Shown: positions 1 through 64,000 of the stretch, in pieces
Numbering within the stretch: the stretch's first letter is position 1
Layout of the letters: each line of letters begins with the position of its first letter
DNA from: a virus
Lineage: Duplodnaviria; Heunggongvirae; Uroviricota; Caudoviricetes
Reading direction: 5' to 3' (one strand)
Virus record (IMG/VR): IMGVR_UViG_3300028031_000001
Span: 1 to 64,000 of that record
Length of the DNA: 64,000 nt
Translations under genes and position numbers: made by a program
Notes under the pieces: generated by a model
Database searches by the model: none
Seen by the model: only the letters and a program-made list of their open reading frames with translations
Told to the model about the DNA's origin: nothing

Positions 1-11
1 ATATCGTTGGT

Positions 12-401
12 ATGTACAATGATATAACTGATTTAGCTACTGGTCGCGATATTGCTATTACTCGCAAAGGTACTGGCTTTGATACAACATATAATGTTGT
101 ACCAACGGCAGCACCATCTGTGGTGGATGTCAGTATTATGGCTAACGCTATAAATATTGACGCCGTAGTTGATCAACGATCTCCAGTAGGGGAGGCACGG
201 GCTCTTACGACAGTAGCTAAGATCGTAGGTATTGAAGTAGCCGAAAGACCAGCCATAGCTTCCACATCTGTAGCGGGTTCTCTAGGGACAGACGCAGCAG
301 AAGCAGAATATGTGGATGATTCGCCGGTTGTTGTTGAAGCGGAATTAGACTCGGAAGAAGACTTGCTTGCAGGTCTTGATAAAGAGCTAGATTCTCTGTA
401 A
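12..401 (+). CDS. Hypothetical protein with an acidic C-terminal tail. It may be the C-terminal part of an ssDNA-binding protein whose start lies upstream of the window.
   Basis: The ORF runs from the window edge. It has an Ala/Val-rich body and an acidic C-terminus (DSEEDLLAGLDKELDSL) like SSB tails. It sits next to recombination genes and is followed by a terminator. Confidence 0.35.
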   Translation: MYNDITDLATGRDIAITRKGTGFDTTYNVVPTAAPSVVDVSIMANAINIDAVVDQRSPVGEARALTTVAKIVGIEVAERPAIASTSVAGSLGTDAAEAEYVDDSPVVVEAELDSEEDLLAGLDKELDSL

Positions 402-407
402 AACTTT

Positions 408-431
408 GGGGGTGGATTCTCACCCCCTTTT
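408..431 (+). terminator. Rho-independent terminator
   Basis: GGGGGTG-gattct-CACCCCC hairpin followed by TTTT. Confidence 0.7.
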
Positions 432-451
432 ACCTTTTCTAAGGAAAGCCT

Positions 452-1378
452 ATGCCCTTTATGTTAATCGATGGTAACTCAGTTGGATACGCCGCCCAAT
501 ACGCAACCAAGTTAGTGGTTGACGGTATGGAGGTTCAGGCTATATACAATTCGTTACACACATTGAAAAAACTGAAGGCTGAGTACCCCGATTACGTTAT
601 GCTTATCCTGTGGGATGGTAGAGCGCAATTCAGATTTGATGCCTTGCCGGATTACAAAAGCGACAGGGACGACACTCATCACAAAGAAGTAAACAGGACT
701 GCGTATTCCATACAAGCTCCTGTCCTGCGAAAGATGGTTGGTCACTTAGGTTTTACACAAGTAGTTGCCCCAAATTTTGAGGCCGACGATCTGGCAGGTT
801 ATTTTACGACAAAGTTTAACGACAAGACTATCGAGCTAATAACTGGTGACAAGGACTGGCTACAACTTATTACGCCAAAAGTTTCTTGGCACGATCCCAG
901 ATACAGCCCCGGTACGTTTTGTAACTGGAGAGGCTTTCGAGACTTTACCAACTACGAGACTACTGCCAAGTTTTTAGAGGGGAAGGCATTGATTGGTGAT
1001 AAATCAGACAATATAAGCGGGGTAGGTGGTATAGGCCCAGTCGCTTCAGAAGGAATTATGAAAAACTTCGGCTCTGTAGCTGGGCTACTAAAGTGGTACA
1101 AAATCGCAGGGCCGCTTGATAAGAAGAACGTTCCCCAAGATTTGTCGAGAGTTCGGGGTAAGGTTAATAAATTTTGCGAGAGCGAAGACGCTCAAAAGAT
1201 ATTCAAAAGAAATATGGGTATAATGAATTTATCCAACTCAACGATACTGGAACAGGTAAAAAGTAACATTCAGATTGACAAAGGTAAGAAGGATATGAAG
1301 GCGTTCCACGATATGTGCGCTGAATTATCATTCTTATCTATCACAAGAAATATAGAAAAGTGGGGTAATATTACATGA
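452..1378 (+). CDS. 5'-3' exonuclease / flap endonuclease (T4 RNase H / T5 D15 family)
   Basis: Acidic residue clusters (EADDLAGY, GDKDW) and the helix-hairpin-helix motif GDKSDNISGVGGIGPVAS are typical of the FEN/5' nuclease family. Confidence 0.85.
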   Translation: MPFMLIDGNSVGYAAQYATKLVVDGMEVQAIYNSLHTLKKLKAEYPDYVMLILWDGRAQFRFDALPDYKSDRDDTHHKEVNRTAYSIQAPVLRKMVGHLGFTQVVAPNFEADDLAGYFTTKFNDKTIELITGDKDWLQLITPKVSWHDPRYSPGTFCNWRGFRDFTNYETTAKFLEGKALIGDKSDNISGVGGIGPVASEGIMKNFGSVAGLLKWYKIAGPLDKKNVPQDLSRVRGKVNKFCESEDAQKIFKRNMGIMNLSNSTILEQVKSNIQIDKGKKDMKAFHDMCAELSFLSITRNIEKWGNIT

Positions 1379-2421
1379 GCAAAGTAACAGAAAATATTCT
1401 TTCAATACTAGATGCTGAAATAGGGGAAAACGCACGTAGTCTAGGTGTAGCCGGATATTTAAATACTGGTATAGCAGAGCTGAATGAATCAGTTAATGGT
1501 AGTATCGATGGTGGATTTCCTATGGGCAGATTGATTGAAATATTCGGCCCAGCATCTTGCGGCAAAACATTCTTAGCTACTATGATGATGAAGTCCGCAC
1601 AGGAAGCTGGGGGAATCGCCGGCTTCTCAGATCATGAACGTTCGTTTGAACCAGTATTAGCACGAAGTCTCGGTTTAGATTTAGACCCTAGTAAATTTCG
1701 GTATGTAAGGCCGCAAACTTTTGAAGAGTCAATTGAAATTGCGGTAAAATTTTGCGAAGTAGTCCGTAAAAACAAACTGATACCCAAAGAAGCTCCCCTA
1801 ATATGGGTGTTTGATTCCGTCGCATCTATGGTACCTCACTCAAAATTATTTGACAGTGATGGGAGTAGAAGAGATATTGGTTCGTACAAAATGAATGATA
1901 AGCTTGCTTTAGCTATGTCATGCAGTCAAAGCTACCCTGTATTAGCTCAGTTTTGTGAAGATAATAATATGATGGCGCTCTTATTAAACCAAACCAGACT
2001 GAAGCCCGGATTAGTTTTTGGAGACCCCACCACAACACCCGGTGGACAAGCGGCTGAGTTTTACACGTCTGTACGGCTTAGTATAGGTAGGAAAATGATA
2101 TATGCCGGAACCGGCCCCAATAAAGACGCGGTTGGTTTTGAAATAACATCTAAAGCTGTTAAAAATAAAGTCGCTAGACCCTTCAAAACTGCCAAATGGA
2201 ATGTTATATTTAATGACGGGTTAGGGGTTCAAATTGATCAGGTGGCAACTAACCTAGATTTTGCTGATAAGTTGGGTCTATTAAAGAAGAGTGGAAAGCG
2301 ATACATTTGGGAGGATGGTAGCCCAATTTATCTAAAAGCTTTAATCAAGAAACTTAAAAAAGAAGATAATGGTTTGGAGAAAATTATGAAGTTAATTAGA
2401 GATTCGAAGGTTAAATCGTGA
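1375..2421 (+). CDS. RecA/UvsX-like recombinase
   Basis: GRLIEIFGPASCGKTFLATMMM is a RecA-type Walker A in RecA-like context (FSDHERSFEP..LGLDLD). The protein is 348 aa. Confidence 0.85.
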   Translation: MSKVTENILSILDAEIGENARSLGVAGYLNTGIAELNESVNGSIDGGFPMGRLIEIFGPASCGKTFLATMMMKSAQEAGGIAGFSDHERSFEPVLARSLGLDLDPSKFRYVRPQTFEESIEIAVKFCEVVRKNKLIPKEAPLIWVFDSVASMVPHSKLFDSDGSRRDIGSYKMNDKLALAMSCSQSYPVLAQFCEDNNMMALLLNQTRLKPGLVFGDPTTTPGGQAAEFYTSVRLSIGRKMIYAGTGPNKDAVGFEITSKAVKNKVARPFKTAKWNVIFNDGLGVQIDQVATNLDFADKLGLLKKSGKRYIWEDGSPIYLKALIKKLKKEDNGLEKIMKLIRDSKVKS

Positions 2422-3428
2422 AGCCATATATAATTATGTCAGACCTTCACTTCCATAACTGGTCTCAGTTCGCTACCACGAATTCTGATATGGTGAATTC
2501 AAGACTGCAAAATATTTTAGACGCCGTTGATTACGCTATAGAATGTTTGGTTGCGAAAGGTGGTAATCGGGTGTATATAGCGGGAGATGTATTTCACACA
2601 AGAGGTGCTGTACAGACCTCCGTATTGAATCCGGTATTAAGCCACTTCAAACGTCAAATCAACAAAGGAATTGAGTTCAGGATAATTCCGGGCAACCATG
2701 ACTTGGGAACAAAAGATACTCATTGGATTGGAAATGCGATTCAGAGTCTAGAAGGTATTGGATGTGAAGTAATAACTGCCCCAACAATATTTCCTGATGA
2801 TAAGGTGGTTATGTTCCCGTGGTATGACGATCTGGATAAATTACGTTTAGATATGAAAGTAAAGTATACGGGTGGATACTCCGCTATAATACACGCACCC
2901 TTAAATGATGTCATAAGGGGCATACCAAATTTAGGATTTGACCCTGCCGATTTGGAAACTATTGGGTATCGCAGAATTTATGTAGGTCATTACCACAACC
3001 ACAAAAATTTCAATAACAGGGTGTACTCTATCGGCTCATTGACCCACCAAACTTGGTCAGATGTGAATTCTACTTCCGGATTTATATTAGAGGCTGATGG
3101 AATTATTTCACATCTGGAAACAAAATCCCCAAAATTTGTAGACTCTGGAGGCATATCGCCAGTTTTAGAAAATAATTACATTCGCCATACCACCAATACC
3201 AGCAATGCCGCCAAAATAGAGCAATTTAGAAAGTCGTTTTATTCTAAAGGCGCTCTTGGTGTACAGATTAAGTCAGAGCCTGTAGTAGAATTTACTAGAA
3301 CAGTAAAATCGAAAGGTGATAACCCAACATTAGTCGAGTCTATGTCTAGTTGGGCGGATGAAAATATAATTAAGGATAAAGAAAAAATTCTTATAGAAGC
3401 TAATAAAATATTAGGGGATGTGTTATGA
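2418..3428 (+). CDS. Mre11/SbcD-like nuclease (gp47-like)
   Basis: Calcineurin-like phosphoesterase motifs DLHFHN, GDVFH, IPGNHD and GHYH. The gene is translationally coupled to the downstream SbcC-like gene. Confidence 0.8.
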   Translation: MKPYIIMSDLHFHNWSQFATTNSDMVNSRLQNILDAVDYAIECLVAKGGNRVYIAGDVFHTRGAVQTSVLNPVLSHFKRQINKGIEFRIIPGNHDLGTKDTHWIGNAIQSLEGIGCEVITAPTIFPDDKVVMFPWYDDLDKLRLDMKVKYTGGYSAIIHAPLNDVIRGIPNLGFDPADLETIGYRRIYVGHYHNHKNFNNRVYSIGSLTHQTWSDVNSTSGFILEADGIISHLETKSPKFVDSGGISPVLENNYIRHTTNTSNAAKIEQFRKSFYSKGALGVQIKSEPVVEFTRTVKSKGDNPTLVESMSSWADENIIKDKEKILIEANKILGDVL

Positions 3429-5353
3429 AAATAACCTCTGTACAAATAAAGAATTTTCTATCTATAGGTAGTATAGAATGCTCTCTAGAAGACAAGGGAT
3501 TGGTGTTAATACAAGGCGAAAATCTTGATGATACATCTCAAGATAGCAACGGCTCTGGAAAGTCTAGCTTGCCCGACGCAATAAGTTGGTGCCTATATGG
3601 TGTAACCGCTCGTGGTCAAACCGGTGATGCGGTTATTAATAAAAAATCTGGTAAGAATTGTTACGTATCCGTAATTCTAACGGATGAAGATCAAACTTGG
3701 ATAGTTATTAGAAATAGAAAAAACGGTGTGGAAAAAAACCGCTTAAAGCTTACCGGTTATGGTAAGGGTGGGATAATGCAAGACCTCGCTAAAGGAACTG
3801 ATAAATTAACGCAGGTTGTGCTAAATGAAATTTTAGGATGTTCTCAAGAAGTATTTATGGCTGCGGTATATGCAGGACAAGAGCATATGCCCGATTTACC
3901 ATCTATGACGGATAAAGCCTTAAAGGTTCTTGTAGAAGAAGCGGCTGGAATAGACGTCTTACAACGAGCGTTTGAAGTGGCTAAAGTTAACCTAAATACA
4001 GCTAAGACGCGCATAGATAGTATAAAGGCGGTGGTTGACTCGGCCAGACAGAGGTGTGTAACCATAGACGCGGATGTAAATTTTCAAGACAAGCAATCTG
4101 CTATCTGGATAAAGAGTAACGAAACAACCATCTGTGATTTAAAAATAAAAGCCAAATCAACTTCCACAACACTACAGGAATCAGTTGTTGGTGATAAAAG
4201 TTTACTTGAAGATCGATTATTATTAGTTAGAAAAATAATATTTGATTCTCCTAACGTTGAAAATAAAAGAGAGGAGCTTCAAAGTCATGTCGCTAAAGCA
4301 CATAGAGTGTTAGATGTACAAAATAACGAATTAAGAAATGCAAAAAAAACGCATCAAGTTTGCGCAAAAAACTTAACAAATGTAAAGGCAGCAATGGATG
4401 GGAATTGCGAAACGTGTGGTAGAAAACATGACGAAGTTAGCAGAGCAGCGTCTATAAAGGTTAGTAAAGCTACGTGGCAAGTCTCGGAAGATGCTATTAT
4501 TAAGTTAGAAGCTTTTATAATTGGCGCTAATAATGAAGTAGATAAACGCGTAAAAGCGCTTAATGTTTTTCAAAAGAATGTACCAGATTTGAGTGCGGAA
4601 TTAAACGAAAAAGGTTGTATAGTTGCTGAAATTCAAAAAATAGAAATGGCGCAAAATAGAAAAGACCTACTAACCAAATTTTTACAAGATCAGATCGATC
4701 ACATAAAAAAAGTTAAGAACGAAATAAATCCTCACCTCTCAGCTAAAGAGCGATCTTTACAACAAAGAGTCGAGCAGGAGGAGATCATCGATCTTTCTGG
4801 AATAGATATGCATGAAGCTGAAGAACAAATTCGGATATCTGAGGGTGTACATAAGATGTTTGGGCAATCTGGCGTCAGGGCTCATATATTAGATACAGTT
4901 ACGCCATTCTTAAATTCTCAAACAAATACTTATTTAACAGCGCTTACTGACGAAAATATATCTGCGGTATGGAGTACATTAACTAAGAAGGCAGATGGTA
5001 GCTTAAAAGAGAGTTTTAACATCTCAGTTACTTCAAAAACTGGCGCTGAATCGTTCAGAGGGCTTTCTGGGGGCGAAAAACGAAAAGTTAGGCTAGCATG
5101 TAGCATGGCCCTACAAGACCTCGTGAGTAGCCGCGCAACTAAGCCTATACAGCTATATATAGCTGATGAAATCGACGACGCACTAGATGAACAAGGTTTG
5201 GAAAGGCTAATGGGAATTCTGGATAAAAAAGCGAAGGATAAGGGCACAGTCTTGGTTATTTCACATAATTCACTATCCGATTGGATCAGGCAGGTAGTAA
5301 CGATACAAAAGAGAGACGGTCTATCATCTATGGTCGGAAATTCGTTAAAATAA
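3425..5353 (+). CDS. Rad50/SbcC-like ATPase (gp46-like)
   Basis: N-terminal Walker A QGENLDDTSQDSNGSGKSS. Long coiled-coil middle with a CxxC zinc hook (CETCGRK). C-terminal ABC signature LSGGEKRKV and Walker B LYIADEID. Confidence 0.85.
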   Translation: MKITSVQIKNFLSIGSIECSLEDKGLVLIQGENLDDTSQDSNGSGKSSLPDAISWCLYGVTARGQTGDAVINKKSGKNCYVSVILTDEDQTWIVIRNRKNGVEKNRLKLTGYGKGGIMQDLAKGTDKLTQVVLNEILGCSQEVFMAAVYAGQEHMPDLPSMTDKALKVLVEEAAGIDVLQRAFEVAKVNLNTAKTRIDSIKAVVDSARQRCVTIDADVNFQDKQSAIWIKSNETTICDLKIKAKSTSTTLQESVVGDKSLLEDRLLLVRKIIFDSPNVENKREELQSHVAKAHRVLDVQNNELRNAKKTHQVCAKNLTNVKAAMDGNCETCGRKHDEVSRAASIKVSKATWQVSEDAIIKLEAFIIGANNEVDKRVKALNVFQKNVPDLSAELNEKGCIVAEIQKIEMAQNRKDLLTKFLQDQIDHIKKVKNEINPHLSAKERSLQQRVEQEEIIDLSGIDMHEAEEQIRISEGVHKMFGQSGVRAHILDTVTPFLNSQTNTYLTALTDENISAVWSTLTKKADGSLKESFNISVTSKTGAESFRGLSGGEKRKVRLACSMALQDLVSSRATKPIQLYIADEIDDALDEQGLERLMGILDKKAKDKGTVLVISHNSLSDWIRQVVTIQKRDGLSSMVGNSLK

Positions 5354-5422
5354 TGAAAATACTTCTGGCTTTTTGCGAAAGTATAAGTTAAGATATATTA
5401 AATCAAAAACAGGAATAAAACT

Positions 5423-5872
5423 ATGACAGAGACTTATATAATAAATGACAAAGGCGCAGCACTGGAAGTATCACCGACAAGTTGGAACAGGTTGCAGGAT
5501 ACTGTTGACGAATATATATTGGTCACGACGAAAGTTAGCCAATCGTATACCACACAATATACGAACAGCAGCTTCAGCAGACCGGCGTTTCCTATAGAGA
5601 TTCATCTACAATTTACAGGTGGTCGTGTAGGTAAAGGAAAAGTTCAGAAATTCATTCTTGAATTCAAACCCAGAGACCCCATCACTCGAAAGGGTAAAGA
5701 GGTTAAGCAGATTGAAATTCTATTGAGCGAATTGGTTGATAAGGTTAATGGTGGACAGCGCTTGTTTGACAAGTTAACAGGAACTATGGGGGTTTTGCCT
5801 TCCGCCCCCACTATACACCCTTTAGAAGAAGACAGGTTTCAAGGCATTGCGGGGTACGGCGATTTTTCATGA
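5423..5872 (+). CDS. Hypothetical protein
   Basis: 149-aa ORF in an operon-like array; no recognisable motif. Confidence 0.45.
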   Translation: MTETYIINDKGAALEVSPTSWNRLQDTVDEYILVTTKVSQSYTTQYTNSSFSRPAFPIEIHLQFTGGRVGKGKVQKFILEFKPRDPITRKGKEVKQIEILLSELVDKVNGGQRLFDKLTGTMGVLPSAPTIHPLEEDRFQGIAGYGDFS

Positions 5873-6417
5873 AAGTTCTAGGTGTCGATATTAGTATGAA
5901 TAATTTAGGACTATCATTAGGAGAGCTTGATGATCATACTTTAGCACTCAGCTTTACAGAGTTAATTACAATTAAAACTAAAAAAGATGGCAAGTTCATA
6001 AAGCAGTTTAACCAAAGGATGGATGACCTTAGAAGGGCTAGACTTTTAGTTGAAGGCTTTCGGGAAATGGAAGAGAAGTGCGAAATTATTTTTGTAGAGC
6101 TGCCACATGGATCGCAGAGTTCTAGAGCCATGACTTCTTATGGGATGTCTATAATGCTAATGGCATATACCTTAAAGCCGGTCATAGTAGTAACGCCGAA
6201 CCAAGTTAAGGTTGTGGCTACGCATTACGGAGAAGCTTCTAAGAAGGAAATGGTTAAGTGGGCTTCGGATAAATACCCAAACGCTACATGGAAAAAATCG
6301 AAAGCTGGGGTTATTTACGAGAATAATGAACATAATGCGGATGCGATTGCGGCGGTAGAGGCTGGAATTTTACTGGATAGCTTTGTTAATGCCAAAATAA
6401 TGATGGAATATTTATGA
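5869..6417 (+). CDS. RuvC-like Holliday junction resolvase
   Basis: N-terminal MKVLGVDIS and C-terminal NEHNADAIAAVEAG resemble the RuvC catalytic Asp clusters (GIDPG ... DAADALAIA). Confidence 0.55.
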   Translation: MKVLGVDISMNNLGLSLGELDDHTLALSFTELITIKTKKDGKFIKQFNQRMDDLRRARLLVEGFREMEEKCEIIFVELPHGSQSSRAMTSYGMSIMLMAYTLKPVIVVTPNQVKVVATHYGEASKKEMVKWASDKYPNATWKKSKAGVIYENNEHNADAIAAVEAGILLDSFVNAKIMMEYL

Positions 6418-6884
6418 TCACTTTAAAAGCTATAGCTATTAAAGGTGGTATTCACATATCTTGGAAATTAAATAATGTTTGCGAATATACAGAATTTGTA
6501 AAAGTTTTTTCTAGCCCAACATCAAAATTTGTAGATGCTAAATTAATATACGAAGGGGTATCTGAATATTTCAACCATTACTTTGACCAAAAATTAAGAA
6601 GTCTTATAGGTAAAACGAGATATTATTTCGCATATGTTGTGAAAGAAAAAAATGCGGTAGTTTTTAACCAAAATGATTCTGTCGTATTTGCAAAGGGTGG
6701 GGACATTGCAAAAGAATTGATATTAACCCCATCACAAGCCTCTATGGTTGGCCCTGAGGTAAATATACAAGTAAATAAGGCAAGGCTCAACAAAAAAGAA
6801 AGGTTAGCAATTCAATGGGAAAAAACAAAAATAAAACTTGACCTTGAAATAGACCAAGAATTTAGTAAAGATTTTTTATTTTAA
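6414..6884 (+). CDS. Hypothetical protein
   Basis: 156-aa ORF with overlapping start and stop with neighbours. Confidence 0.45.
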   Translation: MITLKAIAIKGGIHISWKLNNVCEYTEFVKVFSSPTSKFVDAKLIYEGVSEYFNHYFDQKLRSLIGKTRYYFAYVVKEKNAVVFNQNDSVVFAKGGDIAKELILTPSQASMVGPEVNIQVNKARLNKKERLAIQWEKTKIKLDLEIDQEFSKDFLF

Positions 6885-6907
6885 ACAACCAGCGGTAAGG
6901 AAGTTAT

Positions 6908-9232
6908 ATGTCGAATCAGATGACAACGTATCAAGAATATATTCATATGTCCCGGTACGCAAGATGGATAGATGATAAGGGTAGAAGAGAAACATGGGAA
7001 GAAACGGTAGATAGATATTGCGACTTTTTTATCAACAGGGTTAAGGGTAAGTCGGCTATCACTGCGGCAAAGATTGATACGGAATTAAGAAATGCCATCA
7101 AGGATATGCAAGTAATGCCATCTATGCGCTGTATGATGTCAGCAGGCCCAGCACTAGAGAAATCTAATGTTGCTGGATATAACTGCTCAGCTATCGCGAT
7201 AGATCATATACGATCTTTTGACGAGATTCTTTATATTTTAATGTGCGGTACTGGCGTAGGTTTTTCAGTAGAAAGACAGTTTATTGTAAAATTACCTGAA
7301 GTTGCGGAAGATTTTCACAAAACAGACACAGTTATTCAAGTTCCGGATAGCAAAATAGGTTGGGCGAAATCCTTTAAAGAGTTAATTTCTCTACTGTATA
7401 ATGGCCAAATTCCAAAATGGGATATGTCCAAAGTTCGAGCAGAGGGCGAAGTTCTTAAAACATTTGGTGGTAGGGCATCCGGCCCCGCACCACTAAATGA
7501 TTTATTTGATTTCTCCGTAGCTTTGTTTTTAAGCGCCAAAGGGCGAAAATTAACATCGGTAGAGTGTCATGACTTAGTATGTAAAGTGGCGGAGATCGTA
7601 GTCGTGGGCGGCGTAAGGCGATCCGCGCTAATATCACTATCTAATCTTAGTGATGACCGTATGAGAGCCGCTAAAACAGGCCAATGGTGGATAGACAACC
7701 CTCAACGCGCACTAGCTAATAACTCGGCAGTTTATACGGATAAGCCAAACTTTGAGACGTTTATGAGTGAGTGGATAAGTATGTATGAATCGAAGGCAGG
7801 AGAGCGTGGAATATTTTCTAGAAAAGCGTCTAAAATACAAGCTGGAAAGAATGATCGTCGAAATTCGGATCACGAATTTTTAACAAATCCATGTTGCTTC
7901 GTTGGAAATATGAAACTCCTAACCGATGAAGGTTATAAAACTTTCGGAGAATTGGCGATGCACGAGGCTGTACAGATAGTAAACTGTAACGGCGATGTTA
8001 GCGAAGGTAAGGTTTGGAAGGTCGGAACAAAAGATGTAGTTACCATATCTTTTCCTGAAATTCTAAAGAAAAGACCTATTATATGTACCCCCGATCATAT
8101 CTTTATGTTGTCGGATGGTAGGGAGTGTAGAGCGGACGATTTAAAAGGTAGAACTCTTAAAAGTTTTGGTAGATTTGTCTGGTCACTTCCAATTATCGTT
8201 GCAGATGTGCAAAAGAGTAAAGCACAGCGGGACGTATATGACTTCACAGAACCCAGAACTCACTGGGGAGTGGTAGAGGGGGTCGTAGTTCACAACTCTG
8301 AAATCATTTTACGCCCACAACAATTTTGTAACCTTAGTGAGGTTGTTGTACGTAATGGAGATAGTCTAGATACTCTCAAAGAGAAGGTAAGGCAAGCAAC
8401 CATATTAGGTACGATTCAATCTACATTGACGGACTTTAAATATATACGCAAAATTTGGGAAAAAAATACCGAAGAAGAGCGCTTATTGGGAGTTAGTTTA
8501 ACCGGTATATATGATCATAATTTGCTAGGTGGAAAAACAAAAACTCTAGAAGGGAAAACGCTTCCGCAAGTTTTGGAGATTTTGAAACAAATAGCTATAG
8601 ACACAAATAAAGAATGTGCCGATAAACTTGGTATACCAGAAAGTACAGCGATAACGTGTGTCAAGCCTAGCGGAACTGTTAGCCAATTGGTAGATTCTGC
8701 ATCTGGCATCCACGCAAGGTTTGCGGAGTATTATATACGCAGAGTTAGAAGTGATAAGAAAGACCCTATCACACAATTTATGATTGATAAGGGGTTTCCT
8801 TATGAAGATGAAGTTACTAACGAATCTACGGTCGTATTTTCGTTTCCACAAAGTGCCCCTGCCGGCATGACATACACAAGCGAAGTATCAGCTACAGATC
8901 AGCTTAAACTGTGGGAGACTTACCAACGTTATTGGTGTGAGCACAAACCAAGCATTACCGTATACTACTCTGATGATGAATTTTTAGGAGTAGGACAATG
9001 GGTTTGGGATAATTTGGATGATATCAGCGGCATTTCATTTTTGCCAAGAGCCGACCACGTATACCGACAGCCACCTTATGAAGAAATTGACAAGGCTGAA
9101 TTTATGAAACTTCAGTCGGAAATGCCGGTGCTTGGTGGTTGGGGTATGTTATCAACATACGAATCTTCAGATATGACCACAGCTAGTCAGGAATTATCTT
9201 GTAGCAGCGCGGAGGGTTGTGATGTCATCTAA
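6908..9232 (+). CDS. Ribonucleotide reductase large subunit, likely class II (NrdJ-like), interrupted by a mini-intein
   Basis: Active-site motif NPC|SEI is split by an insertion. The C-terminus is Cys-rich (CSSAEGC). No NrdB partner gene is seen in the window. Confidence 0.8.
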   Translation: MSNQMTTYQEYIHMSRYARWIDDKGRRETWEETVDRYCDFFINRVKGKSAITAAKIDTELRNAIKDMQVMPSMRCMMSAGPALEKSNVAGYNCSAIAIDHIRSFDEILYILMCGTGVGFSVERQFIVKLPEVAEDFHKTDTVIQVPDSKIGWAKSFKELISLLYNGQIPKWDMSKVRAEGEVLKTFGGRASGPAPLNDLFDFSVALFLSAKGRKLTSVECHDLVCKVAEIVVVGGVRRSALISLSNLSDDRMRAAKTGQWWIDNPQRALANNSAVYTDKPNFETFMSEWISMYESKAGERGIFSRKASKIQAGKNDRRNSDHEFLTNPCCFVGNMKLLTDEGYKTFGELAMHEAVQIVNCNGDVSEGKVWKVGTKDVVTISFPEILKKRPIICTPDHIFMLSDGRECRADDLKGRTLKSFGRFVWSLPIIVADVQKSKAQRDVYDFTEPRTHWGVVEGVVVHNSEIILRPQQFCNLSEVVVRNGDSLDTLKEKVRQATILGTIQSTLTDFKYIRKIWEKNTEEERLLGVSLTGIYDHNLLGGKTKTLEGKTLPQVLEILKQIAIDTNKECADKLGIPESTAITCVKPSGTVSQLVDSASGIHARFAEYYIRRVRSDKKDPITQFMIDKGFPYEDEVTNESTVVFSFPQSAPAGMTYTSEVSATDQLKLWETYQRYWCEHKPSITVYYSDDEFLGVGQWVWDNLDDISGISFLPRADHVYRQPPYEEIDKAEFMKLQSEMPVLGGWGMLSTYESSDMTTASQELSCSSAEGCDVI
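7895..8296 (+). other. Mini-intein (134 aa) in the RNR active-site motif
   Basis: Starts with Cys (CFVGNMKLLTDEGY, block A). Has a TPDH block B and block F/G VYDFTEP...VVVHN, followed by the +1 Ser. Removing it restores NPCSEI. There is no room for a homing-endonuclease domain. Confidence 0.75.
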
Positions 9233-9434
9233 AAAACGACCAACATTTGAAAGGCTTCCAGAATCTCAAAAGGTTCAAAAACAAACCATTCTTAAAATGG
9301 GCATTCCTTACACAAGCGATTTAACCCAAAGGATGATGTGTATCTTAATTAATGGCGCAAATAAAAGGGAATGGCGGGATAAACTTAAAAATTCCGGATT
9401 ATGGAAAAAAGGAGTAAAAAGAAATGGACAATAG
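9219..9434 (+). CDS. Hypothetical small basic protein
   Basis: 71-aa ORF that overlaps the RNR stop codon. Confidence 0.35.
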   Translation: MMSSKKRPTFERLPESQKVQKQTILKMGIPYTSDLTQRMMCILINGANKREWRDKLKNSGLWKKGVKRNGQ

Positions 9435-9801
9435 CAAAACTATAGTTTATTATGCAAGAAATGAAGGGTTATATTTTACATATCAGGAAGATCGTGACAT
9501 AGAAACGATAGAGCAATTAGGTTTTGAAGTGGCTGATTTTCCAAAAAAATATGAAATACATAAAGAGAAGTCTAAGGTTGATGGGGATGTGATGGCATTA
9601 TTTCATAAGGTAATTGAGGAGTGTTATATTTTATTTTTCCGCAGGCTGATAAATGGTAAAATTAGCGCTGGAGTTTTTAGCGAAATAAAGTTCGCTCAGA
9701 AATTAGGTATACCGGTTTTGGAGTTACCAACAATTATGCCGTCTGACGGCTTAAGCGTTGAAGAGACAAGATGTGTATTGCGATACCTTGGAGAGAGATA
9801 A
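9424..9801 (+). CDS. Nucleoside 2-deoxyribosyltransferase-like / DUF4406-like Rossmann protein
   Basis: GKISAGVFSEIKFAQKLGIPVLEL resembles the catalytic Glu motif (SxGxxxExGxAxAxGKPV) of the deoxyribosyltransferase/Rcl family. Confidence 0.4.
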   Translation: MDNSKTIVYYARNEGLYFTYQEDRDIETIEQLGFEVADFPKKYEIHKEKSKVDGDVMALFHKVIEECYILFFRRLINGKISAGVFSEIKFAQKLGIPVLELPTIMPSDGLSVEETRCVLRYLGER

Positions 9802-10265
9802 TGATAAGTCCAATTGATAAATTTATTACAGAAAGTAATGCGATTGAGGGTATTTTTGGAAACCCAACACACGCAGAAAGAGATGAGCTTATGAGATTTA
9901 TCGATCTGGATGAGCTTACAGTAATAGATGTGACAAAATTTGTTAGAGTTTATCAACCAGACGCGAAGTTAAGGAAAACTGTAGGTTTAAACGTTCGGGT
10001 TGGAAGTTATCTTCCGCCAGAAGGTGGCCCAAGGGTTTTAGATAATCTTAAATCAATATTACACTCCGCAAATTTAGAAGAGGACTCAGGGCCGAATTCT
10101 GCGTATTATATACATCATAGATACGAAAGCCTACACCCATATACAGATGGTAATGGCCGCTCAGGAAGGGCGATATGGCTTTGGCAAATGGGACAAAGAG
10201 GTTTTGGGTTACCATTTCTACAATCATTTTATTATCAAGCGCTAGACGCTGGACACAGGGGTTAG
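9771..10265 (+). CDS. Fic/Doc family protein (putative AMPylase)
   Basis: Canonical Fic motif HPYTDGNGRSGR (HPFx[DE]GNGR). Confidence 0.8.
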   Translation: MCIAIPWREIMISPIDKFITESNAIEGIFGNPTHAERDELMRFIDLDELTVIDVTKFVRVYQPDAKLRKTVGLNVRVGSYLPPEGGPRVLDNLKSILHSANLEEDSGPNSAYYIHHRYESLHPYTDGNGRSGRAIWLWQMGQRGFGLPFLQSFYYQALDAGHRG

Positions 10266-10267
10266 GT

Positions 10268-10483
10268 ATGAATAAGATAATAGTTAATATATTTTTTGCG
10301 TTATTTTTTATAATATTTTTTGTAGGGGTAGGGCTTCCATTTCTATTTTCTGCAAAGAGTATGATTGCGGTGGTATTGGGTTTTACTCTTATACCATTTA
10401 TAATTATAGTGGTGATATGGTTTTTTAAACGTATTTTTAAATTGATAAATGAGGAGATGGAAAATGTTGAAATTGATAAATAG
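10268..10483 (+). CDS. Small two-helix membrane protein, a possible NfeD-like partner of the SPFH protein
   Basis: An internal ATG (MNKIIVNIFF...) with an AGG RBS sits inside tracked ORF 10175..10483. It has two hydrophobic helices, and its end overlaps the SPFH gene start. Confidence 0.45.
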   Translation: MNKIIVNIFFALFFIIFFVGVGLPFLFSAKSMIAVVLGFTLIPFIIIVVIWFFKRIFKLINEEMENVEIDK

Positions 10484-11342
10484 TTTTAAATTAGTAGGGG
10501 TTTTGCTATTTGCATTCGCACTGGCAGGATGTGATAAAGTACCGGCGGGTAACGTAGGCGTAAAAGTCTTCTTACTAGGTGGCGAAAAGGGTGTTGATCA
10601 TGTAGAGTTAGGTGTAGGGCGTTACTGGATTGGCTTTAATGAAGACCTGTTTATCTTTCCAACATTTACACAGAATTATAACTGGACGCAAAGTCGATCT
10701 GAAGGATCAGAAAATGACGAGTCTATCACGTTTCAAACTGTAGAAGGATTAAGTTTAGGCGCTGATGTGGGTATTAGCTATGCAATCAATCCCGAAATGG
10801 TTAGCAGTGTATTTGTTAAGTATAGACGTGGGATAAACGAAATCACGGATACGTTTCTAAGGAATATGGTACGTGACGCGTTTGTTGCAGAAGCTTCTAC
10901 CCTTGGCGTTGAAGCGGTATATGGAACTGGCAAGATTGCCCTTATAACGGCTGTAGAAGATCGTGTACGTAGTCAAGTGTCGGATATAGGAATTAATATT
11001 GAACGTATCTATTTTATTGGTGAACTTCGATTGCCTCCTGCCGTAACTGCCGCAATTAATGCTAAAATTGAGGCAACTCAGAAATCGCAGACACGCAGAA
11101 ATGAAGTAGCGATGGCTAAAGCTGAGGCTGACAAGGTGATTGAACATGCTCGTGGTGCTGCGGAATCTGTTTTGCTTGCAGCTTCAGCAGAAGCGACTGC
11201 TATCAATCTTAAGGGCGAAGCATTGCGTAAAAACCCTGAGATTCTTCAACTTAACGCGCTTGAAAAGTGGGATGGTACTTTGCCTAAGTTCTTAGGTGGA
11301 CAAGAGCCAATGCCGTTTATCGATCTAGCGGTAGCAAACTAA
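10449..11342 (+). CDS. SPFH/band-7 (prohibitin/HflC-like) lipoprotein
   Basis: Signal peptide with lipobox LAGC. SPFH-like core with an Ala/Glu-rich coiled coil (AEADKVIEHARGAAESV). Confidence 0.7.
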   Translation: MRRWKMLKLINSFKLVGVLLFAFALAGCDKVPAGNVGVKVFLLGGEKGVDHVELGVGRYWIGFNEDLFIFPTFTQNYNWTQSRSEGSENDESITFQTVEGLSLGADVGISYAINPEMVSSVFVKYRRGINEITDTFLRNMVRDAFVAEASTLGVEAVYGTGKIALITAVEDRVRSQVSDIGINIERIYFIGELRLPPAVTAAINAKIEATQKSQTRRNEVAMAKAEADKVIEHARGAAESVLLAASAEATAINLKGEALRKNPEILQLNALEKWDGTLPKFLGGQEPMPFIDLAVAN

Positions 11343-11353
11343 GTAGAATGATA

Positions 11354-11380
11354 TCGATACCCGTTAGTAGCGGGTATCGA
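11354..11380 (+). terminator. Perfect 10-bp hairpin downstream of the SPFH gene; possibly a terminator without a T-tract
   Basis: TCGATACCCG-ttagtag-CGGGTATCGA; the 3' flank is not T-rich. Confidence 0.3.
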
Positions 11381-11403
11381 AACTCTAATAAAAAGGAAGT
11401 AAG

Positions 11404-12243
11404 GTGGAATTAATGAACAATGTTGATCACCAATATTTACAACATATGCGCAGACTATTAGACGTTGGAGCTGAATCTGAGAATAGAACAGACACAAAGA
11501 CCTTAAGTATATTCGGACATCAAATGAGGTTCGATCTACGAAAAGGATTCCCCATTGTTACTACTAAGAAAGTATTTATGAAGGGAGTTATTCACGAACT
11601 TATCTGGTTTTTATCAGGCTCTACAAACATTAAGTACCTAGTAGAAAATGATGTTCATATATGGGATGAATGGGCAGACGATAATGGTGAATTAGGCCCG
11701 GTCTATGGCTCACAATGGAGAGATTGGAAATCTGAGCGTGGTGCAAGTATAGACCAAATCCGCGAATTGGAAAACGATTTATTATTTAAACCAAATTCTA
11801 GACGAATGATAGTAACTGCATGGAACCCCGGAGTACTGCATAAACAGGCTCTACCGCCATGTCATTTGTTATTTCAATTTGGAACAGAGTTGATTCCAAA
11901 TGCAGGTGGTATGAGATATCTTAACTGCCATTTGTACCAACGATCAGCAGACTGGTTCTTAGGCGTACCCTTTAACATATCAAGCTATGCTCTATTAATG
12001 ATGATTATAGCAAGGCGTGTAGGTATGATACCTAAGACGTTCGTACATTCTTTCGGTGATACACATCTATACGTCAATCACAAAATACAGGCTGATATTC
12101 AATTAGGAAGAAAGGGATATGTCTTACCAGAAATGATTATCAATCCGGAGTCTCAAATTAAGATAGACAACTACAAGTACTCGGATTTCGAATTGATAAA
12201 CTACAAACATGATTCAGGATTAAAAGGTGAGGTAGCAGTATGA
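11404..12243 (+). CDS. thyA: Thymidylate synthase
   Basis: Full-length match to ThyA hallmarks (MRFDLRKGFPIVTTKK, PPCHLLFQF with the catalytic Cys, DTHLY). Confidence 0.9.
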   Translation: MELMNNVDHQYLQHMRRLLDVGAESENRTDTKTLSIFGHQMRFDLRKGFPIVTTKKVFMKGVIHELIWFLSGSTNIKYLVENDVHIWDEWADDNGELGPVYGSQWRDWKSERGASIDQIRELENDLLFKPNSRRMIVTAWNPGVLHKQALPPCHLLFQFGTELIPNAGGMRYLNCHLYQRSADWFLGVPFNISSYALLMMIIARRVGMIPKTFVHSFGDTHLYVNHKIQADIQLGRKGYVLPEMIINPESQIKIDNYKYSDFELINYKHDSGLKGEVAV

Positions 12244-12566
12244 TTAAATTAAAACATAACGGCCAAATATATAAATTTTTGGACAAATATAGGGAGCACA
12301 ACGTAACTACCCAATTCTGCCCAATGGCAAGGCAGCTTATTTATAAACGGATTCTTTTGGTTATAGCTGTAGTTTTTCTACCCTTCTTTGCGGTTGGAAT
12401 AATTCTAACTCCGCTACATTGGTTTTACGCATTCTGGGGTATGCCGTTCGCATATGATGACTCCGTAATTGGTATATTCGTTAAAATGTCTATGCTAGTG
12501 GAGGGTTTAATAGTAGGTATAGTAATTTGGATTTTTGCAGATATGGCATGTCGAAAATTATTCTAA
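12240..12566 (+). CDS. Membrane protein
   Basis: Hydrophobic helices. Confidence 0.45.
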   Translation: MIKLKHNGQIYKFLDKYREHNVTTQFCPMARQLIYKRILLVIAVVFLPFFAVGIILTPLHWFYAFWGMPFAYDDSVIGIFVKMSMLVEGLIVGIVIWIFADMACRKLF

Positions 12567-12835
12567 GTATCTATAAATAATTCAAAGGTAGTTGACAATA
12601 CGGTAGAGATGATATCCGCAGTACATAATAAATTTTGTCCAATAATCGAATGGGAAGAAAAATAAATGAATCATATTTTAAAGTCAACCGGTCAGACTGT
12701 TTATTTAATAGGCGGTACTGGTAAGTGGATAGATATATTAATTCCTTTCGGGTTTAAATCTAAGGCTGGATATCTTGGGTCGATACAAAAAGTTCGGAAA
12801 GAAAAAATAAAATCCGTAAAGTCTGGATATGGCGC

Positions 12836-13177
12836 GTGATAAAAAAGTTAAAAGACGGTTCAGATTCTACGGCAGAGCCGAAAGTTAAGGGCCATAGAAG
12901 ATATCGTAATAAGATGAAAAAAAAGGGTTATACCTCTGTTTTGTTGTGGATATCTAAGGATCAAAGCAATTTTTTAGATAGAATAGCAAAAATTATGGTA
13001 GTAAGTAGGTCTGAAGCGGCTAGACATCTAATGTTTAAAAGTGGTAGAAAGCTTCAAAAGGCTGGGTTAGTACCTCCCGACATTATTGTGCCAGATATAG
13101 ACGAAAAAGATTTTGAAGTTCCAAAAGACTTTGGAGAATTTGATGGAGTTACTAGCTTTAAGGGAGATGAATTTTGA
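12836..13177 (+). CDS. Putative ribbon-helix-helix DNA-binding protein
   Basis: Basic N-terminus and a CopG-like segment LLWISKDQSNFLDRIAKIMVVSRSEAARHLM. Confidence 0.4.
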   Translation: MIKKLKDGSDSTAEPKVKGHRRYRNKMKKKGYTSVLLWISKDQSNFLDRIAKIMVVSRSEAARHLMFKSGRKLQKAGLVPPDIIVPDIDEKDFEVPKDFGEFDGVTSFKGDEF

Positions 13178-13458
13178 GTGATCCAGTATTTATTGAAGAA
13201 CCAGAGGAAGAATTACCCACAACGCTTATAGAGCTTCTAACTGAAGATAGTATAAACAAATTTAAAGTGATTATTATTTATGGAGATATTATAACTATGA
13301 GAGTTATGTTATCTAAACTAAATTCTTATTATATCCCAGCACAAGGCCAAACAATTAATATTCATTTGGATAGCGGGTTGCATAAAATAAGATTTAAAAA
13401 TCGCAAAATAGCAAAAATTGCAGAATCTAATTTAAATGAAATATTGGAAAATTTATAA
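13174..13458 (+). CDS. Hypothetical protein
   Basis: 94-aa ORF with overlapping stop and start. Confidence 0.4.
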   Translation: MSDPVFIEEPEEELPTTLIELLTEDSINKFKVIIIYGDIITMRVMLSKLNSYYIPAQGQTINIHLDSGLHKIRFKNRKIAKIAESNLNEILENL

Positions 13459-14120
13459 TGGAGAAATATAAGATGACAGGCTTTCAGAAGGTAAAACAGT
13501 TTTGCAGAACTTTTGGTCATGCGTGTAGAAATACAGCTACTCAAATTGACGAAACAACATCTAGACTACGCCTAACTTTAATCGTTGAGGAGACTGCGGA
13601 AGTAGTCGGTGCATACATAGGTAATGCGCAACATAAACATCACCTAAAAGCGGCTCAAGAACATATTTTGATTGCGGAAAAACTTATACAGGAGGCTCAG
13701 AATTATGAATTTTTAGATATCGATCTTGAAAATCTAGCTAAAGAGTTAACTGACGTTAATTATGTAGTTTACGGAGCTGGCGCGGCATTCGGGTTAAATC
13801 TTGACGAGTGTATGGCCGCAGTTCACACAAGTAACATGAGTAAGTTAAACGATGATGGTAGACCTGAATTTAATGATATAGGTAAGGTAGTTAAAGGTGG
13901 TAATTACAAAGAGCCGGACATCGCTGGAATAATTTTTCCAGAACCTTTAGTCGGATTCCATAACGACCCTAGCTATAAAGGTGGGTCGGTTAAAGATGGC
14001 CAATTTACTGGCGAATTAGAAGGTAAAGAAATTTTTGCGCCTTTAAAAAACACCAACAAAGTATATACTGGTAAGGGAAAAATAAAAGATAGAAACGCCC
14101 CAACAAAAGAAGATAAATAA
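13458..14120 (+). CDS. MazG-like nucleoside triphosphate pyrophosphohydrolase
   Basis: LIVEETAEVV contains the MazG EExxE motif, and there is a downstream ExxD (ELTDVNY). Confidence 0.5.
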   Translation: MEKYKMTGFQKVKQFCRTFGHACRNTATQIDETTSRLRLTLIVEETAEVVGAYIGNAQHKHHLKAAQEHILIAEKLIQEAQNYEFLDIDLENLAKELTDVNYVVYGAGAAFGLNLDECMAAVHTSNMSKLNDDGRPEFNDIGKVVKGGNYKEPDIAGIIFPEPLVGFHNDPSYKGGSVKDGQFTGELEGKEIFAPLKNTNKVYTGKGKIKDRNAPTKEDK

Positions 14121-14737
14121 TGGCTATCGGTCTAATAGGCGCTCATAGGGTGGGTAAAACCACCCTAGCAGCAGCAGCGGCAGAAAAGTCAAACATTCCA
14201 TTCATTCCTACAAACTTATCCGCAATTTTGAGGCGTGAAAAAATAGATTTATCTAAGCCAATAGATATCATGCGAAAGATGGAGATACAGCAGATGCTTT
14301 TGGACGAGACTGTAGAGTTGTTTAAAACTCAACAGGGCTCGTATATAACCGATAGGACTCCACTTGATATGCTGGCCTATGTATTAGCGGAAATAGGCCC
14401 ACATGCGTCTCTAGAGGCTTCAGAGTCTATATTAAAGTACTCTAAAGACTGCTTTACACATACAAACCAATTATTTGATCTAATCGTGCTCGTACAACCG
14501 GGAATTGAAATCAAACAAGATATTAAAAAAGAAACGGCACCTATAAACCAAGCATATATAGAAACTTTAAACTATATTATGACTGGACTTATTTATAATG
14601 AATCCTGCACCCCTAAAAAGTTTATAATTCAAAGGGATTGTATAGATTTCGATAAAAGAGCGGAAATTATTGCGCATTTTTTATCCATTTTAGATAATTC
14701 GAAAAATTATTATCCGGAAGGTACAGTTTTTCATTGA
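14120..14737 (+). CDS. P-loop kinase of the AAA_28 / NadR-kinase-like family
   Basis: Walker A IGLIGAHRVGKTTL at the N-terminus. The size and layout fit small nucleotide or nucleoside kinases. Confidence 0.55.
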   Translation: MAIGLIGAHRVGKTTLAAAAAEKSNIPFIPTNLSAILRREKIDLSKPIDIMRKMEIQQMLLDETVELFKTQQGSYITDRTPLDMLAYVLAEIGPHASLEASESILKYSKDCFTHTNQLFDLIVLVQPGIEIKQDIKKETAPINQAYIETLNYIMTGLIYNESCTPKKFIIQRDCIDFDKRAEIIAHFLSILDNSKNYYPEGTVFH

Positions 14738-14791
14738 CATTTAAAGTTTAACGGTGTAAATTATAATCTAAATTAATACGAGCAAAATTAT

Positions 14792-15229
14792 ATGAGCGGA
14801 ATTGGTGAAAATCATAACTACGATCCTACAGACGAGATGAATCTTAAAGCTCTGAAAGCTATACAACTTTTGTGCTTTCAAAAGGAAAGTGGGGATATAT
14901 CTTACGAAAGCCTTATAGTCGGCTTAAATGCCATAAACTTAACCTCTAGAGGCTTAGTTCCGCAGGATACCAGCATAGCCATAGATAATTTAATAGGTAA
15001 AGATTTGGATCGCCCATTTAATTCTGTATCAATGTATCAAGGTGGTAATAAAATATGTATTGTGCGTAGACTGTTAGGGGCTTCTAAGGTTGACATTATG
15101 ATGTATAAAAACTATAAAGAATCTAACAAAACATATAATTGTGACGGAAAAAAAGATGCTGCCGCGATGGAAGAAAAGATAAAATTTGTATTTATTAATG
15201 AAAATTTATTGCCGATATTTCAATCTTGA
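14792..15229 (+). CDS. Hypothetical protein
   Basis: 145-aa ORF. Confidence 0.45.
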   Translation: MSGIGENHNYDPTDEMNLKALKAIQLLCFQKESGDISYESLIVGLNAINLTSRGLVPQDTSIAIDNLIGKDLDRPFNSVSMYQGGNKICIVRRLLGASKVDIMMYKNYKESNKTYNCDGKKDAAAMEEKIKFVFINENLLPIFQS

Positions 15230-15239
15230 GGAGAGTACT

Positions 15240-15608
15240 ATGAGCGATGGAAGAAACGAAAAGAAAACGTACGAACAATTGGAAGAAGAAAATTTCAGAC
15301 TCCGTAGAAAAAACAAAAATAGAGCTAAAGCTCTGCGAGATTTAAATAGAGCTATTGCTGCAAACTATTACCGACATCAAACGAGTGCCGATACAGCTCG
15401 GGGAAACGCCTTAGCTATAAACGCCGCATTAAATATGATTGGGCAATACGGCGGATTTGATGGCTCTCACCATAAAGATTGGGTATTAGACCAAACTGCT
15501 CGCCTTTTGATAGGAAATTTGCAAAGCTATAATAAGTGGGTTGCTAATCTTAAAACTGGAGATGATGGCCCGGAAACTTATTCTTATAGCGAAGGTATAG
15601 CGCCTTGA
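15240..15608 (+). CDS. Hypothetical protein
   Basis: A GAGGAG RBS lies before the ATG (MSDGRNEKK). The gene lies inside tracked ORF 15186..15608. Confidence 0.45.
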   Translation: MSDGRNEKKTYEQLEEENFRLRRKNKNRAKALRDLNRAIAANYYRHQTSADTARGNALAINAALNMIGQYGGFDGSHHKDWVLDQTARLLIGNLQSYNKWVANLKTGDDGPETYSYSEGIAP

Positions 15609-16174
15609 TAGTTACCGGATTAGATACAGAGACCACCGGCCTTTCTCAAGAGAAGGGTCATAGGTTTGTTGAAATATCAGCAATGGTATACGAGACTTTG
15701 GACGGTTCTAACTTTAAGCGGAAGCTTAAGCCCTATTGCCAACGTATAAACCCTATGAGATCGATTGACAAAAAAGCTGAAGCTGTTCACGGTATACCCT
15801 TGTCTGATTTAAAGAATGAGCCGCTTTGGGAGGATGTTGCTCCAAAGATTTTAAAAGTTATGAATATGTCTGATGTTGTGGTATGTCATAACGCAAACTT
15901 TGATATACCATTTATAATTAAGGAACTACTTCGTGTTAACCTAACATTAACATCTGACCCTGAAATATTTTGTACAATGGTAAGTGGGCGGTTAGTGACG
16001 GCTATGGGTAAGATGCCAAACCTTGGTGAGTTATGCGAAGCGTTTGACGTGGATTATGATCCAGATTCCGCTCATTCAGCGGATTATGACACACAAGTCA
16101 TGATGGACTCTTTTATAAAAGGTATACAGACAGACTTTTTTAAACTAGAATCAATAAATACATTAAGAGGTTAA
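15605..16174 (+). CDS. DnaQ-like 3'-5' exonuclease (DEDDh)
   Basis: Exo I (LDTETTG), Exo II (HNANFDIPF) and Exo III (HSADYD) motifs. Confidence 0.8.
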   Translation: MIVTGLDTETTGLSQEKGHRFVEISAMVYETLDGSNFKRKLKPYCQRINPMRSIDKKAEAVHGIPLSDLKNEPLWEDVAPKILKVMNMSDVVVCHNANFDIPFIIKELLRVNLTLTSDPEIFCTMVSGRLVTAMGKMPNLGELCEAFDVDYDPDSAHSADYDTQVMMDSFIKGIQTDFFKLESINTLRG

Positions 16175-16175
16175 G

Positions 16176-16376
16176 ATGGGAGAATTAAATGATTTTATAA
16201 AGGCAATTATAATTAAAGCCATAAGCGGCCTACAAAATATGTTTTGGTTTCTTCTTATATTAACCAATACAATATTTTTATTTATTGGTGAGAATATTTT
16301 TTTTATAGCATTAGCATTGTTCAATGTTGGGCTTTTATCCTATCAATTTTTCAAGGTAATAAAGTATGGGGCGTAG
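16176..16376 (+). CDS. Small membrane protein
   Basis: 66 aa, mostly hydrophobic. Confidence 0.35.
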   Translation: MGELNDFIKAIIIKAISGLQNMFWFLLILTNTIFLFIGENIFFIALALFNVGLLSYQFFKVIKYGA

Positions 16377-16974
16377 CTCAATAGTTGTAATAGGTGCTGC
16401 AAAAGGTGGTACTACTGCCGTAGCTGGTATTACTAGAATACTAGGGGTATATTATGGTACGCATCAAGCATTGGGCGAATGGGATAATCACCACGAAGAT
16501 GTAGAATTCTTCAATTTACTATATCGAGGAAATAATAAAGTATTTGATTTAATTAGAAAAAGAAATAATGACTCTAAAGTGTGGGGATATAAACACCCTA
16601 CACTATATAAAAAATCGCATTATAGAGATATTATGCTTAGTAATTTAATTAATCCAAAATTTATTTTTGTTACTAGAGATTTGGAAGCTATTGGGTTGAG
16701 ACGTGGGCCGGATAAAACTATAGCAGAAAGAATCGCAGATATGACTCGATTATCTATGGAACAAACAAATTTACTGAAATGGATAAATGAAAATTCTATA
16801 GATTATATATTTGTGTCATATGAAAAACTTTTAATAAATACTTTCGACACTATCGGCATAATCTCAGACTTTATAGAGACGCCCTTTAACAGCGTTATAT
16901 GTGAGAAAGCTAACAGATATATAAAAGCTGAAGCTGGGTATATAGATTTTCAAGATTTCCTTAACAATGAGTAG
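16366..16974 (+). CDS. Sulfotransferase-like protein
   Basis: A 5'-PSB-like loop (IGAAKGGTT) and a 3'-PB-like motif (FVTRDLEAIGLRR), as in the Sulfotransfer_3 family. Confidence 0.4.
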   Translation: MGRSSIVVIGAAKGGTTAVAGITRILGVYYGTHQALGEWDNHHEDVEFFNLLYRGNNKVFDLIRKRNNDSKVWGYKHPTLYKKSHYRDIMLSNLINPKFIFVTRDLEAIGLRRGPDKTIAERIADMTRLSMEQTNLLKWINENSIDYIFVSYEKLLINTFDTIGIISDFIETPFNSVICEKANRYIKAEAGYIDFQDFLNNE

Positions 16975-16994
16975 AATTAATATAGGACAAACCA

Positions 16995-17348
16995 ATGGTA
17001 AATGCGAGATTATTAGCGGGTGTGACGAAGATGGAGCAAGCCCGTAGAGCGAGAACACTTCATAAACCGATGTTGTGGAAAAGAGAAGATAATATAGATG
17101 AGGGTTCGCAAAATATGAAAAATAGGAAAAGCGCAGAAGAAATTAGGTGGGAAGCTAAAAATAAGATGGCGAAGTTAGGTATGGTAAAAACATGCCAAGA
17201 TTGTGGTCATGAAATTAGAATGCCGTATAAAAAATGCCAAAGGTGTAAATTAAAGCGGGATAAAGAGGATGCTAAAGAATTATTATTAATCGCAGATTAT
17301 GATCGGATTAATGAACAGCTAGGTGATTTGCCGGATAGCTGGTCGTAA
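16995..17348 (+). CDS. Zinc-ribbon protein
   Basis: CQDCGHEIRMPYKKCQRCK. Confidence 0.4.
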   Translation: MVNARLLAGVTKMEQARRARTLHKPMLWKREDNIDEGSQNMKNRKSAEEIRWEAKNKMAKLGMVKTCQDCGHEIRMPYKKCQRCKLKRDKEDAKELLLIADYDRINEQLGDLPDSWS

Positions 17349-17707
17349 TGCCCATTCCTTCAGAAAATTTTTATAAAATTTGTGATACATTTAGGTCACA
17401 AGTAGAGAATAGTAAACTTTTTCCAAAGATATATAATTCTTCTATTACCGGGCTTAAGGCTACCACTTTTATACTAGACGAATATGCTGAAAAAGAATTA
17501 GCACGCCCAATGTCCCAAGACACGTATAAAGAATGTGTAAAAATTCCTCTTAAAAAACGATTAAAAGATCACGCGTTAAAAGATTTATTTTATACATTAA
17601 AGGATATAGCACGCGTTAAACAATGCGAAAGTGACGAACAAGAACGTGATATGATAAAATTAGCCGAACTGGATAAGGCTGAAGAATTAGGCTATAACAG
17701 TTGGTAG
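17348..17707 (+). CDS. Hypothetical protein
   Basis: 119-aa ORF. Confidence 0.4.
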   Translation: MPIPSENFYKICDTFRSQVENSKLFPKIYNSSITGLKATTFILDEYAEKELARPMSQDTYKECVKIPLKKRLKDHALKDLFYTLKDIARVKQCESDEQERDMIKLAELDKAEELGYNSW

Positions 17708-17761
17708 AAATATAAAACTTGCAAATTATTGAATTTTACTTATATAATACTTTCCAAATAA

Positions 17762-18172
17762 ATGATGGGATGTCCATATGCAAGAACCGAGAAAAGGAAA
17801 AATAGTATGGCAAAAGTGACATACAAAACTAAGATAAAATTGTATACAAAATTAATCGCCTTAAAAGAGCGGAAAATTAAGTTAATAAATTTGCAAATCG
17901 AAATGCTGAATATTGGTATGACTATTCTAGAAAAATTTTCATACGCAAAAGAGGCTAATGAGTATAGAGATCATTTAACCAAAGATGTCTTAAATGCTCG
18001 TAAAAAATTATTTAAGGTTTGTGGGGATTATATATACCTTAAAAATGGTAAGACAGAAGAGTCTAAAATATCTAATGATTTGGGGTTATCCAGAAATTAC
18101 GCATCTATGCAGCTTTATAGGTTGAGGCATGGTGGTTTGCCAATCATTAGCGGCAATGAGGAGTCTATATAA
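17762..18172 (+). CDS. Hypothetical protein
   Basis: 136-aa ORF. Confidence 0.4.
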   Translation: MMGCPYARTEKRKNSMAKVTYKTKIKLYTKLIALKERKIKLINLQIEMLNIGMTILEKFSYAKEANEYRDHLTKDVLNARKKLFKVCGDYIYLKNGKTEESKISNDLGLSRNYASMQLYRLRHGGLPIISGNEESI

Positions 18173-18471
18173 TGCTATATTATATTTTACTTTATCTAGA
18201 AATAGGAATTTGCGTTGCCTTATTCGTCCTGTCGAGGATGTTAACTTTGCCGGGTATTAAGACGTTATTATATCCACCATTTTTTCCTATTAAAATTCAT
18301 ATGTTTACCACTTTTATTATACTAATATCTACAACGGCAATTTGGCCGATTAGGTTCTTGCAAGAATTTTACTATATATATTTGTATATATATAACACTG
18401 AATATAGAGAATTTGTCGAAACTCCCTTAATATACGCAGTAAATATAAAGGTTAAAGATAATGCTAAGTAA
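18172..18471 (+). CDS. Membrane protein
   Basis: Hydrophobic helices. Confidence 0.35.
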   Translation: MLYYILLYLEIGICVALFVLSRMLTLPGIKTLLYPPFFPIKIHMFTTFIILISTTAIWPIRFLQEFYYIYLYIYNTEYREFVETPLIYAVNIKVKDNAK

Positions 18472-18748
18472 TAAAGAATTGCTAATTATAGCGAGGCAAC
18501 TGATAATTAGCGGGGGTTGGGATTTTTCAAACCCCAATGATCCGGTAGATACTGCGTCGGAAAGTCTTACTGAACAATCTACAGCAGATCGCATTATCGC
18601 CACACATGAAGTTAAAATAAAATTAAATAAAATATCTATTGACTATTACGATCAAAGCTGGAATACTATATCTCGGAGTTTAGATAACGAATATCCATTA
18701 TACGTTATAGAGATAGCCATTGAAGAAGAGGATAAATATAATATATGA
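18461..18748 (+). CDS. Hypothetical protein
   Basis: 95-aa ORF. Confidence 0.35.
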   Translation: MLSNKELLIIARQLIISGGWDFSNPNDPVDTASESLTEQSTADRIIATHEVKIKLNKISIDYYDQSWNTISRSLDNEYPLYVIEIAIEEEDKYNI

Positions 18749-19113
18749 AAAAAATAATTTTTATAATAATTCTAGCATTTTCAATACCAGTTTATTCGCA
18801 AGGACTAAATCAAGTAATTATCAATTCCCCATGCAGCTCAATACTTTTTGTCGCCACTACCATATTTTCCGGTGACAATTTGAAAAGATATAAAAAAGAT
18901 TTGGCGTATACTTGGCCTAAACACGACCAAGATGCGTCAAAGAAAGGTGTTGAGAACATTTTGAAAGCTTTAAATGAAAGCGGGTTTGGAAGATATACGA
19001 TTTTGCATAACTACGTAAAAATATGTAGCTCTATGGCTGAAATTCCTAATACAGGGTTAACGCCAACAATAACAAAAGATAGATATATAAAGGATATGCC
19101 TTATGAGTTTTGA
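18745..19113 (+). CDS. Secreted protein
   Basis: N-terminal signal peptide MKKIIFIIILAFSIPVYSQG. Confidence 0.45.
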   Translation: MKKIIFIIILAFSIPVYSQGLNQVIINSPCSSILFVATTIFSGDNLKRYKKDLAYTWPKHDQDASKKGVENILKALNESGFGRYTILHNYVKICSSMAEIPNTGLTPTITKDRYIKDMPYEF

Positions 19114-19288
19114 AGGATATCTAGCAACACAAGTGATAACACAATGGCTAAATAGCTATTGTATCCTAAAAACTAATAAAAAGTATGCCGTTCGGGTACT
19201 ACCCAAACACGAAGGTGATTCAGGCGCTTTAGAGGGGTCATGTGTGCCTGCTGAGGAGGATTGAATACCCATACAGGGAGGGAATGAT

Positions 19289-19699
19289 ATGAGTGAAGCA
19301 CAAAACAAAGCCTACATTTTGGATGCAGATTGTGACTATAACGTTCTGGTCTATGCACCTACTCGTAACAAGGCCAGAGCGGTGGGTTTGGACGGATATG
19401 AATATATAGAAACTACCGCCCGTAGAGCCCCAGAAGCAGATAAGTGGGCAAACGAAGGAAAAGTCTTCGAGGAAATCCCCTCCCGATTGCGAGACCTCGG
19501 TTGGTGGTGCGATGATCAAGGATACTTGGGTTGCAACCAATGCGGACTACATGACTGGAGTAGAGGCGAGAACAAAGATTGGGTTGTTTGTGATTGGTGC
19601 AACCAGTGTGGTGGTTGTGGGCATGACGAAGAATGCAGAGAAGCCAGTCGAGCAATACGCCCCACCCCAGATAACACTATAGAGGGTAACTCAAATTAA
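19289..19699 (+). CDS. Cys-rich zinc-binding protein
   Basis: CNQCGLHDW...CDWCNQCGGCGHDEEC. Confidence 0.45.
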   Translation: MSEAQNKAYILDADCDYNVLVYAPTRNKARAVGLDGYEYIETTARRAPEADKWANEGKVFEEIPSRLRDLGWWCDDQGYLGCNQCGLHDWSRGENKDWVVCDWCNQCGGCGHDEECREASRAIRPTPDNTIEGNSN

Positions 19700-20013
19700 A
19701 ATATTCGATAAATTAAAATGTAGCTATGGCCTCCACGTTTGGCAGGCATATCACTGGTTAAAGCCACATTTATACTCCTATCGCCGTTGTGAAAAATGTC
19801 AGGCAGTAGAAAGAGATGAAGGATTAGGATTCTCTACTTACGATAGCACGTTCGATCATTGTCACTCTGGAAGGGATGGTGAGTGCAATTGGAATCTATG
19901 TCCTCAAAATCGCCAAGATGAGCCGATGAAAACAGGACGCCATTGCCCGCTTGATAATAACGATCTTGAGTTTGAGTTATGACCCACACAGATAACCCTA
20001 TGGAGAAATAACT

Positions 20014-20199
20014 ATGAGTGACCAACCTTCGAGTAAGTTCTGCTTGAACTTCAGATCATGGCATTGCCCAGAGTGTAACGGCAGCGGGGTTATTCCAATA
20101 GGTTCAAACGAAAATGGCTGGGAACCACAGCAATGTCAATGGTGTGACGAGTTTGACAGGCTCATGCACCACGCTTATCCAGACGTGAAGTTTGATTAA
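20014..20199 (+). CDS. Zinc-ribbon protein
   Basis: CPECNGSG ... CQWCDE. Confidence 0.4.
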   Translation: MSDQPSSKFCLNFRSWHCPECNGSGVIPIGSNENGWEPQQCQWCDEFDRLMHHAYPDVKFD

Positions 20200-20310
20200 C
20201 CATTATAGGTACTAATTCACCAGCAATTAGATAATAGAATGTAAAACAAAATTCATGCCAGCCCAGCATTATATGGTAAAATATAGTCTAAATGTTTTAA
20301 GGTAAACTTT

Positions 20311-21324
20311 ATGAAAAAACTTTTTGAAAGCAGCAAAAGTGATCTTGCAAAAATTTCTTACGCATTACGTAAAAGATATTTCGAGGAGTGTGATAAGGCC
20401 GAAGCTACAAATTTGGAGATAGGCGATTTAGAAAGGCGCATATCAGGCGAACCGACTCTGAAGCAAGAATCTATAAAGGGTTACAACAATAAAGATAGTA
20501 ACAAATCCTCAGACGAGATATTTGCCGAAAAAACTTCCCATATTAATCAAATTTATGTTGAAAACAGAGAGCTTAGAAATGAAATAAAAAGTCTTAAAAG
20601 GAATATAGAAAAGCTTTGGGGTGAGATTAGGCATAGAGAGAAATATATTTCCGAAACATCTAAACGCTTAAGGGATTCTAGACATTTATCCCAACAAGAT
20701 AAGACTTATATTAACAAAATTATACGCGAAAAGAATGATGTTGTACGCAGGCTAGGTGAGGAAAATTCTAAACTTTTTGCATTACGAAAAAAAATAAAAG
20801 ATGCGGAGTCGGATCGAAAACAAATTTCAGTTAATGAAAATTTTCATATAACAGACCACTACTTAGTAACTGGAAATTTGGGTGTGCATGGCCCCGGCTC
20901 TTTTAAAGTCGATATTGGCGATGGTATCGAAGTATATACAGATATTAGTATATGCAAAGATTCTAATATACGAACATACGGTATTGCGCTTGCAGAAAAG
21001 CAACGCACTGGCGTCATTAGTCGTGATATAGGTTGGTACTGGAAGATAAAACCCTCCGATCAGTTGAAATACACACAGGTGCCATTCTCGCAGGTACAAC
21101 CTCTCCCAGAGGACGTGCCTACGATAACTACAACAACCTCGAACACTAACACAAAGAAGAAGAAAAAGAAAGGGAAAATTCGGTGGTTGCTATATATAGA
21201 TGATGGGGATGTAAATAGGTATATAGACTCTATACATAAAACCAAAGAAGATGCTTTAGAGTATGCCTCCTATACTTACCCAGAATACTTACACAAAATA
21301 AAGAAAATAAAAGTTTATAAATAA
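20311..21324 (+). CDS. Coiled-coil protein with a Thr/Lys-rich low-complexity linker
   Basis: N-terminal heptad-rich segment, then TTTTSNTNTKKKKKKGK. Confidence 0.5.
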   Translation: MKKLFESSKSDLAKISYALRKRYFEECDKAEATNLEIGDLERRISGEPTLKQESIKGYNNKDSNKSSDEIFAEKTSHINQIYVENRELRNEIKSLKRNIEKLWGEIRHREKYISETSKRLRDSRHLSQQDKTYINKIIREKNDVVRRLGEENSKLFALRKKIKDAESDRKQISVNENFHITDHYLVTGNLGVHGPGSFKVDIGDGIEVYTDISICKDSNIRTYGIALAEKQRTGVISRDIGWYWKIKPSDQLKYTQVPFSQVQPLPEDVPTITTTTSNTNTKKKKKKGKIRWLLYIDDGDVNRYIDSIHKTKEDALEYASYTYPEYLHKIKKIKVYK

Positions 21325-21386
21325 AGCTTGCAATCCTTATATACCTGTATATAGTGTAGCCATCAGAAACAAAACGGGCAACGCTT

Positions 21387-22097
21387 ATGAGCAAAATGGA
21401 ATATAAATACGAGGATACATTAAAGGCTTGGCTCGAACAAATCGGTCAAGAATTTATGGACGCCGACTGTTATAATGTTATCATTGATGATATAAGTGCA
21501 GATTCGTACGACGGTTTTATAGCATTTACCAATGGTGGTTTGGCTTTAACGTGCCACGACAATGCATATTTTGCGGAATGTCGGGGTTTTAGTAAAATAG
21601 AAAATGAATACCTTTCCGGCCATTTAGAGCGTGCCAATAAAGACGCTATAGATGATTTCATCCAAGAGAATGATAAGCTTCGAGCGTTAAACGAAGAACC
21701 GGGCTTTGATATTTTGAAACACTTCCAGCAATTGGAAGATGATTACAACGAATTTAAGCGCATCCAGCCTACATTCGAAGGCTTTCCTATGATGCCAGAA
21801 TTTAACGAAACCCCCGGAAATAAATTGCGTGAAGAAATGCATAACTACATTTCAGATCATATACAAGAAGGTTTTGATTTTTACTATAAAATTAGGGTTC
21901 AATATTATAAGGCAGATAACCCTAGAAATGATAGCGGAGAAGATGAAATATTCTTTATGTTCCTAATTAATACCGACTATACTTACGGGCGTGATAAGCA
22001 TGATAACCTTTTGTACGAACGCAACGTTCTGGTACGCGACTTAGCACCTAAAGTTTTAGAGGCAATCCATGACGATATTTGGGAGTTGTTTACATGA
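21387..22097 (+). CDS. Hypothetical protein
   Basis: 236-aa ORF. Confidence 0.5.
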   Translation: MSKMEYKYEDTLKAWLEQIGQEFMDADCYNVIIDDISADSYDGFIAFTNGGLALTCHDNAYFAECRGFSKIENEYLSGHLERANKDAIDDFIQENDKLRALNEEPGFDILKHFQQLEDDYNEFKRIQPTFEGFPMMPEFNETPGNKLREEMHNYISDHIQEGFDFYYKIRVQYYKADNPRNDSGEDEIFFMFLINTDYTYGRDKHDNLLYERNVLVRDLAPKVLEAIHDDIWELFT

Positions 22098-22528
22098 AGT
22101 ATATTAAATTCACAGGTGACTATTCACAACTAAAAAATATGGGATATGAATTCCAGAAGCTCTTCGCTGGCAACTACATGCAGTGGAGTAAAGGATATAC
22201 CCGCATATGGAAAAAGGGTGGAGATGTTAGTATAGATAGACTGACCAATTATGAAGGTGCATTCTTTGAGTGGTTCAAGCGGTACTATGACAAACAAGTA
22301 CCTCTACCCACAACCAAGCATGGATTCATTCGGGTACAGCTTGATATGCAGACCGGTGAAGTCAATCTGAACGTCACAAAGTACGTAGAACAGAATAAGG
22401 CTATGATGACAGATGATAGCGTGGAATACCGGTACGAATTAACGGTATTATCTGTAAAGAATTTATCACCCCTTCTTGAACTTGTTAAGTTGGGATGGGT
22501 TGAACTGGGAGAATATGATGAAAATTAA
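22079..22528 (+). CDS. Hypothetical protein
   Basis: 149-aa ORF. Confidence 0.45.
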   Translation: MGVVYMKYIKFTGDYSQLKNMGYEFQKLFAGNYMQWSKGYTRIWKKGGDVSIDRLTNYEGAFFEWFKRYYDKQVPLPTTKHGFIRVQLDMQTGEVNLNVTKYVEQNKAMMTDDSVEYRYELTVLSVKNLSPLLELVKLGWVELGEYDEN

Positions 22529-22676
22529 AGATAAGCAGATTATTGGCTTTGATGTTAATAAGGTAGAAGCTGGTTAAAATAAATCTTGACTCCAGCTTTT
22601 ACAGGAGTAAACTAACATAATCAAAAACAGAAGCGCTCGCTTTACTTAAAGAAGCGTACTGGGAAGGGAGGATAGT

Positions 22677-22988
22677 ATGAGTTACAAAACCAAAGAGAAA
22701 TTCTACGCTTGGGTAAAAACCAATCATGGTAATAGAAAAATAGATCACACGCCACATCCGGAATTAGGGCCATTTTGTAGCTGTGCGTTAGGGCTTTTCG
22801 TTAGACATGAAAGCTCTATACAGGGTAAGTCCTTAAATGGCGAACAAATTCGAAATGTGATAGGGGAATTGGGTTCGGTTCTGCCATTTGATCTTTACGA
22901 TGCACTTTTTGGAATGGATGAATTTCAAACTTATGGTGAACTAAAAGAATATATAGCTTATGATGAAAATTGGGAATTAGGAGAATAG
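22677..22988 (+). CDS. Hypothetical protein
   Basis: An RBS GGGAGG lies before the ATG. Confidence 0.45.
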   Translation: MSYKTKEKFYAWVKTNHGNRKIDHTPHPELGPFCSCALGLFVRHESSIQGKSLNGEQIRNVIGELGSVLPFDLYDALFGMDEFQTYGELKEYIAYDENWELGE

Positions 22989-22989
22989 T

Positions 22990-23211
22990 ATGATGAAATC
23001 AGGATACATAACAATTAGAGATGAAAAAATTATCGGTACTATAACCGATACAGAAAATGGTAAGCACGTCGTACTGGACTCGCCAGAAGCTCTAGAGACA
23101 TATTTGGAAGTGTATGGCCCCGCTAAATGCTCTTCTTTAATCGACTTCCCAGAGGATTACGGAGTGAATCAGGGGTTCTTAAATTATGTAATGGGTGGTG
23201 TAATTTCTTAA
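22990..23211 (+). CDS. Hypothetical protein
   Basis: 73 aa, in tandem with the upstream gene. Confidence 0.35.
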   Translation: MMKSGYITIRDEKIIGTITDTENGKHVVLDSPEALETYLEVYGPAKCSSLIDFPEDYGVNQGFLNYVMGGVIS

Positions 23212-23273
23212 ATAATAAATTGACATAGTGTGGTTTAGAGTTCACAATAGTTACAAATAAACAGGTAAAGTAT

Positions 23274-23465
23274 ATGAGACAATTTGATGTACAGTTTAAA
23301 CCAACGGGGAAAAGAAATGGCCCAGAATTTAGATTCGAATTGAATTTCAACGGCATTAAGGCTGAGACTCAAGAAGCCGCTATCAAAGATGCGACAGAAT
23401 TTCTAAAAAGTTATAGGGTTAGCTTAGTAACCGAACAAGTAACTACAAAGTTTGATCCGTCATGA
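23274..23465 (+). CDS. Hypothetical protein
   Basis: 63-aa ORF. Confidence 0.3.
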   Translation: MRQFDVQFKPTGKRNGPEFRFELNFNGIKAETQEAAIKDATEFLKSYRVSLVTEQVTTKFDPS

Positions 23466-23580
23466 CTCGGGATTCTAAAGCCGGTAAGATATTATGCCGA
23501 GAAGTCGTTTCTATAGTTTTATGGCCTTTATTATTAGTTGGTATACTTTATCTATTAACTTTGTTGTAGGGGGTATATTT

Positions 23581-23805
23581 ATGAATAAATTCCAGATACC
23601 AAAAAACGTGTTAGAAGAAATCGAATACCAAATCGCTAGATGTTATTTGAATTACCCCGACAACCTTAGAGCATACAGGGTATCGGATAGATATGGTAAG
23701 CCGGAATTCATAGCATCTGTTAAAACTGGGTGTTGCAGATTCTGGGAAGGCTCTGCACTGGTAGATGGTGAACTTTGGGTTATAGGGTGTAACTATGGAC
23801 ACTGA
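23581..23805 (+). CDS. Hypothetical protein
   Basis: An internal start MNKFQIPKN after a GGGGG RBS lies inside tracked ORF 23494..23805. Confidence 0.35.
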   Translation: MNKFQIPKNVLEEIEYQIARCYLNYPDNLRAYRVSDRYGKPEFIASVKTGCCRFWEGSALVDGELWVIGCNYGH

Positions 23806-24166
23806 AAATAAAAGGGTATATGGAAAGTGGGCTGGTAATACTAATGGGACTCCAGCGGTACAGGGTAAATGCAAAGAGTCTATAAGGGGAGATTTCTGGA
23901 GTTTCAACCAATGCACTAACAACGCCAAGAAAGATGGTTACTGTTTAATGCATCATCCTGATAAAGTAAAAGCGCGTAGGGATAAACAAGACGCCAAATG
24001 GGAAATGGAGCGGGAAATTTCACAACGCCCATATAAAAAGCGTTTATTGTACTGGGAGACTTTAACGAAAATTGCTAATGGCGGCATCAATGATCCAGTA
24101 GGGTACGCAAAAATGGTGTTGGGCGCGAGCCACGAAGAGGTGGACAGGCTGTTAGATGATAAGTGA
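23795..24166 (+). CDS. Hypothetical Cys/His-containing protein
   Basis: CKESIRGDFWSFNQCTNN..CLMHH. Confidence 0.4.
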   Translation: MDTENKRVYGKWAGNTNGTPAVQGKCKESIRGDFWSFNQCTNNAKKDGYCLMHHPDKVKARRDKQDAKWEMEREISQRPYKKRLLYWETLTKIANGGINDPVGYAKMVLGASHEEVDRLLDDK

Positions 24167-24380
24167 ACTAAAATTGGTTGACCAAATTGAATCTGAGGGC
24201 TGGGAATTGTACACCCGTACCAATTGCAGGGGTCAGCATAACCAAAATACATCTTGGTTTGCGACTAGAGAAGGTTATACGCCTATATTTTTGTCATGCG
24301 TTTTTAAAAATTCATTACCTAATCTCGATTACATGTTAGGACAATTCTGGATCAGGATTGGGTTAAAGGAAAAGTTATAA
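24156..24380 (+). CDS. Hypothetical protein
   Basis: 74-aa ORF. Confidence 0.3.
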   Translation: MISELKLVDQIESEGWELYTRTNCRGQHNQNTSWFATREGYTPIFLSCVFKNSLPNLDYMLGQFWIRIGLKEKL

Positions 24381-24580
24381 TGTCGTATTACATTTTGGTA
24401 GCTATTACCCTCTCATTTGTATTCTTTATCGTTATAGAATTAACAAAAGGAAACTACCCTAAAAATCCAAGAACAACAATTGCATTGGGAATATTTTTCG
24501 TGTTTTATGTAATATTAATTAAAGAAGTTGGGTATGTAGCAATAGACCAAGTTATTGAAAACGTTATCAGTGCGGAGTAA
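24380..24580 (+). CDS. Small membrane protein
   Basis: 66 aa, hydrophobic. Confidence 0.3.
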   Translation: MSYYILVAITLSFVFFIVIELTKGNYPKNPRTTIALGIFFVFYVILIKEVGYVAIDQVIENVISAE

Positions 24581-24583
24581 GTT

Positions 24584-25273
24584 ATGAGTAAATTTGAATG
24601 TGGTGGACTTAAGAAAGGTGAGTTATTTATAATGTCTCAAGCGATAGGTACTGGTAGAAGTTTAAGAAACGAAACCATCTTAAGGTATAAATCTGATGCG
24701 ATGCGCATACGAATGGCCGAGGAATTCGCCACACAGGCCCACAAGGGGCAGTTAAGGCGCTTTGGAGAGGGTGAGGCATACATAGAGCACCCTAAACGCG
24801 TAGCGAAGCGTGTAAGCGATGCTAGACTTTCTGTAGAAGCTATACAATCCGCCTTATTGCACGATGTGGTTGAAGATTGTGATGTTACATCGGAACAAAT
24901 CTATAAAAAGTTTGGGGATGTAGTTGGTCGATACGTTGACGTTATGACCGACATACCATATATAAAAGGTGGCCCGAATCGAGCTGCTAGAAAAGAAATA
25001 ACAAGAAATAAATTCCTATTGCTTCAGGGTCTTGAGTCAATCGAGGTTGCAACAATCAAGGTAGCTGATTGTATTGATAATGCCGTTAGTATTAAAGAAA
25101 ATGACCCTGATTTTTGGAGGGTATTTCGTAAAGAAATATTTGCACTATCCGGAATATTGACTCTAGCAGAGCCTAATATGCATGATAAACTACGGGATAT
25201 TCTTGAAATGCCTCGTAGAATACACACTAAAAAGGTATTAAGTTTATGGGAATATGGGGAACTAAAAATTTAA
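24584..25273 (+). CDS. HD-domain (p)ppGpp hydrolase-like protein (small alarmone hydrolase, SpoT/Mesh1 family)
   Basis: AHKGQLRRFGEGEAYIEHPKRVA ... ALLHDVVEDCDVT matches the RelA/SpoT HD hydrolase motifs (HxGQxR, HDVVEDT). Confidence 0.8.
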   Translation: MSKFECGGLKKGELFIMSQAIGTGRSLRNETILRYKSDAMRIRMAEEFATQAHKGQLRRFGEGEAYIEHPKRVAKRVSDARLSVEAIQSALLHDVVEDCDVTSEQIYKKFGDVVGRYVDVMTDIPYIKGGPNRAARKEITRNKFLLLQGLESIEVATIKVADCIDNAVSIKENDPDFWRVFRKEIFALSGILTLAEPNMHDKLRDILEMPRRIHTKKVLSLWEYGELKI

Positions 25274-25286
25274 GATAAAGCTTGAC

Positions 25287-25316
25287 TATAACGTCCCATG
25301 CTATATATTAACACTA
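25287..25316 (+). promoter_or_regulatory. Sigma70-like promoter
   Basis: TTGACT -35 element and a TATATT -10-like element about 16-17 nt downstream, ahead of gene 25332. Confidence 0.35.
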
Positions 25317-25331
25317 TCAAAGATAAAATAA

Positions 25332-25604
25332 ATGGGTAAATATATGAATAAAGAAGAATTCGTTAAACAGATTAACCAGTTACGCCGCGACCACAGTAAA
25401 AGCGTAAAGAATAAATTTTCGGACTGGTATTTTTTTACTGGCAAGGTAGAAGGTATACCAGTTCATATAAAGGGGTATGAAACCCATATCCAAATTTTTA
25501 ATACGCCATACTTTAAAGACGGAAGTGTTTACGATTTGTCTGTAAAAGGGTTTACCGAATACCTTGAAAAAACAGCAGCTAGCGCTATTAAGGCTGGCTT
25601 ATAA
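25332..25604 (+). CDS. Hypothetical protein
   Basis: 90-aa ORF. Confidence 0.4.
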   Translation: MGKYMNKEEFVKQINQLRRDHSKSVKNKFSDWYFFTGKVEGIPVHIKGYETHIQIFNTPYFKDGSVYDLSVKGFTEYLEKTAASAIKAGL

Positions 25605-25629
25605 ATAAATATAATATTGGGAGGTAAGT

Positions 25630-25827
25630 ATGGAAGATTTAGTGAAGGTACTTTTAACGGCTAGCTTAACATTTGTAATATCTTTTCTTTTTATAAGATT
25701 TTCGCGATATAATTTTGAAATACATTCTCCTAAAACCGCTGTAGCGGTACTGACAATACTTTTCTTATCTCTAGGAGTTATTTTTGTATCTCCGATAATT
25801 TACATAATTTGGCTAATCTGGATGTAA
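25630..25827 (+). CDS. Small membrane protein
   Basis: 65 aa, hydrophobic. Confidence 0.3.
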   Translation: MEDLVKVLLTASLTFVISFLFIRFSRYNFEIHSPKTAVAVLTILFLSLGVIFVSPIIYIIWLIWM

Positions 25828-25844
25828 TTAATATATAAAAATAA

Positions 25845-25873
25845 TCCTTGACTGTAGTATTTATAGGGGTATA
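25845..25873 (+). promoter_or_regulatory. Promoter-like element TTGACT-N16-TATAGT overlapping a conserved ATAGGGGTATAG motif
   Basis: CCTTGACTgtagtatttataggggTATAGT ahead of gene 25916. The same GGGGTATAG motif recurs at 27345. Confidence 0.4.
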
Positions 25874-25915
25874 GTAAATAACATCAACAATATAAACATT
25901 AAAAGGAACACGCCC

Positions 25916-26122
25916 ATGATGATACTTAACTACCAAAGCAAGAAAGAACTTAAAGAAAATATTGGTAACCGATTACAATATACCGAAACTTCGATGTTTG
26001 GGCCTGAGTACTTAAGCAATGGCACCTTTGCTGGTTGCAACCGCCCTCACCTTACTGGTTACAAGCGTGAGTTCTTCGCTAAAGTAACTATCCAAAACGA
26101 TTTAATCAAAAGTGTTGTTTAG
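25916..26122 (+). CDS. Hypothetical protein
   Basis: 68-aa ORF. Confidence 0.35.
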   Translation: MMILNYQSKKELKENIGNRLQYTETSMFGPEYLSNGTFAGCNRPHLTGYKREFFAKVTIQNDLIKSVV

Positions 26123-26124
26123 CT

Positions 26125-26316
26125 ATGAAATCTCTTAAAATCAATATCCATCCCCACGCTTGCTTGTATAATTCTTTTGTAGCAACATTTGACGATTACG
26201 ATGGCGCTCCAGATGCGAATTATCATCCAATCGGTCAAGGATGTACCGAAAAAGACGCTGTAATTGATTTGATTGATGACTGGATAGAAAGCGGGAGAAA
26301 TTTTAATGATTATTGA
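26125..26316 (+). CDS. Hypothetical protein
   Basis: 63-aa ORF. Confidence 0.3.
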   Translation: MKSLKINIHPHACLYNSFVATFDDYDGAPDANYHPIGQGCTEKDAVIDLIDDWIESGRNFNDY

Positions 26317-27001
26317 ATCAAATAAAACTCAAATGCATAAATTCTCTAATGGGCATAAAGTTCTTGCGCATAAGCATCCGAATGGGGGTGGGTGGGTTGC
26401 GGAAACTGCATATGTCGCAAAAACTGCGTATGTTGGTTTATATGCTGAAGTATTAGACTGTAGCCATATGTATGGTAATAGTAAGATGCATGAACGCAGC
26501 CAGATGCATGGTAATAGTAAGATGTATAGTAATAGTAGGATGTATGGTAATAGTAAGATGCATGGTAATAGTAGGATGCATGACAATAGTAGGATGCATG
26601 ACAATAGTAGGATGCATGAACACAGCCAGATGCATAACCACAGCCATATGCATGACAATAGTAGGATGCATGAACGCAGCCAGATGTATGACCGCAGCTA
26701 TATGTGTGGTAATAGTAGGATGTATGACCTCAGTAGGATATATAACCGCAGCTATATGTGTGGTGAGGCAATATTAAAAAATCGACAGGTTTGTTATGGG
26801 ATTACAAGGTCTGATGGGTATAGCTTTATATATATCGACTATTTCGAATCAGAACCGCATGTTCAAGCGGGCTGTAGAAATTTTACTATGGACGAAGCTA
26901 AAACACACTGGTTAAATACTCGCGGTGGAACGAAATTAGGTACGGAAACTATGTTGATTCTGCATTTATTGAAAATACAGTACGAAATTCAAAATAATTA
27001 A
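26306..27001 (+). CDS. Hexapeptide-repeat (left-handed beta-helix-like) protein
   Basis: An N-terminal [V]xxxAY hexads region, then about 17 consecutive hexads S[KR]M[HY]xN. The C-terminus is non-repetitive. The repeat is encoded by 18-bp DNA tandem repeats. Confidence 0.6.
   Translation: MIIESNKTQMHKFSNGHKVLAHKHPNGGGWVAETAYVAKTAYVGLYAEVLDCSHMYGNSKMHERSQMHGNSKMYSNSRMYGNSKMHGNSRMHDNSRMHDNSRMHEHSQMHNHSHMHDNSRMHERSQMYDRSYMCGNSRMYDLSRIYNRSYMCGEAILKNRQVCYGITRSDGYSFIYIDYFESEPHVQAGCRNFTMDEAKTHWLNTRGGTKLGTETMLILHLLKIQYEIQNN
26458..26766 (+). repeat. About 17 tandem 18-bp repeats (GGTAATAGTAGGATGCAT-like) encoding the hexapeptide repeats
   Basis: Direct reading of the sequence; the repeats are contiguous with no spacers. 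Confidence 0.8.
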
Positions 27002-27012
27002 CCGGAGATACT

Positions 27013-27252
27013 ATGAAAATAATCAAAAAAACCAATTATGTTGTAACGACTCAAGAATGGCAAAACGGACTATCGGCAGAGCCTATAGCCGGAGGGGTAA
27101 AAGTCTTACCGGCTCGCACTTTCGTTGAAAACGAATTCGAATGCGAGACCGATTACGAAGTCCGTACTATCCTTGGTAAAGGTAAATTCAACCGAATGTA
27201 TCAAGTTACGAGCCCTGTAGGTTTGCCGGTTCATCAGTTTGGCCCATTTTGA
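27013..27252 (+). CDS. Hypothetical protein
   Basis: 79-aa ORF with a GGAG RBS. Confidence 0.4.
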   Translation: MKIIKKTNYVVTTQEWQNGLSAEPIAGGVKVLPARTFVENEFECETDYEVRTILGKGKFNRMYQVTSPVGLPVHQFGPF

Positions 27253-27367
27253 AAAACGAACAGCGAATAAAAGATTTCATTTTGGGCTGGACATTGATGG
27301 GTGTAGCGTGTATATTTCTTGTATTAATAACTAACACCTAAAACAAATTTCATAGGGGTATAGCATT

Positions 27368-27673
27368 ATGGCTAAATCAAAACTAACATATACAAACTTT
27401 AAAAAATTCGTATCTGGACAACCAAAAGATAAAGAAATAAATCATCGGAGTCATTGGGGCGCTTGTTCAATTGGAGATTTCTATGTATCAAACGGTTTTA
27501 CCCGAGATCAAGCTTATAAGGCTTTTGATAGTAAAATTCTCAGGAACGTAGAAAACAGATTCCGTTTACAATTACCAGAGGAAGTGGTAAGAATTTTAAG
27601 TACCCCCTCAACAGCGGAAAAGATAGCCCCAACCTACGGGAAACTTAATCAATTCCTACAGGAGAATGTGTAA
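27368..27673 (+). CDS. Hypothetical protein
   Basis: 101-aa ORF preceded by a GGGGTATAG motif. Confidence 0.4.
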   Translation: MAKSKLTYTNFKKFVSGQPKDKEINHRSHWGACSIGDFYVSNGFTRDQAYKAFDSKILRNVENRFRLQLPEEVVRILSTPSTAEKIAPTYGKLNQFLQENV

Positions 27674-28047
27674 TGAGTAAACAAGAAAAACAGAAACTAT
27701 TTGACACCTCTTACTTGCATATCATGCGGCAGGGTGAGCCTAGCATACAAAACAGTCTATGTGTCTATAAAAGCGATTCTGGCTTATCTTGTGCTGCCGC
27801 ACCATTTATAATCAATTATCACCCACAAATGGAGGAAAACGACTTCTGTAACGTAATCAAAGATTTCCCAGAAGATGTAGACCCTATAGCCGTTAATAAT
27901 GCAAATTTTGTAGTACTTTTGCAAAAAGCTCACGACTTTTCTAAGGATATAAATAATTCCCGCTTCTTAGAAAAATATAAAGAAATAATGGCCGGCATAT
28001 CACATAACTACGGCCTGACTATACCGGACGTAGGGCAGGTATTATGA
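27673..28047 (+). CDS. Hypothetical protein
   Basis: 124-aa ORF. Confidence 0.4.
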   Translation: MSKQEKQKLFDTSYLHIMRQGEPSIQNSLCVYKSDSGLSCAAAPFIINYHPQMEENDFCNVIKDFPEDVDPIAVNNANFVVLLQKAHDFSKDINNSRFLEKYKEIMAGISHNYGLTIPDVGQVL

Positions 28048-28235
28048 ATGCATTAGCTAAAATTTTTCAAACCGTAGCAATGATAGGGCTAATATTAACC
28101 TCTATTATATCGATAGTTTTACCATATGACCCCGACCTCCAATCTGAATTGTTATATATTCAGTTAAAACTTTTGGTTATTGGGTATTATAGTATCATGG
28201 CTTTTGTCATCCCAAACCTGAAAATGAAAAAGTAA
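28044..28235 (+). CDS. Small membrane protein
   Basis: 63 aa, hydrophobic. Confidence 0.3.
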   Translation: MNALAKIFQTVAMIGLILTSIISIVLPYDPDLQSELLYIQLKLLVIGYYSIMAFVIPNLKMKK

Positions 28236-28902
28236 TTCATGCTATGCCAGCATTTTCAGGAACTACCAATATATATCAATCCTTAATGTTTTCAATGAGT
28301 TATAAGCATAGCTCCAAAAGAGATAACAGCCCATTCAACTACACCCAACCCACCTATTCTTAAAACACCCCTCCCAAGCAGATAAATACTTAAACCAGCT
28401 TTTATATAAACCCAACTGTATTTATATCTTAATTATCAATGACTTACTATAAACAATCCCACACCGCGTTACACTTTAGACGACGTAGTATCTTAATAAA
28501 GCATAGTAAATCACCTAAAAACAGATATCTATTACTTTTTGGAATACATCAATCTACATACTTTCTTATTGGGAATATATGACCCATTTTACCTTTGATA
28601 TTAGCTCAATTCCACTTTAAAGGTTGTTATTTGTTTTATGTACCTATAAAAATGGTTAAATGGATATGTAGAAGCTTATGTGGGCTCTGTGGCTGTATTT
28701 AAAATGAAAAGGAACCCCGTTACCCAGATAATGACTAAAACGTCTCCACCGGGCTTAAATTCATTGTATTTCTTTTCGGATATAAGAAAGGAAGAGAAAG
28801 CAATTTGGATTTTGAGTTCCATAAATTTTTATAAAAGGGGAGCTTTCTTAATAGAGAAAAAAATGAAGACCTCTGGGGATATATTCAAATATACAGACAT
28901 AA

Positions 28903-28972
28903 TAATATCCTAATATTTAAACATAGTAATATCTTAATATTTGAATATTCGTATATAGCAATATCTTAATAT
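28903..28972. repeat. Three iteron-like copies of AATATC(C/T)TAATATT in a 1.6 kb non-coding region
   Basis: Copies begin near 28905, 28927 and 28958. Each has an internal palindrome AATATT. The flanks are AT-rich. Confidence 0.5.
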
Positions 28973-29788
28973 TCAAATATGGTCACGCAGGAACAGTTCT
29001 TCTTCAGAATCCAAAGCTGCGGGATACTACTTTTGGATGTTATATTTTATTCAAATCCTTTTATACCTTATTGATTGATAGGAAATGTATTAGAACATAG
29101 GTGGTACGCCATGTATAGCTATTTATGGTTTATTTCTATATAGGGGTTAGAGACTCTGTAGTATCCTGTAAGAGGTGTTTTCAAAAGTAATAGCGTGGTA
29201 TAGGTTAGGGTTTAAAGCGTGTCAGAATGGGCTGTATAAGGCGTATATGGTGCGTATATAGATTTTTATAGTATACCGAATAAGGCGAAAAGAAATATTT
29301 TGTGGCTAAAATGGAATTTTTTCACAATTTTAGCAAGCCCTATATGCATTTTATTTACAATACGCAATAATATTCCCCTATTGGCTAATTTCACAGAATA
29401 ATATACCCCCAAAACCCCTTTAAACAGAATATTATGCCTATTTGCGTATTTCTCACCTCAAAACCTTGACTTTCCGGATGTCAATAGTTTCAGATTAAAT
29501 AAATATACGCTTTAATTGTTTTTTTGTGCTAAAATTATAGTAACGTGTTGATTTTGCTGTAGTTTCTTAAATATTAGACAGGTTCGGTGTTTATCTTCGC
29601 CGAATCTGCCAGCGCCAAAGCTATTATAACCTAAAAAAAACATCAAAAACAAGCTATTTATTGAGAAAAAAATCGTTGGGGATTTAATTTGTGTTTTCAA
29701 TGATAATGCGGTCTGTAGAGCTACACATTCTTGTTTCCCTACGGGAAGAGACTTTTTATATTAAAGGGGCGATATGATAGGTAAAAAA

Positions 29789-29808
29789 AATGCCCCGTGA
29801 GGGGCATT
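29789..29808 (-). terminator. Rho-independent terminator for minus-strand gene 29825..30091; the hairpin is flanked by A8 on the + strand
   Basis: AATGCCCC-gtga-GGGGCATT. On the minus strand it is followed by TTTTTTTT. Confidence 0.7.
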
Positions 29809-29824
29809 AGAGAGAGTTTGGCGG

Positions 29825-30091
29825 CTATTGGTCTGCGTAATAATCTTTGTTTAATGCTTTAGCCGCATCAAACGCATAACTCGCAAACGGGAAAGGCATA
29901 TAACCTTTATGCCAGACCCAATTTAATTTTTCGGCCCTGCCCCCATCATTCCCCAAAAGAAAATATACGCGGTATGCTTCGCCACCATTGAAATGGCTTA
30001 ATGCATCAGGTTGAGCTGAATAAGGATAATGATCTGTATCTATACTATGTGCTTGAATGCCGCCAGTTGCTTGAATTTGTGTTGCTTTCAT
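29825..30091 (-). CDS. Hypothetical protein
   Basis: 88-aa ORF flanked by terminators. Confidence 0.45.
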   Translation of the reverse strand: MKATQIQATGGIQAHSIDTDHYPYSAQPDALSHFNGGEAYRVYFLLGNDGGRAEKLNWVWHKGYMPFPFASYAFDAAKALNKDYYADQ

Positions 30092-30136
30092 GTTAATTGC
30101 TCTTATTGGTTAGTAGAAATTGATTATTGCATAAAA

Positions 30137-30158
30137 AAAGGGCTAATGAAAGCCCTTT
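30137..30158. terminator. Bidirectional rho-independent terminator
   Basis: AAAGGGCT-aatgaa-AGCCCTTT flanked by an A-run upstream and a T-run downstream. Confidence 0.65.
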
Positions 30159-30470
30159 TTAGATTTTGTTTTGGACTATACCAGCTCCCTGCTACGCTTC
30201 AACGCATTAGACTTGTCCAGCCTTGCTTGCTTTGCTTTTCGTTGCCAGAGCTTGTCCTGCGCTGATTCTGAATGCGCTAATGCTAATTGAAATGCTTTTA
30301 ATTTTGATCTGCTCATAAATCCTCCGGTAACTGGCTGTCTAATTCGCCTTCGATGTCATATCGAAGATCATTATTATACATTGCCTCTTTTAGATATTCG
30401 TATACATCCGCTTTCGTTGGTTTTTCGTCAAATTCTAACGTTATTTCGACTCTCATTTTTCTATTCCCCT

Positions 30471-31088
30471 TTATTGTGGCAAAATTGCCGATACATGTAG
30501 TGCAGATACATCGTATCCGCTCCCATATATATTATTGTTGCGGTCTGCTACGTATTCACACCATGAATTCCAAAGTGTCTCGCAACCACCTATATTATTG
30601 ACTAGTTTATGATAATCAGAAATGATTTTGTTTCTGAGTTTATCGGTTTTAGCATTCTTGAATCTAGCGGCGCTGAATGTATTTGAATTAAGATCAAAGC
30701 GCTTGATATTGTGTGAATCAATACAGCCGGACAATCCAAAGCACAATTGAATCATAAAACCACCTTTAACTACACCTAAGCCCGGCAAGCCAGCAAAGTA
30801 CAACAAAAGCGCGTGCTCCGCATCAGACTCGGTTTTGCTTTGTTGGTGTATACGCATGGTAGTGTCGAAAATGCCTTGCATATTGTCCTGTGAATAGTTC
30901 CAAGCCCTTTGTTTGAAGCCAAAAAGGTATTTACTGCTTTCTTTGATATTATCTATGTCGCCCATAATATCTGGAGTTTGGTTTAAATTTTGCTGAATAG
31001 TAGCTAATACGAATTGATAAACTCTAGCCATGTTTTCTGGGTTAGTTTGGGCGAATACGCCTATTTTCTTTTGGTGCGTGTTAAACAT
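30471..31088 (-). CDS. Hypothetical protein
   Basis: 205-aa ORF; no motif recognised. Confidence 0.5.
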   Translation of the reverse strand: MFNTHQKKIGVFAQTNPENMARVYQFVLATIQQNLNQTPDIMGDIDNIKESSKYLFGFKQRAWNYSQDNMQGIFDTTMRIHQQSKTESDAEHALLLYFAGLPGLGVVKGGFMIQLCFGLSGCIDSHNIKRFDLNSNTFSAARFKNAKTDKLRNKIISDYHKLVNNIGGCETLWNSWCEYVADRNNNIYGSGYDVSALHVSAILPQ

Positions 31089-31089
31089 T

Positions 31090-31296
31090 TTAAATTCCTA
31101 ATTCTTTATTGAGTCTGCTTTCACTTGCTAGCAATTGCCGGATATCGTACTTAATATTGTTGAGCGTGATATCTATCATGCGCCGCGAAATCAGAAAACC
31201 GATCTCCCATGTTTTGACGTGTTGTAGTTCAGCCCGCAATAGATCAAGTGTTGCTTTTACGCTTTGCAGTTGTTTACGCTTTTCTAGTCTATCCAT
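31090..31296 (-). CDS. Hypothetical coiled-coil protein
   Basis: 68 aa; directly upstream of and coupled to 30471..31088. Confidence 0.4.
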   Translation of the reverse strand: MDRLEKRKQLQSVKATLDLLRAELQHVKTWEIGFLISRRMIDITLNNIKYDIRQLLASESRLNKELGI

Positions 31297-31751
31297 TTTC
31301 GTTTTCCTCTGAATTGGCCCCCATTATCATAAGTACTCTATAGTCTGTCAACCGATTGAGTAAAAATAAGTCATTTATTTTCGAGGCTCTGAAATGCTTT
31401 GTGGGCGGGCATATCTGACTGAAGGTAGCTTAGCTACGTTCGCGAAAATAAAACTGTTTAGAACGCAATTGGCGAAAGTCAAGCGTTATTTGAATTAATT
31501 TAGTTTCGAAATGTGTTGACTTTCAATTTATAGGTCTCTGGCTCCCTGTATTGCGTTCTAAGGCGTTTTATTTATACCGGTACAATGGCATTGCTAAGTC
31601 AGAAATTCACTAATAAGAATGTTTTGCATCAAGAACCGTGCCAGCTATTTATTTGGCGTAGCCTTGGTGTTTGTCTCTCCCGTTAACCAGAACATACAAC
31701 CACTATACCAGCTTTACACGCCAATACAAGCTTTTTATTTTATTTATTTTC

Positions 31752-31785
31752 TTGACTCTGTGAGTGCGAGGCGCATAATGACTGT
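31752..31785 (+). promoter_or_regulatory. Sigma70-like promoter
   Basis: TTGACT-N16-CATAAT lying 25 nt upstream of the ATG at 31810. Confidence 0.45.
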
Positions 31786-31809
31786 ACCTTAATTAAAACG
31801 AGTATCAAA

Positions 31810-32313
31810 ATGAACCATATCCAAGCATTCTTTACCTTCTTAATATCTATATCCTTTATGGGGGCTATATGCTGGTATACGTACCATGAGATACGCACCA
31901 GCCTAGAAGAGATCAAGCCTATAGCTGGCTGTAACGTAGCAGAGCACGTCTATTTTGTATCTGCTTGCTTGTCTCACCTCTCTGATGCAGATAACAGCAT
32001 TCGTAGCAATGTATTGAGTGGATACCTTTCCAACACTAACCACAGGCATATCGATGGCTGCTATGAAGGTATGGCAGAGGATAGCTATGCAGTATGCGGC
32101 AGTACCGACTATGGTCTATTACAGGCTATTAAGACCGGTTTACTGTGGGGGCAGCATAGCATTCTACATGTGAACGTAGAACGTATCTGCACGCTTCACT
32201 TTATGGCCGGCGGTAGTGAGGTAATCGGCAAACTGTACTCTCAATGGGATAAACCGATTGATACAGATTACTCACACGACGCACGTACAGGTCTGTACTG
32301 GACGATAAGCTAG
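31810..32313 (+). CDS. Membrane-anchored protein; a solitary + strand gene inside the - strand block
   Basis: N-terminal TM helix (FFTFLISISFMGAICWY). It has its own promoter and is Cys/His-rich. Confidence 0.5.
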   Translation: MNHIQAFFTFLISISFMGAICWYTYHEIRTSLEEIKPIAGCNVAEHVYFVSACLSHLSDADNSIRSNVLSGYLSNTNHRHIDGCYEGMAEDSYAVCGSTDYGLLQAIKTGLLWGQHSILHVNVERICTLHFMAGGSEVIGKLYSQWDKPIDTDYSHDARTGLYWTIS

Positions 32314-32641
32314 TATAGGCGTGCGCTAGTATACATGCGTACTAGCGCGTAGTAGGCGTGCTCTGGTGCAGGTGTTGGATAGGGTACTGGATAAGAGAAT
32401 CAGTGTGTATAATGATATGAAAAATAAATTGTTAAATGTGTTGACTGCGAGGTAAGGTATATGATACGGCTTTGAGTTTGTCATTAGGGGAATATCGTCT
32501 GTCAATAGCTTAGAGGGGTGTGCAATATGTTCCAAGCCGGTCATGAAACATTTTACACATTTTATTCCACAACCCTTACATATGCCCCACACCCCTTATA
32601 AAAAATATGACCATAACTCATTGAATTTAAACAAATTCTTT

Positions 32642-32827
32642 TTAGAGCCCAAACCGATCATCCAAATCTCTCGAAGGATCATAACTTTCACAATCTGGAG
32701 CCATACAATTTTGCCAGTGCTCATCTGAAGTTGGGGCTGGACAAATTGAATAAAACACATGACACGTATCACACCGGTAATGAGTTACTGGAATTGCATA
32801 TTCATTCATGGATTCATACAGTCTCAT
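32642..32827 (-). CDS. Small Cys-rich protein
   Basis: CDTCHVF..CPAPTSDEHWQNCMAPDC. Confidence 0.4.
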   Translation of the reverse strand: MRLYESMNEYAIPVTHYRCDTCHVFYSICPAPTSDEHWQNCMAPDCESYDPSRDLDDRFGL

Positions 32828-32830
32828 ATT

Positions 32831-33004
32831 TCACTCTTTACCCTTCAATTCCCGAAAACGCCTATTTTCCCAATATCTCTCAAAACACTCCTGATGGACA
32901 CGCTGAAAATTGGCGTATGCTATCTCAGCGTCTGCGTAACAATCTTGCTCTTCGAAGTCATGAAATATAGAACAACAGTTGTCCCTTCCGCAAATATAAC
33001 ACAT
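32831..33004 (-). CDS. Small Cys-rich protein (57 aa; not in the ORF track because it is under 60 aa)
   Basis: MCYICGRDNCCSIFHDFEEQDCYADAE... The frame is unbroken on the minus strand and tandem with 32642..32827. Confidence 0.35.
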   Translation of the reverse strand: MCYICGRDNCCSIFHDFEEQDCYADAEIAYANFQRVHQECFERYWENRRFRELKGKE

Positions 33005-33082
33005 ATTATTTCTCCATACCCTTACATATTGCCCACAGCCCTTTATTCACTAGCATTAAGTATATATTTATTTGCTATATGC

Positions 33083-33298
33083 TCATACACCTTCCGCAAT
33101 CGTATTGTCTTTGACCGGGGTGAGGCGTTGGTTCCATAAAATGGCGGCTTGCTTGTTGCTTAAACTCCCCGCTGGCCCATCTGTTTCGCAATTACCGCAG
33201 GAAATATAGTGCAAATGTTTTCCGTTAGTCTGTGGCAGTATTTCAAAATCTAACTCTTTCCTCTCACCACAAAACGGGCAGGGTTTTAGTTCACTCAT
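33083..33298 (-). CDS. Lar-like zinc-ribbon protein (restriction-alleviation family)
   Basis: MSELKPCPFCGERK ... CGNCE matches the Lar family N-terminal signature. Confidence 0.5.
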   Translation of the reverse strand: MSELKPCPFCGERKELDFEILPQTNGKHLHYISCGNCETDGPAGSLSNKQAAILWNQRLTPVKDNTIAEGV

Positions 33299-33301
33299 GC
33301 T

Positions 33302-33496
33302 CTACCTCCGCGAAGTAAATGGGACTAGCAACGAAACCAGTATCAAAAACCAACACGCAAAAAGAAGAACTTTAAGCCCACGAATCGGGTCTGGTTCCAA
33401 CAATATAGGCAGTAGGAACGCCGCCACATTCACCATAAAGAAACTGGCGCACACGGTTAGCTGAAAAATAGTATAGCAATGCTCTTTTCTGCTCAT
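33302..33496 (-). CDS. Small membrane protein
   Basis: 64 aa with two hydrophobic helices. Confidence 0.35.
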   Translation of the reverse strand: MSRKEHCYTIFQLTVCASFFMVNVAAFLLPILLEPDPIRGLKVLLFACWFLILVSLLVPFTSRR

Positions 33497-33499
33497 GCT

Positions 33500-33862
33500 C
33501 TACCTCTTGGATTCTTGCTTCATTAAATACGCCATAGTTTTATGAACACTTGGCCTACCTTGCCAACGTAGCTCCGGGTACTCGTAAGCGATAAAGGCAC
33601 TTCCAAATGTGGCAATAAAATTATTCATTTCATCCACAGCGCCTTTTGCGGCTCTTTTATAGATACCCTCCAATAGCATAATTTCGTGAACGTGGTCGCT
33701 CATTCTTTTTCTTAATCCTCCTCGGCTGGTACACATGACACCTCTAAAGAAGGGCATCCCGCCCAGTCGCATTCTAAAGCGGGAAATCTGTTCCCATTCT
33801 GTTCCCACCAAGTTTCGAAACCTTCTTCTGTGTTTTTTCCGAGAGGTTGGTTCCACCACCAT
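33500..33862 (-). CDS. Hypothetical protein
   Basis: 120-aa ORF. Confidence 0.4.
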   Translation of the reverse strand: MVVEPTSRKKHRRRFRNLVGTEWEQISRFRMRLGGMPFFRGVMCTSRGGLRKRMSDHVHEIMLLEGIYKRAAKGAVDEMNNFIATFGSAFIAYEYPELRWQGRPSVHKTMAYLMKQESKR

Positions 33863-33908
33863 TGAAAGAATTCTACTGCAATTGTTTTGGTTGTATCTTT
33901 TTCAAGAC

Positions 33909-34259
33909 TCATAACTCCGCCCCACTATCTTTCTGAAGGTGGAACATTTCAGTAATTACGTCTGTATATCTGGACATCGCACCTGTCAAACTGTGGCCAT
34001 CTTTAACAGCCAGTATTAGTTTAGATGCTGCAATTATTAGCGTGGTGGAGCTTTCTATCTGATTTAGTTCCACTTTAACTGGGTTATTTGAATTCATATC
34101 TCCTCCGGGGTTGTTTATTACAATCTTTTTTGGTATTGGTTTAACCTCTATTTTGCAGTCTGAACAATACAATATGTTAAATCCCTCTGAAGGAAGAAAT
34201 CCATATCGCAGCGTACCATTACACATTCCACAGGTGCATGGGCCTCCTGCTTGACTCAT
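33909..34259 (-). CDS. Zinc-finger protein
   Basis: CTCGMCNGT ... CSDCK. Confidence 0.4.
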   Translation of the reverse strand: MSQAGGPCTCGMCNGTLRYGFLPSEGFNILYCSDCKIEVKPIPKKIVINNPGGDMNSNNPVKVELNQIESSTTLIIAASKLILAVKDGHSLTGAMSRYTDVITEMFHLQKDSGAEL

Positions 34260-34284
34260 CGTCTATCACTCCATATATTTTTTC

Positions 34285-34470
34285 TCATTCTTCTTCCAGA
34301 TAACTTATATACTCTTCCAGAACTTGTATTTCGAAGTCGTTTTCCTGGACATCTCCCATTAAAAATCCCGATTCCGTTTCGTCAGTAATTAAATTGATCT
34401 TATGATAAATTGCACTATTGTGTAGATATAAACATTCTACCCTATTTTTTAATATTCCTATATCGCTCAT
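34285..34470 (-). CDS. Hypothetical acidic protein
   Basis: 61-aa ORF. Confidence 0.3.
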   Translation of the reverse strand: MSDIGILKNRVECLYLHNSAIYHKINLITDETESGFLMGDVQENDFEIQVLEEYISYLEEE

Positions 34471-34964
34471 CTCTTTTCTCCAAGGTTTATAATTTTAATT
34501 CCGTGATCCAAAGCCGCCCTTAGGGCCTGACCCGTACCACCTTTGACTTCTCCTCCGGGTGTCCAGCAGATTACCACGTCAACCGGCGTATCTAAGTTCT
34601 CCCCGAACATGATGTGCATATTACGTCCGTGGAACAGCTTAGCTGCGTCTGAACACCTACCCCACGCGGGATGGTAATCCATTGCCATTCCAAAAGCTTC
34701 ATCCGAGACGTTGTAGTAATAGAGTAGATATGAAAACTCTTTTAGGTGCAAATTGTGTGAAGCCCAAGGTTTAAATATCTCCGCTCGATCAGCGGCACTC
34801 TCAAAAGCGTAGTCTGCTCCATCTGCATGACCTGAACGCAGTATCCAGTTGTCATCTGTTTTTTTGTTAAACCTATGAGCTATTCCGCCCATGAGTCTCA
34901 ACACGTTGTCTGGTGTCTTGCGTGCTCCAATTCCTGCGTAGTATTTATACATATTTTCACTCAT
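34467..34964 (-). CDS. Standalone SLOG-domain (LOG/DprA/DUF2493-like Rossmann) protein
   Basis: N-terminal YAGIGARKTP and C-terminal TPGGEVKGGTGQAL resemble SLOG motifs (GxGxR ... PGGxGTxxE). Confidence 0.5.
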   Translation of the reverse strand: MSENMYKYYAGIGARKTPDNVLRLMGGIAHRFNKKTDDNWILRSGHADGADYAFESAADRAEIFKPWASHNLHLKEFSYLLYYYNVSDEAFGMAMDYHPAWGRCSDAAKLFHGRNMHIMFGENLDTPVDVVICWTPGGEVKGGTGQALRAALDHGIKIINLGEKR

Positions 34965-35275
34965 AATTTATGCGCTCTACCAGCCTTAGAATCTTTGTAT
35001 GTACAAGTTAGCCAAGGAACCCAAGAGAGGTATTTGTTGATCCAATCCGTTACCTTTAGTACATGTACGTAATGCTGATCGTATTCCTTTTGGGTGAGTA
35101 AAGGGAATCCACACAATATACACTTCTTTTTAACCAGATTAATATCTATGGTGAAGGGCAGGCTTTCGATTCCGCATTTATCACAGATTAAGGTTGACTC
35201 AGGCCACACTACTTTCTTTTCATCCATACTACCCCCTAACTCTTCTACCAAGTTCTCTAAGCATGACTCTCGCAC
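34961..35275 (-). CDS. Zinc-ribbon protein
   Basis: CDKCG ... CILCG. Confidence 0.4.
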   Translation of the reverse strand: MRESCLENLVEELGGSMDEKKVVWPESTLICDKCGIESLPFTIDINLVKKKCILCGFPLLTQKEYDQHYVHVLKVTDWINKYLSWVPWLTCTYKDSKAGRAHKL

Positions 35276-35420
35276 ACACGGCTATCATCAACTGCTTATT
35301 ATTTTCGGGTACGTCTTCCCAAGCTACTGCACTGGCCTTCCTCGTTTCGTATGCGAATGTTGGTGCCAGCTCTTCATACTGCTCGTGGAAAAATTTGGCT
35401 AGTTGTTCTGCTTCAGTCAT
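35229..35420 (-). CDS. Hypothetical protein
   Basis: 63-aa ORF. Confidence 0.3.
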   Translation of the reverse strand: MTEAEQLAKFFHEQYEELAPTFAYETRKASAVAWEDVPENNKQLMIAVCARVMLRELGRRVRG

Positions 35421-35557
35421 GAAGGTCTACCTCCGCCCAGAAAGTACCGTCTATCCATCTGGTCATAACCCTACCTCGCACGCAACTATGCTCTGATATA
35501 TCATCCATGCTCCGAGGTATTCAAAGCGAACAAATACGTCTATGTGCTCCATCATTG

Positions 35558-36100
35558 TCATATTAACAACCTCATTACCCGTCCGACTTCTTCTCGCATA
35601 TCCTGTTCGTCCGGTTGGTTGTCGAAGGCGTGCTCTATATCAGACCCCTGATCAAGGCACACTATCTGGGCTCTGTATCCATCGACCACACTGGTCTTTA
35701 CCATCATCGTAACCGCTAAGTCTGAGTCTGGTGAGCTGTCGTGAAACATACCGGGGTTTCCGTAACCGTAGGTAGTACCGGCTTCGTAAAATGTAGCGCC
35801 AATACGGCTACACAAACATGGGCCGATTAATTCAAGCCTGCTACTCTTACTACCGGGAGTACCTTGTTGCCATAAATCGGCGTTACCGTCATGGTGAGTC
35901 TTTACTGCAAACATTTCATGCCGCAGCGTACCTATTAACACGGTACTGTTGAATGTAAATCTATGGTCATGTATCCGAGCGTTTTGCACTCTGGTAGCTG
36001 GGAAGTCTTTGCTCCATATATGCAAACGCACATCTGGGGACATATAAACTTGTATGAATCCGTTGCCGTGGAAACGTGGAGTTAGTGGCTTATTCATCAT
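35558..36100 (-). CDS. Hypothetical protein, possibly a cupin / metal-dependent oxygenase-like fold
   Basis: His-rich segments (HGNGF, IHDHRF, HHDGN). Confidence 0.35.
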   Translation of the reverse strand: MMNKPLTPRFHGNGFIQVYMSPDVRLHIWSKDFPATRVQNARIHDHRFTFNSTVLIGTLRHEMFAVKTHHDGNADLWQQGTPGSKSSRLELIGPCLCSRIGATFYEAGTTYGYGNPGMFHDSSPDSDLAVTMMVKTSVVDGYRAQIVCLDQGSDIEHAFDNQPDEQDMREEVGRVMRLLI

Positions 36101-36281
36101 CAGCCTCTTCTAGGTGGATATCCAGTTTACGCTGTTTCTCCATCGCCTTCTCCAATATTATTCTGGATTTTTGATAGGTTTCGAACTTCGTTTGTTGCCT
36201 ATCGATTTCACGCATACATGTTTGTTCTAAGCTCAATAAGATATTAGCCGCGAACTGTATTTCTTGATATTCTTTCCTCAT
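36090..36281 (-). CDS. Hypothetical coiled-coil protein
   Basis: 63-aa ORF. Confidence 0.3.
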   Translation of the reverse strand: MRKEYQEIQFAANILLSLEQTCMREIDRQQTKFETYQKSRIILEKAMEKQRKLDIHLEEADDE

Positions 36282-36423
36282 ATCTTCGCTACCTCTACCA
36301 GTTTGCCAAACTCGTCACACCATTGACACTGCTGTGGTTCCCATCCATCATTGTTGCAATTACAAGGTACGGATTGACGTACCTCTGCAAGTAATTCTTG
36401 GAGATCACCTTGGGAGATATCGA

Positions 36424-36831
36424 TCATGTTTCGTACCAAGCGTCAGGTATTATGAAGGAGTCTGGGAAGGTGGGAGCTATTCCACAATAACTTGGCTCCC
36501 TCTCATTTTCATAAATGTAATAGAAGTAACTACCCAGAGCCCCTAAATATGTTGCTCTTTTCTCAGTGAACCCAATAACTTCTTCATAGGTAGGCACCTT
36601 AGACCAATCAATTTCCCTCTCAGAAGGCCCCTTACCCGTAAAGTCAGTTCTATGGAGTGATGGGTATTTAGCAGACACCAATATCCTTCCCTCCTCTGTA
36701 TAAGAAACATCATTCACCTCTAAAGGGTAGTGAGTACCATCCTGTCCATCCGAAGCCTTCACAGGGAACCAACCCTCAGAGTCACTATCAGATATAAATA
36801 CCGTGTCACCCACTTTAAATGTATCGCACAT
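36424..36831 (-). CDS. Hypothetical protein
   Basis: 135-aa ORF. Confidence 0.45.
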   Translation of the reverse strand: MCDTFKVGDTVFISDSDSEGWFPVKASDGQDGTHYPLEVNDVSYTEEGRILVSAKYPSLHRTDFTGKGPSEREIDWSKVPTYEEVIGFTEKRATYLGALGSYFYYIYENEREPSYCGIAPTFPDSFIIPDAWYET

Positions 36832-37313
36832 TACGAATCTCCCAATTTAGATGCTAAATATATAAGCATACAAGTAGACAGGATATATATAAAAACGTTC
36901 AAGTATTCTGATATAAAATTTTCAACTTTATTGCGCATCATCGCTTTCCAACACAGACCATTCACAAGTAAATTTTATATAGTCGATAAAACTACCTACT
37001 TGAAGTTCTAATTTTTTAGTAGCGCCTAGCTGATCGCAATTATCGATTAAACCGCCTATAGCCTCTGCGTTTTTTTTCAGATTTATCGCCGCATCCGGAT
37101 AAAAATATTATAAATGCAAAAATTAAAAATTTATCTTTCATTTAGATTTTTCTCAAAAACGTTAAGTATTTCCTGTACCGTAATTTCTTCATTATCAATG
37201 GCGGCTTCGATACAGCCTAAAAATAATTCTTCATCTTCTTTTCTATCATAGTATAGAAATTTAGCCATGAGGTCTGATGCTACGGCTAATATTAATTCTC
37301 TTCTATTCATAAT

Positions 37314-37514
37314 TTAAAAACTCCATATTATTTTGTAAGCGTAGTATATTGAACCAATTAAGCCGATAATCACAAATACGGCAAAAAATAATATTTGAAT
37401 GGTATGGTCTTCTGCCCAATTTGGATTGCGTTTTGTAATGTTGTGAATTATCCTACCAAATACTAAGTAAGGTATCATATATGAAGCAAACATCTGTGCA
37501 AAATATAGTGTCAT
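37314..37514 (-). CDS. Small membrane protein
   Basis: 66 aa, hydrophobic. Confidence 0.35.
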   Translation of the reverse strand: MTLYFAQMFASYMIPYLVFGRIIHNITKRNPNWAEDHTIQILFFAVFVIIGLIGSIYYAYKIIWSF

Positions 37515-37656
37515 TTTATTTCCGACCTTTTTAATTGTTTATCTAATTTTTCCGCGATATCTAGATGATATTCGGCTTCTTTCTTATGTATACGAATAAC
37601 TTCTTTTAATCGCATAACTCTGCTATGCCGCTCAACCATCGGTTTAAGTTCTGGAT

Positions 37657-37929
37657 TCATGGTTGCCACTCCCCCTCATACCTGTTGTCAACCTTGTCCT
37701 CGACTATAAGCTGGTCAACCCTTTTTTGGGCTTGGTCTATGGAGTCAAAAAACTGCGTTGTGTAGCGTAGAGGAGTGCCTTTGGAATAATATTCTACATA
37801 TATATCACTAACAATTTCATCTATCCATTCTTTTCTCCAAAAACCAGCTTGTATAGTTATATTCCTCTTTTTTCTTATGTGGTATTTTTCAGACTTCCTA
37901 TTCCTAACTATTTGATATTGTGTGTTCAT
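37657..37929 (-). CDS. Hypothetical protein
   Basis: 90-aa ORF. Confidence 0.35.
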   Translation of the reverse strand: MNTQYQIVRNRKSEKYHIRKKRNITIQAGFWRKEWIDEIVSDIYVEYYSKGTPLRYTTQFFDSIDQAQKRVDQLIVEDKVDNRYEGEWQP

Positions 37930-37938
37930 ATTTTTCCC

Positions 37939-38133
37939 CTAGTAATATTGCTCTTCTTCTTCGGATAATTTTTTACTATAAATGAAATGTTTCATGCAGT
38001 AGGATTTGTAAGATATTACAGAATTATACTCTCTAACATAAACATCGTGCTCTCCATTTGACCACGATTTAACGACTACACCTATTAGATCACCTTCTAC
38101 CACAACCACGTTTGAGAATTGAAATTTATTCAT
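37939..38133 (-). CDS. Hypothetical protein
   Basis: 64-aa ORF. Confidence 0.3.
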   Translation of the reverse strand: MNKFQFSNVVVVEGDLIGVVVKSWSNGEHDVYVREYNSVISYKSYCMKHFIYSKKLSEEEEQYY

Positions 38134-38135
38134 TA

Positions 38136-38300
38136 TTCGTGTACCTCATACCAACCCTCTACCCCGGCCCACTCATTAGCATAGTCTTCGACCATTTGAT
38201 CGAGGTTGATGCTATCTATATCAACCATTTCTGTAATCTCGTCCATATCAACTCCGGCGAAATCACAACAACCATAAAATGTTACCTTGACTTTTTTCAT
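38136..38300 (-). CDS. Hypothetical small protein (55 aa; below the ORF-track cutoff)
   Basis: MKKVKVTFYGCCDFAGVDMDE... fills the gap between flanking minus-strand genes. The tracked + strand ORF 38112..38312 here is its antisense. Confidence 0.3.
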
Positions 38301-38518
38301 GCTTGTTCGTAATTTTCTAAAAAGAATAACCCAGCAACAAGCTGTTGGTCTTCCGGGTCTTTCGGGTTGTGCGCGATCATATCTCCCGGTATAGGTGAAC
38401 CATTGTTCCTGTCGGCTGCTGATATCGACACCCTTGTCATGTCGGTATCTTTATCCCAAGGACGCATTGGTTGCAAACTCTTTTTTCTGTATAAGGTGTA
38501 GTCTTCAATTTCATTCAT
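38297..38518 (-). CDS. Hypothetical protein
   Basis: 73-aa ORF. Confidence 0.35.
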   Translation of the reverse strand: MNEIEDYTLYRKKSLQPMRPWDKDTDMTRVSISAADRNNGSPIPGDMIAHNPKDPEDQQLVAGLFFLENYEQA

Positions 38519-38567
38519 AAACGCCTTCCTTTGGATTTGTGCATATCTACATTCTTCAGGTTATGAT

Positions 38568-38879
38568 TTATATGTCATACCCTCTTAAATCGGAAGTAAA
38601 GTAGTTACTAGCTATTGTACGCAACTCATAACTAACTTCATGAGGTTTAAGTTCAACTATCTCGCCTAGCAAATTTATAAAAACTATATGTTGGTTTGCT
38701 TTATCTATCCAATAACATTGTTGTTTTTGTTTTGGCTTGCTGTAGCCATTATACACTGGAGTGCCTGATTTTGTACGCCTAAGATACTTGTGTTTATATT
38801 CGTCTTCAGACAAATTATTCAAAATATCCTTAAGGGTCTTTCGATCTTTGTATTCCTTAAGCCACATTCGTTTTTTCAC
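38568..38879 (-). CDS. Hypothetical protein
   Basis: 103-aa ORF coupled to the downstream NAMPT-like gene. Confidence 0.4.
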   Translation of the reverse strand: MKKRMWLKEYKDRKTLKDILNNLSEDEYKHKYLRRTKSGTPVYNGYSKPKQKQQCYWIDKANQHIVFINLLGEIVELKPHEVSYELRTIASNYFTSDLRGYDI

Positions 38880-40327
38880 GACCCATTTAGACGTTCTCTG
38901 ATTTCGGACAGCGTGGTTATATTTTTTATTTCACTATCTAGGAAAACAGTCTGTAAAAGACCCCCCTGTTCTTCTTCCGAGGTACATTGATCTTTGATAG
39001 ACCCGTCATGCTCGACGCGAAGCAAACCCTTTGCGGATCGCTTAAGTCCATTGTCGGTCTTTGGGTCTTTGAAGATTTCGCGATGCTCACCATCAACAAT
39101 ACCATAAGTCGCTTTGACCGCAAATCCGTGCGTGTCCCGAGTCACCATTTGGTACGTAAAGCTGCCTACTCCAAATACAATATTGCTAGATGCAAAACCA
39201 GCGGCTTCTAAATTACTTAAAATCTCATCAGCACGGTCGTAAGTGATGCTGTCTCCATATATCAAACCGATATGTGGATTAAGAACTTTGTAACCCTGTT
39301 CATTGTCAGTTCCACCAAATGTATCCCAAAGACATTGAATAGTTCCCTGAGCAATAGCGGAATCATCCGATTCGTAGTCGCCACAAATTATTTTAACCGG
39401 GTCTCCCGAGTCTGGCCGAATTACCACCTTTCCATCACGAGCTAATATTTTATCCTTAAGTTGCGGTAAGAATTCTGTAATAACTTTCCAGTAGTCCCAT
39501 GAGTCAGATACGATAGATACAATCCCTTTGGGATATACATCCTCTATCAATTCTCTAAAGGTTTCAATCTCGTTATCTTTTCCTCTTAGACACATAACGG
39601 AATGCTCTGTAGCGGGAACTGACATACCTATGATTTCGCTATCGCTGTCGGCTCCGTAGTAATTCTCTAGGAAATCAATTGCGGGAATGGTATCCGTACC
39701 TAAGAAACTTAACAAATGCCCGGCACCGCTCATAGACGCGGCCTCAACACCCGGTAAACCCCTCATAGAGAAGTCGTGTGCCTGAAAGTCTACACCGTCG
39801 GTTGTTCCGGTTGTTTGTATTGCATATTTATCAAGTAGTTGGCGATATTTATCCGCAGTACTTGCGGAAGTCATGGGTAACCACAAACTTGTTGATAATA
39901 AAGTCTCTAAGTAATTAACCAACCAAGAAAAGTCCGCGTGGGTGTTGGTTATAGTAAGCATTGGAACTCTATGGTCGCATCGAGTGCCTTCCGGAAGAGC
40001 TTTGATTAGTAGGGGAAGATATCCCAAATCCCACAAAGCCGCGACATGGCTGACGCCTACAGAGTCTTCACCAAGTGCGTTATCAAGGCGGCGTTTGTAT
40101 CGGCTAACAACTTTAGCTTTATTAACGCTAAAAAAATCTTCGTCAAACTGTTTCATTAAGTATTCTAAAATAAAATACTGAATGCCAAATACGACCGTGT
40201 AATCCATTCCGGAATAAGGCCCGCCGCGAGGCGTTAAATTTGAATAAATTTTAGTTGTCTTAGCCGGATACTGCTGAATATGTCCAACCTTATAAAAATC
40301 GGTTAAATGTATAGGGTGTAATTTCAT
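38876..40327 (-). CDS. Nicotinamide phosphoribosyltransferase-like protein (NadV/NAMPT family; an alternative reading is Namat of NARP1)
   Basis: 483 aa. NAMPT-family features run across the whole length (the Tyr-rich N-terminus FYKVGH, GTDT, SDSWDYW, GVGSF). Confidence 0.75.
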   Translation of the reverse strand: MKLHPIHLTDFYKVGHIQQYPAKTTKIYSNLTPRGGPYSGMDYTVVFGIQYFILEYLMKQFDEDFFSVNKAKVVSRYKRRLDNALGEDSVGVSHVAALWDLGYLPLLIKALPEGTRCDHRVPMLTITNTHADFSWLVNYLETLLSTSLWLPMTSASTADKYRQLLDKYAIQTTGTTDGVDFQAHDFSMRGLPGVEAASMSGAGHLLSFLGTDTIPAIDFLENYYGADSDSEIIGMSVPATEHSVMCLRGKDNEIETFRELIEDVYPKGIVSIVSDSWDYWKVITEFLPQLKDKILARDGKVVIRPDSGDPVKIICGDYESDDSAIAQGTIQCLWDTFGGTDNEQGYKVLNPHIGLIYGDSITYDRADEILSNLEAAGFASSNIVFGVGSFTYQMVTRDTHGFAVKATYGIVDGEHREIFKDPKTDNGLKRSAKGLLRVEHDGSIKDQCTSEEEQGGLLQTVFLDSEIKNITTLSEIRERLNGS

Positions 40328-41085
40328 AATACTCTTCCTTTTGGTGTGTAAATTTCGTCTATCAATCCATCAAAAACTTTAAAACCTTTTGTGAAAAAAC
40401 CATGCGATACACAAAGTATTATTTTTTTCGCACCATGCTTGCGCAACTTCTTTGCTATCTCTATGAAGGTTCTTCCTCCATCACAGATATCATCCACTAT
40501 AACGCAGGTTTTGTCAAGAACTTTTTCATAATCATGTACTATGGTTTTTAAAATTTTGCCCGTTGCCAACTGCCTAACTTTGGAGCAGTGGACTAGCCCG
40601 CCAATATTTTCAGAATGTACTTCTGCAAGTTTCTCCGACTTGTGAATGGCTCCAGCGTCTGGAGCAACAATAATCCACCCCTTTTCTAGACACGATAATG
40701 CTCCGAAAAAATTTGCGAACTGCGGAATTGATATGCAGTTATTAATTAATGCTGAAGTAACTGGCGAATGGGGGTCGAGAATTTGTACCCTTGAAAATTC
40801 GAGATTATTTACCAGATCAGTAAAAACTTTGATGGACAAAGACTCGCCCTTAGTCATTACGCGGTCTTGCCTACTAAAGGGCACATAATGCATTATCAAC
40901 AAACCAAGACTCAAATTGCAGCGTTTGATGGCGTCACAAACCAATAGAAGGTCTATAATACTGTCAGAACCATCGAACTCAAATCTAACATTAATAATTT
41001 CGCTCGTAATATTACTAACTTTTACATTCCTCTCTCCACATGGAAAGGAAAAAAATCTTACGTCCGCACCTGTTAATCTTATCAT
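40324..41085 (-). CDS. Ribose-phosphate pyrophosphokinase-like protein (Prs family; an alternative reading is ADP-ribose pyrophosphate synthetase Adps of NARP1)
   Basis: PRPP-binding motif VIVDDICDGGRTF. At 253 aa it is shorter than canonical Prs of about 315 aa. The gene is translationally coupled to the NAMPT-like gene. Confidence 0.65.
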   Translation of the reverse strand: MIRLTGADVRFFSFPCGERNVKVSNITSEIINVRFEFDGSDSIIDLLLVCDAIKRCNLSLGLLIMHYVPFSRQDRVMTKGESLSIKVFTDLVNNLEFSRVQILDPHSPVTSALINNCISIPQFANFFGALSCLEKGWIIVAPDAGAIHKSEKLAEVHSENIGGLVHCSKVRQLATGKILKTIVHDYEKVLDKTCVIVDDICDGGRTFIEIAKKLRKHGAKKIILCVSHGFFTKGFKVFDGLIDEIYTPKGRVL

Positions 41086-41199
41086 TTTTGCACCCTCTTT
41101 ACCCTACACCCATATGTATTTTTCAATTAACAAGTTAGGGTATGTTATGTGATCCGAATGCTTATCTGGTAATGCCGCATCACATACCCTCATTGCTAC

Positions 41200-41604
41200 T
41201 TAATCTTCCTTTTGTGTGGTACAGAAGGCATCTAAAGCTCCGGAATCACCCTGTGCGTTCAATAGTAGTTGTCCAGAGTTCTTTACGTTATTAGCTGCAA
41301 TTTCGCAAGCGGTTAAATTTCCAAAAGTAATCACCGCACTTTCGTAATTGCTGTTAGCAATTGCCAGTATGTTTAGATTATGCTTGCTTGTTTTGTCGCC
41401 AGTAGATTTTTTATCAGTCTTGTACGTGTGACAACCACCCAAAATCCTACTATGGTTTGAATTTTCAGATACAAACTGGGATACTCGCTTTATTGCGCGT
41501 TGCTCCAAAACTACTGTACCCAAACACAAATCATCTTTAATCTTCTGATGACTAATGTTAAACTGTCCACTTACTAACGCGATTATTATCAATATTTGTG
41601 TCAT
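41200..41604 (-). CDS. Secreted protein
   Basis: Signal peptide MTQILIIIALVSGQ. Confidence 0.45.
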   Translation of the reverse strand: MTQILIIIALVSGQFNISHQKIKDDLCLGTVVLEQRAIKRVSQFVSENSNHSRILGGCHTYKTDKKSTGDKTSKHNLNILAIANSNYESAVITFGNLTACEIAANNVKNSGQLLLNAQGDSGALDAFCTTQKED

Positions 41605-41647
41605 TCTACTCTCCTCGTTGTGGGCAGAATTGCCCGGTACTTAAAAT

Positions 41648-41974
41648 TTACTTTCTTGTGAAGGGCTCTTTAACCCAACCGCGAATGTAATTCTCTTTAA
41701 TAAATCCGCTACCCATTATTTTCTTTTTGTCAGCAGCAGCTTTCTTGAACTCATCTGTTTCAAGAAAAATAAAATTTTGTTTGGATTTTTTAACTTCGGA
41801 TTTAGGCTTACCCGAGAAAAGCTTAAAACTGTCCAGTAAACCGGATAGATCGCTTTGCACGATATTAACTATATCTTTTCTGCTTGCCTTGCGTTTATTT
41901 GTCTTTCCATCCAGAAAGTTCGCAATAAGACTTCGCTGTTCATCTGATAAATCTATTTGTATGTTTATCTTCAT
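41648..41974 (-). CDS. Hypothetical basic protein
   Basis: 108-aa ORF. Confidence 0.4.
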   Translation of the reverse strand: MKINIQIDLSDEQRSLIANFLDGKTNKRKASRKDIVNIVQSDLSGLLDSFKLFSGKPKSEVKKSKQNFIFLETDEFKKAAADKKKIMGSGFIKENYIRGWVKEPFTRK

Positions 41975-42001
41975 ATTTTGTATTTCTTTTGATTATTTGT
42001 A

Positions 42002-42490
42002 TTACAGTACCAGACTCCTGAGACTATGTCCAACGCTATTTTTAATCTCTCCACTCTTTTCATCTTTCTTTTTGTTGTAAGCGTCTAAAAGTTCTTTCGT
42101 GACAGCCTCCGCCTCATCTAAAGAATCTCTAATTGCAGTAAAGGCTTCTATCATATAGTTTAATTTTTTAAGCCTTTGTTGTTTGCTTTTGCTACCGGCT
42201 TCGAAACAGTAATCCAATTCTATTTGTCTGCTACAGTCTCGAATTGTAATATAAGATTCGACATCACCATAAGATGTTGCCATTACAGCCCAACTTATAG
42301 CTCCAGTATCTCGATGTCTAGGGGGATTTAACCACCTCCTGCCGCTAGCTATAATCTTATCTGTCATTACCAATCTCCATGAAATATTATAAGAAATAAG
42401 GTGAATATAAATGACTGCCAAAACTCCGGTTCCCAAATATACCAACCAATCGCCTGACCTAACTCTAAAAGTATATGAACAATTAACCAT
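42002..42490 (-). CDS. Membrane-anchored protein
   Basis: N-terminal TM helix (LVYLGTGVLAVIYIHLI). Confidence 0.45.
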   Translation of the reverse strand: MVNCSYTFRVRSGDWLVYLGTGVLAVIYIHLISYNISWRLVMTDKIIASGRRWLNPPRHRDTGAISWAVMATSYGDVESYITIRDCSRQIELDYCFEAGSKSKQQRLKKLNYMIEAFTAIRDSLDEAEAVTKELLDAYNKKKDEKSGEIKNSVGHSLRSLVL

Positions 42491-42505
42491 AAATAAATCA
42501 TAATG

Positions 42506-42799
42506 TCAACCTATTTCTCGCCTTTTCCTAGCTTTAATAATTATTTCGTTCCTATATGCATTAATTATATTTATCATACCGGTGTGATAAAATTTCCAAT
42601 ATTTTGTATCATTTATATGACTAACAACGGCCCTTAAAGATTTTGATCGTTTTAGAATTTGCTCTAAAGTGTCTTGAGCTTCGGAATCCAAATTAAGATC
42701 GCCGTTATTCCTCATTTTAGTCATACAAGATCGCATAGTGACTCTAATTCTTCTACTTTTTTTAGCCTTGCTTGGTCTTTTTTTTACACTAGTGACCAT
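42506..42799 (-). CDS. Hypothetical basic protein
   Basis: 97-aa ORF. Confidence 0.35.
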   Translation of the reverse strand: MVTSVKKRPSKAKKSRRIRVTMRSCMTKMRNNGDLNLDSEAQDTLEQILKRSKSLRAVVSHINDTKYWKFYHTGMINIINAYRNEIIIKARKRREIG

Positions 42800-43266
42800 G
42801 ACACACCTCCGTCTGCAAGCTTTGTTTTTTTAACTTTTCTCATTAGGGATAATTCTTTCATTCTCAAAACCCCATCAAACGGAAAAAAATTCTCTATTTC
42901 TGATTCTAAAATTGGTTTGTTCGGAATAGCTGATTCCGTAACAACCATTGATTTTAGAACAATCTCTCTCTCTTTTTCCCCAACACGCTCTTTAGCCTCA
43001 AAATATTCTTGTTTCTGGGCCTTGTCAGCACTTTGGGGGGGGTTTCCAGAGTCAGCGGTGGCTTTGTCTATCTTTAGAATAACCTGCTCCAGACTGGCTA
43101 CAGTTTCTTGTAGTAAGTTTATTTCGTTTATACATCTAGAAACTAAGCTCGAAATTACCATTATTGCCGGAGAATTAACCGAATCTTTGTTATTGCCAAA
43201 TAAACTAAGTAGGCTGTGCATCTCCCCAATAAGGGTATGAATTCTCCCTTCCTGCTTTTTATCCAT
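42784..43266 (-). CDS. Hypothetical protein
   Basis: 160-aa ORF. Confidence 0.45.
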   Translation of the reverse strand: MDKKQEGRIHTLIGEMHSLLSLFGNNKDSVNSPAIMVISSLVSRCINEINLLQETVASLEQVILKIDKATADSGNPPQSADKAQKQEYFEAKERVGEKEREIVLKSMVVTESAIPNKPILESEIENFFPFDGVLRMKELSLMRKVKKTKLADGGVSWSLV

Positions 43267-43267
43267 A

Positions 43268-43549
43268 CTATTTTATCTCAAAAGATAACTTAGGAACTAA
43301 AACGCTTAGTTCGTGCTTTATACTTTTCATTATACCAATAGCCTCTTCCATCCCAACTACTTTGGACGTTCTAAGCATTCGATCAGCAAGGGCGTTTACC
43401 GTGCCTTCAAATGTGGGATAATAACCGACGGGCGTCCAAGTAACCTTTAGTTCACCAGTTTTTTTATTCCTATAAGCCTTTGAGTTTTTCAAAATCCATT
43501 GGTGTTCGTCCGTTTCGATTCTGTAATCTTCGTTTATTGGTATAATCAT
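43268..43549 (-). CDS. Hypothetical protein
   Basis: 93-aa ORF. Confidence 0.4.
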   Translation of the reverse strand: MIIPINEDYRIETDEHQWILKNSKAYRNKKTGELKVTWTPVGYYPTFEGTVNALADRMLRTSKVVGMEEAIGIMKSIKHELSVLVPKLSFEIK

Positions 43550-43558
43550 AATATTCTC

Positions 43559-43798
43559 CTAATGAAGGCAGTTTGTAATTCCGTAAAAATACCAGCCGCT
43601 GTATTTGTACGGGGGAATTGTGAATGTTGAGGTATATCCATTTTCAAATATTATCTGGCATCTATGCCAGTGGCTTGAGCCGTTATATATTCTAAATATC
43701 GATTGGCCATATCTGTTTATATCATATTGAGTGGTTAATCCGTCCGCACTAAAAGTTGTGCATAATAGTAGAATAACAATTAGTAAGAGTGTTTTCAT
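43559..43798 (-). CDS. Outer-membrane lipoprotein, o-spanin-like
   Basis: Signal peptide with lipobox LLLC-T. It is small (79 aa) and lies directly downstream of an i-spanin-like gene. Confidence 0.5.
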   Translation of the reverse strand: MKTLLLIVILLLCTTFSADGLTTQYDINRYGQSIFRIYNGSSHWHRCQIIFENGYTSTFTIPPYKYSGWYFYGITNCLH

Positions 43799-44103
43799 TC
43801 TGGGCCAATCCCCATTATAGACTCTCTAGCTTGTTTATAACTTGTGACTCTAAATTTGGCATCGTCATACATAGTGTTTTCCCAACCTTGTAAAGTATTG
43901 CCATCGCGAATTTTTTCTTCCCAAGCTCTAATATTATCAGAATCAATCTGGAGTCTAATTTCTATAAAAGCTAATCTACTTTGTTCTGAATCCCTATTGG
44001 TCTGTTCTATAGTCTGAAACGTTAGATACATCCACGTAACCATCCCAGCAACCATAGCTATTAAAGTTCCTAAAGAAACTGGGTCGAATTCAAATTTTTT
44101 CAA
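43795..44103 (-). CDS. i-spanin-like inner-membrane protein
   Basis: N-terminal TM helix (LGTLIAMVAGMVTWMYL) followed by a periplasmic helical domain. Its stop overlaps the start of the lipoprotein gene. Confidence 0.5.
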   Translation of the reverse strand: MKKFEFDPVSLGTLIAMVAGMVTWMYLTFQTIEQTNRDSEQSRLAFIEIRLQIDSDNIRAWEEKIRDGNTLQGWENTMYDDAKFRVTSYKQARESIMGIGPE

Positions 44104-44795
44104 AATCTAAACTCTATCTTTGCAGACACACTGGTTAGGTTTTTCGTGTTTCTCTGGAGCCAGCAGCAACCGTTGTCCAGTCCCGCTGTCGGCCCATTGT
44201 ATGCGTCCAAATCTTCCCCCAAGCGCAAGTGCCTGACGGTTAACGACGCGCCTATATATTCTTTTAATTCCCATAACAAACCTAACCTTGCCCCATAGCC
44301 TTTGCTTAAACTATATCGGGCGTTTTCAAATGACACGTTACCCCACGGATCGAGTGGTAACCTAAAATCCTGCCGTCTGTGTACCAAGTCAAGAGTATCT
44401 ACCACGGCTTCCAACTCTTGTCTCCTATGACCGCTTGTATCCAGATCGGGCCAATATACCCCTACATCAGCAAGTACCTTCCAATGCTTTGTAATCTCAA
44501 ATTGCCCACCGACAAACGCACCGAGCATATTCATATTTCCCAAACCTTGACCTTGCAATGTTACTTTTGGGTCTTCGTAAGAAACTCCAACATACGCGTT
44601 ATCGAAATGTATTCGACCTTCGTAAATGGCTGTTGGGTGAACAGAGGTATCGTCATACGATGCGTATCCGGTGGCCAACACGTACTCAACCGCTGATGCG
44701 GAAAGCGTCAAAAAAAGTGATGCGCCTATAGCGACAAATGCCAATATAAGCGATAGGTAAAACGTTTTTACTGGGTTAAGTTTGTTTGTATTCAT
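44100..44795 (-). CDS. Putative outer-membrane beta-barrel protein (MipA/OmpV-like)
   Basis: Signal peptide, alternating hydrophobic beta-strand pattern and a C-terminal ...KIEFRF ending in Phe. Confidence 0.45.
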   Translation of the reverse strand: MNTNKLNPVKTFYLSLILAFVAIGASLFLTLSASAVEYVLATGYASYDDTSVHPTAIYEGRIHFDNAYVGVSYEDPKVTLQGQGLGNMNMLGAFVGGQFEITKHWKVLADVGVYWPDLDTSGHRRQELEAVVDTLDLVHRRQDFRLPLDPWGNVSFENARYSLSKGYGARLGLLWELKEYIGASLTVRHLRLGEDLDAYNGPTAGLDNGCCWLQRNTKNLTSVSAKIEFRF

Positions 44796-45108
44796 AATTC
44801 TCTCCCTTCTCCGTTACATCGTTTACAAAGTATATAGTTTTTTTCATTTTTAGCTGAGACCGTATGATTAAAAGGGTCTCTAGAAAGTCCGCTACCTTTG
44901 CACAAATAGCAATGCGGTCTTTTCTTCGAGTTCATTACCCACTCGCTAATTTGTTTTTCAGTTATTATATTACACCCGGAATTATATAGTGATCGGGTCT
45001 AGAAAGTAATGCTGATGGGGCGCACCACCAATAAGATATTTCTGGGGAAAAAAATGTTATACAGAAAAATATTATCACAGTAACCCAAGTAAAAAACATA
45101 AATTTCTC

Positions 45109-45627
45109 CTATCCTAATTCCATCAACTTCTTAATTTGTTCTAATTTAAAATTTACATTAGAAGTGTGTTGGCAAAATTGTACGCCAATACCTCCGCGAT
45201 TTGTCCATTCATCTAATACGGACTGCCTGTCGTCTATAAGGATCGCTGCGGGCTGGGCAAAAGCTCCCTTACCTACCGTATTCATACAGAATGCCATAGG
45301 TATATCTCGAATACCTTGAGCTGCTAACCAATCAATCTTTTGTATGGCAATCTCGTTGTGGTATCTGCCGCCACCAGTGCTGGTCATAATACACGGATTA
45401 TAGCCCAATTCTTTGACGTCGAAAAATAATTGTATACCAGTTTTAACCGGCTCAAGGGTAGAAAAAAAACGGTTAGAGTGTACGTCCCTATTCCAATAAG
45501 CTTCTGCGATGTCTGGATCGTTTATAAGCTGTTCCACATTACTTAGACCGCTGACGCCATACCATTCCAAAAATGCTTTGTCAAAGTTCGCCAAAACTCC
45601 ATCCATATCAAAATATAAGTGCTTCAT
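45109..45627 (-). CDS. HAD-family 5'(3')-deoxyribonucleotidase
   Basis: N-terminal MKHLYFDMDGVLANFDKAF (DxDGVL motif I of the NT5C family). Confidence 0.75.
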   Translation of the reverse strand: MKHLYFDMDGVLANFDKAFLEWYGVSGLSNVEQLINDPDIAEAYWNRDVHSNRFFSTLEPVKTGIQLFFDVKELGYNPCIMTSTGGGRYHNEIAIQKIDWLAAQGIRDIPMAFCMNTVGKGAFAQPAAILIDDRQSVLDEWTNRGGIGVQFCQHTSNVNFKLEQIKKLMELG

Positions 45628-45631
45628 ATGC

Positions 45632-45916
45632 TTACTCCTGCCCGTATCTGTATCTTATTGCTCTTGCTTTTTTTATGTATTCGTACGCAGGTACGAACCT
45701 GCAAACCCCATCCTTTTGGAATTCACAATCTTTGATTACTTTTATTCGAATTGGTTCAACAGAAATTTGTTCACACTTTCGTTCTAAAAGTGTAAACGCC
45801 TCAGTTATAGTATTGTTTTTATCTGCTTTAGTGAAATTTACAACTGTGCCGATTGATATCACTATTAGCAATATAATCTCTAAATAATGAAGGGTTTTGT
45901 TTCTGGGTGTATTCAT
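45632..45916 (-). CDS. Membrane-anchored or secreted small protein
   Basis: Hydrophobic N-terminus LEIILLIVISIGTVV. Confidence 0.4.
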   Translation of the reverse strand: MNTPRNKTLHYLEIILLIVISIGTVVNFTKADKNNTITEAFTLLERKCEQISVEPIRIKVIKDCEFQKDGVCRFVPAYEYIKKARAIRYRYGQE

Positions 45917-46044
45917 GCTAATAATATTCCTTATAATTTTAATTTTAAAAGCCTACCCAGCCGTTAAGCCGGGAGGGAGTAATCAACAAGACAAAGCTAT
46001 TAAGCCAGAAATTCCTTTATTTGTCAAGATTTATTTTAACCAAT

Positions 46045-46115
46045 TGGCGGGCTGACAGAGAGTCGAACTCTGCGATCCAAGTTTTGGAGGCTCTGACGTA
46101 CCCAGTACCCAACCC
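46045..46115 (-). tRNA. tRNA-like gene, anticodon undetermined
   Basis: Clean T-arm CAGAG-TTCGACT-CTCTG, a G:U-rich acceptor stem and an encoded CCA. No canonical anticodon arm could be folded by hand. Confidence 0.35.
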
Positions 46116-46120
46116 TTAAT

Positions 46121-46207
46121 TGGAGGAAGACAGAGGGTTTGAACCCCGACCGGTTACAGCCCCTATGGGTTCAAACCATATTGCCGACCACTTCAGCGGT
46201 GCCTTCC
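46121..46207 (-). tRNA. tRNA-Ser(TGA), type II
   Basis: Acceptor GGAAGGC/GTCTTCC. Anticodon stem TATGG/CCATA with loop TTTGAAC. Long variable arm and encoded CCA. Confidence 0.6.
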
Positions 46208-46921
46208 TTAACAGGTGTTGGTTGAATCTTCTTCGTCTGATGCTTTGGATAAAAAATCTTCAACAGATTCGCCGATATTTATTGTGTCGCTGCCGCTTGT
46301 GGTATATGCACTTGCGACTGCGTTATTAGATGATGAATATAAAGCCGTGGTGTTACTCAAAGACCGCATCATCACTCCACGTTGTCCGGGTTCAAAGTTA
46401 ACCTTCAAACCTTGAAATGTAGAAAATTGGGCTTGAGCCTGTAGCCCTTCACCCAAATAGGTAAATAACCAACCTTGCTTTGTCATTTGAGCGATTAGCT
46501 CATCTAGAGCGTGTTTGGTATATCCCTTACTTGCATTTTCATCACCATCCGTATGTGTGATAAATTGTACAGGTCTATCTTCAAATCTAAATTTTTGAAT
46601 AACCAATCCCATAGCGTCATAGAGTGGCGTCCACCCACCGATTCTATAGTCATCGGTTGTTAAGTCCTTAACTCTACCCGGACTTTCTTGGAAAATTCTT
46701 TCTTCCAAGTTGTCGCTCTCAAACGTATATAGGGATAGCGTCTTAGCTGTTTTAAGGATTGATGTTTTATATTCGTTGAACGTAGATACGACAGTATTAC
46801 GATGAGAATTCATCGAGCCGGAAGCGTCTAGCAGAATAACGACGTGAGGCTTTCTCGCGTTGCTTTTCGGGGTGGACGTTACGTTCAACGGGTTTGATAT
46901 GATTTCCATATCTTTCTCCAT
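46208..46921 (-). CDS. von Willebrand factor A (vWA) domain protein
   Basis: MIDAS motif in VVILLDASGSM. The overall length is typical of a vWA domain. Confidence 0.65.
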   Translation of the reverse strand: MEKDMEIISNPLNVTSTPKSNARKPHVVILLDASGSMNSHRNTVVSTFNEYKTSILKTAKTLSLYTFESDNLEERIFQESPGRVKDLTTDDYRIGGWTPLYDAMGLVIQKFRFEDRPVQFITHTDGDENASKGYTKHALDELIAQMTKQGWLFTYLGEGLQAQAQFSTFQGLKVNFEPGQRGVMMRSLSNTTALYSSSNNAVASAYTTSGSDTINIGESVEDFLSKASDEEDSTNTC

Positions 46922-46953
46922 TGATTGAATGTTTGGAAATTATACGCCTTAAA

Positions 46954-47250
46954 CTATTTGTTGTCAAGAGCCTTGTATTTCATGTTAATTCTGTAGATCG
47001 CCTGTGATTTGCACCAATCCATCCACGGTGCTCTACAATCCCCTTGGATGTGTATACCATTCTTCTGAAAAATACAACCGCCCGGACATTTTTGCCTTGC
47101 TATCTTTTGAAGTTCCATATCTTTAAATTTATCATCGTAACCTTGGAACATATTATTTCTCCAAACTGTGTTATATAACGAACAACTAATTGCCCAATTG
47201 TTCATTATATAAGACAATTGGCAGGCCCGCCTCGAATCGAACGAGGTCAT
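46954..47250 (-). CDS. Cys-rich hypothetical protein
   Basis: 98-aa ORF (CPGGCIFQKNGIHIQGDC). Confidence 0.4.
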   Translation of the reverse strand: MTSFDSRRACQLSYIMNNWAISCSLYNTVWRNNMFQGYDDKFKDMELQKIARQKCPGGCIFQKNGIHIQGDCRAPWMDWCKSQAIYRINMKYKALDNK

Positions 47251-47293
47251 GGAAGATTCAAAATCTCCTGTGTTCCCACTTCACCACGAACCT
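47219..47293 (-). tRNA. tRNA-Gln(TTG)
   Basis: T-arm CCTCG-TTCGATT-CGAGG, anticodon loop TTTTGAA, acceptor AGGTTCG/CGGGCCT and encoded CCA. Confidence 0.6.
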
Positions 47294-47299
47294 ATTGAT

Positions 47300-47386
47300 T
47301 GGAGGAGAGAGTCAGAATTGAACTGAAAACTGTGAAATTCGCACTGGTTAGCAACCGTACCCTATAACCATATAGGATCACTCTCC
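47300..47386 (-). tRNA. tRNA-like gene, possibly type II, anticodon undetermined
   Basis: T-loop TTCAATT, acceptor GGAGAGT/TCTCTCC and a D-arm, but no clean anticodon stem. Confidence 0.3.
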
Positions 47387-47395
47387 AAAATTAGT

Positions 47396-47470
47396 TGGTG
47401 GGTCTACCGAGCAACGATCTCGGACAGTCTGATTAAAAGTCAGATATGCTGCCAATTACATCATAGACCC
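47396..47470 (-). tRNA. tRNA-Lys(TTT)
   Basis: Full cloverleaf: acceptor GGGTCTA/TAGACCC, anticodon stem TCTGA/TCAGA with loop CTTTTAA, encoded CCA. Confidence 0.7.
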
Positions 47471-47712
47471 AAAGTTTGATTGCAACTTTGCTGGTCTGGC
47501 TTAATGATGCGGATCAATTCTCTTGACCCTGTTGTTCCTGTATTCATTTTAGTTCCTTAGTAGTGAGGGTTTTGACCATCACGTAATCTTTTATCTGCCG
47601 CAGCTTCAAAGCCTTGTTCGAAGATTCGTCCTATTTTTTTGATAGACGTTTCAATAAGAATCAATAATTTTAGAGTTTCTGCTGTTGTCATTTTCATTTC
47701 AATTCCTTAATT

Positions 47713-47788
47713 TGGTAGGCCCGGAGAGACTCGAACTCTCATAAATCTGGTTAGAAGCCAGATGCCTGTCCAGTTAGACTACGAGCCT
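47713..47788 (-). tRNA. tRNA-Arg(TCT)
   Basis: Full cloverleaf: T-arm GAGAG-TTCGAGT-CTCTC, anticodon loop CTTCTAA, encoded CCA. Confidence 0.7.
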
Positions 47789-48008
47789 ATAAATCTTCAA
47801 CCTCTTCTAAAGGTTGAAATGTTCCATGTTTAGGGTCTGAATCATAATGGTATTCTAAATCTTCAAAAACTTCCCCAAACTTGCTTCGATCACCCAAAAA
47901 ACCCTCTCCATTCCAGGAACCATAGTTGAAATTTCTTCCGATTCCACGGTACAATTGTCCGAATTTCATATCTTCTAGTTTTAAATAATTATCTTTTAAG
48001 TAATTCAT
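47787..48008 (-). CDS. Hypothetical small protein within the tRNA array
   Basis: 73-aa ORF between tRNA genes. Confidence 0.35.
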   Translation of the reverse strand: MNYLKDNYLKLEDMKFGQLYRGIGRNFNYGSWNGEGFLGDRSKFGEVFEDLEYHYDSDPKHGTFQPLEEVEDL

Positions 48009-48025
48009 AATAATATTCTCGTTAT

Positions 48026-48097
48026 TGGCTCACCCACTTGGAGTCGAACCAAGAAAAATTTCCTTCGTAGGGAAATGGCATTCCTATCGCTGGGTGA
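48026..48097 (-). tRNA. tRNA-Arg(ACG)
   Basis: T-arm CTTGG-TTCGACT-CCAAG, anticodon stem TTTCC/GGAAA with loop CTACGAA, encoded CCA. Confidence 0.65.
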
Positions 48098-48103
48098 ATT
48101 GTT

Positions 48104-48179
48104 TGGTACGGGTAGAAGGTTATGCTCCTCCGGTAAGCGCTTATAAGACGCCCGTTTTCACTAATTAAACTATACCCGC
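48104..48179 (-). tRNA. tRNA-Ile(TAT)-like gene with a non-canonical T-loop AGCATAA
   Basis: Acceptor GCGGGTA/TACCCGT, D-stem GTTT/AAAC, anticodon loop CTTATAA, encoded CCA. The T-loop lacks a TTC. Confidence 0.35.
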
Positions 48180-48542
48180 ACAATGCGGGTTATCTCTGTG
48201 TCCATCACTTAATCTCCTGATTGGGCCAGTGCTCGTTAAACAATCTTGATGGTTGGCTCGTGCCAATCCATTTCTTATAAATCAGCTTGTCGCCGAAATA
48301 AACGAAAAGATTGTTATCTATTTTGACTGAGCGCATACAATCTCCTAATAAGTCGGGGCGGAAGAATCGAACTTCCTTGCGCACTGCGACTGGCTGCTCC
48401 AGCAAACCCCCATTGTTTGGTGCGGGGCTGAGTAGTTGCACCTCAGATTTCTAATACTCTGTCACAGGTTATGATCCTATTTGGAGACGCAAAAGTTATC
48501 ACGCTGTACAAACGCTTCCGTCTTGCTTACACCCGCGTTACT

Positions 48543-48617
48543 TGGTAGACCTACGAGGTTATGCTCCCCGGTTGCTCGCGTATCAGACGAGTGCCTTCAC
48601 TATTAGACGATAGGTCA
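48543..48617 (-). tRNA. tRNA-Ile(GAT)-like gene with the same unusual T-loop AGCATAA
   Basis: Anticodon stem CTCGT/GCGAG with loop CTGATAC, T-stem CGGGG/CCTCG and a CCA-like 3' end. Confidence 0.4.
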
Positions 48618-48691
48618 ATAAAATATTCTATCATTTAAGACATCTTAGAAGCGTTAAAGTTTCGTAATATATCACAAATGACACCTAAATT

Positions 48692-48761
48692 TGGGGTGAC
48701 GTAGAGAATCGAACTCTTTAGTTCCGGATCACAACCGGGCCTTCTCCCTGAGAAACGCCAC
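48692..48761 (-). tRNA. tRNA-His(GTG)
   Basis: Acceptor GTGGCGT/ACGTCAC with a C discriminator. Anticodon loop TTGTGAT. T-loop TTCGATT. Encoded CCA. Confidence 0.5.
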
Positions 48762-48999
48762 ATCTTTAAACTTAATACATACTTAAGTCGTCTTTAAGGG
48801 TCTAATATGGCCTTAAAGCAACATTATAAAATTGAACCATATTGGTTTGAAATAAGCAAATTCAACCGTATTGGTTTATTTCGTGATATTCAACTAATAT
48901 GGTTGAATTGGTCAAGGCGGCGTGTTCTGCCCACGCTCCTCCGAGTTCCAAACCCGGCAGCTTATCTGAACTTGCCCTCGCCAAGAAGGTTTTAAAATT

Positions 49000-49085
49000 T
49001 GGTACTCCGAGAAAGATTTGAACTTTCAATCCCTTACGGGCGCTGGTTTCTAAAACCAGAGTGTATACCGTTCCACCACCGGAGC
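49000..49085 (-). tRNA. tRNA-Leu(TAG), type II
   Basis: T-arm GAAAG-TTCAAAT-CTTTC, anticodon stem CTGGT/ACCAG with loop TTTAGAA, long variable arm, encoded CCA. Confidence 0.7.
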
Positions 49086-49143
49086 ATTGTTCTTAGACTT
49101 GACACTTCGACTCTAATTGTCTCATGTGAGAGGTCTGTAAAAT

Positions 49144-49229
49144 TGGTACATCCGGAGAGACTCGAACTCTCAATCCATCTCAGGCGTTGGATTTTAAGTC
49201 CAATGTGTATCCCATTCCACCACAGATGC
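49144..49229 (-). tRNA. tRNA-Leu(TAA), type II
   Basis: T-arm GAGAG-TTCGAGT-CTCTC, anticodon stem TTGGA/TCCAA with loop CTTAAAA, long variable arm, encoded CCA. Confidence 0.7.
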
Positions 49230-49317
49230 ATAAATAATGCAGAACGTCATTACCGGCATCAGCCTCGACCTTAAAGGTTACGTGACCTCATATCCAAAGA
49301 TATGTCTGTTGGGTCAA

Positions 49318-49396
49318 TTTGGTCGCCAAGGTGGGAGTCGAACCCACGTCTGTTCTGCTTATGAGGCAGAGCTGGTGCCACTCCAGTCACTCGGCA
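49318..49396 (-). tRNA. tRNA-Met/Ile2(CAT)
   Basis: T-arm GTGGG-TTCGACT-CCCAC, anticodon stem TCTGC/GCAGA with loop CTCATAA, encoded CCA. The 5' boundary is uncertain by about 1 nt. Confidence 0.55.
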
Positions 49397-49467
49397 TTAA
49401 TTTTTACTTAAAACTTTCATTATCCGCAAGTTTTGCGGAAAATACGGCTATTAATCTCCGCAATTTT

Positions 49468-49553
49468 TGGTGTGCGTGGTAAGGAATCAAACCTACCAAG
49501 CCCAGAGGCGACGGGGTTACAATCCGCCAGCTTTCTCAGTTGCATACACGCAC
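49468..49553 (-). tRNA. Putative tRNA-Tyr(GTA), type II
   Basis: Perfect acceptor GTGCGTG/CACGCAC, loop TTGTAAC in an imperfect stem, long variable arm, encoded CCA. The T-arm is non-canonical. Confidence 0.4.
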
Positions 49554-49567
49554 ATTGTCAAAAAAAA

Positions 49568-49641
49568 TGGTATTCCCTGCGGGTACTGACCCCGCGCCGT
49601 CTGGTTGAAAGCCAGATATTCTACCATTAAACTAAGGGAAT
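49568..49641 (-). tRNA. tRNA-Glu(TTC)
   Basis: Perfect acceptor ATTCCCT/AGGGAAT, anticodon stem TCTGG/CCAGA with loop CTTTCAA, T-stem GCGGG/CCCGC, encoded CCA. Confidence 0.6.
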
Positions 49642-49676
49642 AATTCCCTAAGCCTCTTGTCCTGCGTATGTATACA

Positions 49677-50084
49677 TTATTTTCTCCCAAATTCTCTTCT
49701 ATTTCTCGAAACTCTTCGAGCGTTTGCAGATTTACAAAGTTCACAACTACACTGGTAGCTTCTAGACTTATATCTGCGCATTGTTCCATGTTCTGGAACT
49801 CCAAATTCATTCTTATAATCTTGTTTTGTTTTTTTTATGTGACACGGTTTACACCTTATGGTACATTTTTCCAATTCTTTATTTCGTCTAGGAATTGCCC
49901 AAGACCATATTCTGTGTGACACTTTATCTTTTGGGTCTTTATGGTCAATTTCTAAAGATAGCATCGATCCGCAATCTGTACAACCATCTTGTCCGTTTTC
50001 TTCAAACCAATCGCTTCTTCTTTTTGCGATCCATTCTCTAGCATATTTTCTTCTCGCTTCCAAATTTTTTATTGGCATAATCAT
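49677..50084 (-). CDS. HNH endonuclease embedded in the tRNA array
   Basis: HNH motif (LEIDHKDPKDK...H) plus zinc ligands (CTDCGS ... CKPCH ... CSCELC). Confidence 0.7.
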   Translation of the reverse strand: MIMPIKNLEARRKYAREWIAKRRSDWFEENGQDGCTDCGSMLSLEIDHKDPKDKVSHRIWSWAIPRRNKELEKCTIRCKPCHIKKTKQDYKNEFGVPEHGTMRRYKSRSYQCSCELCKSANARRVSRNRREFGRK

Positions 50085-50141
50085 AATCCTATTATTTAGG
50101 GTTCAATTATACATAAAAGCACAATTATGTCAACATAAATT

Positions 50142-50216
50142 TGGAGCCCTTACGACGATTTGAACGCCGGTCTTCTGATTACAAAACAGTGGCTCTACCA
50201 ATTGAGCTATAAAGGC
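50142..50216 (-). tRNA. tRNA-Thr(TGT)-like gene
   Basis: Canonical D-arm TAGCTCAATTGGTAGAGC, T-arm CGGCG-TTCAAAT-CGTCG and encoded CCA. The anticodon stem has A:A and T:T mismatches around loop TTTGTAA, or a 9-nt loop. Confidence 0.45.
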
Positions 50217-50319
50217 ATATCTTAAATTTGGTCGTGAGACTTTCACTCACTCTCGCTTTCCAGTACGCGCATATAGGTAGCGTCTTCGCGTTTCAGATTC
50301 TGATGAGAATCTAAAGCTT

Positions 50320-50391
50320 TGGTGGATCGACAGAGTAACGATCTCTGCCTTCCGCATTGCAAGTGCAGAGTCTGTCCCATACAGCCAACCC
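50320..50391 (-). tRNA. tRNA-Ala(TGC)
   Basis: T-stem CAGAG/CTCTG, anticodon stem CTGCA/TGCGG with loop CTTGCAA, encoded CCA. Confidence 0.55.
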
Positions 50392-50533
50392 AATAACCTA
50401 ATTATTGCACAACACAATAACCTAAAATTTGTACGATCATAAGTTTACTGACATTAACCGTGCTTGGTCTGGCAAAGGGATTTTGCGGTTCCCAATGGTT
50501 TCCGGCGCACTCGAAAGTACGACTCCTAGTATT

Positions 50534-50610
50534 TGGACAGTAGAGTCGGAATTGAACCGACGTAAAGCGAGTTTGCAATCCGCTGCCTAAGCCATTCGAG
50601 CCATCTACTG
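50534..50610 (-). tRNA. tRNA-Cys(GCA)
   Basis: Perfect acceptor CAGTAGA/TCTACTG, T-arm GTCGG-TTCAATT-CCGAC, anticodon loop TTGCAAA, encoded CCA. Confidence 0.6.
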
Positions 50611-50611
50611 T

Positions 50612-50686
50612 TGGCGCACTAAGATGGGATCGAACCACCGACGCGTGAGGCTTCAACCCACCGCTCTACCACTGAGCTACAAGTGC
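50612..50686 (-). tRNA. tRNA-Phe(GAA)
   Basis: D-arm TAGCTCAGTGGTAGAGC, anticodon stem GTGGG/CTCAC with loop TTGAAGC, T-loop TTCGATC, encoded CCA. Confidence 0.65.
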
Positions 50687-50951
50687 TTAAAATTAGTGAT
50701 CGGTCTAGGTCTCCATTTATTCCCCAACTTGGGAGACTCCACGCGACCCGAAGGTTTCTGCTTTCGCTTCATCAGGCGTAAAATGTCGGGCTAGATGTCT
50801 ACAATGTCAACCAATCTGGTAGACCAACGCTCTTTCTGCCTTTCGGCAATTCTTTAATTCTTACCCCGCCTTTAATTAAGTTGTCTTTACAACTCCCCTT
50901 TATTGGTATGCCGGGGACAGTGGATTTTGCAGGCGGTCACTGTTGCGCTCT

Positions 50952-51025
50952 TGGTGCTCGGTGTTGAAATCGAATCAACGTCTCCTACTTGTAAGGAAGG
51001 TGCTAATCCCCTCAGCTAACCGAGC
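50952..51025 (-). tRNA. tRNA-Val(TAC)
   Basis: Perfect acceptor GCTCGGT/ACCGAGC, T-arm GTTGA-TTCGATT-TCAAC, anticodon loop CTTACAA, encoded CCA. Confidence 0.6.
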
Positions 51026-51321
51026 TAATTTGTTTCCTTTTCAGATTTTTATATTCTCTATTTCTTTTGCACCACGGACAATCTCCGTGTGAACGGCAAG
51101 TTCTATCTATAGACTTGCTGCCTGTGTAAGATTTTCTATTCGTTCGTGACATAAATATCCTAATATGGTGGGACAGACGCCGCTACAGCATCACCGATTA
51201 CGTTAATTATTCATAACCTACACATTTTTCGCTTTAGTAATTACTCTAAACCGACGTGTGTCGAAGGAGATTGTCGCATGACTCTCATCCTACCGCTCTA
51301 CTTTGAGCTACATCCCATGTT

Positions 51322-51396
51322 TGGTGCGTCGTCAGAGTCTCGAACTCTGCTTTCAAGGTTGGAAACCTTGCACATCGCCTACAATGTTTACAACGC
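51322..51396 (-). tRNA. tRNA-Gly(TCC)
   Basis: Acceptor GCGTTGT/ACGACGC, anticodon stem CAAGG/CCTTG with loop TTTCCAA, T-arm CAGAG-TTCGAGA-CTCTG, encoded CCA. Confidence 0.7.
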
Positions 51397-51429
51397 AATA
51401 ATCGTTTCATTTTTTGCAACGATTTAAAT

Positions 51430-51511
51430 TGGTGGAGCTGGAGCGATTCGAACGCTCGTCCGAGAGTTTCCCAATGGGCTTTACCTCTCGTCGAAACCAA
51501 AACACAGCCCC
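51430..51511 (-). tRNA. tRNA-like gene (82 nt), anticodon undetermined
   Basis: Perfect T-arm GAGCG-TTCGAAT-CGCTC, acceptor GGGGCTG/CAGCTCC and encoded CCA. The internal arm is atypical, with a 6-bp stem enclosing 18 nt. Confidence 0.35.
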
Positions 51512-51698
51512 TTATTTAAATTGTGTCGTTGATGGGGGATCGTCCCCATGCCTCCCCTACTCTATTTCAAGGCGAACTACATTATTCCACAACAACAAAA
51601 CTTCTCTAGCACATTTGATTATATCGCTACGAGCGAAACCATCTCTGGTAGTCTGCGAACGATACCTAAGTACCCTAGTACGTATCCGCTTGTTAATT

Positions 51699-51773
51699 TG
51701 GCGATCACGGTGAGAATCGAACTCACGACACGAGGATAGACAATCCACTGCTTAACCATTCAGCTTCGCAACC
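51699..51773 (-). tRNA. tRNA-Asp(GTC)-like gene
   Basis: T-arm GTGAG-TTCGATT-CTCAC, a G:U-rich acceptor, anticodon loop TTGTCTA in a stem with one T:T mismatch, encoded CCA. Confidence 0.45.
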
Positions 51774-51851
51774 TTAATTCTTTGACCACCTTTTGTTATT
51801 GCTTCTGCATTTACCTTAGCAGACCGCTCACGGGGCCGATGTCCTAGCCAG

Positions 51852-52214
51852 TTAAATAACCCTCATAATTTCTGCACGGGCTTTTATCAATTTTGAAATA
51901 TCTTGCATCGCGCCTCTGAAACTTAAAGTTTCTCCAGACGCATGGTCTGTAACTATATTTCGCTCCGCGTGGTACGTTCTAATTCTGACACTTCCAGCTC
52001 TAAATCGTTCCGTATCTTCGTGTAAACTTTTCAATACTCTCGATTTGCATACGGCAAGGGCGTTCTTTTTGTTTGTTTCGCGAGACTTGCTTCCCGTGCC
52101 TTGCGCTTTAATACCAGTAGATAAGTGTGTTACTCTACAACAATTTTGATGCTTGTTGCGATGCTGTCCACCCTTACCCGTTCCAGAAAACCATTCGATT
52201 TTATACTCATCCAT
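51852..52214 (-). CDS. RF-1 domain peptidyl-tRNA hydrolase (ArfB/YaeJ-like ribosome-rescue factor)
   Basis: GGQ motif in context: SGTGKGGQHRNKHQN...THL..TG. The protein is short (120 aa) with a basic C-terminal tail, like ArfB. Confidence 0.65.
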   Translation of the reverse strand: MDEYKIEWFSGTGKGGQHRNKHQNCCRVTHLSTGIKAQGTGSKSRETNKKNALAVCKSRVLKSLHEDTERFRAGSVRIRTYHAERNIVTDHASGETLSFRGAMQDISKLIKARAEIMRVI

Positions 52215-52636
52215 AATGGTAGTCCCTAGCCAGTTTCTTTTGTTTGTACCACTTCAGCCATTTACCAGTATTTGATTTTGACTTTTGAAGTTTTATACTT
52301 TTGTGACGCATTTTAACCTTAAATTAGTGGTTGTATTTTTGTGTCCGTCAGATGATTACCCTTACTATATTTGGGACTCTCCGATAGTTTTGTATACAAC
52401 CGTAGGGTTTAGCTCCCTCTGTAACGGTGAACTAAGGTATTCCCGTAGCTATGTTCCGATACAACTCTTTAATGCCAGTAGGTATATTTACGCTACCCGA
52501 GGTTCTTAACATTTGCTCTGCACAACCCACTGCAACATCAAAACTTTTATATTTCCCTAGCCCGCGTCTTACCGTCTGCGAAGGCGTAGGGCATACGATA
52601 CGTAGTCTAATGACCAATGAGACGCATCTTTCTTTT

Positions 52637-52713
52637 TGGCTGGCAATCAAGGGCTTGAACCTTGCGCGGTCGGATTAACAGTCCGTCGCCCACACCCGGT
52701 GGGCCTATTGCCA
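52637..52713 (-). tRNA. tRNA-Asn(GTT)
   Basis: Perfect acceptor TGGCAAT/ATTGCCA, T-arm CAAGG-TTCAAGC-CCTTG, anticodon loop CTGTTAA, encoded CCA. Confidence 0.55.
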
Positions 52714-52975
52714 ATAATTAAATCAGCTTCTCGGTGGTTTCCTAGTGAGGCTTGTTAGAAGGGGTGGGGACTTAAATTTTTTACTATCTTCTTTTAGCCT
52801 CTCTAGCGTTGCACCGAGAGGCTGCAAAGCTAAGATCAATCGATCATATTGAGGGGGCGCTGATCTTCCAGCCACGGACTTGTCGCCGAGCCTGACCCCG
52901 TAATCTCGAAATGTTTGGTTGACCTAAAATAATTCATGCAAGTATTATGCTCCTATTTAATTCAATTGTCAAGTT

Positions 52976-54673
52976 TTATTTTGACTTTTTCGAAAATCCA
53001 AGCGCTAAATAATCAAATTTGGCTACGATGTTCTCACAGAACCCCTCAGTCTCACTTATAATATCAAGGCGTTCTTTATAATGCCGGTATAAATGGTTGT
53101 TGTTTCTGTCTTCAAAATCAACAACGAAAGCAACGTTAGGGCCGAACTTTTTTTCTCTCAATCCGCGACCTACCCTCTGGCGCAAATTAACTTCAGCCTT
53201 TCCTCCGCCAGCTAGTATTATCATACCTACGCTAGGAACGTCCACACCAACGTCTAAAATAGTTGATCCTATTAAAACATCAATCCGCCCACTTTTCAAC
53301 TGGTTTAACGCAAACTCTCTTTGTTCTTGGCTATCCTTTCCAGATATAAATACAGACTTTAGACCATTCATAACCATCATCCGTTTTAGAAGCTCACCAT
53401 GTTTTGTATGATTAACCAAAACCATCGTGGTTAATCCATAACTTTTCGCCTCTTTGGCCTCGACAATAACGGAATTGTTTCGCTTCTTGTTTTCGGTGAT
53501 ACCCATCTTATAGGCTTTCGTCCACGAGGCTGATCTGGTTAGGCCCGGAACTTTCTCAACCTTGATATATTTAAAATATGGCTTAGCTAAAATTCCAGAG
53601 TTAATCAAAAGTTTTTCAGAAACCTTGATTCCGATTGGGCCTGTGCAAGCCATTAGCCTCATATTTGCTTCTTGGTTATCTTTCATAAACGGAGTTGCTG
53701 TCAAAGCTAGCCTATACCAAGCATTGCTACATGCGTTAGATATATTATAATACCCATTTCCAGAAACTTCATGAGCCTCCTCCAAACAAAAAAATCCTAT
53801 AGTTTTTAAGAACTTAATAGTCTCTTTTCTTTTTATTTTAGATAATTCCACGGTTTTTATTATTTTATCTCGAACCTCGTCATTGTTTATAGGGTTTGCA
53901 GCAATAACAGATTTCCTTACCTCGGCTATTTTCTGTTTTAAAAGCTTAGGAACTTTGCTTAAGGTGTTGGTTTCGGTGGGTAAATTGTTTGCGCGCATAA
54001 CTTCGATAATTTTTTTCTCAAGATTTTTATAATATTTATCCATAACTTTTTTGGTTTCTGTCTCAAGCGTTTTTTCTTCTAACCGAGCAGCCAAGGTTCC
54101 AACAGTAGCAAAATTTGCCCCTTTAGAATTTGGAGCCCACTTTCCATCTCCAAGATATCCAGCCCATTCGCCCATAGTTTCTTCAAAATTATTTGCCATT
54201 TGATACATAAGGCTTTTTCTAGATGTTAAAAATAAAGTTGGTAAGCCAATTCTAGAATAACAGAGTTTAAAAACTCGACTTTTCCCACCACCGGTTGCTA
54301 TTTGGGCAATCATACCTCGAAGCGATAAAACTCTGCCTACAACTTCTGGTTGAAATTTGTACCTATGATCGTCTGGAAATTCATCAACCTTGGGGGTTTT
54401 GGGGCCGGTAGGTTCAGGGGCATCACGACTGTGGGTGATGACGTTATAGCCACCCATCTCCAATTTTTTTTTAACCATCCGAACAAATCCGGCTGGGAAA
54501 CTATTGGTCGCCATACTAAAATGTGAATTATATCCATCCCAATTGCCAGCATTCATATGTTCAAAACCAGCTACTTTAAAAGATAAAATTTCCGATATAA
54601 GATATCGCAAGTCGTTATCCGGGTTATGGAGCTTCGCTTTAACTGGATTAAATAATATAACCGCTTGCAGCAA
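52976..54673 (-). CDS. Superfamily-2 DNA helicase (DEAD/DEAH-box; UvsW/RecG-like)
   Basis: Walker A ATGGGKS. DEAH-like motif II FFCLEEAHEV. Motif III LALTATPF. Motif VI QRVGRGLR. Confidence 0.75.
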   Translation of the reverse strand: MLQAVILFNPVKAKLHNPDNDLRYLISEILSFKVAGFEHMNAGNWDGYNSHFSMATNSFPAGFVRMVKKKLEMGGYNVITHSRDAPEPTGPKTPKVDEFPDDHRYKFQPEVVGRVLSLRGMIAQIATGGGKSRVFKLCYSRIGLPTLFLTSRKSLMYQMANNFEETMGEWAGYLGDGKWAPNSKGANFATVGTLAARLEEKTLETETKKVMDKYYKNLEKKIIEVMRANNLPTETNTLSKVPKLLKQKIAEVRKSVIAANPINNDEVRDKIIKTVELSKIKRKETIKFLKTIGFFCLEEAHEVSGNGYYNISNACSNAWYRLALTATPFMKDNQEANMRLMACTGPIGIKVSEKLLINSGILAKPYFKYIKVEKVPGLTRSASWTKAYKMGITENKKRNNSVIVEAKEAKSYGLTTMVLVNHTKHGELLKRMMVMNGLKSVFISGKDSQEQREFALNQLKSGRIDVLIGSTILDVGVDVPSVGMIILAGGGKAEVNLRQRVGRGLREKKFGPNVAFVVDFEDRNNNHLYRHYKERLDIISETEGFCENIVAKFDYLALGFSKKSK

Positions 54674-54749
54674 AATTTGCCTCGTTGTTGATTATTTCGA
54701 CAAATGTAAGTATAATACCCTACATTAGTAAATTTTTTGAGGAAATAAA

Positions 54750-55418
54750 TTGAAAATTTTAAATTTAGACCCCGCTGATTTATCACCTAACCCGTGGAAT
54801 CCTAACATAGTAGACCCCATTAATCAAGGAAAATTAAAAGAATCTTTATTGGTTGATGGTATTCAAAAACCTATACTGGTTAGAACCCTAAAAGATGGAA
54901 AGGTTCAAATTATAGATGGGCAACATAGGGTTGCTGCTGCAATAGAAATTGGATTAAAAACAATACCTTGCGCCGATGTTGGAGATATCCCAGATGGCAA
55001 GGCGAAGAAAATCACATTGATCGCTAACAACCGCTATGGTGAGGATGATGCAGACTTGATGGCGGCTTTGCTTGGCGATGAAGATTTATGCGACATGAAA
55101 GAACTCTTAGCGACTCTTCCGTATGAAGAATCTCAGTTAGAATCATACTTTGAGCATATAAATTTAAATGATGAGTTGGCTGATGTAGATGATCTAGACG
55201 ATGATTTAGACCTCGGTATCGAACAAAACTCCGCGCCTAGAACTCACCAAGTATTAAGATTCAAAGTTTCTATGGAAGATTCTGTACAGCTTGGCGAACT
55301 TATAACATCAACCAGACACGAACAAGGTTTTACAGGAAGCGATGATTTAACCAACTCTGGAGATGCTTTGGTTTATATATTGCTAAACAGCGGAAAATTG
55401 GTTGGAGACTCCGAATGA
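54750..55418 (+). CDS. ParB-like nuclease-domain protein
   Basis: ParB/Srx N-terminal motif (IIDGQHRVAAA) followed by an acidic C-terminal half. Confidence 0.6.
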   Translation: MKILNLDPADLSPNPWNPNIVDPINQGKLKESLLVDGIQKPILVRTLKDGKVQIIDGQHRVAAAIEIGLKTIPCADVGDIPDGKAKKITLIANNRYGEDDADLMAALLGDEDLCDMKELLATLPYEESQLESYFEHINLNDELADVDDLDDDLDLGIEQNSAPRTHQVLRFKVSMEDSVQLGELITSTRHEQGFTGSDDLTNSGDALVYILLNSGKLVGDSE

Positions 55419-55567
55419 GTGCTGGAAAAGAGAAATCGTCTTACGATATGATTAGGGAAGAGTTAGAAGATTTGACCGAAGAGTCTGTTCCGGAGCTTGA
55501 GCCGGAAAGAGATTTTACATTCGAAAATACGGAATTTGCGGTTGAAGATTTAGATTCTGATTATTAA
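55415..55567 (+). CDS. Small acidic protein (50 aa; below the ORF-track cutoff)
   Basis: Its ATG overlaps the ParB-like stop (MSAGKEKSSYDMIREELEDL...). Confidence 0.25.
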   Translation: MSAGKEKSSYDMIREELEDLTEESVPELEPERDFTFENTEFAVEDLDSDY

Positions 55568-55582
55568 AATTGAGGAACGATT

Positions 55583-55918
55583 ATGTACATAACCGAAAAA
55601 CAGTCGAATGTTATGGTTATCGTGTTAGCGGGTAACAAAAATGATGATGGTGTTGTGATTTCTTGGTGCGATATTTATCAGATAAAAGATCGCGTCCCGC
55701 ACAAGGTTACGAGGGAGGCAATTAATGACACTTTGTTAGCCCTAAAACGGAAAGGATTTGTCGATATAAAACCCCGAGCTGAGACTAGAAACGGAACGAG
55801 AAGGAATATTTACCTCCCAACTAACGCCGCATTCGATTTATTGGATTTAACCCCAAAACCAGAACCTGAAGCGGATTTTGAAATAAGAGAATCCCTTGAA
55901 TTTACTGGGCTTGAGTAA
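55583..55918 (+). CDS. Hypothetical protein, possibly a winged-helix DNA binder
   Basis: 111-aa ORF with a GAGGAA RBS. Confidence 0.4.
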   Translation: MYITEKQSNVMVIVLAGNKNDDGVVISWCDIYQIKDRVPHKVTREAINDTLLALKRKGFVDIKPRAETRNGTRRNIYLPTNAAFDLLDLTPKPEPEADFEIRESLEFTGLE

Positions 55919-56277
55919 GGTTGGCGATTCCATGTTGCACTTTTAAGTGCTCCCTACGAAGTATAATATATACATATAGTAAATATACGCATATATACAA
56001 TATACTATCTTTGAGGGGATGAAAAAAAGTGCAACATATAATGTAGAAATAATGGAGATATTTAATTGAGAGAATTTATGAGTTTTTTTAACTTAACAAA
56101 ATACAGAAATCAGAGCTGCGGATCAGCGAAGCTTTGTTTAGATTTATACAGCCTCGGAAATGTAAGTTTCTTAAGATACAAAAATGTGTTAAAATATATA
56201 CTGAATTTTAAGAACTCCTCAGAGAACCGGGTCTCATCTGCTCAGATGCAGACCCATTTTTTTGGAATCCGGTAATC

Positions 56278-56922
56278 ATGCCTGATTCATCAAAAGTAAA
56301 ACCTAAAGACCGAAGTAAAATTAGTAAGCGTCGGCTTACCCCTGCCGAATGGAAAAAAGCTAAAGCTATGCGGGCGGAACAAGGATTTACCATACAAGAA
56401 ATAGCGGAATCGTTTAATGTTTCTCACCAAGCGGTACAATCTAGATTAGCCAAAGACGGCGTAAAGCAAGGAGTGACGAACAAAGAAATTAAAAATAAAA
56501 AAGAGTTGATAATCGCTAATGACGCTCAAGAAATGTTAGTCAAAGGGTCGGACATAACCGTATTAGCCCTTCAAGGGGTTGAATGGTTACAAAAGAGGTC
56601 TCTGAAGCTCTTCACAGAGGCTGTAACGGAGGGAAGGCCATTAGTCACAATAGGGGACGATCAGAAGGTAATACGTACCATGCTGAACAATATGAAGCTA
56701 TGTCACGACGTTTCAGATATGATTATTCAAAATTACAAACAATTTGATGAGAAAGATGTTCCGGTATTAATTTTGAAATCTATGACCAAAGAGGATGAGC
56801 AGGCCGTTCGAGAAGCAGGCGACGAAGTTGGTGATTTGATGGGAGACTCAGGAACACCAAAAACGAATCCAGAATCCAGTTTTGACGATTCTGTAGTTAT
56901 TATTGGTGGTGAGAACGAATAA
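56278..56922 (+). CDS. Putative terminase small subunit
   Basis: N-terminal HTH (FTIQEIAESFNVSHQAVQSRL). It sits immediately upstream of, and overlaps, the large terminase gene. Confidence 0.45.
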   Translation: MPDSSKVKPKDRSKISKRRLTPAEWKKAKAMRAEQGFTIQEIAESFNVSHQAVQSRLAKDGVKQGVTNKEIKNKKELIIANDAQEMLVKGSDITVLALQGVEWLQKRSLKLFTEAVTEGRPLVTIGDDQKVIRTMLNNMKLCHDVSDMIIQNYKQFDEKDVPVLILKSMTKEDEQAVREAGDEVGDLMGDSGTPKTNPESSFDDSVVIIGGENE

Positions 56923-58196
56923 TGGCTGGAATAGCAGCTAAGGCCGTTGGTTCCAATATCAGTACAATAATGCTGCATAGGGGACAAACAGAGGTTCATA
57001 ATTCGAACGCAAGATTTAAAGTTGTTGTAGCTGGGCGTCGTTGGGGCAAATCGATGCTGGCTTTAATCAGTCTGATTAAATGGGCTCAAATACCGGGCTC
57101 AAGGGTTTGGTACGTAGCACCATCATATAGATTAGCAAAGCAAATTATTTGGGACGAATTAAAGGCCGCAGTTCCAAGGAATTGGGTTAAAAAAATTCAC
57201 GAAACAGAACTTTCAATTAGATTAGTAAATGGATCAATAATCGAATGCAAAGGTGCTGATGACCCAAACGGATTACTTGGTGTTGGACTAAACTACGTTA
57301 TCTTGGATGAGTTTCAAGATATGAAAGAAAATGTTTGGAAAAGGTCTTTACGACCAACCTTAGCGAGAGATCGCGGACACGCCATGTTCATCGGAACACC
57401 TCGTGGGTATAACCTGCTTTACGACGTACATATGTTGGGACAAGACCCAGATAATAAAATGTGGGATAGTTGGGTTTTTCCAACCGTGACATCCCCATTT
57501 ATTCCCTCTGAAGAAATTGAACAAGCACGGTCTGATATGGATATAAAAACATTCAGACAGGAGTTTGAAGCAAGCTTTGAAAATATGTCAGGACGGGTAT
57601 ATTACCAATTTGATAGAAATATTCATACCGGAAAATTTCCATTTAATCCAGACCTTCCGATTTGGGTAGGGCAAGATTTTAATATCGACCCTATGGCCAC
57701 TGCAATTATGCAACCTCAGCGAGACGGATCAATACATGTTGTTGATGAGATTTATAAACACGGATCAAATACTTTGGAAATATGTGATATTCTAGAACAA
57801 AGATATTACAAGTATATGGGAAAAAATAACGGACAGGTTTGTATATATCCAGACCCAGCAGGTACTGCAAGACAACATGCCCGAGGAGAATCAGACCTTG
57901 ATATATTTAGAGAGCGTGGATTTAATTACATAAAGTTTAGGCGGAAGCATCCTAGAATATCTGATAGAGTTAACGCGGTTAATCGTATGCTCATGGACGC
58001 GAATGGTCAGGTTCGTATGCACGTTGATTCAAAATGCAAAAACGTAATAAAATCTTTCGAGCAAGTTTTATACAAAGAGGGAACTCCGGATATTGATAAA
58101 CGTCCTAGCGTCGAGCACATTACAGACGCTTTGGGTTATCCAATTGAGCTAGAATATCCAACAAGGAAGATCGTCATTGCTGGGCGCTCACTGTAA
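56922..58196 (+). CDS. Terminase large subunit
   Basis: Terminase-type Walker A (VVVAGRRWGKS) and Walker B (LDEF), a C-terminal nuclease-like region, then the portal gene. Confidence 0.8.
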   Translation: MAGIAAKAVGSNISTIMLHRGQTEVHNSNARFKVVVAGRRWGKSMLALISLIKWAQIPGSRVWYVAPSYRLAKQIIWDELKAAVPRNWVKKIHETELSIRLVNGSIIECKGADDPNGLLGVGLNYVILDEFQDMKENVWKRSLRPTLARDRGHAMFIGTPRGYNLLYDVHMLGQDPDNKMWDSWVFPTVTSPFIPSEEIEQARSDMDIKTFRQEFEASFENMSGRVYYQFDRNIHTGKFPFNPDLPIWVGQDFNIDPMATAIMQPQRDGSIHVVDEIYKHGSNTLEICDILEQRYYKYMGKNNGQVCIYPDPAGTARQHARGESDLDIFRERGFNYIKFRRKHPRISDRVNAVNRMLMDANGQVRMHVDSKCKNVIKSFEQVLYKEGTPDIDKRPSVEHITDALGYPIELEYPTRKIVIAGRSL

Positions 58197-58275
58197 CGGG
58201 TTTCGTTTAGGGGGTTATTGATTGAGACTTATTAGCTTGGTATAATACACACTAATAAGTCGAGTTTACTATTTC

Positions 58276-59832
58276 GTGACTGAAAAGAAAAGCATTTTAC
58301 AGACTCTAACAGAGCGCAGACATCCGGATTACGTTTCTATGTTACCGCACTGGGAATTTATGGAAGCAACTTATGTCGGCGGAAGAGATTGGTTTTTAAA
58401 TAATATTTTTCAATACATGAAAGAAGGCCCGACAGAGTATGCAGACAGGCTAGAAAGAGCTTATAGATTTAACCATACCAGAGAAGTGGTAGATTTGGTT
58501 AATAAATATTTGTTTAGAGGTTCTGTGGTAAGAAACGAACACGACGCTTCAGACGCGTTAAATGGTTTTTGGAAAAAAGCGACATTGCAAGGTCTGGACA
58601 TGACAGAATTTATGAAGATTGTTTCTACAAAATCTTCGATAGGTGGAAGACCTTGGGTGATAGTCGATAACGCAACAGGCGTTATTCCGGAAAACGCTTC
58701 ACAAGCAGATACAGAAAAGTCGAATGTATACGCTTATGTTGTAGCCCCAAAAGACGTTTTAGATATGAGTTATGATAGTCGCGGAGTTTTAAACTGGATT
58801 TTAATACGAGAGTACAGCCGAGACGATAACGATCCGCTAATGGACTCCGGAATAGTTGAAGAACGGTTTAGACTCTGGACTAGACAAGATTGGATTTTGG
58901 TTGGAGAAACCGGCCCAGCAGACTCAAGAAGATTTGAAATTTTAGATCAGGGTATTCACGCTTTAGGAGAAGTTCCGGCGGTTAAGGTTGATAACGCTAT
59001 AACTGACGATCCTTGGAGTTGCCCAGCACTAATAACGGACGTAGCGTATTTGGATAGAGCTACAGCGAATTACGCTTCAAATTTAGATGCGATAATTCAA
59101 GACCAAACATTCTCACAACTGGCAATGCCGGCCCAGAATGTGCTTCCGGGAGATGACGCGTATAACGCAATTCTGGATATGGGAACAAAAAGAATATTTT
59201 TATATGATGGTGAGGGTGGACAGGCTCCACAATACTTAAGCCCAGACCCTAAACAGGCTGCGCTAATTATAACAGCCATCCAACAATTGATAAATGAAAT
59301 TTATCACACAGTTGGTTTAGCTGGAGAAAGAACTAAAGAAGATAATTCTTCTGGTATAGACAACTCATCCGGAGTAGCCAAAGCATTTGACTTTGAAAGA
59401 GTCACGGCGTTACTAGCTCAAAAGGCAGACTCATTAGAGACTGCGGAAAATAAGATAGCGAGACTTGTTTCACTTTGGGCGGGAGAAGACACACCGGAAG
59501 AAGATTTAATTACATATTCTGAAACCTTTGAAATGCGCGGATTGCAACAAGAGCTAGCTATAGCATTACAGCTAAGCGCAATTAATGTTCCGGAGTATAT
59601 GAGGTCAGAGCAGATGAAGGGGGTAGCAGAACACCTATTTCCTAAATTGAGTGCTGATCAGAAAAAAGAAATGATAGAAGCTATCGAGAAATGGGAGGCA
59701 AGGCTGGAAGAAACTTCAGCGGCTGAACTGCAAAATAGCAAAGAGAGTAGCGCAATTGTAGAAGAATCCAAGCGTAATAGAAGTAACGCGGGTGACAAAC
59801 AAAGTGCTACGAAAAGTCGAGATACCGACTAA
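58276..59832 (+). CDS. Portal protein
   Basis: 518 aa; its position after the large terminase and its size fit a portal. Confidence 0.65.
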   Translation: MTEKKSILQTLTERRHPDYVSMLPHWEFMEATYVGGRDWFLNNIFQYMKEGPTEYADRLERAYRFNHTREVVDLVNKYLFRGSVVRNEHDASDALNGFWKKATLQGLDMTEFMKIVSTKSSIGGRPWVIVDNATGVIPENASQADTEKSNVYAYVVAPKDVLDMSYDSRGVLNWILIREYSRDDNDPLMDSGIVEERFRLWTRQDWILVGETGPADSRRFEILDQGIHALGEVPAVKVDNAITDDPWSCPALITDVAYLDRATANYASNLDAIIQDQTFSQLAMPAQNVLPGDDAYNAILDMGTKRIFLYDGEGGQAPQYLSPDPKQAALIITAIQQLINEIYHTVGLAGERTKEDNSSGIDNSSGVAKAFDFERVTALLAQKADSLETAENKIARLVSLWAGEDTPEEDLITYSETFEMRGLQQELAIALQLSAINVPEYMRSEQMKGVAEHLFPKLSADQKKEMIEAIEKWEARLEETSAAELQNSKESSAIVEESKRNRSNAGDKQSATKSRDTD

Positions 59833-59884
59833 AGCATAGCCAAGCGAATGGCCTGACCGAGATACTGGTCTAAAGGAGAAAAGC

Positions 59885-60757
59885 ATGACAACAGAAGAAC
59901 TGGCTGCAAAAGCAGCAGCAGACGCGGCGTTACTTAAAGCGGCAGAAGATGCCACGGCAGTAGCAACAAAATCTGCGGAAGACGCAGCAACTAAGGCGGC
60001 AGATGAGTTAGCAGCTCTTCAAACCAAACTGGATGCGGCATTGGTTGGAGAAGGTACTTCTGAAGAAGAAGCAAAACTCCTTAAAGAGGTTATGAAGCGA
60101 AAAGATAGTGAGAAATCTGTGAAGGCAGAGCTTGCTACAAAACAAGCAGAGTTGGACAAGCTAACGAACGCTCTGGGTGGTTTAGAAATATCTGATATAT
60201 CAGAAATTATTGATGGTCAGAAAAAAGCCGCAACGAAAAAATTAGAAGATGAGGGAAAGTACAAACAGATCATCGAAAGCATGGGAGAGCAGCACACGAA
60301 AGCTGTTGAAGACATGAAAGCAACAATCGATGCTTTGAACGTTGATTTGAAAACAGCAACATCAAGTCAACAAGAATTAACTATTGGTCGTGCATTTGGC
60401 GATTCGGCATTTGTTAGAGAAAGTTCTACACTGCCAGTCTCAATAGCGCGAGCGACTTTCGAAGGAAACTTCGATATTGAAAATGGCACTGTTGTAGCGT
60501 ACAACAAGCCTAAAGGTGTAGAAGGTAGAGCACCATTAGTCGATGCCGACGGAAGTGGTAAGTCTTTTGAAGACGCTATTAAGCAACTTTATAACGACCA
60601 TCCAGACAATAAAACGCTACTAAAGACGAAGCAGAAGCAAGGTGCTGGCTCTTCAACTGATGTATCGAAAAGTATCGCGCAAAACGATGACAAGGTCAAA
60701 TTTAAAGGTCTTGATAGAATCGCTAACGCATTAAATAAGAATGCGGCAGCATCATAA
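59885..60757 (+). CDS. Scaffolding protein
   Basis: Ala/Glu/Lys-rich, predicted alpha-helical coiled coil, between the portal and capsid genes. Confidence 0.55.
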   Translation: MTTEELAAKAAADAALLKAAEDATAVATKSAEDAATKAADELAALQTKLDAALVGEGTSEEEAKLLKEVMKRKDSEKSVKAELATKQAELDKLTNALGGLEISDISEIIDGQKKAATKKLEDEGKYKQIIESMGEQHTKAVEDMKATIDALNVDLKTATSSQQELTIGRAFGDSAFVRESSTLPVSIARATFEGNFDIENGTVVAYNKPKGVEGRAPLVDADGSGKSFEDAIKQLYNDHPDNKTLLKTKQKQGAGSSTDVSKSIAQNDDKVKFKGLDRIANALNKNAAAS

Positions 60758-60826
60758 AATTAGCCGAAAGGCTGTAGGTGTGAACCTCGATGATGCCGTC
60801 TTTAAACATGCCTAAAGGAGAACAAC

Positions 60827-61732
60827 ATGGCACTTTTAAAAACCGAAGCTGACAAGCTGTCGAACAACGACCTTGTAGCTGGAGTCATCGAGGAAATCAT
60901 TGAGAAAGATGGTCTTTTCGCCCTATTACCCTTCAGTAAGACGAATGGTAAAGCATACGTTTACAACCGAGAAGCGACAAACTCTCAGGCGATATTCATT
61001 GATCCTAATGATGTAATCACCGAAGAAGCGTCAACCTTCACATCAGTTACTACTCAGCTACGAATTATCGCTGGCGACGTAGATGTTGATAAGTTCCTAG
61101 AAGGAACTGAAAGTGATACAAACAATCAGAAAGCAATTCAAATCGCTGCGAAAGCAAAAGGTATTGCTCGAACATTTAGAAGTGCCATCATCAATGGCGA
61201 TAATGGCGTAAACGCTAAACAGTTTGATGGTCTGAACGCGATTGTTACAGCCACAGGAAACGAAGTTATTTCCGCAGTTAACGGCGCATCTCTAACTCTA
61301 GCTATGCTAGACGAGCTTGCAGACGCAGTGCCTAACGGCCCCGACTTTTACATGATGCGCTCTGGAACATTTCGTGCGCTGAAAGTATTGTGGAGACTGG
61401 CTGGTGGTAATACAGGTGGATTGCTGCAAATTGATAACTTCGGTTTGTCAGTTCCCGCACATGATGGTATACCAATCATCATAAACGATTACATTTCTGG
61501 AGCAGAAACTCAAGGTACTAACGGCGCTACAGCACGTATCTACGCAGTTCGAGCAAATGAAGTAGATGGCTTCCACGGCCTTTATGGCGGGGAAAATGCC
61601 GGGTTCGTTGTTGAAGATATCGGAACGGTTCAAAATAAAGACGCGACTCGTACTCGTGTGAAGTGGTATTGTGGTGTGGCTCTTAAGTCAACACAATCAG
61701 CAGCTTCATTAAACGGTATTACGAACGTTTAA
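60827..61732 (+). CDS. Major capsid protein
   Basis: 301 aa with a strong GGAG RBS, positioned after the scaffold gene. Confidence 0.55.
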   Translation: MALLKTEADKLSNNDLVAGVIEEIIEKDGLFALLPFSKTNGKAYVYNREATNSQAIFIDPNDVITEEASTFTSVTTQLRIIAGDVDVDKFLEGTESDTNNQKAIQIAAKAKGIARTFRSAIINGDNGVNAKQFDGLNAIVTATGNEVISAVNGASLTLAMLDELADAVPNGPDFYMMRSGTFRALKVLWRLAGGNTGGLLQIDNFGLSVPAHDGIPIIINDYISGAETQGTNGATARIYAVRANEVDGFHGLYGGENAGFVVEDIGTVQNKDATRTRVKWYCGVALKSTQSAASLNGITNV

Positions 61733-61782
61733 TTAAACAGAATTGGCGACCCTTCGGGGTCGTCGCATTCTTTGGAGAGATA

Positions 61783-62283
61783 ATGCCAATATTAAGAATT
61801 ATTCAAGAGGGTTTTGAAGGATTTACCGGTATGCTTGGAGAAGTAGACTTTAAAAACGGTATCTCAGTCGAAGTTATAAGTAAGAACGAGGCAGCGCGAA
61901 TGGCTGGCATAATGGGTATTGTTGAGCATGACACGGGTCGCAACCCGTCCAAAACTCAAGACCTTATAGACGACAGAAATAAAAGCATTCGAGAGATGAA
62001 GTTGTCGCAAATGGCTAAAATTAAAAAAGACGCCATAATGATAGAAAAAAAAGAGGCTGGTGTTAAGCTTGAACTTCAAGAAGATGGGCAAGTTATAGAA
62101 ACCAAACCAGATGTTCCAGAAGAAGTTGTTCATAGTTACGACTATTCTATAGAAGAACTTACCTATATTGCCGACAATGAAGGGATATACGGTATTAGAG
62201 ATTTTGCGGCCAAATACGATATAAGAGGCCCATCAATAAAAGCCATTATAGATTCATTAATGGCTGTTCAAAAAAAGTCTTAA
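61783..62283 (+). CDS. Head-associated hypothetical protein
   Basis: 166-aa ORF in the head module. Confidence 0.4.
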   Translation: MPILRIIQEGFEGFTGMLGEVDFKNGISVEVISKNEAARMAGIMGIVEHDTGRNPSKTQDLIDDRNKSIREMKLSQMAKIKKDAIMIEKKEAGVKLELQEDGQVIETKPDVPEEVVHSYDYSIEELTYIADNEGIYGIRDFAAKYDIRGPSIKAIIDSLMAVQKKS

Positions 62284-62320
62284 ATGAATTTAAAAATAGC
62301 TATAGCTAAAGGAGTTAACA

Positions 62321-62719
62321 ATGGCAGCTAAGTGGTTTCATCCCGACGTAATGGACGACGGGTTAAGTATTTTGAGAGCGTCGGCAGACGGTGGTCTTGT
62401 AACAACTATGCATTTGATTAGCGCGTATGCTGTAGCAGATAGCAGAGCTACTGTGGTTGCAAATTCTTTAGGAAGTGTTTCTATCATAGCTAGTGATGGG
62501 GTTTTGGAGAATGGTAGTGCGGCGAACACTCGAAGAGTTCGTATTATAGCAAAAACTATTACCGCGAGCGCCACGGACGGAGCGCCAGATTTACACATCG
62601 CACTTATAGATGCTACAAAAGTATACGCAGTTACTGATGAAACTTCTGACCAACCAATCACTAGTGGAAACCAAATCAACGTTCCCACTTTCAACATGCA
62701 AAACAACCAACCAACATAA
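62321..62719 (+). CDS. Structural hypothetical protein
   Basis: 132-aa ORF with a GGAG RBS. Confidence 0.4.
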   Translation: MAAKWFHPDVMDDGLSILRASADGGLVTTMHLISAYAVADSRATVVANSLGSVSIIASDGVLENGSAANTRRVRIIAKTITASATDGAPDLHIALIDATKVYAVTDETSDQPITSGNQINVPTFNMQNNQPT

Positions 62720-62761
62720 TAGTTAGTTAGTTATTATATACAGGCGTTAAAGAACCTCTGG

Positions 62762-63337
62762 TTGTTTCAAGACGCCCAGAGGTTTTTTATTATGGGAAAA
62801 ATTTGTACTGTAAACGGGATTAGATCAAAAGGTGAAGGTTCGACAGATTTGCTAGGTCAGGAACTTAGAAATCTAAGTTATGAAGTTTTAGATATTAATC
62901 AAGAAATTCGACATACTTGGAATGTTAGAGACAAAGGTACAGTAAAAAGGGATGTTGAAAAAATACTTGATTTGTCTTCAGATGGAGACATAATGGCTGG
63001 GCATAGTTATGGCGGATATAAAATTGCCGAAGCTATGAAAAAAAGAAATTATAAAGCGGTGTTTTTGTTTAGGCCCGCTATGGATAGAGATTATGGTTTT
63101 ATCCACAGAGAGACAAAAATATACTGCATATATTCTAAAAAAGATGTAACGATATGGTTCGGATCAACGTTGTTGTTTCATAAATTTGGAGCGGCAGGAG
63201 CTAAAGGATTTAGGGATGATTTGGTTACAAATATCAAATCAAAAGGCGGCTGGGGGCACAGTTCCGACTTTAATCCTCTAAAACAAAGACAATACTGGGC
63301 CAATTATATAGCGAGGTTATACCCAAATGAAATTTAA
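62762..63337 (+). CDS. Alpha/beta-hydrolase (esterase/lipase-like) protein
   Basis: Nucleophile elbow GHSYGG (GxSxG). Confidence 0.5.
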   Translation: MFQDAQRFFIMGKICTVNGIRSKGEGSTDLLGQELRNLSYEVLDINQEIRHTWNVRDKGTVKRDVEKILDLSSDGDIMAGHSYGGYKIAEAMKKRNYKAVFLFRPAMDRDYGFIHRETKIYCIYSKKDVTIWFGSTLLFHKFGAAGAKGFRDDLVTNIKSKGGWGHSSDFNPLKQRQYWANYIARLYPNEI

Positions 63338-63593
63338 AAATATATTTCTGATAACAGTTTTTGCAGTCCTTACTGCCTGCGCAACCCAACTTAAGATAGG
63401 TGAGAATGATGTGTCGATTTCTCTATTAGAAGTGGATACAGTAGCCGGTGTTACTCCGGGCGCACGAATAGAGGCGGATGGCTGTGTCATGATTATTAGA
63501 AACGCTGACAAACTAACTGAAGTTAAGTCTCTTGAGGCAATAAATATGAAGACTGACGATTGCAGTTTTGGCAAAGAGGCGGTGACAGAATGA
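63327..63593 (+). CDS. Lipoprotein
   Basis: Signal peptide with lipobox LTAC. Confidence 0.55.
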   Translation: MKFKNIFLITVFAVLTACATQLKIGENDVSISLLEVDTVAGVTPGARIEADGCVMIIRNADKLTEVKSLEAINMKTDDCSFGKEAVTE

Positions 63594-64000
63594 AGTATTT
63601 AATTGGAATAATTCTTTTATTTTCTGCAATTTCGGTTGGTGCGGTCGAAGTCCCAAAAACTTGGAATAAACCTGTAGTGGATCAGAACGGAAACACCATT
63701 CCGGATGGGATGCTTTGGGGGTATACGGTTGCATGGAGAATAATGAACCCAGCGTCATCGGATTGCTTATTTAACTTGGGCGCATTAACTGTGGATACAG
63801 ATTACGACGAACAAAGAAAAATTGCAGAGGATGTTTGTTACAACTTAAGCCCCAACAATGCCGGGTCTTTTGTGGATATTCCAGACCCAGACGTGCTGAG
63901 TCATACTAATGACGCTGATGCCGGTACGCTGCGTATGTATCGAATTTCAGCTCAATATTGGAAAGACGATAGGACGGGAAAAAATATGAATGGTAGACAA
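63590..64000 (+). CDS. Secreted protein (partial; continues beyond the window)
   Basis: Signal peptide MKYLIGIILLFSAISVGA; the ORF is open to the window end. Confidence 0.4.
   Translation, partial: MKYLIGIILLFSAISVGAVEVPKTWNKPVVDQNGNTIPDGMLWGYTVAWRIMNPASSDCLFNLGALTVDTDYDEQRKIAEDVCYNLSPNNAGSFVDIPDPDVLSHTNDADAGTLRMYRISAQYWKDDRTGKNMNGRQ

Follow-up and report, generated by a model that had tools for sequence, protein, structure and literature searches.

The window, i.e. the whole 64 kb stretch analysed here, belongs to a contig of 108,577 bp (~109 kb) and is phage DNA: it also encodes, nearby, the large terminase subunit, a capsid protein of the GP7 type, RecA, RNR and gp32/DnaE. All of its tRNA-shaped genes lie on the minus strand within 6.7 kb (46045..52713), and no further tRNA gene was found in the window outside this interval, nor outside the array in 76% of the contig. 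Run on the window with default settings, ARAGORN called 15 tRNA genes, each of them on the minus strand and between 47219 and 52713. Rfam RF00005 returned 16 genes at or above its gathering score of 29 bits, adding tRNA-Ile (GAU) and tRNA-Asp (GUC) to the ARAGORN calls and missing tRNA-Arg (ACG). The union of the 15 default ARAGORN genes and the two Rfam-only genes thus gives 17 robust tRNA genes; unless stated otherwise, each is an ARAGORN default call with an Rfam match:

52637..52713, minus strand, tRNA-Asn (GUU), first of the array (Rfam 44 bits; CCA encoded)
51699..51773 (Rfam 51702..51773), minus strand, tRNA-Asp (GUC) (Rfam 47.8 bits; ARAGORN only at -ps90; CCA)
51322..51396, minus strand, tRNA-Gly (UCC) (Rfam 44.7 bits)
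50952..51025, minus strand, tRNA-Val (UAC)
50612..50686, minus strand, tRNA-Phe (GAA)
50534..50610, minus strand, tRNA-Cys (GCA), 1 nt after tRNA-Phe
50142..50216, minus strand, tRNA-Thr (UGU)
49568..49641, minus strand, tRNA-Glu (UUC), with a T8 run after it
49320..49396, minus strand, tRNA with a CAU anticodon (Met or Ile2 type)
49144..49229, minus strand, tRNA-Leu (UAA)
49000..49085, minus strand, tRNA-Leu (UAG)
48543..48617 (Rfam 48546..48617), minus strand, tRNA-Ile (GAU) (Rfam 36.9 bits; ARAGORN at -ps90)
48104..48179, minus strand, tRNA-Ile (UAU), reading ATA, the top Ile codon of the phage
48026..48097 (re-framed; ARAGORN default 48030..48100), minus strand, tRNA-Arg (ACG), poor D arm, no Rfam match
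47713..47788, minus strand, tRNA-Arg (UCU), reading AGA, the top Arg codon of the phage
47396..47470, minus strand, tRNA-Lys (UUU)
47219..47293, minus strand, tRNA-Gln (UUG)

Relaxing ARAGORN added six further genes, five of them at -ps90 and the tRNA-Tyr gene at -ps80:

50320..50391, minus strand, probable tRNA-Ala (UGC) that carries G3:U70; its T loop is non-canonical and its D loop short (CCA and common flanks; no Rfam match at E ≤ 1)
49468..49553, minus strand, possible tRNA-Tyr (GUA), class II, 8-nt T loop (CCA and common flanks)
48692..48761, minus strand, probable tRNA-His (GUG) (Rfam 21.8 bits, E 0.7; CCA)
47300..47386, minus strand, aberrant Ser-like class II gene with an 8-nt anticodon loop (GCUA), recognized by its fold; CCA and common flanks; possibly a non-functional pseudogene
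46121..46207, minus strand, probable tRNA-Ser (UGA), class II (Rfam tRNA-Sec model, 23 bits; CCA)
46045..46115, minus strand, probable tRNA-Trp (CCA), short D arm, G73, last of the array (CCA)

Together with a tmRNA-like gene at 51430..51511, these make 24 tRNA-shaped genes over all ARAGORN and Rfam thresholds, in agreement with a sequence-only reading that had proposed at least 23 tRNA or tRNA-like genes on this strand. Each amino-acid identity it listed was recovered at some threshold, and several spacings below 10 nt were indeed present, at five junctions (1, 5, 5, 6 and 9 nt). Its expectation of a still higher count found no support: the three additional candidates (48338..48405, 48416..48480 and 51226..51310) show neither a cloverleaf nor a CCA end, and Rfam, where run on them at E ≤ 10, gave no match. 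A CCA end, previously attributed to most of the genes, is encoded in 24 of 24 once tRNA-Arg (ACG) is re-framed from its sequence (acceptor TCACCCA/TGGGTGA, then G and CCA), while base frequencies lead us to estimate that a CCA would stand at the correct place by chance in about 1% of cases. The base that follows is A in 23 of the 24 genes, and an AT-rich 5' leader precedes all 24, robust and weak ones alike. A consensus scan, i.e. pattern matching only, revealed three promoter-like sites:

52944..52972, minus strand, candidate array promoter, TTGACA-17-CATAAT (11/12), between the helicase stop and the first tRNA
50106..50133, minus strand, perfect sigma-70 consensus, TTGACA-16-TATAAT, just upstream of the HNH gene
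46939..46967, minus strand, perfect sigma-70 consensus, upstream of the vWA-like gene

Transcription would probably start at the site downstream of the helicase gene and at the internal promoters, and host RNase P, together with 3' processing enzymes, probably releases the tRNAs from the transcript. Protein genes are embedded among the tRNA genes:

51852..52214, minus strand, truncated class-I release factor, 120 aa
51012..51152, minus strand, putative 46-aa ORF containing Cys residues (ORF list)
49677..50084, minus strand, HNH endonuclease, 135 aa (phrog_4234, 2.2e-34; no Pfam match at 0.01)
47787..48008, minus strand, conserved 73-aa phage protein of unknown function (phrog_3740, 2e-12)
46954..47250, minus strand, Cys-containing ORF (ORF list)
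46208..46921, minus strand, vWA-like protein with a DASGS MIDAS-type motif (phrog_7371, 5e-22)

The HNH endonuclease noticed earlier is borne out by its PHROG match. Assignment of the vWA protein is weaker, with a Pfam VWA_CoxE match at 0.0085, below the Pfam threshold, a match to PDB 5a8j 'VWA2' at 3e-4 and the DASGS motif seen by eye. As for the 'Cys-rich protein', neither the ORF at 46954..47250 nor that at 51012..51152 matches a Pfam or PHROG family; the listed start of the former falls inside the tRNA-Gln gene, and its translation probably begins at an ATG further in. The core of the sequence-only reading, namely tRNAs of the phage's own with small ORFs and an HNH endonuclease lying among them, is right, and as such the array is ordinary for large phages.

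What is the array for? The set covers 19 of 20 amino acids, with Pro alone lacking a tRNA, and reads 45% of the phage codons by Watson-Crick pairing and 77% with wobble. Among 13,424 phage codons, GC3 is 0.35, and the shares within the respective codon families are 45% for ATA (Ile), 39% for AGA (Arg) and 35% for TTA (Leu); the U34 anticodons read these and other preferred A-ending codons. The anticodon set hence matches the AT-rich codon use, which upholds the phage side of the earlier codon-compensation idea. Its host side is our assumption that a proteobacterial host richer in GC would have few of the matching tRNAs. We consider it likely that the tRNAs, mostly with U34, expressed from the promoter-like sites and processed by the host, supply decoding for ATA, AGA, TTA, CTA, AAA, GAA and CAA, codons whose tRNAs would be scarce in such a host. 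Alternatively, the array could mainly replace host tRNAs that anticodon nucleases or host shut-off destroy or deplete in the course of infection, with the codon match being secondary. The near-completeness of the set, which includes tRNAs for non-rare codons, would fit this, as would the presence of tRNA-Lys (UUU), a classic target of anticodon nucleases, as established for PrrC. Related arrays carry an RNA ligase, PTH2 and a tmRNA (context L095), and the window also encodes an NAD-salvage pair, which suggests investment in counter-defence. However, neither this array nor the DNA adjoining it showed an RNA repair enzyme (Pnkp or Rnl), and the strong U34 bias toward A-ending codons is what codon compensation predicts. 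We thus regard replacement as the main purpose as rather unlikely, although the two purposes are not mutually exclusive.

The most unusual element of the region is the following one:

51430..51511, minus strand, TLD-only mini-tmRNA, 82 nt (Rfam RF00023, 61.6 bits, and fold; no default ARAGORN call)

Previously counted as a tRNA, it is a tmRNA's tRNA-like domain (TLD) without the messenger part. It exceeds the RF00023 gathering score of 47 bits and aligns across the full model (positions 1-374) with the middle 308 nt deleted. The acceptor GGGGCUG/CAGCUCC with G3:U70 and A73-CCA, the UUCGAC...GGAC neck and the T arm are present, an 18-nt loop that contains a small hairpin caps helix 2, and neither a tag ORF nor pseudoknots were found in it. 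The same design occurs in 71 of 85 pattern matches from viral contigs and in 0 of 120 bacterial or archaeal genome matches examined; the 71 share 7/7 acceptor pairs, G3:U70 and A73, features that the search pattern did not impose. G1-C72, G2-C71, G3:U70 and A73 are invariant in all 71 elements, while stem positions 4-7 vary, giving 18 acceptor-stem types. Over 50 unique sequences, the T stems fall into 15 types, all 5/5 paired, and helix 2 retains its complementarity across 45 different strands. Nearly all elements scored (16 of 17) exceed the Rfam gathering score. In the searchable literature this design is described only for mycobacteriophage DS6A, whose element we did not find in record JN698994 by Rfam or pattern search.

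The embedded release factor was earlier called ArfB-like. An RF-1/GGQ domain is indeed present (Pfam PF00472, 2.3e-14), but sequence and predicted fold identify the 120 aa as the C-terminal half of a class-I release factor of the RF1/RF2 type. The protein consists of GGQ domain 3 followed by the C-terminal strands and helix of RF1/RF2, and it lacks codon-recognition domains. It matches positions 214-322 of NCBIfam prfA and the RF1 structure PDB 2fvo (6.7e-11), and its AF2 model (pLDDT 86) has RF1, RF2 and mtRF1 as all top Foldseek matches. We rejected an ArfB identity, since ArfB has a basic C-terminal tail that the phage protein lacks and similarity to ArfB covers only ~35 residues around the GGQ motif. 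There are at least 855 homologues, the best 120 of which are 118-165 aa long. Of nine independent contexts of the family, seven place it within or next to tRNA arrays, and three (the window, L095 and L221) within 10 kb of a tmRNA-type gene; in L095 and L221 the related factors are accompanied by full tmRNAs.

How might these two elements act? Passages in PMC4131195 (citing Mao 2009) and PMC11915505 indicate that a DS6A-like TLD-only molecule strongly inhibits tmRNA, perhaps via SmpB titration, and the former adds that charging is not needed for this inhibition. TLD and SmpB together mimic a whole tRNA, SmpB binds a TLD construct of 5'25 + 3'34 nt, and in a model of trans-translation Ala-TLD.SmpB accommodates and takes the peptide before any messenger function (PMC3985003). 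The invariance of G3:U70 and A73 suggests that charging matters. Since pure SmpB titration would not require charging, our analysis favours an on-ribosome role, with no preference between 'inhibitor' and 'tag-free rescuer'. No SmpB-like ORF was found in the phage, so any activity would depend on host SmpB. We tentatively propose, at somewhat less than even odds, that host AlaRS charges the mini-tmRNA with alanine via G3:U70 and A73 and that it binds host SmpB and competes with host tmRNA at stalled ribosomes. In the absence of a messenger part, no degradation tag would be added and rescue would be diverted to tag-free release. The truncated release factor may help with this release if it hydrolyses peptidyl-tRNA or peptidyl-Ala-TLD independently of a stop codon.

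In a somewhat doubtful variant, the mini-tmRNA would not inhibit but would work as a tag-free rescuer, so that ribosomes are recycled and phage proteins stay unmarked for degradation. Ala-TLD with host SmpB and EF-Tu would enter non-stop ribosomes and accept the nascent chain, which the codon-independent phage GGQ protein or host ArfB/Pth would then release. The 71/71 invariance points to selection for alanylation, and peptide transfer ahead of messenger function, the GGQ-only gene 340 nt upstream of the mini-tmRNA and the full tmRNAs beside related factors in L095 and L221 are all in line with such a rescuer. Yet the truncated release-factor gene is absent from the surrounding DNA examined, often only a few kb, at the 71 other mini-tmRNA loci, and no means is known by which a GGQ domain that lacks both the ArfB tail and an adaptor could recognize an empty A site. 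As none of these loci shows both in the DNA examined, the mini-tmRNA and the truncated release factor are not an obligatory pair.

Are the six weak tRNA genes genuine? They fall below the default thresholds of both ARAGORN and Rfam, have unusual T loops or D arms that are short or irregular, and reach MFE z-scores of -1.05 to -2.23; the Trp, Ser-UGA, Ser-like, His, Ala and Tyr genes could thus be pseudogenes or chance folds, leaving a functional array of 17 tRNAs. Against this, all six possess a 7-bp acceptor stem, the common AT-rich leader and an encoded CCA with an A after it, the identity elements agree (G3:U70 in the Ala gene, G73 in the Trp gene), and the six supply amino acids otherwise missing from the set. 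We therefore judge their wholesale dismissal improbable.

Temperate phages often carry 3' ssrA fragments. That the mini-tmRNA is a functionless decaying remnant of a full phage tmRNA or an ssrA-derived attachment-site fragment is nonetheless very improbable: full tmRNAs do occur in some phages and P2-like phages gave partial matches over only the 3' third of the query, but here both TLD halves are present and perfectly paired, the stems covary over 50 unique sequences from unrelated contigs, the length is tightly held at 74-91 nt, the window element lies inside the array with the CCA and flank signature of the tRNAs, and no integrase was noticed near it.

In summary, the array comprises 22-23 phage tRNA genes on a single strand, plus a TLD-only mini-tmRNA and a truncated release factor. 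It is an ordinary phage tRNA array that holds an under-described ribosome-rescue pair, the function of which we infer. As a whole, we assign a probability of roughly 0.8 to the reading of the region as the phage's translation module, with codon supply as the likely role of the tRNAs and altered rescue as the more tentative role of mini-tmRNA and truncated release factor. The latter two are rarely described and may let the phage alter the rescue of stalled host ribosomes. The phage itself is tailed and a distant relative of the Pseudomonas Nickievirus phages, which carry the nearest helicase relatives (~50% identity) and a tRNA cluster at the same position. T5-like phages (compare Proteus phage 1) likewise mix their own tRNAs with small ORFs and an HNH endonuclease.

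The minus-strand array between 46045 and 52713 can soundly be read as an ordinary further case of the well-known phage tRNA arrays, and this is our main interpretation. Its added value lies in two embedded elements whose functions we infer: a tag-less, tmRNA-like RNA gene (mini-tmRNA) that recurs in viral contigs, and a truncated release factor (RF) with a GGQ motif that recurs inside phage tRNA arrays. Besides the robust tRNA genes, the array holds:

46045..46115, minus strand, weak tRNA-Trp (CCA), called by ARAGORN -ps90
46121..46207, minus strand, weak tRNA-Ser (UGA), called by ARAGORN -ps90; 23 bits with the Rfam tRNA-Sec model
47300..47386, minus strand, weak Ser-like gene, called by ARAGORN -ps90
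48692..48761, minus strand, weak tRNA-His (GUG), called by ARAGORN -ps90; Rfam 21.8 bits
49468..49553, minus strand, weak tRNA-Tyr (GUA), called by ARAGORN -ps80
50320..50391, minus strand, weak tRNA-Ala (UGC), called by ARAGORN -ps90
51430..51511, minus strand, mini-tmRNA
51852..52214, minus strand, truncated RF (120 aa)

The sequence-only reading had described a tRNA array here, and automated gene finders bear it out. With default settings over the whole 64-kb window, ARAGORN called 15 tRNA genes; all of them fall within 47219 to 52713 of the minus strand, and the rest of the window has none. With the Rfam tRNA model (RF00005), 16 genes reached the gathering score of 29 bits; Ile-GAU (36.9 bits) and Asp-GUC (47.8 bits) are new in this set relative to the ARAGORN calls, and Arg-ACG is unmatched. 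In total, 17 genes pass at least one of the two thresholds, a tRNA gene being defined here as a cloverleaf with a 7-bp acceptor stem, a D arm, a 7-nt anticodon loop and a T arm whose model score is at or above threshold. For Arg-ACG, the frame 48026..48097, with seven Watson-Crick acceptor pairs, G73 and CCA, is better than that of ARAGORN (48030..48100), from which it lies three bases downstream. Five junctions between genes are shorter than 10 nt, in line with the several short gaps noted before.

Relaxed ARAGORN settings added the six weak genes. They fold into cloverleaves in which the D arm is short or irregular or the T loop unusual, and the Trp, Ser-like, Ala and Tyr genes gave no Rfam match at E ≤ 1. 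All 24 tRNA-shaped genes (17 robust, six weak and the mini-tmRNA) encode their CCA end, followed by A in 23 of them; position -1 is A or T throughout, the leader is AT-rich and of the AAUUAA type, and the 3' side often reads CCAAAUU. We estimate from base composition that CCA would occur at the correct position by chance in about 1% of cases. Moreover, identity elements fit in two cases, G3:U70 in the Ala gene and G73 in the Trp gene. Chance folds are therefore unlikely for these six sequences, and the encoded CCA and common flanks suggest that they are real members of the array. The uniform flanks of the 24 RNA genes possibly represent a shared processing signal. The Ser-like gene has a class II shape with an 8-nt anticodon loop (GCUA), and its minimum free energy structure places GCU in a loop of 3 nt. 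Decay of a tRNA-Ser(GCU) would be one explanation, an unusual tRNA with a four-base anticodon another.

Three further stretches proposed as additional tRNA candidates did not hold up: 48338..48405 and 48416..48480 show neither a cloverleaf nor CCA, and Rfam is silent for 48190..48545 up to E = 10; the same applies to 51226..51310, with Rfam silent around it up to E = 1. At best, 48338..48415 (minus strand) counts as a tRNA-shaped remnant: the acceptor stem is down to 5 bp and CCA is missing, while the T arm is good (GGAAG UUCGAUU CUUCC). It also has two short hairpins, and lies within a doubtful ORF, 48205..48441.

Does the tRNA set suit the phage? In 60 window ORFs comprising 13,424 codons, GC3 is 0.35 and the commonest codons are ATA (45% of Ile), AGA (39% of Arg) and TTA (35% of Leu), while the share of AAA, GAA and CAA within their respective codon pairs is about 68%. 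The Watson-Crick readers of these favoured codons are encoded (Ile-UAU, Arg-UCU, Leu-UAA, Leu-UAG, Lys-UUU, Glu-UUC and Gln-UUG), together with Thr-UGU, Val-UAC, Gly-UCC, Ser-UGA and Ala-UGC. Array tRNAs read 45% of the codons by Watson-Crick pairing and 77% if wobble is included, and cover all amino acids but Pro. This fit to A-ending phage codons agrees with the prediction of codon compensation for a more GC-rich host. The earlier proposal of such compensation stands on the phage side, while the host side is presumed; the relatives have Pseudomonas, Rhizobium and Stenotrophomonas as hosts. We consider with fair confidence that the array would be transcribed in the direction of the adjacent helicase gene, that host RNase P and 3' enzymes would excise the tRNAs, and that these would raise the decoding capacity for A-ending phage codons. 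Alternatively, the tRNAs may replace those lost to anticodon nucleases. The clean codon match makes the array a good test case of a well-known phage strategy.

Protein genes are interspersed among the tRNA genes. The HNH endonuclease recognised previously was confirmed by matches to phrog_4234 (2.2e-34) and two further HNH PHROGs, with no Pfam match at 0.01. The vWA assignment of a second protein is plausible but weak: a DASGS motif is visible by eye, Pfam VWA_CoxE matches at 0.0085, below the cut-off, and VWA2 of PDB entry 5a8j at 3e-4. A 73-aa protein belongs to a phage family without assigned function, and the Cys-containing ORFs of the array had no family match. By pattern matching only, 12/12 sigma-70 consensus sequences lie directly upstream of the HNH ORF (50106..50133, minus strand) and of the vWA-like ORF (46939..46967, minus strand), and an 11/12 site follows the helicase stop codon. 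The two 12/12 sites suggest that the HNH and vWA-like ORFs have strong early-type promoters of their own.

Genes for a terminase large subunit and a GP7-type capsid protein are present in the window and its flanks, along with those for RecA, an SbcC-like ATPase, gp32, a ribonucleotide reductase (RNR) with an intein-like insert, a DnaE-type polymerase, a primase and a NAMPT/PRPP-synthetase pair; this gene set marks the virus as a tailed phage. No further tRNA gene was found across 76% of the 108,577-bp phage contig (ERZ27262698 k141_1618865), the single ENA metagenome contig that the protein sequences match exactly. Helicases of Pseudomonas Nickievirus phages (~112 kb) are about 50% identical to the one next to the array, and those of Rhizobium and Stenotrophomonas phages 42-48%. 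Megablast with the entire region gave no match among 50,697 phage records, and a helicase-based search of IMG/VR returned no relative either. Among the other genes, those for NAMPT (38876..40327) and PRPP synthetase (40324..41085), both on the minus strand, overlap by 4 nt and form an NAD-salvage pair; such pairs have been linked to phage escape from NAD-depleting defences. In the RNR (6908..9232, plus strand), a weak mid-protein match to an intein-splicing domain suggests an intein insertion. Upstream of the window (contig positions 20083..41009) lie genes for a CobT-like protein with an AAA_5 ATPase, for a guanylate kinase and for a DnaE-type polymerase that carries a UDG domain; a further protein there has a weak match to the Fic domain.

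One gene that had been counted among the tRNAs proved to be something else. The mini-tmRNA (GGGGCUGUGUUUUGGUUUCGACGAGAGGUAAAGCCCAUUGGGAAACUCUCGGACGAGCGUUCGAAUCGCUCCAGCUCCACCA) matches the Rfam tmRNA model RF00023 with 61.6 bits (gathering score 47), and both the alignment and the fold show the features of the tmRNA tRNA-like domain (TLD). The match spans model positions 1-374 with 308 internal positions deleted, which removes the pseudoknots PK1-PK4. The acceptor stem consists of seven pairs (GGGGCUG/CAGCUCC) with G1-C72, G3:U70 and A73-CCA, and we take it to be that of E. coli tmRNA. The element also has the neck GG...UUCGAC/GGAC and a five-pair T arm with the loop GUUCGAAUC; helix 2 has six pairs and then an 18-nt A-rich loop with a three-pair hairpin. 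The neck strands are just 28 nt apart, of which 18 nt are unpaired or belong to the small hairpin, and a messenger-like domain with a resume codon and a stop-terminated tag ORF is absent. No frame between the helix-2 loop and the 3' end offers a sense codon followed by an in-frame stop, and the sole stop triplet is a UAA at the start of the loop. Default ARAGORN made no tmRNA call here. A permuted or two-piece tmRNA was also considered and rejected, as the gene runs from the 5' acceptor strand through the hairpin and the T arm to the 3' acceptor strand, and the permuted model is silent in the window. Spacers of 187 nt and 33 nt separate the gene from the preceding tRNA-Asp and the following tRNA-Gly, respectively; because it shares strand, place and flank signature with the tRNAs, it would presumably be made and processed alongside them.

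Is the TLD-only design common among viruses? We scanned IMG/VR for TTCGAC, a gap of 20-50 nt and GGACGNNNGTTCGANTC, requiring nothing else, and obtained matches in 85 contigs. In 71 of these, features outside the pattern were present as well, namely G3:U70, A73 and a 5' strand that begins with GG and forms 7/7 pairs with the 3' strand. The 71 elements represent 49 unique sequences of 74-91 nt, or 50 with the window copy. Across them we counted 18 acceptor-stem types; the 50 unique sequences have 15 T-stem types, all paired 5/5, and 45 different helix-2 strands with complementarity kept, mostly as 4-7 contiguous pairs. The stems of the mini-tmRNAs covary. Pairs were counted by script on anchored segments and not on the MAFFT alignment, in which the 5' ends were mis-registered. 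Sixteen of 17 mini-tmRNAs tested exceeded the Rfam gathering score (50-78 bits), while default ARAGORN called 3 of the 71 and missed 68; tRNAscan-SE would probably miss them too, since they have no anticodon arm. In eighteen of the 71 loci the element is accompanied by tRNAs, without exception on its own strand, and in six of these it lies within arrays of 8-26 tRNAs; the other 53 loci have none within the sequence examined. The contigs are unrelated to the window phage, RNR being the sole protein in common. In five loci (L004, L005, L015, L032 and L062), a mini-tmRNA with the acceptor stem GGGGUAG lies a few hundred bases from an RNR gene, with no tRNA nearby.

The same scan of bacteria and archaea, with one genome per species, matched at least 120 loci. 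Among the 120 matches listed there was no TLD-only design: most were coding sequence or came from the 3' end of a normal tmRNA gene, with one near miss on a short MAG contig. In the sample examined, the TLD-only design is a viral feature.

The second unusual gene had been described as an ArfB-like factor. Its GGQ domain was confirmed (Pfam RF-1, 2.3e-14; GGQ at residues 15-17), and the protein resembles ArfB (YaeJ)/ICT1 in being a small, stand-alone protein with a GGQ peptidyl-tRNA hydrolase domain; it is not ArfB, being closest to RF1/RF2 and having no basic tail. In NCBIfam it matched only prfA (positions ~214-322 of 347), prfB and prfH. The best PDB sequence matches were RF1, with residues 197-301 aligned including the GGQ loop and the RIRTYHAERNIVTDH hairpin, and the ICT1-type C12orf65 appeared only at 2e-3. 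The AlphaFold model (mean pLDDT 86.2) had RF1, RF2 and mtRF1 as its best fold matches, with PrfH in 48th place and no ArfB/ICT1 among PDB matches at E ≤ 1e-3. With BLASTP against E. coli ArfB, only about 35 residues around GGQ aligned. Domain 3 with GGQ and the C-terminal IRTY..VTDH hairpin of RF1/RF2 are present; a helix at 107-119 with a conserved MIEAR motif aligns with the RF1/RF2 C-terminal region, and the protein ends at residue 120 without the K/R-rich tail with which ArfB probes the empty mRNA channel. Judged from these matches and the predicted fold, it is the C-terminal half of a class-I release factor. Domain 1 and the codon-recognition domain 2 (PxT/SPF) are absent, so that it cannot read stop codons in the manner of RF1/RF2; plausibly, its action is codon-independent.

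This protein has at least 855 homologues at E ≤ 1e-5, of which the best 120 listed are 118-165 aa long; GGQ and an NCC motif are invariant in the family, and the nearest homologues (61-63% identity) occur in unrelated phages. In seven of nine independent contexts the gene lies in or beside tRNA genes:

Window, truncated RF within the array
L088 and L089, truncated RF with 10 tRNAs
L094, truncated RF with 8 tRNAs
L095, 10001..10378, truncated RF of ~124 aa with 27 tRNAs; also PTH2 and an RNA ligase
L221, 10001..10375, truncated RF of ~124 aa with 28 tRNAs, the gene lying between tRNA-Leu and tRNA-Pro
L222, 10001..10375, truncated RF of ~124 aa with 24 tRNAs, on a 356-kb contig

L221, L222 and L095 come from large phages that are unrelated, on contigs of 139-356 kb and 73 kb. 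In L095 and L221, the truncated RF has a full-length tmRNA no more than 6 kb away, with the ALAA-type tags AANDDSYEDFALAA and ANAANDEVFALAA. Phmmer found no GGQ ORF in the flanks examined of the 71 mini-tmRNA loci, which speaks against an obligatory pair; the two genes are associated by way of tRNA arrays. The sole phmmer match, L063, was a false pattern match and not a mini-tmRNA locus.

How could the mini-tmRNA act? Without a messenger part it cannot append a degradation tag. AlaRS identity rests on G3:U70 and A73. SmpB binds the elbow and neck of the TLD (PMC3985003). From the conserved identity elements alone, we would predict that the RNA is alanylated by AlaRS and bound by SmpB. Phmmer with E. 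coli SmpB as query, which has little power for divergent SmpB, detected no phage SmpB in the window, 20 kb of extra flank or the viral loci. We speculate that the mini-tmRNA, alanylated and bound by host SmpB, would compete with host tmRNA at non-stop ribosomes and thereby divert rescue to tag-free pathways, to which the codon-independent GGQ protein might contribute; we assign this reading a probability of about 40%. As the charging determinants are strictly conserved, a role on the ribosome is favoured over passive titration of SmpB. The same conservation would suit an RNA that itself rescues ribosomes without tagging, a reading that we keep as a somewhat less likely rival. That the element is a dead remnant or an att-site fragment is very improbable.

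Competition with host tmRNA is our preferred reading for the window copy; for the class as a whole, we propose a little more tentatively still that mini-tmRNAs are widespread, essentially phage-specific small RNAs missed by standard annotation, which might hijack host SmpB, AlaRS and EF-Tu to reprogram ribosome rescue, by blocking ssrA tagging or by tag-free rescue, and in certain genomes with the help of a truncated GGQ RF that acts independently of codons. The mini-tmRNA keeps every feature for alanine charging and SmpB binding, yet it cannot tag proteins. If it acts on stalled ribosomes, it would be a compact natural tool in which trans-translation is switched off or made tag-free, and a direct handle on the interest of phages in ribosome rescue. 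The recurrence of the truncated RF in phage tRNA arrays hints at a second, unstudied player.

Compared with known systems, the array resembles the tRNA regions of virulent phages of ~100 kb, T5-like ones among them (for example Proteus phage 1, Demerecviridae), with tens of tightly packed tRNAs on one strand and small ORFs between them, but it also contains the mini-tmRNA and the truncated RF. In the Nickievirus Nican01, a tRNA cluster occupies the matching site, after the helicase and with divergent ParB genes beyond; however, it has only five tRNAs on the strand opposite to the helicase, and the window array holds the mini-tmRNA and the truncated RF in addition. Huge phages encode tRNAs, release factors, tmRNA and SmpB, which has been interpreted as control of host translation (PMC7162821; Al-Shayeb et al. 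2020), whereas the window phage has a genome of ~109 kb, a truncated RF, a TLD-only tmRNA and no SmpB found.

Full tmRNAs were reported by ARAGORN in about 2% of phage genomes (PMC9004378). With canonical tmRNA (ssrA, RF00023; permuted form RF04321) the mini-tmRNA shares G3:U70, the UUCGAC/GGAC neck, the T arm and ACCA; it differs in having no resume codon, tag ORF or pseudoknot, and 28 instead of ~300 nt between the halves. Two cultured phages carry unannotated permuted two-piece tmRNAs, Pseudomonas phage SM1 (L091, NC_041877, ~54.0-54.4 kb; RF04321, 118.6 bits) and Xanthomonas phage Rb1 (L093, PQ569993, ~16.3-16.6 kb; 103.4 bits). Natural tmRNA genes cut down to roughly the TLD also occur in organelles: CDS-less tmRNAs of ~65 bp in jakobid mitochondria and Mallomonadaceae plastids are thought to aid with incomplete mRNAs (PMC11915505). 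Those are vertically inherited and served by a nuclear-encoded SmpB, whereas the phage form has a horizontally scattered distribution and depends on the SmpB of its host.

The closest precedent is mycobacteriophage DS6A, the one phage case marked 'TLD only' in the tmRNA Website papers (PMC4131195; PMC11915505; Hudson, Lau and Williams 2014). According to the account of Mao et al. 2009 given in PMC4131195, a DS6A-like molecule, chargeable or not, strongly inhibits tmRNA, perhaps via SmpB titration. In the DS6A record JN698994 we found no RF00023 match at gathering score and no match to the scan pattern; the record carries an RtcB-like RNA ligase (49300..50502). In the open-access literature searched, we found no description of a family of phage TLD-only RNAs. 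Like the DS6A type, the elements of the window and the 71 viral contigs are phage-encoded, with a complete TLD and no tag ORF. DS6A, however, is a temperate actinophage and a single case, whereas the window element lies in the tRNA array of an apparently virulent phage of proteobacterial type and is one of at least 50 distinct viral sequences. The TLD-only mini-tmRNA, published for one phage, is seen in the present analysis to recur in at least 50 distinct viral versions.

What the first reader, a model, noticed from the sequence alone, without database searches (positions are those of the whole stretch)
51852..52214. Phage-encoded ArfB/RF-1-domain peptidyl-tRNA hydrolase inside the tRNA array
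A 120-aa protein contains the GGQ catalytic motif of class I release factors in the ArfB/YaeJ context (GKGGQHRNK..THL..TG) and a basic tail. It has no codon-recognition domains. ArfB rescues ribosomes stalled on truncated or non-stop mRNAs. A phage copy placed among tRNA genes suggests a translation-maintenance strategy, for example coping with stalling caused by host shut-off or by tRNA- or mRNA-cleaving defences.
Basis: partly seen in the sequence, partly recalled or inferred. Interest (0 to 1): 0.6.

Follow-up and report, generated by a model that had tools for sequence, protein, structure and literature searches.

The report
Phage mini release factor among tRNAs
A phage carries, inside its tRNA gene cluster, a 120-residue cut-down copy of the bacterial release factor that keeps the peptide-releasing GGQ domain but not the stop-codon reader; it belongs to a large, conserved, virus-only family of untested function and is not an ArfB.

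Summary
The ORF is real: 51852..52214 on the minus strand, 120 aa, with the GGQ motif. It scores 53.8 bits against Pfam RF-1 (cut-off 35).

It lies in a minus-strand array of 17-22 tRNA genes in a genuine phage that has terminase, portal and RNR genes.

The ArfB reading fails. Sequence, profile and fold searches all rank RF1/RF2 first (profile 71 and 59 bits). ArfB scores 14-17 bits (E 0.05-0.5). The C-terminus aligns to RF1 domain 4 and is not a basic tail. The protein is RF1 domains 3+4 with a shortened switch loop, lacking domains 1 and 2.

The family has about 855 close proteins and 400 IMG/VR contigs. Only 4 MAG contigs match among 185,579 species genomes. Median dN/dS is about 0.08.

In 31 of 80 related loci the next tRNA begins 0-8 nt after a TAA stop.

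Most likely it is a stop-codon-independent, ribosome-dependent peptidyl-tRNA hydrolase. This is inferred, not shown.

RF-1-domain genes in phage tRNA arrays were already noted in 2018.

An 82-nt tmRNA made of the tRNA-like domain only lies 340 nt downstream. It is not a conserved partner.

The parts
51852..52214 (-). Mini release factor ORF: 120 aa plus TAA stop, an RF-1-domain protein.
   Evidence: ORF list. Pfam PF00472 at 53.8 bits against a cut-off of 35. Family of 855 proteins.
52017..52214 (-). Residues 1-66: the GGQ domain (RF domain 3) plus helix alpha7. The GGQ codons are at 52164..52172.
   Evidence: Aligned to T. maritima RF1 residues 197-262 and T. thermophilus RF1 214-279. AF2 pLDDT is 82-91 over residues 21-60. 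GGQHRNKHQNCC is invariant in 24 family members.
51987..52016 (-). Residues 67-76: a shortened switch-loop region. It is 7+4 residues shorter than RF1, and the RF1 'GTGxRS' segment is missing.
   Evidence: Gaps in the phmmer alignments to RF1. pLDDT is below 50 for residues 67-76.
51855..51986 (-). Residues 77-120: remnant of RF domain 4, with three short strands (RIRTYH, NIVTDH, TLS) and C-terminal helices.
   Evidence: The profile match runs to RF1 residue 357 and RF2 residue 363. Secondary structure is E79-82, E87-90, E96-98, H99-104, H107-119. R77, R79, T80, Y81, H82, N86, V88, D90, H91, A92 and S93 are invariant.
52223..52227 (-). Shine-Dalgarno-like AGGGA, 8 nt before the ATG.
   Evidence: Read from the sequence. 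Inference only.
52944..52972 (-). Sigma-70-like promoter match (TTGACA-17-CATAAT, 11 of 12). It lies just after the helicase gene and upstream of tRNA-Asn. No terminator-like site occurs between it and tRNA-Gly.
   Evidence: Consensus scan. This is a pattern match only.
52637..52713 (-). tRNA-Asn(GUU), the upstream neighbour, 422 nt before the ATG.
   Evidence: ARAGORN. Rfam 44 bits.
51702..51773 (-). tRNA-Asp(GUC), the downstream neighbour, 78 nt after the stop codon.
   Evidence: Rfam tRNA 47.8 bits. Found by ARAGORN only at a relaxed threshold.
51430..51511 (-). TLD-only mini-tmRNA. It has the acceptor stem GGGGCUG/CAGCUCC with G3:U70, the UGGUUUCGAC loop, a 6-bp P2 helix capped by a small hairpin, GGAC plus a T arm, and an encoded ACCA. 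It has no mRNA-like domain. It sits in the same array, and a functional link to the ORF is not shown.
   Evidence: Rfam RF00023 at 61.6 bits against a cut-off of 47, E about 1e-23. Fold. Own model R1 at 69.4 bits.
47219..52713 (-). The tRNA array that holds the ORF. It has 15 default ARAGORN tRNAs, 2 more from Rfam, and up to 5 in total beyond the default set at a relaxed ARAGORN threshold. An HNH endonuclease gene lies at 49677..50084.

Best explanation
The gene encodes a 'mini release factor', made of RF1-type domain 3 (GGQ) and a remnant of domain 4. Domains 1 and 2, which read the stop codon, are gone, and the switch loop that couples codon reading to GGQ docking is shortened.

Most likely it enters the A site of ribosomes (or of 50S-peptidyl-tRNA complexes) that are stalled without a readable stop codon. 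It would place its GGQ loop in the peptidyl-transferase centre and trigger hydrolysis of peptidyl-tRNA, which frees the ribosome and the tRNA.

Anchoring would come from the domain-4 remnant and the overall basic surface (pI about 10), or from an unidentified partner. It would not come from an ArfB-type tail in the mRNA channel.

The gene appears to be co-transcribed with the phage tRNAs as part of a translation-maintenance module.

Shown here: homology, architecture, conservation, virus restriction and the tRNA/tmRNA neighbourhood. Inferred: catalysis, ribosome binding, the substrate, and the benefit to the phage.
For: - RF-1 domain above Pfam's cut-off.
- The GGQ motif and its flanks (GGQHRNKHQNCC) are invariant in 24 diverse members. 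Median dN/dS is 0.08, or 0.12 for pairs with dS<1. This fits a conserved active site rather than a decaying fragment.
- The best sequence, profile and fold matches are ribosome-bound RF1/RF2 domains 3-4.
- No N-terminal sequence exists for domains 1 and 2; residue 1 aligns to RF1 residues 195-214.
- The family is viral: 400 IMG/VR contigs against 4 MAG contigs in 185,579 species genomes.
- 45 of 80 viral loci have a same-strand tRNA within 500 nt. In 31 of 80, the next tRNA begins 0-8 nt after the stop, with 9 different downstream tRNA types.
- Complete permuted tmRNAs lie within 6 kb in 7 of 80 loci. An acceptor-piece-like element is present in another lineage. The published rate is 2.3% of phage genomes with any tmRNA (PMC9004378).
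- RF-1-domain CDS, tmRNA, Pth2 and HNH genes were independently reported inside mycobacterial and phage tRNA arrays (PMC5966550).
Against: - No activity data exist for any member.
- From my own knowledge, not tested here: isolated GGQ domains of ArfB/ICT1 need an extra ribosome-binding element. This protein lacks both domain 2 and a basic tail, so how it is recruited and kept off translating ribosomes is unexplained.
- Helix alpha7 plus the switch loop is about 11 residues shorter than in RF1. It may therefore not span from the decoding centre to the PTC.
- The AF2 model is only moderate (pLDDT 74.6, pTM 0.48).
- No conserved protein partner is encoded nearby; the best neighbour family occurs in 18 of 78 loci.
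- The tmRNA association may simply reflect that both sit in translation modules of large phages.
Confidence: 0.55

Rival explanations
1. It is a phage ArfB/YaeJ orthologue. A GGQ domain would be tethered to a basic C-terminal tail that probes an empty mRNA channel and rescues ribosomes on truncated mRNAs.
For: It has a GGQ domain, is small (120 aa) and is basic overall, with pI 10.1. The general role, stop-independent release, is the same kind of job.
Against: - ArfB chains score 14-17 bits (E 0.05-0.5) against the family profile, versus 71 bits for RF1.
- ArfB is absent from the phmmer hits, from NCBIfam hits at E<=1 and from the Foldseek top 50.
- The C-terminal 44 residues align to RF1 domain 4 with the invariant RTYH..N.V.DHAS motif.
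- The last 40 residues have net charge +1, against +13 for E. coli ArfB.
Confidence: 0.05
2. It needs an adaptor. Either a host or phage factor of the ArfA/BrfA/ArfT type, or SmpB with the neighbouring TLD-only tmRNA, would mark the stalled ribosome. The mini-RF would then be recruited through its domain-4 sheet, whose edge is exposed because domain 2 is missing, and would perform the hydrolysis.
For: - The domain-4 remnant is conserved although its normal partner, domain 2, is absent.
- From my own knowledge: ArfA and BrfA recruit RF2 by extending the domain 2/4 beta-sheet.
- A TLD-only tmRNA lies 340 nt downstream in the same array.
- tmRNA genes recur near family members.
Against: - No neighbour family is conserved beyond 18 of 78 loci.
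- The TLD-only RNA was found next to the family only in this window: 0 of 80 viral loci by regex and by covariance model.
- Only 1 of 120 TLD-only loci has any RF-1-domain ORF in the flank.
- No SmpB-like ORF was found in the window.
Confidence: 0.2
3. It is a non-catalytic mimic or decoy. It would occupy the A site or titrate a host factor that recognises RF domain 3, such as the GGQ methyltransferase PrmC or RF3. This would alter host termination or rescue rather than hydrolyse peptidyl-tRNA.
For: The architecture lacks any obvious specificity element. The conserved surface around GGQ is also, to my knowledge, what PrmC recognises. Phages commonly make mimics of host factors.
Against: The catalytic Gln and both Gly are invariant, together with the domain-3 core. 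dN/dS is very low across the whole length, including domain 4. Nothing else specifically argues against it; the reading was not tested here.
Confidence: 0.12
4. It is a non-functional fragment of a captured host prfA gene, or a chance ORF.
For: It corresponds to the 3' third of an RF1 gene.
Against: - 855 homologues have the same length of about 124 aa.
- More than 100 clusters at 50% identity are short proteins covering the whole profile.
- dN/dS is 0.08.
- Start context and architecture are conserved across at least 9 different tRNA contexts.
- The family is virus-restricted.
Confidence: 0.02

Closest known systems
Bacterial class I release factor RF1 (PrfA), and secondarily RF2: domains 3 and 4.
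   Same: It is the best match by sequence (T. maritima RF1 E 7e-11), by profile (71 bits, covering RF1 230-357) and by fold (ranks 1-46). It shares GGQ, the H.NK flank, R.TH..TGI, RS..N...A, helix alpha7 and the IRTY(N/H)...(R/N).VTDH domain-4 motif.
   Different: It has no domain 1 and no domain 2, so no PxT/SPF codon reader. The switch loop is about 11 residues shorter and the 'GTGxRS' segment is absent. It has the family-specific invariants HQNCC and Cys56. It scores 54.6 bits against the RF1 equivalog cut-off of 400. It cannot recognise stop codons the way RF1 does.
ArfB (YaeJ) and mitochondrial ICT1/mL62.
   Same: It is a stand-alone GGQ-domain protein of similar size. The presumed job is the same: stop-codon-independent release on stalled ribosomes.
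   Different: Sequence and profile similarity is marginal (E 0.05-0.5). There is no linker and no basic C-terminal helix or tail. The C-terminus is an RF domain-4 remnant. ArfB is cellular and widespread in bacteria (PMC6514570), whereas this family is essentially viral.
PrfH (RF-H) of the RtcB-PrfH ribosome repair module.
   Same: It is an RF1/RF2-derived protein that has lost normal stop-codon reading and works in RNA-damage conflicts. It is a moderate profile match (40 bits) and Foldseek rank 47, with rmsd 3.1 over 72 columns.
   Different: To my knowledge, PrfH (204-231 aa in the PDB chains) keeps an N-terminal domain-2-like module that senses the damaged decoding centre, and it is encoded next to RtcB (PMC9304027 and PMC6514570). 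This protein has no such module, and no RtcB-like product was seen among the few neighbouring ORFs scanned here. It scores 38 bits against the TIGR03072 cut-off of 166.65.
RF-1-domain CDS in tRNA arrays of mycobacteria and mycobacteriophages, and other phage GGQ-only proteins (PHROG 20323/3122, 'RF-1 domain peptide chain release factor').
   Same: The genomic theme is the same: a short RF-1-domain gene inside a mobile-element tRNA array, together with an HNH endonuclease and tmRNA (PMC5966550). BFVD lists many phage GGQ-only proteins of 64-164 aa, including Acinetobacter phage 133 and Mycobacterium phage Phabba.
   Different: This family matches those PHROGs only weakly, at 38 and 25 bits. Its best PHROG hit is a full-length RF-like profile at 49 bits. 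No INPHARED phage record encodes a relative above 41% identity. Many of the isolate-phage proteins are domain 3 only (64-80 aa), whereas this family keeps domain 4.
TLD-only tmRNA of mycobacteriophage DS6A (comparison for the neighbouring RNA).
   Same: It is a tmRNA reduced to little more than the tRNA-like domain and is phage-encoded (PMC4131195).
   Different: The sequence was found here in a different, uncultivated phage of 39% GC. The same design occurs in at least 120 diverse IMG/VR contigs. I did not find this breadth described in the papers searched.

Membership tests
Pfam RF-1 domain (PF00472) | Score at or above the curated gathering cut-off. | tested here: met
   53.8 bits against 35, E 2.3e-14, profile positions 10-115 of 116.
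Pfam RF-1 domain (PF00472) | Catalytic GGQ tripeptide. | tested here: met
   G15 G16 Q17 are present and invariant in 24 of 24 aligned relatives.
Class I release factor RF1/RF2 | Domains 1 and 2, with the PxT or SPF codon-recognition motif. | tested here: not met
   The protein starts at the position of RF1 residues 195-214. NCBIfam RF1 scores 54.6 against 400 and 52.1 against 423, and RF2 scores 43.6 against 370.
Class I release factor RF1/RF2 | Full-length switch loop between helix alpha7 and domain 4. | tested here: not met
   Gaps of 7 and 4 residues relative to RF1 occur at query residues 68-75.
ArfB/YaeJ | Sequence or profile membership. | tested here: not met
   No ArfB model appears among NCBIfam hits at E<=1. 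PDB ArfB chains score 14-17 bits at E 0.05-0.5, against RF1 at 8e-19. ArfB is absent from the Foldseek top 50.
ArfB/YaeJ | Flexible linker plus a strongly basic C-terminal helix or tail that binds the empty mRNA channel. | tested here: not met
   The C-terminal 44 residues align to RF1/RF2 domain 4. Net charge is +1 over the last 40 residues. Channel binding itself cannot be tested here.
ArfB/YaeJ | Stop-codon-independent peptidyl-tRNA hydrolysis on ribosomes stalled on truncated mRNA. | not testable with these tools
   Needs biochemistry.
PrfH (RF-H) | N-terminal domain-2-like module, with a total length of 204-231 aa in the solved chains. | tested here: not met
   The protein is 120 aa. TIGR03072 scores 38 against 166.65, and the match covers only the GGQ part (profile positions 106-177).
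PrfH (RF-H) | Encoded next to an RtcB RNA ligase. | tested here: not met
   None of the 20 window ORFs scanned around the array gave an RtcB hit, and none of the 9 neighbour-family examples scanned did either. No conserved neighbour family exists.
tmRNA (for the RNA at 51430..51511) | tRNA-like domain: acceptor stem with G3:U70, a D-loop-like GG.UUCGAC, a T arm and a 3' CCA. | tested here: met
   Rfam RF00023 at 61.6 bits against 47. The pairs were read from the sequence and the fold. T-stem and P2 covariation in 62 related sequences shows 17-44 double changes per pair and no broken T-stem pairs.
tmRNA (for the RNA at 51430..51511) | mRNA-like domain with a resume codon, a tag reading frame and pseudoknots. 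| tested here: not met
   Only 28 nt lie between the two TLD halves. 308 of 374 model positions are deleted. ARAGORN calls no tmRNA there.

The most novel reading that the evidence does not exclude
In this phage the two neighbouring genes may form a tag-free replacement for host trans-translation.

The alanine-chargeable TLD-only tmRNA, with host SmpB, would enter stalled ribosomes or titrate SmpB away from host tmRNA. Because it has no resume codon, the ribosome would be left with peptidyl-TLD and an empty, mRNA-free A site. The mini-RF would then dock its domain-4 remnant in the vacant decoding centre and release the peptide untagged. The phage would thereby avoid ssrA-tag proteolysis and RNase R recruitment.

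A related idea concerns the relatives whose TAA stop abuts the next tRNA. RNase P processing would give their mini-RF mRNA a 3' end at or within 8 nt of the stop codon. This could make synthesis sensitive to trans-translation capacity, as with ArfA.
Probability: 0.1. Interest if true: 0.85.

Novelty: new variant of a known kind. Interest (0 to 1): 0.5.

Why it matters
Stand-alone GGQ factors (ArfB, ICT1, mtRF-R, PrfH) each solve ribosome recruitment in a different way. This is a large family with a fourth architecture: domain 3 plus a domain-4 remnant, with no tail and no domain 2. It is virus-restricted and strongly conserved.

If it is active, it would show a new way of delivering GGQ to the peptidyl-transferase centre. 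It would also show that phages with tRNA arrays bring ribosome-rescue capacity as well as tRNAs. That is relevant to tRNA- and mRNA-cleaving defences, although this link is untested.

The tight tRNA-ORF-tRNA packaging gives a natural system for studying mRNAs released by tRNA processing.

The incidental TLD-only tmRNA class, present in at least 120 viral contigs, suggests that phage interference with SmpB-tmRNA may be common.

Tried and rejected
1. ArfB membership was rejected on sequence, profile, fold and tail charge.

2. A conserved GGQ plus TLD-only tmRNA pair was rejected. Regex and covariance-model searches of 80+ family loci found the TLD-only form only in the window. Only 1 of 120 TLD loci has an RF-1-domain ORF nearby.

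3. A conserved protein partner was not found. Clustering of same-strand ORFs within 4 kb gave nothing beyond 18 of 78 loci. Some lineages have a DSP-type phosphatase, an AAA_33 kinase and Metallophos genes nearby, but only in 10-14 loci.

4. The 34-aa basic ORF 52207..52311 (-), which overlaps the start codon, was considered as a split 'tail' peptide. It was rejected because relatives have a tRNA 10-25 nt upstream and no room for it.

5. No close DNA relative exists in INPHARED phages. tblastn there gives at most 41% identity.

6. The spacers 52215..52636 and 51512..51701 were tested for structure. Z-scores were -1.1 and -1.3, which is not significant. Rfam found nothing there.

7. The search for SmpB in the window found nothing. 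This was a weak test that used a remembered sequence.

8. An attempt to extend the L001 lineage flank and see the rest of its putative permuted tmRNA returned no DNA.

9. Literature searches for an experimental study of a phage GGQ-only factor found none.

Full report
**Observation**

The ORF at 51852..52214 on the minus strand is exactly as reported: 120 aa, ATG start, TAA stop. Its GGQ codons are at 52164..52172. It scores 53.8 bits (E 2.3e-14) against Pfam RF-1, above the 35-bit cut-off.

The window is a genuine phage. It encodes terminase large subunit, portal, ribonucleotide reductase and a helicase, and its GC content is 38.9%.

The ORF lies inside a minus-strand tRNA array:
- ARAGORN finds 15 tRNAs between 47219 and 52713.
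- Rfam adds tRNA-Asp(GUC) at 51702..51773 and one tRNA at 48546..48617.
- A relaxed ARAGORN run suggests His, Tyr and Ala genes as well.
- The flanking genes are tRNA-Asn, 422 nt upstream, and tRNA-Asp, 78 nt downstream.
- A sigma-70-like match (TTGACA-17-CATAAT) lies at 52972..52944 ahead of tRNA-Asn. No terminator-like sites follow. Co-transcription with the tRNAs is therefore plausible but not shown.

**What the protein is**

Every comparison ranks canonical release factors first.
- NCBIfam hits are partial matches to RF1 (54.6 bits), RF2 and PrfH. All are far below their cut-offs, and no ArfB model appears at E<=1.
- phmmer against PDB gives T. maritima RF1 at E 7e-11. The alignment spans query residues 3-96 against RF1 197-301. 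It covers the GGQ domain and also the RF1/RF2 domain-4 signature, RIRTYHAERNIVTDH against KIRTYNFPQNRVTDH. Gaps of 7 and 4 residues fall in the alpha7/switch-loop region.
- A profile of 24 family members scores RF1 at 71 bits (profile positions 3-119 against RF1 230-357), RF2 at 59, PrfH at 40 and C12orf65 at 39. ArfB chains score only 14-17 bits at E 0.05-0.5.
- An AlphaFold2 model (pLDDT 74.6, pTM 0.48) has a confident GGQ domain and helix. It has a disordered stretch at residues 67-76, then three short strands and C-terminal helices.
- Foldseek against PDB returns ribosome-bound RF1/RF2 at ranks 1-46 and PrfH at 47, with no ArfB in the top 50.
- The C-terminal 25 and 40 residues carry net charge +3 and +1. 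They are homologous to RF domain 4, so there is no ArfB-type tail.

The protein is therefore RF1 domains 3+4 with domains 1 and 2 removed and the switch loop shortened. I call it a 'mini release factor'. The ArfB assignment does not.

**The family**

- The large protein database holds 855 proteins at E<=1e-3. The best 120 are 118-165 aa and 53-66% identical.
- The alignment shows an invariant core: W8, S10, G13, GGQHRNKHQNCC (15-26), H30, G34, the RS..N..A stretch, R77, R79, TYH (80-82), N86, V88 and DHAS (90-93).
- Median pairwise dN/dS is 0.08, or 0.12 for pairs with dS<1.
- An exhaustive HMM search of 1.84 billion cluster representatives gives 1000 proteins at E<=1e-10. Nearly all of the top 150 are 100-165 aa and cover the whole profile. 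The first full-length RF (387 aa) appears at about 78 bits. Short domain-3+4 proteins thus form a broad group of their own.
- The family is viral. 400 IMG/VR contigs encode a relative. Among 185,579 species-representative bacterial and archaeal genomes, only 4 contigs do, all from MAGs.
- No cultivated-phage record in INPHARED has a close relative. There is no megablast hit, and tblastn identity is at most 41%.
- PHROGs matches are weak. The best is 49 bits to a full-length RF-like profile. The two 'RF-1 domain peptide chain release factor' PHROGs give 38 and 25 bits.
- BFVD shows that many other phages carry GGQ-only proteins of 64-164 aa.

**Genomic context of relatives**

- Of 80 IMG/VR loci, 53 have tRNAs in the flank of up to 6 kb, nearly all of them on the gene's strand. 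In 45 loci a tRNA lies within 500 nt.
- In 31 loci the next tRNA begins 0-8 nt after the stop codon. Most of these also have a tRNA ending 10-25 nt before the ATG. Often the tRNA's CCA is followed directly by AGGAG.
- Nine different downstream tRNA types occur: Arg-UCU, Arg-CCU, Met, Pro, Val, Tyr, Ser, Ala and Leu. The sandwich is therefore recurrent rather than one inherited arrangement.
- All 31 sandwiched genes end in TAA, against 25 of 47 of the others. This is not corrected for relatedness.
- No protein-coding neighbour is conserved beyond 18 of 78 loci. Some lineages carry a DSP-type phosphatase, an AAA_33 P-loop kinase and a Metallophos gene nearby. These may be RNA end-healing enzymes, but I did not test that.
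- Complete permuted tmRNA genes with tags ending in ALAA lie 0.7-4.6 kb downstream in 7 of 80 loci (L011, L022, L023, L024, L034, L042, L046).
- Another lineage (L001, L003, L017, L019-L021) has a tmRNA acceptor-piece-like element, GGACGCGGGTTCGACTCCCGCCTGGTCCACCA, at the edge of the held flank.
- For comparison, 2.3% of phage genomes carry any tmRNA (PMC9004378).

**The neighbouring RNA**

Rfam's tmRNA model matches 51430..51511 (-) at 61.6 bits against a cut-off of 47. The RNA is only 82 nt long, and 308 of 374 model positions are deleted.

It has these features:
- acceptor stem GGGGCUG/CAGCUCC with G3:U70;
- the tmRNA D-loop motif UGGUUUCGAC;
- a 6-bp P2 helix capped by UAAAG-CCC-AUU-GGG-AAA;
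- GGAC plus a T arm;
- an encoded ACCA.

It has no tag reading frame, so it is a TLD-only tmRNA. The only precedent I found is mycobacteriophage DS6A. Its describers note that such a molecule strongly inhibits tmRNA, perhaps by titrating SmpB (PMC4131195).

In 62 non-redundant copies, four of the five T-stem pairs and three P2 base pairs show double compensatory changes in 17-44 sequences, and no T-stem pair is broken; the fifth T-stem pair and one P2 pair never vary.

The RNA is not a conserved partner of the mini-RF:
- No family locus other than the window has one, either by regex or by a covariance model built from the 62 copies.
- Only 1 of 120 TLD loci (L108) has an RF-1-domain ORF in its flank.

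**Mechanism**

The shown facts are RF1-type homology, retention of the catalytic motif under strong constraint, loss of the codon reader, virus restriction, and embedding among tRNA genes, sometimes with tmRNA genes nearby.

From established knowledge of class I RFs, ArfB, ICT1 and PrfH, the GGQ loop acts only in the ribosomal peptidyl-transferase centre. The most likely activity is therefore stop-codon-independent, ribosome-dependent hydrolysis of peptidyl-tRNA on stalled complexes.

How it is recruited and restrained is unknown. It lacks ArfB's tail and PrfH's sensor domain. Its alpha7/switch region is shorter than RF1's. I put 0.55 on this mechanism.

The rivals are:
- an adaptor-dependent version, with a host or phage ArfA-like factor or SmpB-TLD (0.2);
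- a non-catalytic mimic or decoy (0.12);
- true ArfB (0.05);
- a dead fragment (0.02).

**Novelty**

RF-1-domain genes in phage and mycobacterial tRNA arrays, alongside HNH endonuclease, tmRNA and Pth2 genes, were reported in 2018 and linked speculatively to ribosome rescue (PMC5966550). Huge-phage and jumbo-phage surveys list release factors, tmRNA, SmpB and Pth2 (PMC7162821; PMC7824862). This window repeats that composition, with an HNH gene at 49677..50084.

New here are:
- the recognition that this family is a domain-3+4 mini-RF rather than ArfB;
- its size and virus restriction;
- the tRNA-ORF-tRNA sandwich;
- the TLD-only tmRNA next to it.

No experimental work on any member was found. 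I rate it a new variant of a known kind, with interest 0.5.

Noticed in passing
window 51430..51511 (-); loci L087-L206: An 82-nt TLD-only tmRNA with G3:U70, UUCGAC, a T arm and ACCA but no mRNA-like domain. Rfam scores it 61.6 bits against a cut-off of 47. Only 31 of the 120 are near tRNAs. Four T-stem and three P2 pairs covary; one pair in each helix is invariant. The only precedent I found is mycobacteriophage DS6A (PMC4131195).
   Followed up: partly
L011, L013, L015, L016, L026, L032, L036, L047, L055, L062, L066 and others: In 31 of 80 related loci the next tRNA starts 0-8 nt after the mini-RF stop codon, which is always TAA. In most of these the upstream tRNA's CCA is directly followed by AGGAG and the ATG comes 10-25 nt later. 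After tRNA processing the mRNA would have almost no 3' UTR, so an ArfA-like coupling to trans-translation is conceivable.
   Followed up: partly
L011 7735..8082; L034 8921..9234; L022, L023, L024, L042, L046; L001 12236..12270: Permuted two-piece tmRNA genes with tags ending in ALAA lie 0.7-4.6 kb downstream of the mini-RF gene in 7 of 80 loci. ARAGORN missed two of them. Another lineage has an acceptor-piece-like element at the edge of the held flank.
   Followed up: partly
window 51699..51773, 48543..48617, 48692..48761, 49468..49553, 50320..50391 (all -): Default ARAGORN missed several tRNA genes: Asp(GUC) and Ile(GAU), both confirmed by Rfam, and candidate His(GUG), Tyr(GUA) and Ala(UGC) seen only at a relaxed threshold.
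   Followed up: partly
window 49677..50084 (-): An HNH endonuclease gene (phrog_4234, E 2e-34) sits inside the tRNA array. This matches the HNH genes reported as the most widespread CDS in mycobacterial and phage tRNA arrays.
   Followed up: no
window 38876..40327 (-) and 40324..41085 (-): Adjacent, overlapping genes encode nicotinamide phosphoribosyltransferase (655 bits) and ribose-phosphate pyrophosphokinase (245 bits). This is an NAD+ salvage pair of the kind linked, to my knowledge, to countering NAD-depleting defences.
   Followed up: no
window 52222..52234 (-) and 51840..51852 (-): A near-identical 12-13-nt direct repeat, ACTGGCTAGG(G)AC, lies immediately before the SD/ATG and immediately after the stop codon, bracketing the ORF. 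Its significance is unclear. At 2 or fewer mismatches there are 6 matches in the window, against 2.3 expected.
   Followed up: partly
window 52207..52311 (-): A 34-aa lysine-rich ORF (MRHKSIKLQKSKSNTGKWLKWYKQKKLARDYHYG) overlaps the mini-RF start codon by 8 nt. It is not conserved in relatives, which have a tRNA in that position, so it is probably spurious.
   Followed up: partly
window 52215..52636 and 51512..51701: Two spacers of 422 nt and 190 nt within the array have no ORF, tRNA or Rfam match and no significant folding signal (z -1.1 and -1.3). A degenerate tRNA-like 3' half may lie near 52367..52395 (repeat family D2).
   Followed up: partly
L108 419..787 (+) and 5205..5286 (+): A second, unrelated case on a 115-kb viral contig. 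A different 123-aa GGQ-only ORF (..TAGGPGGQHQNHSNTAVRITH..) and a TLD-only tmRNA sit in the same array of 13 tRNAs.
   Followed up: no
L040 794..1254 (+): A GOLLD RNA (Rfam RF02032, 207.7 bits) lies within the tRNA array of a 138-kb viral contig that also carries the mini-RF.
   Followed up: no
L013 3356..4854; L001 6789..7922: In some lineages a DSP-type phosphatase (PF22785/PF00782), an AAA_33 P-loop kinase or a Metallophos protein flank the mini-RF and tRNA cluster. This is possibly an RNA end-healing set.
   Followed up: no
L051 9488..9572 (+): A match to the Rfam tRNA-Sec model scores just above its cut-off (48.6 against 47). It lies in a viral tRNA cluster near the mini-RF gene.
   Followed up: no
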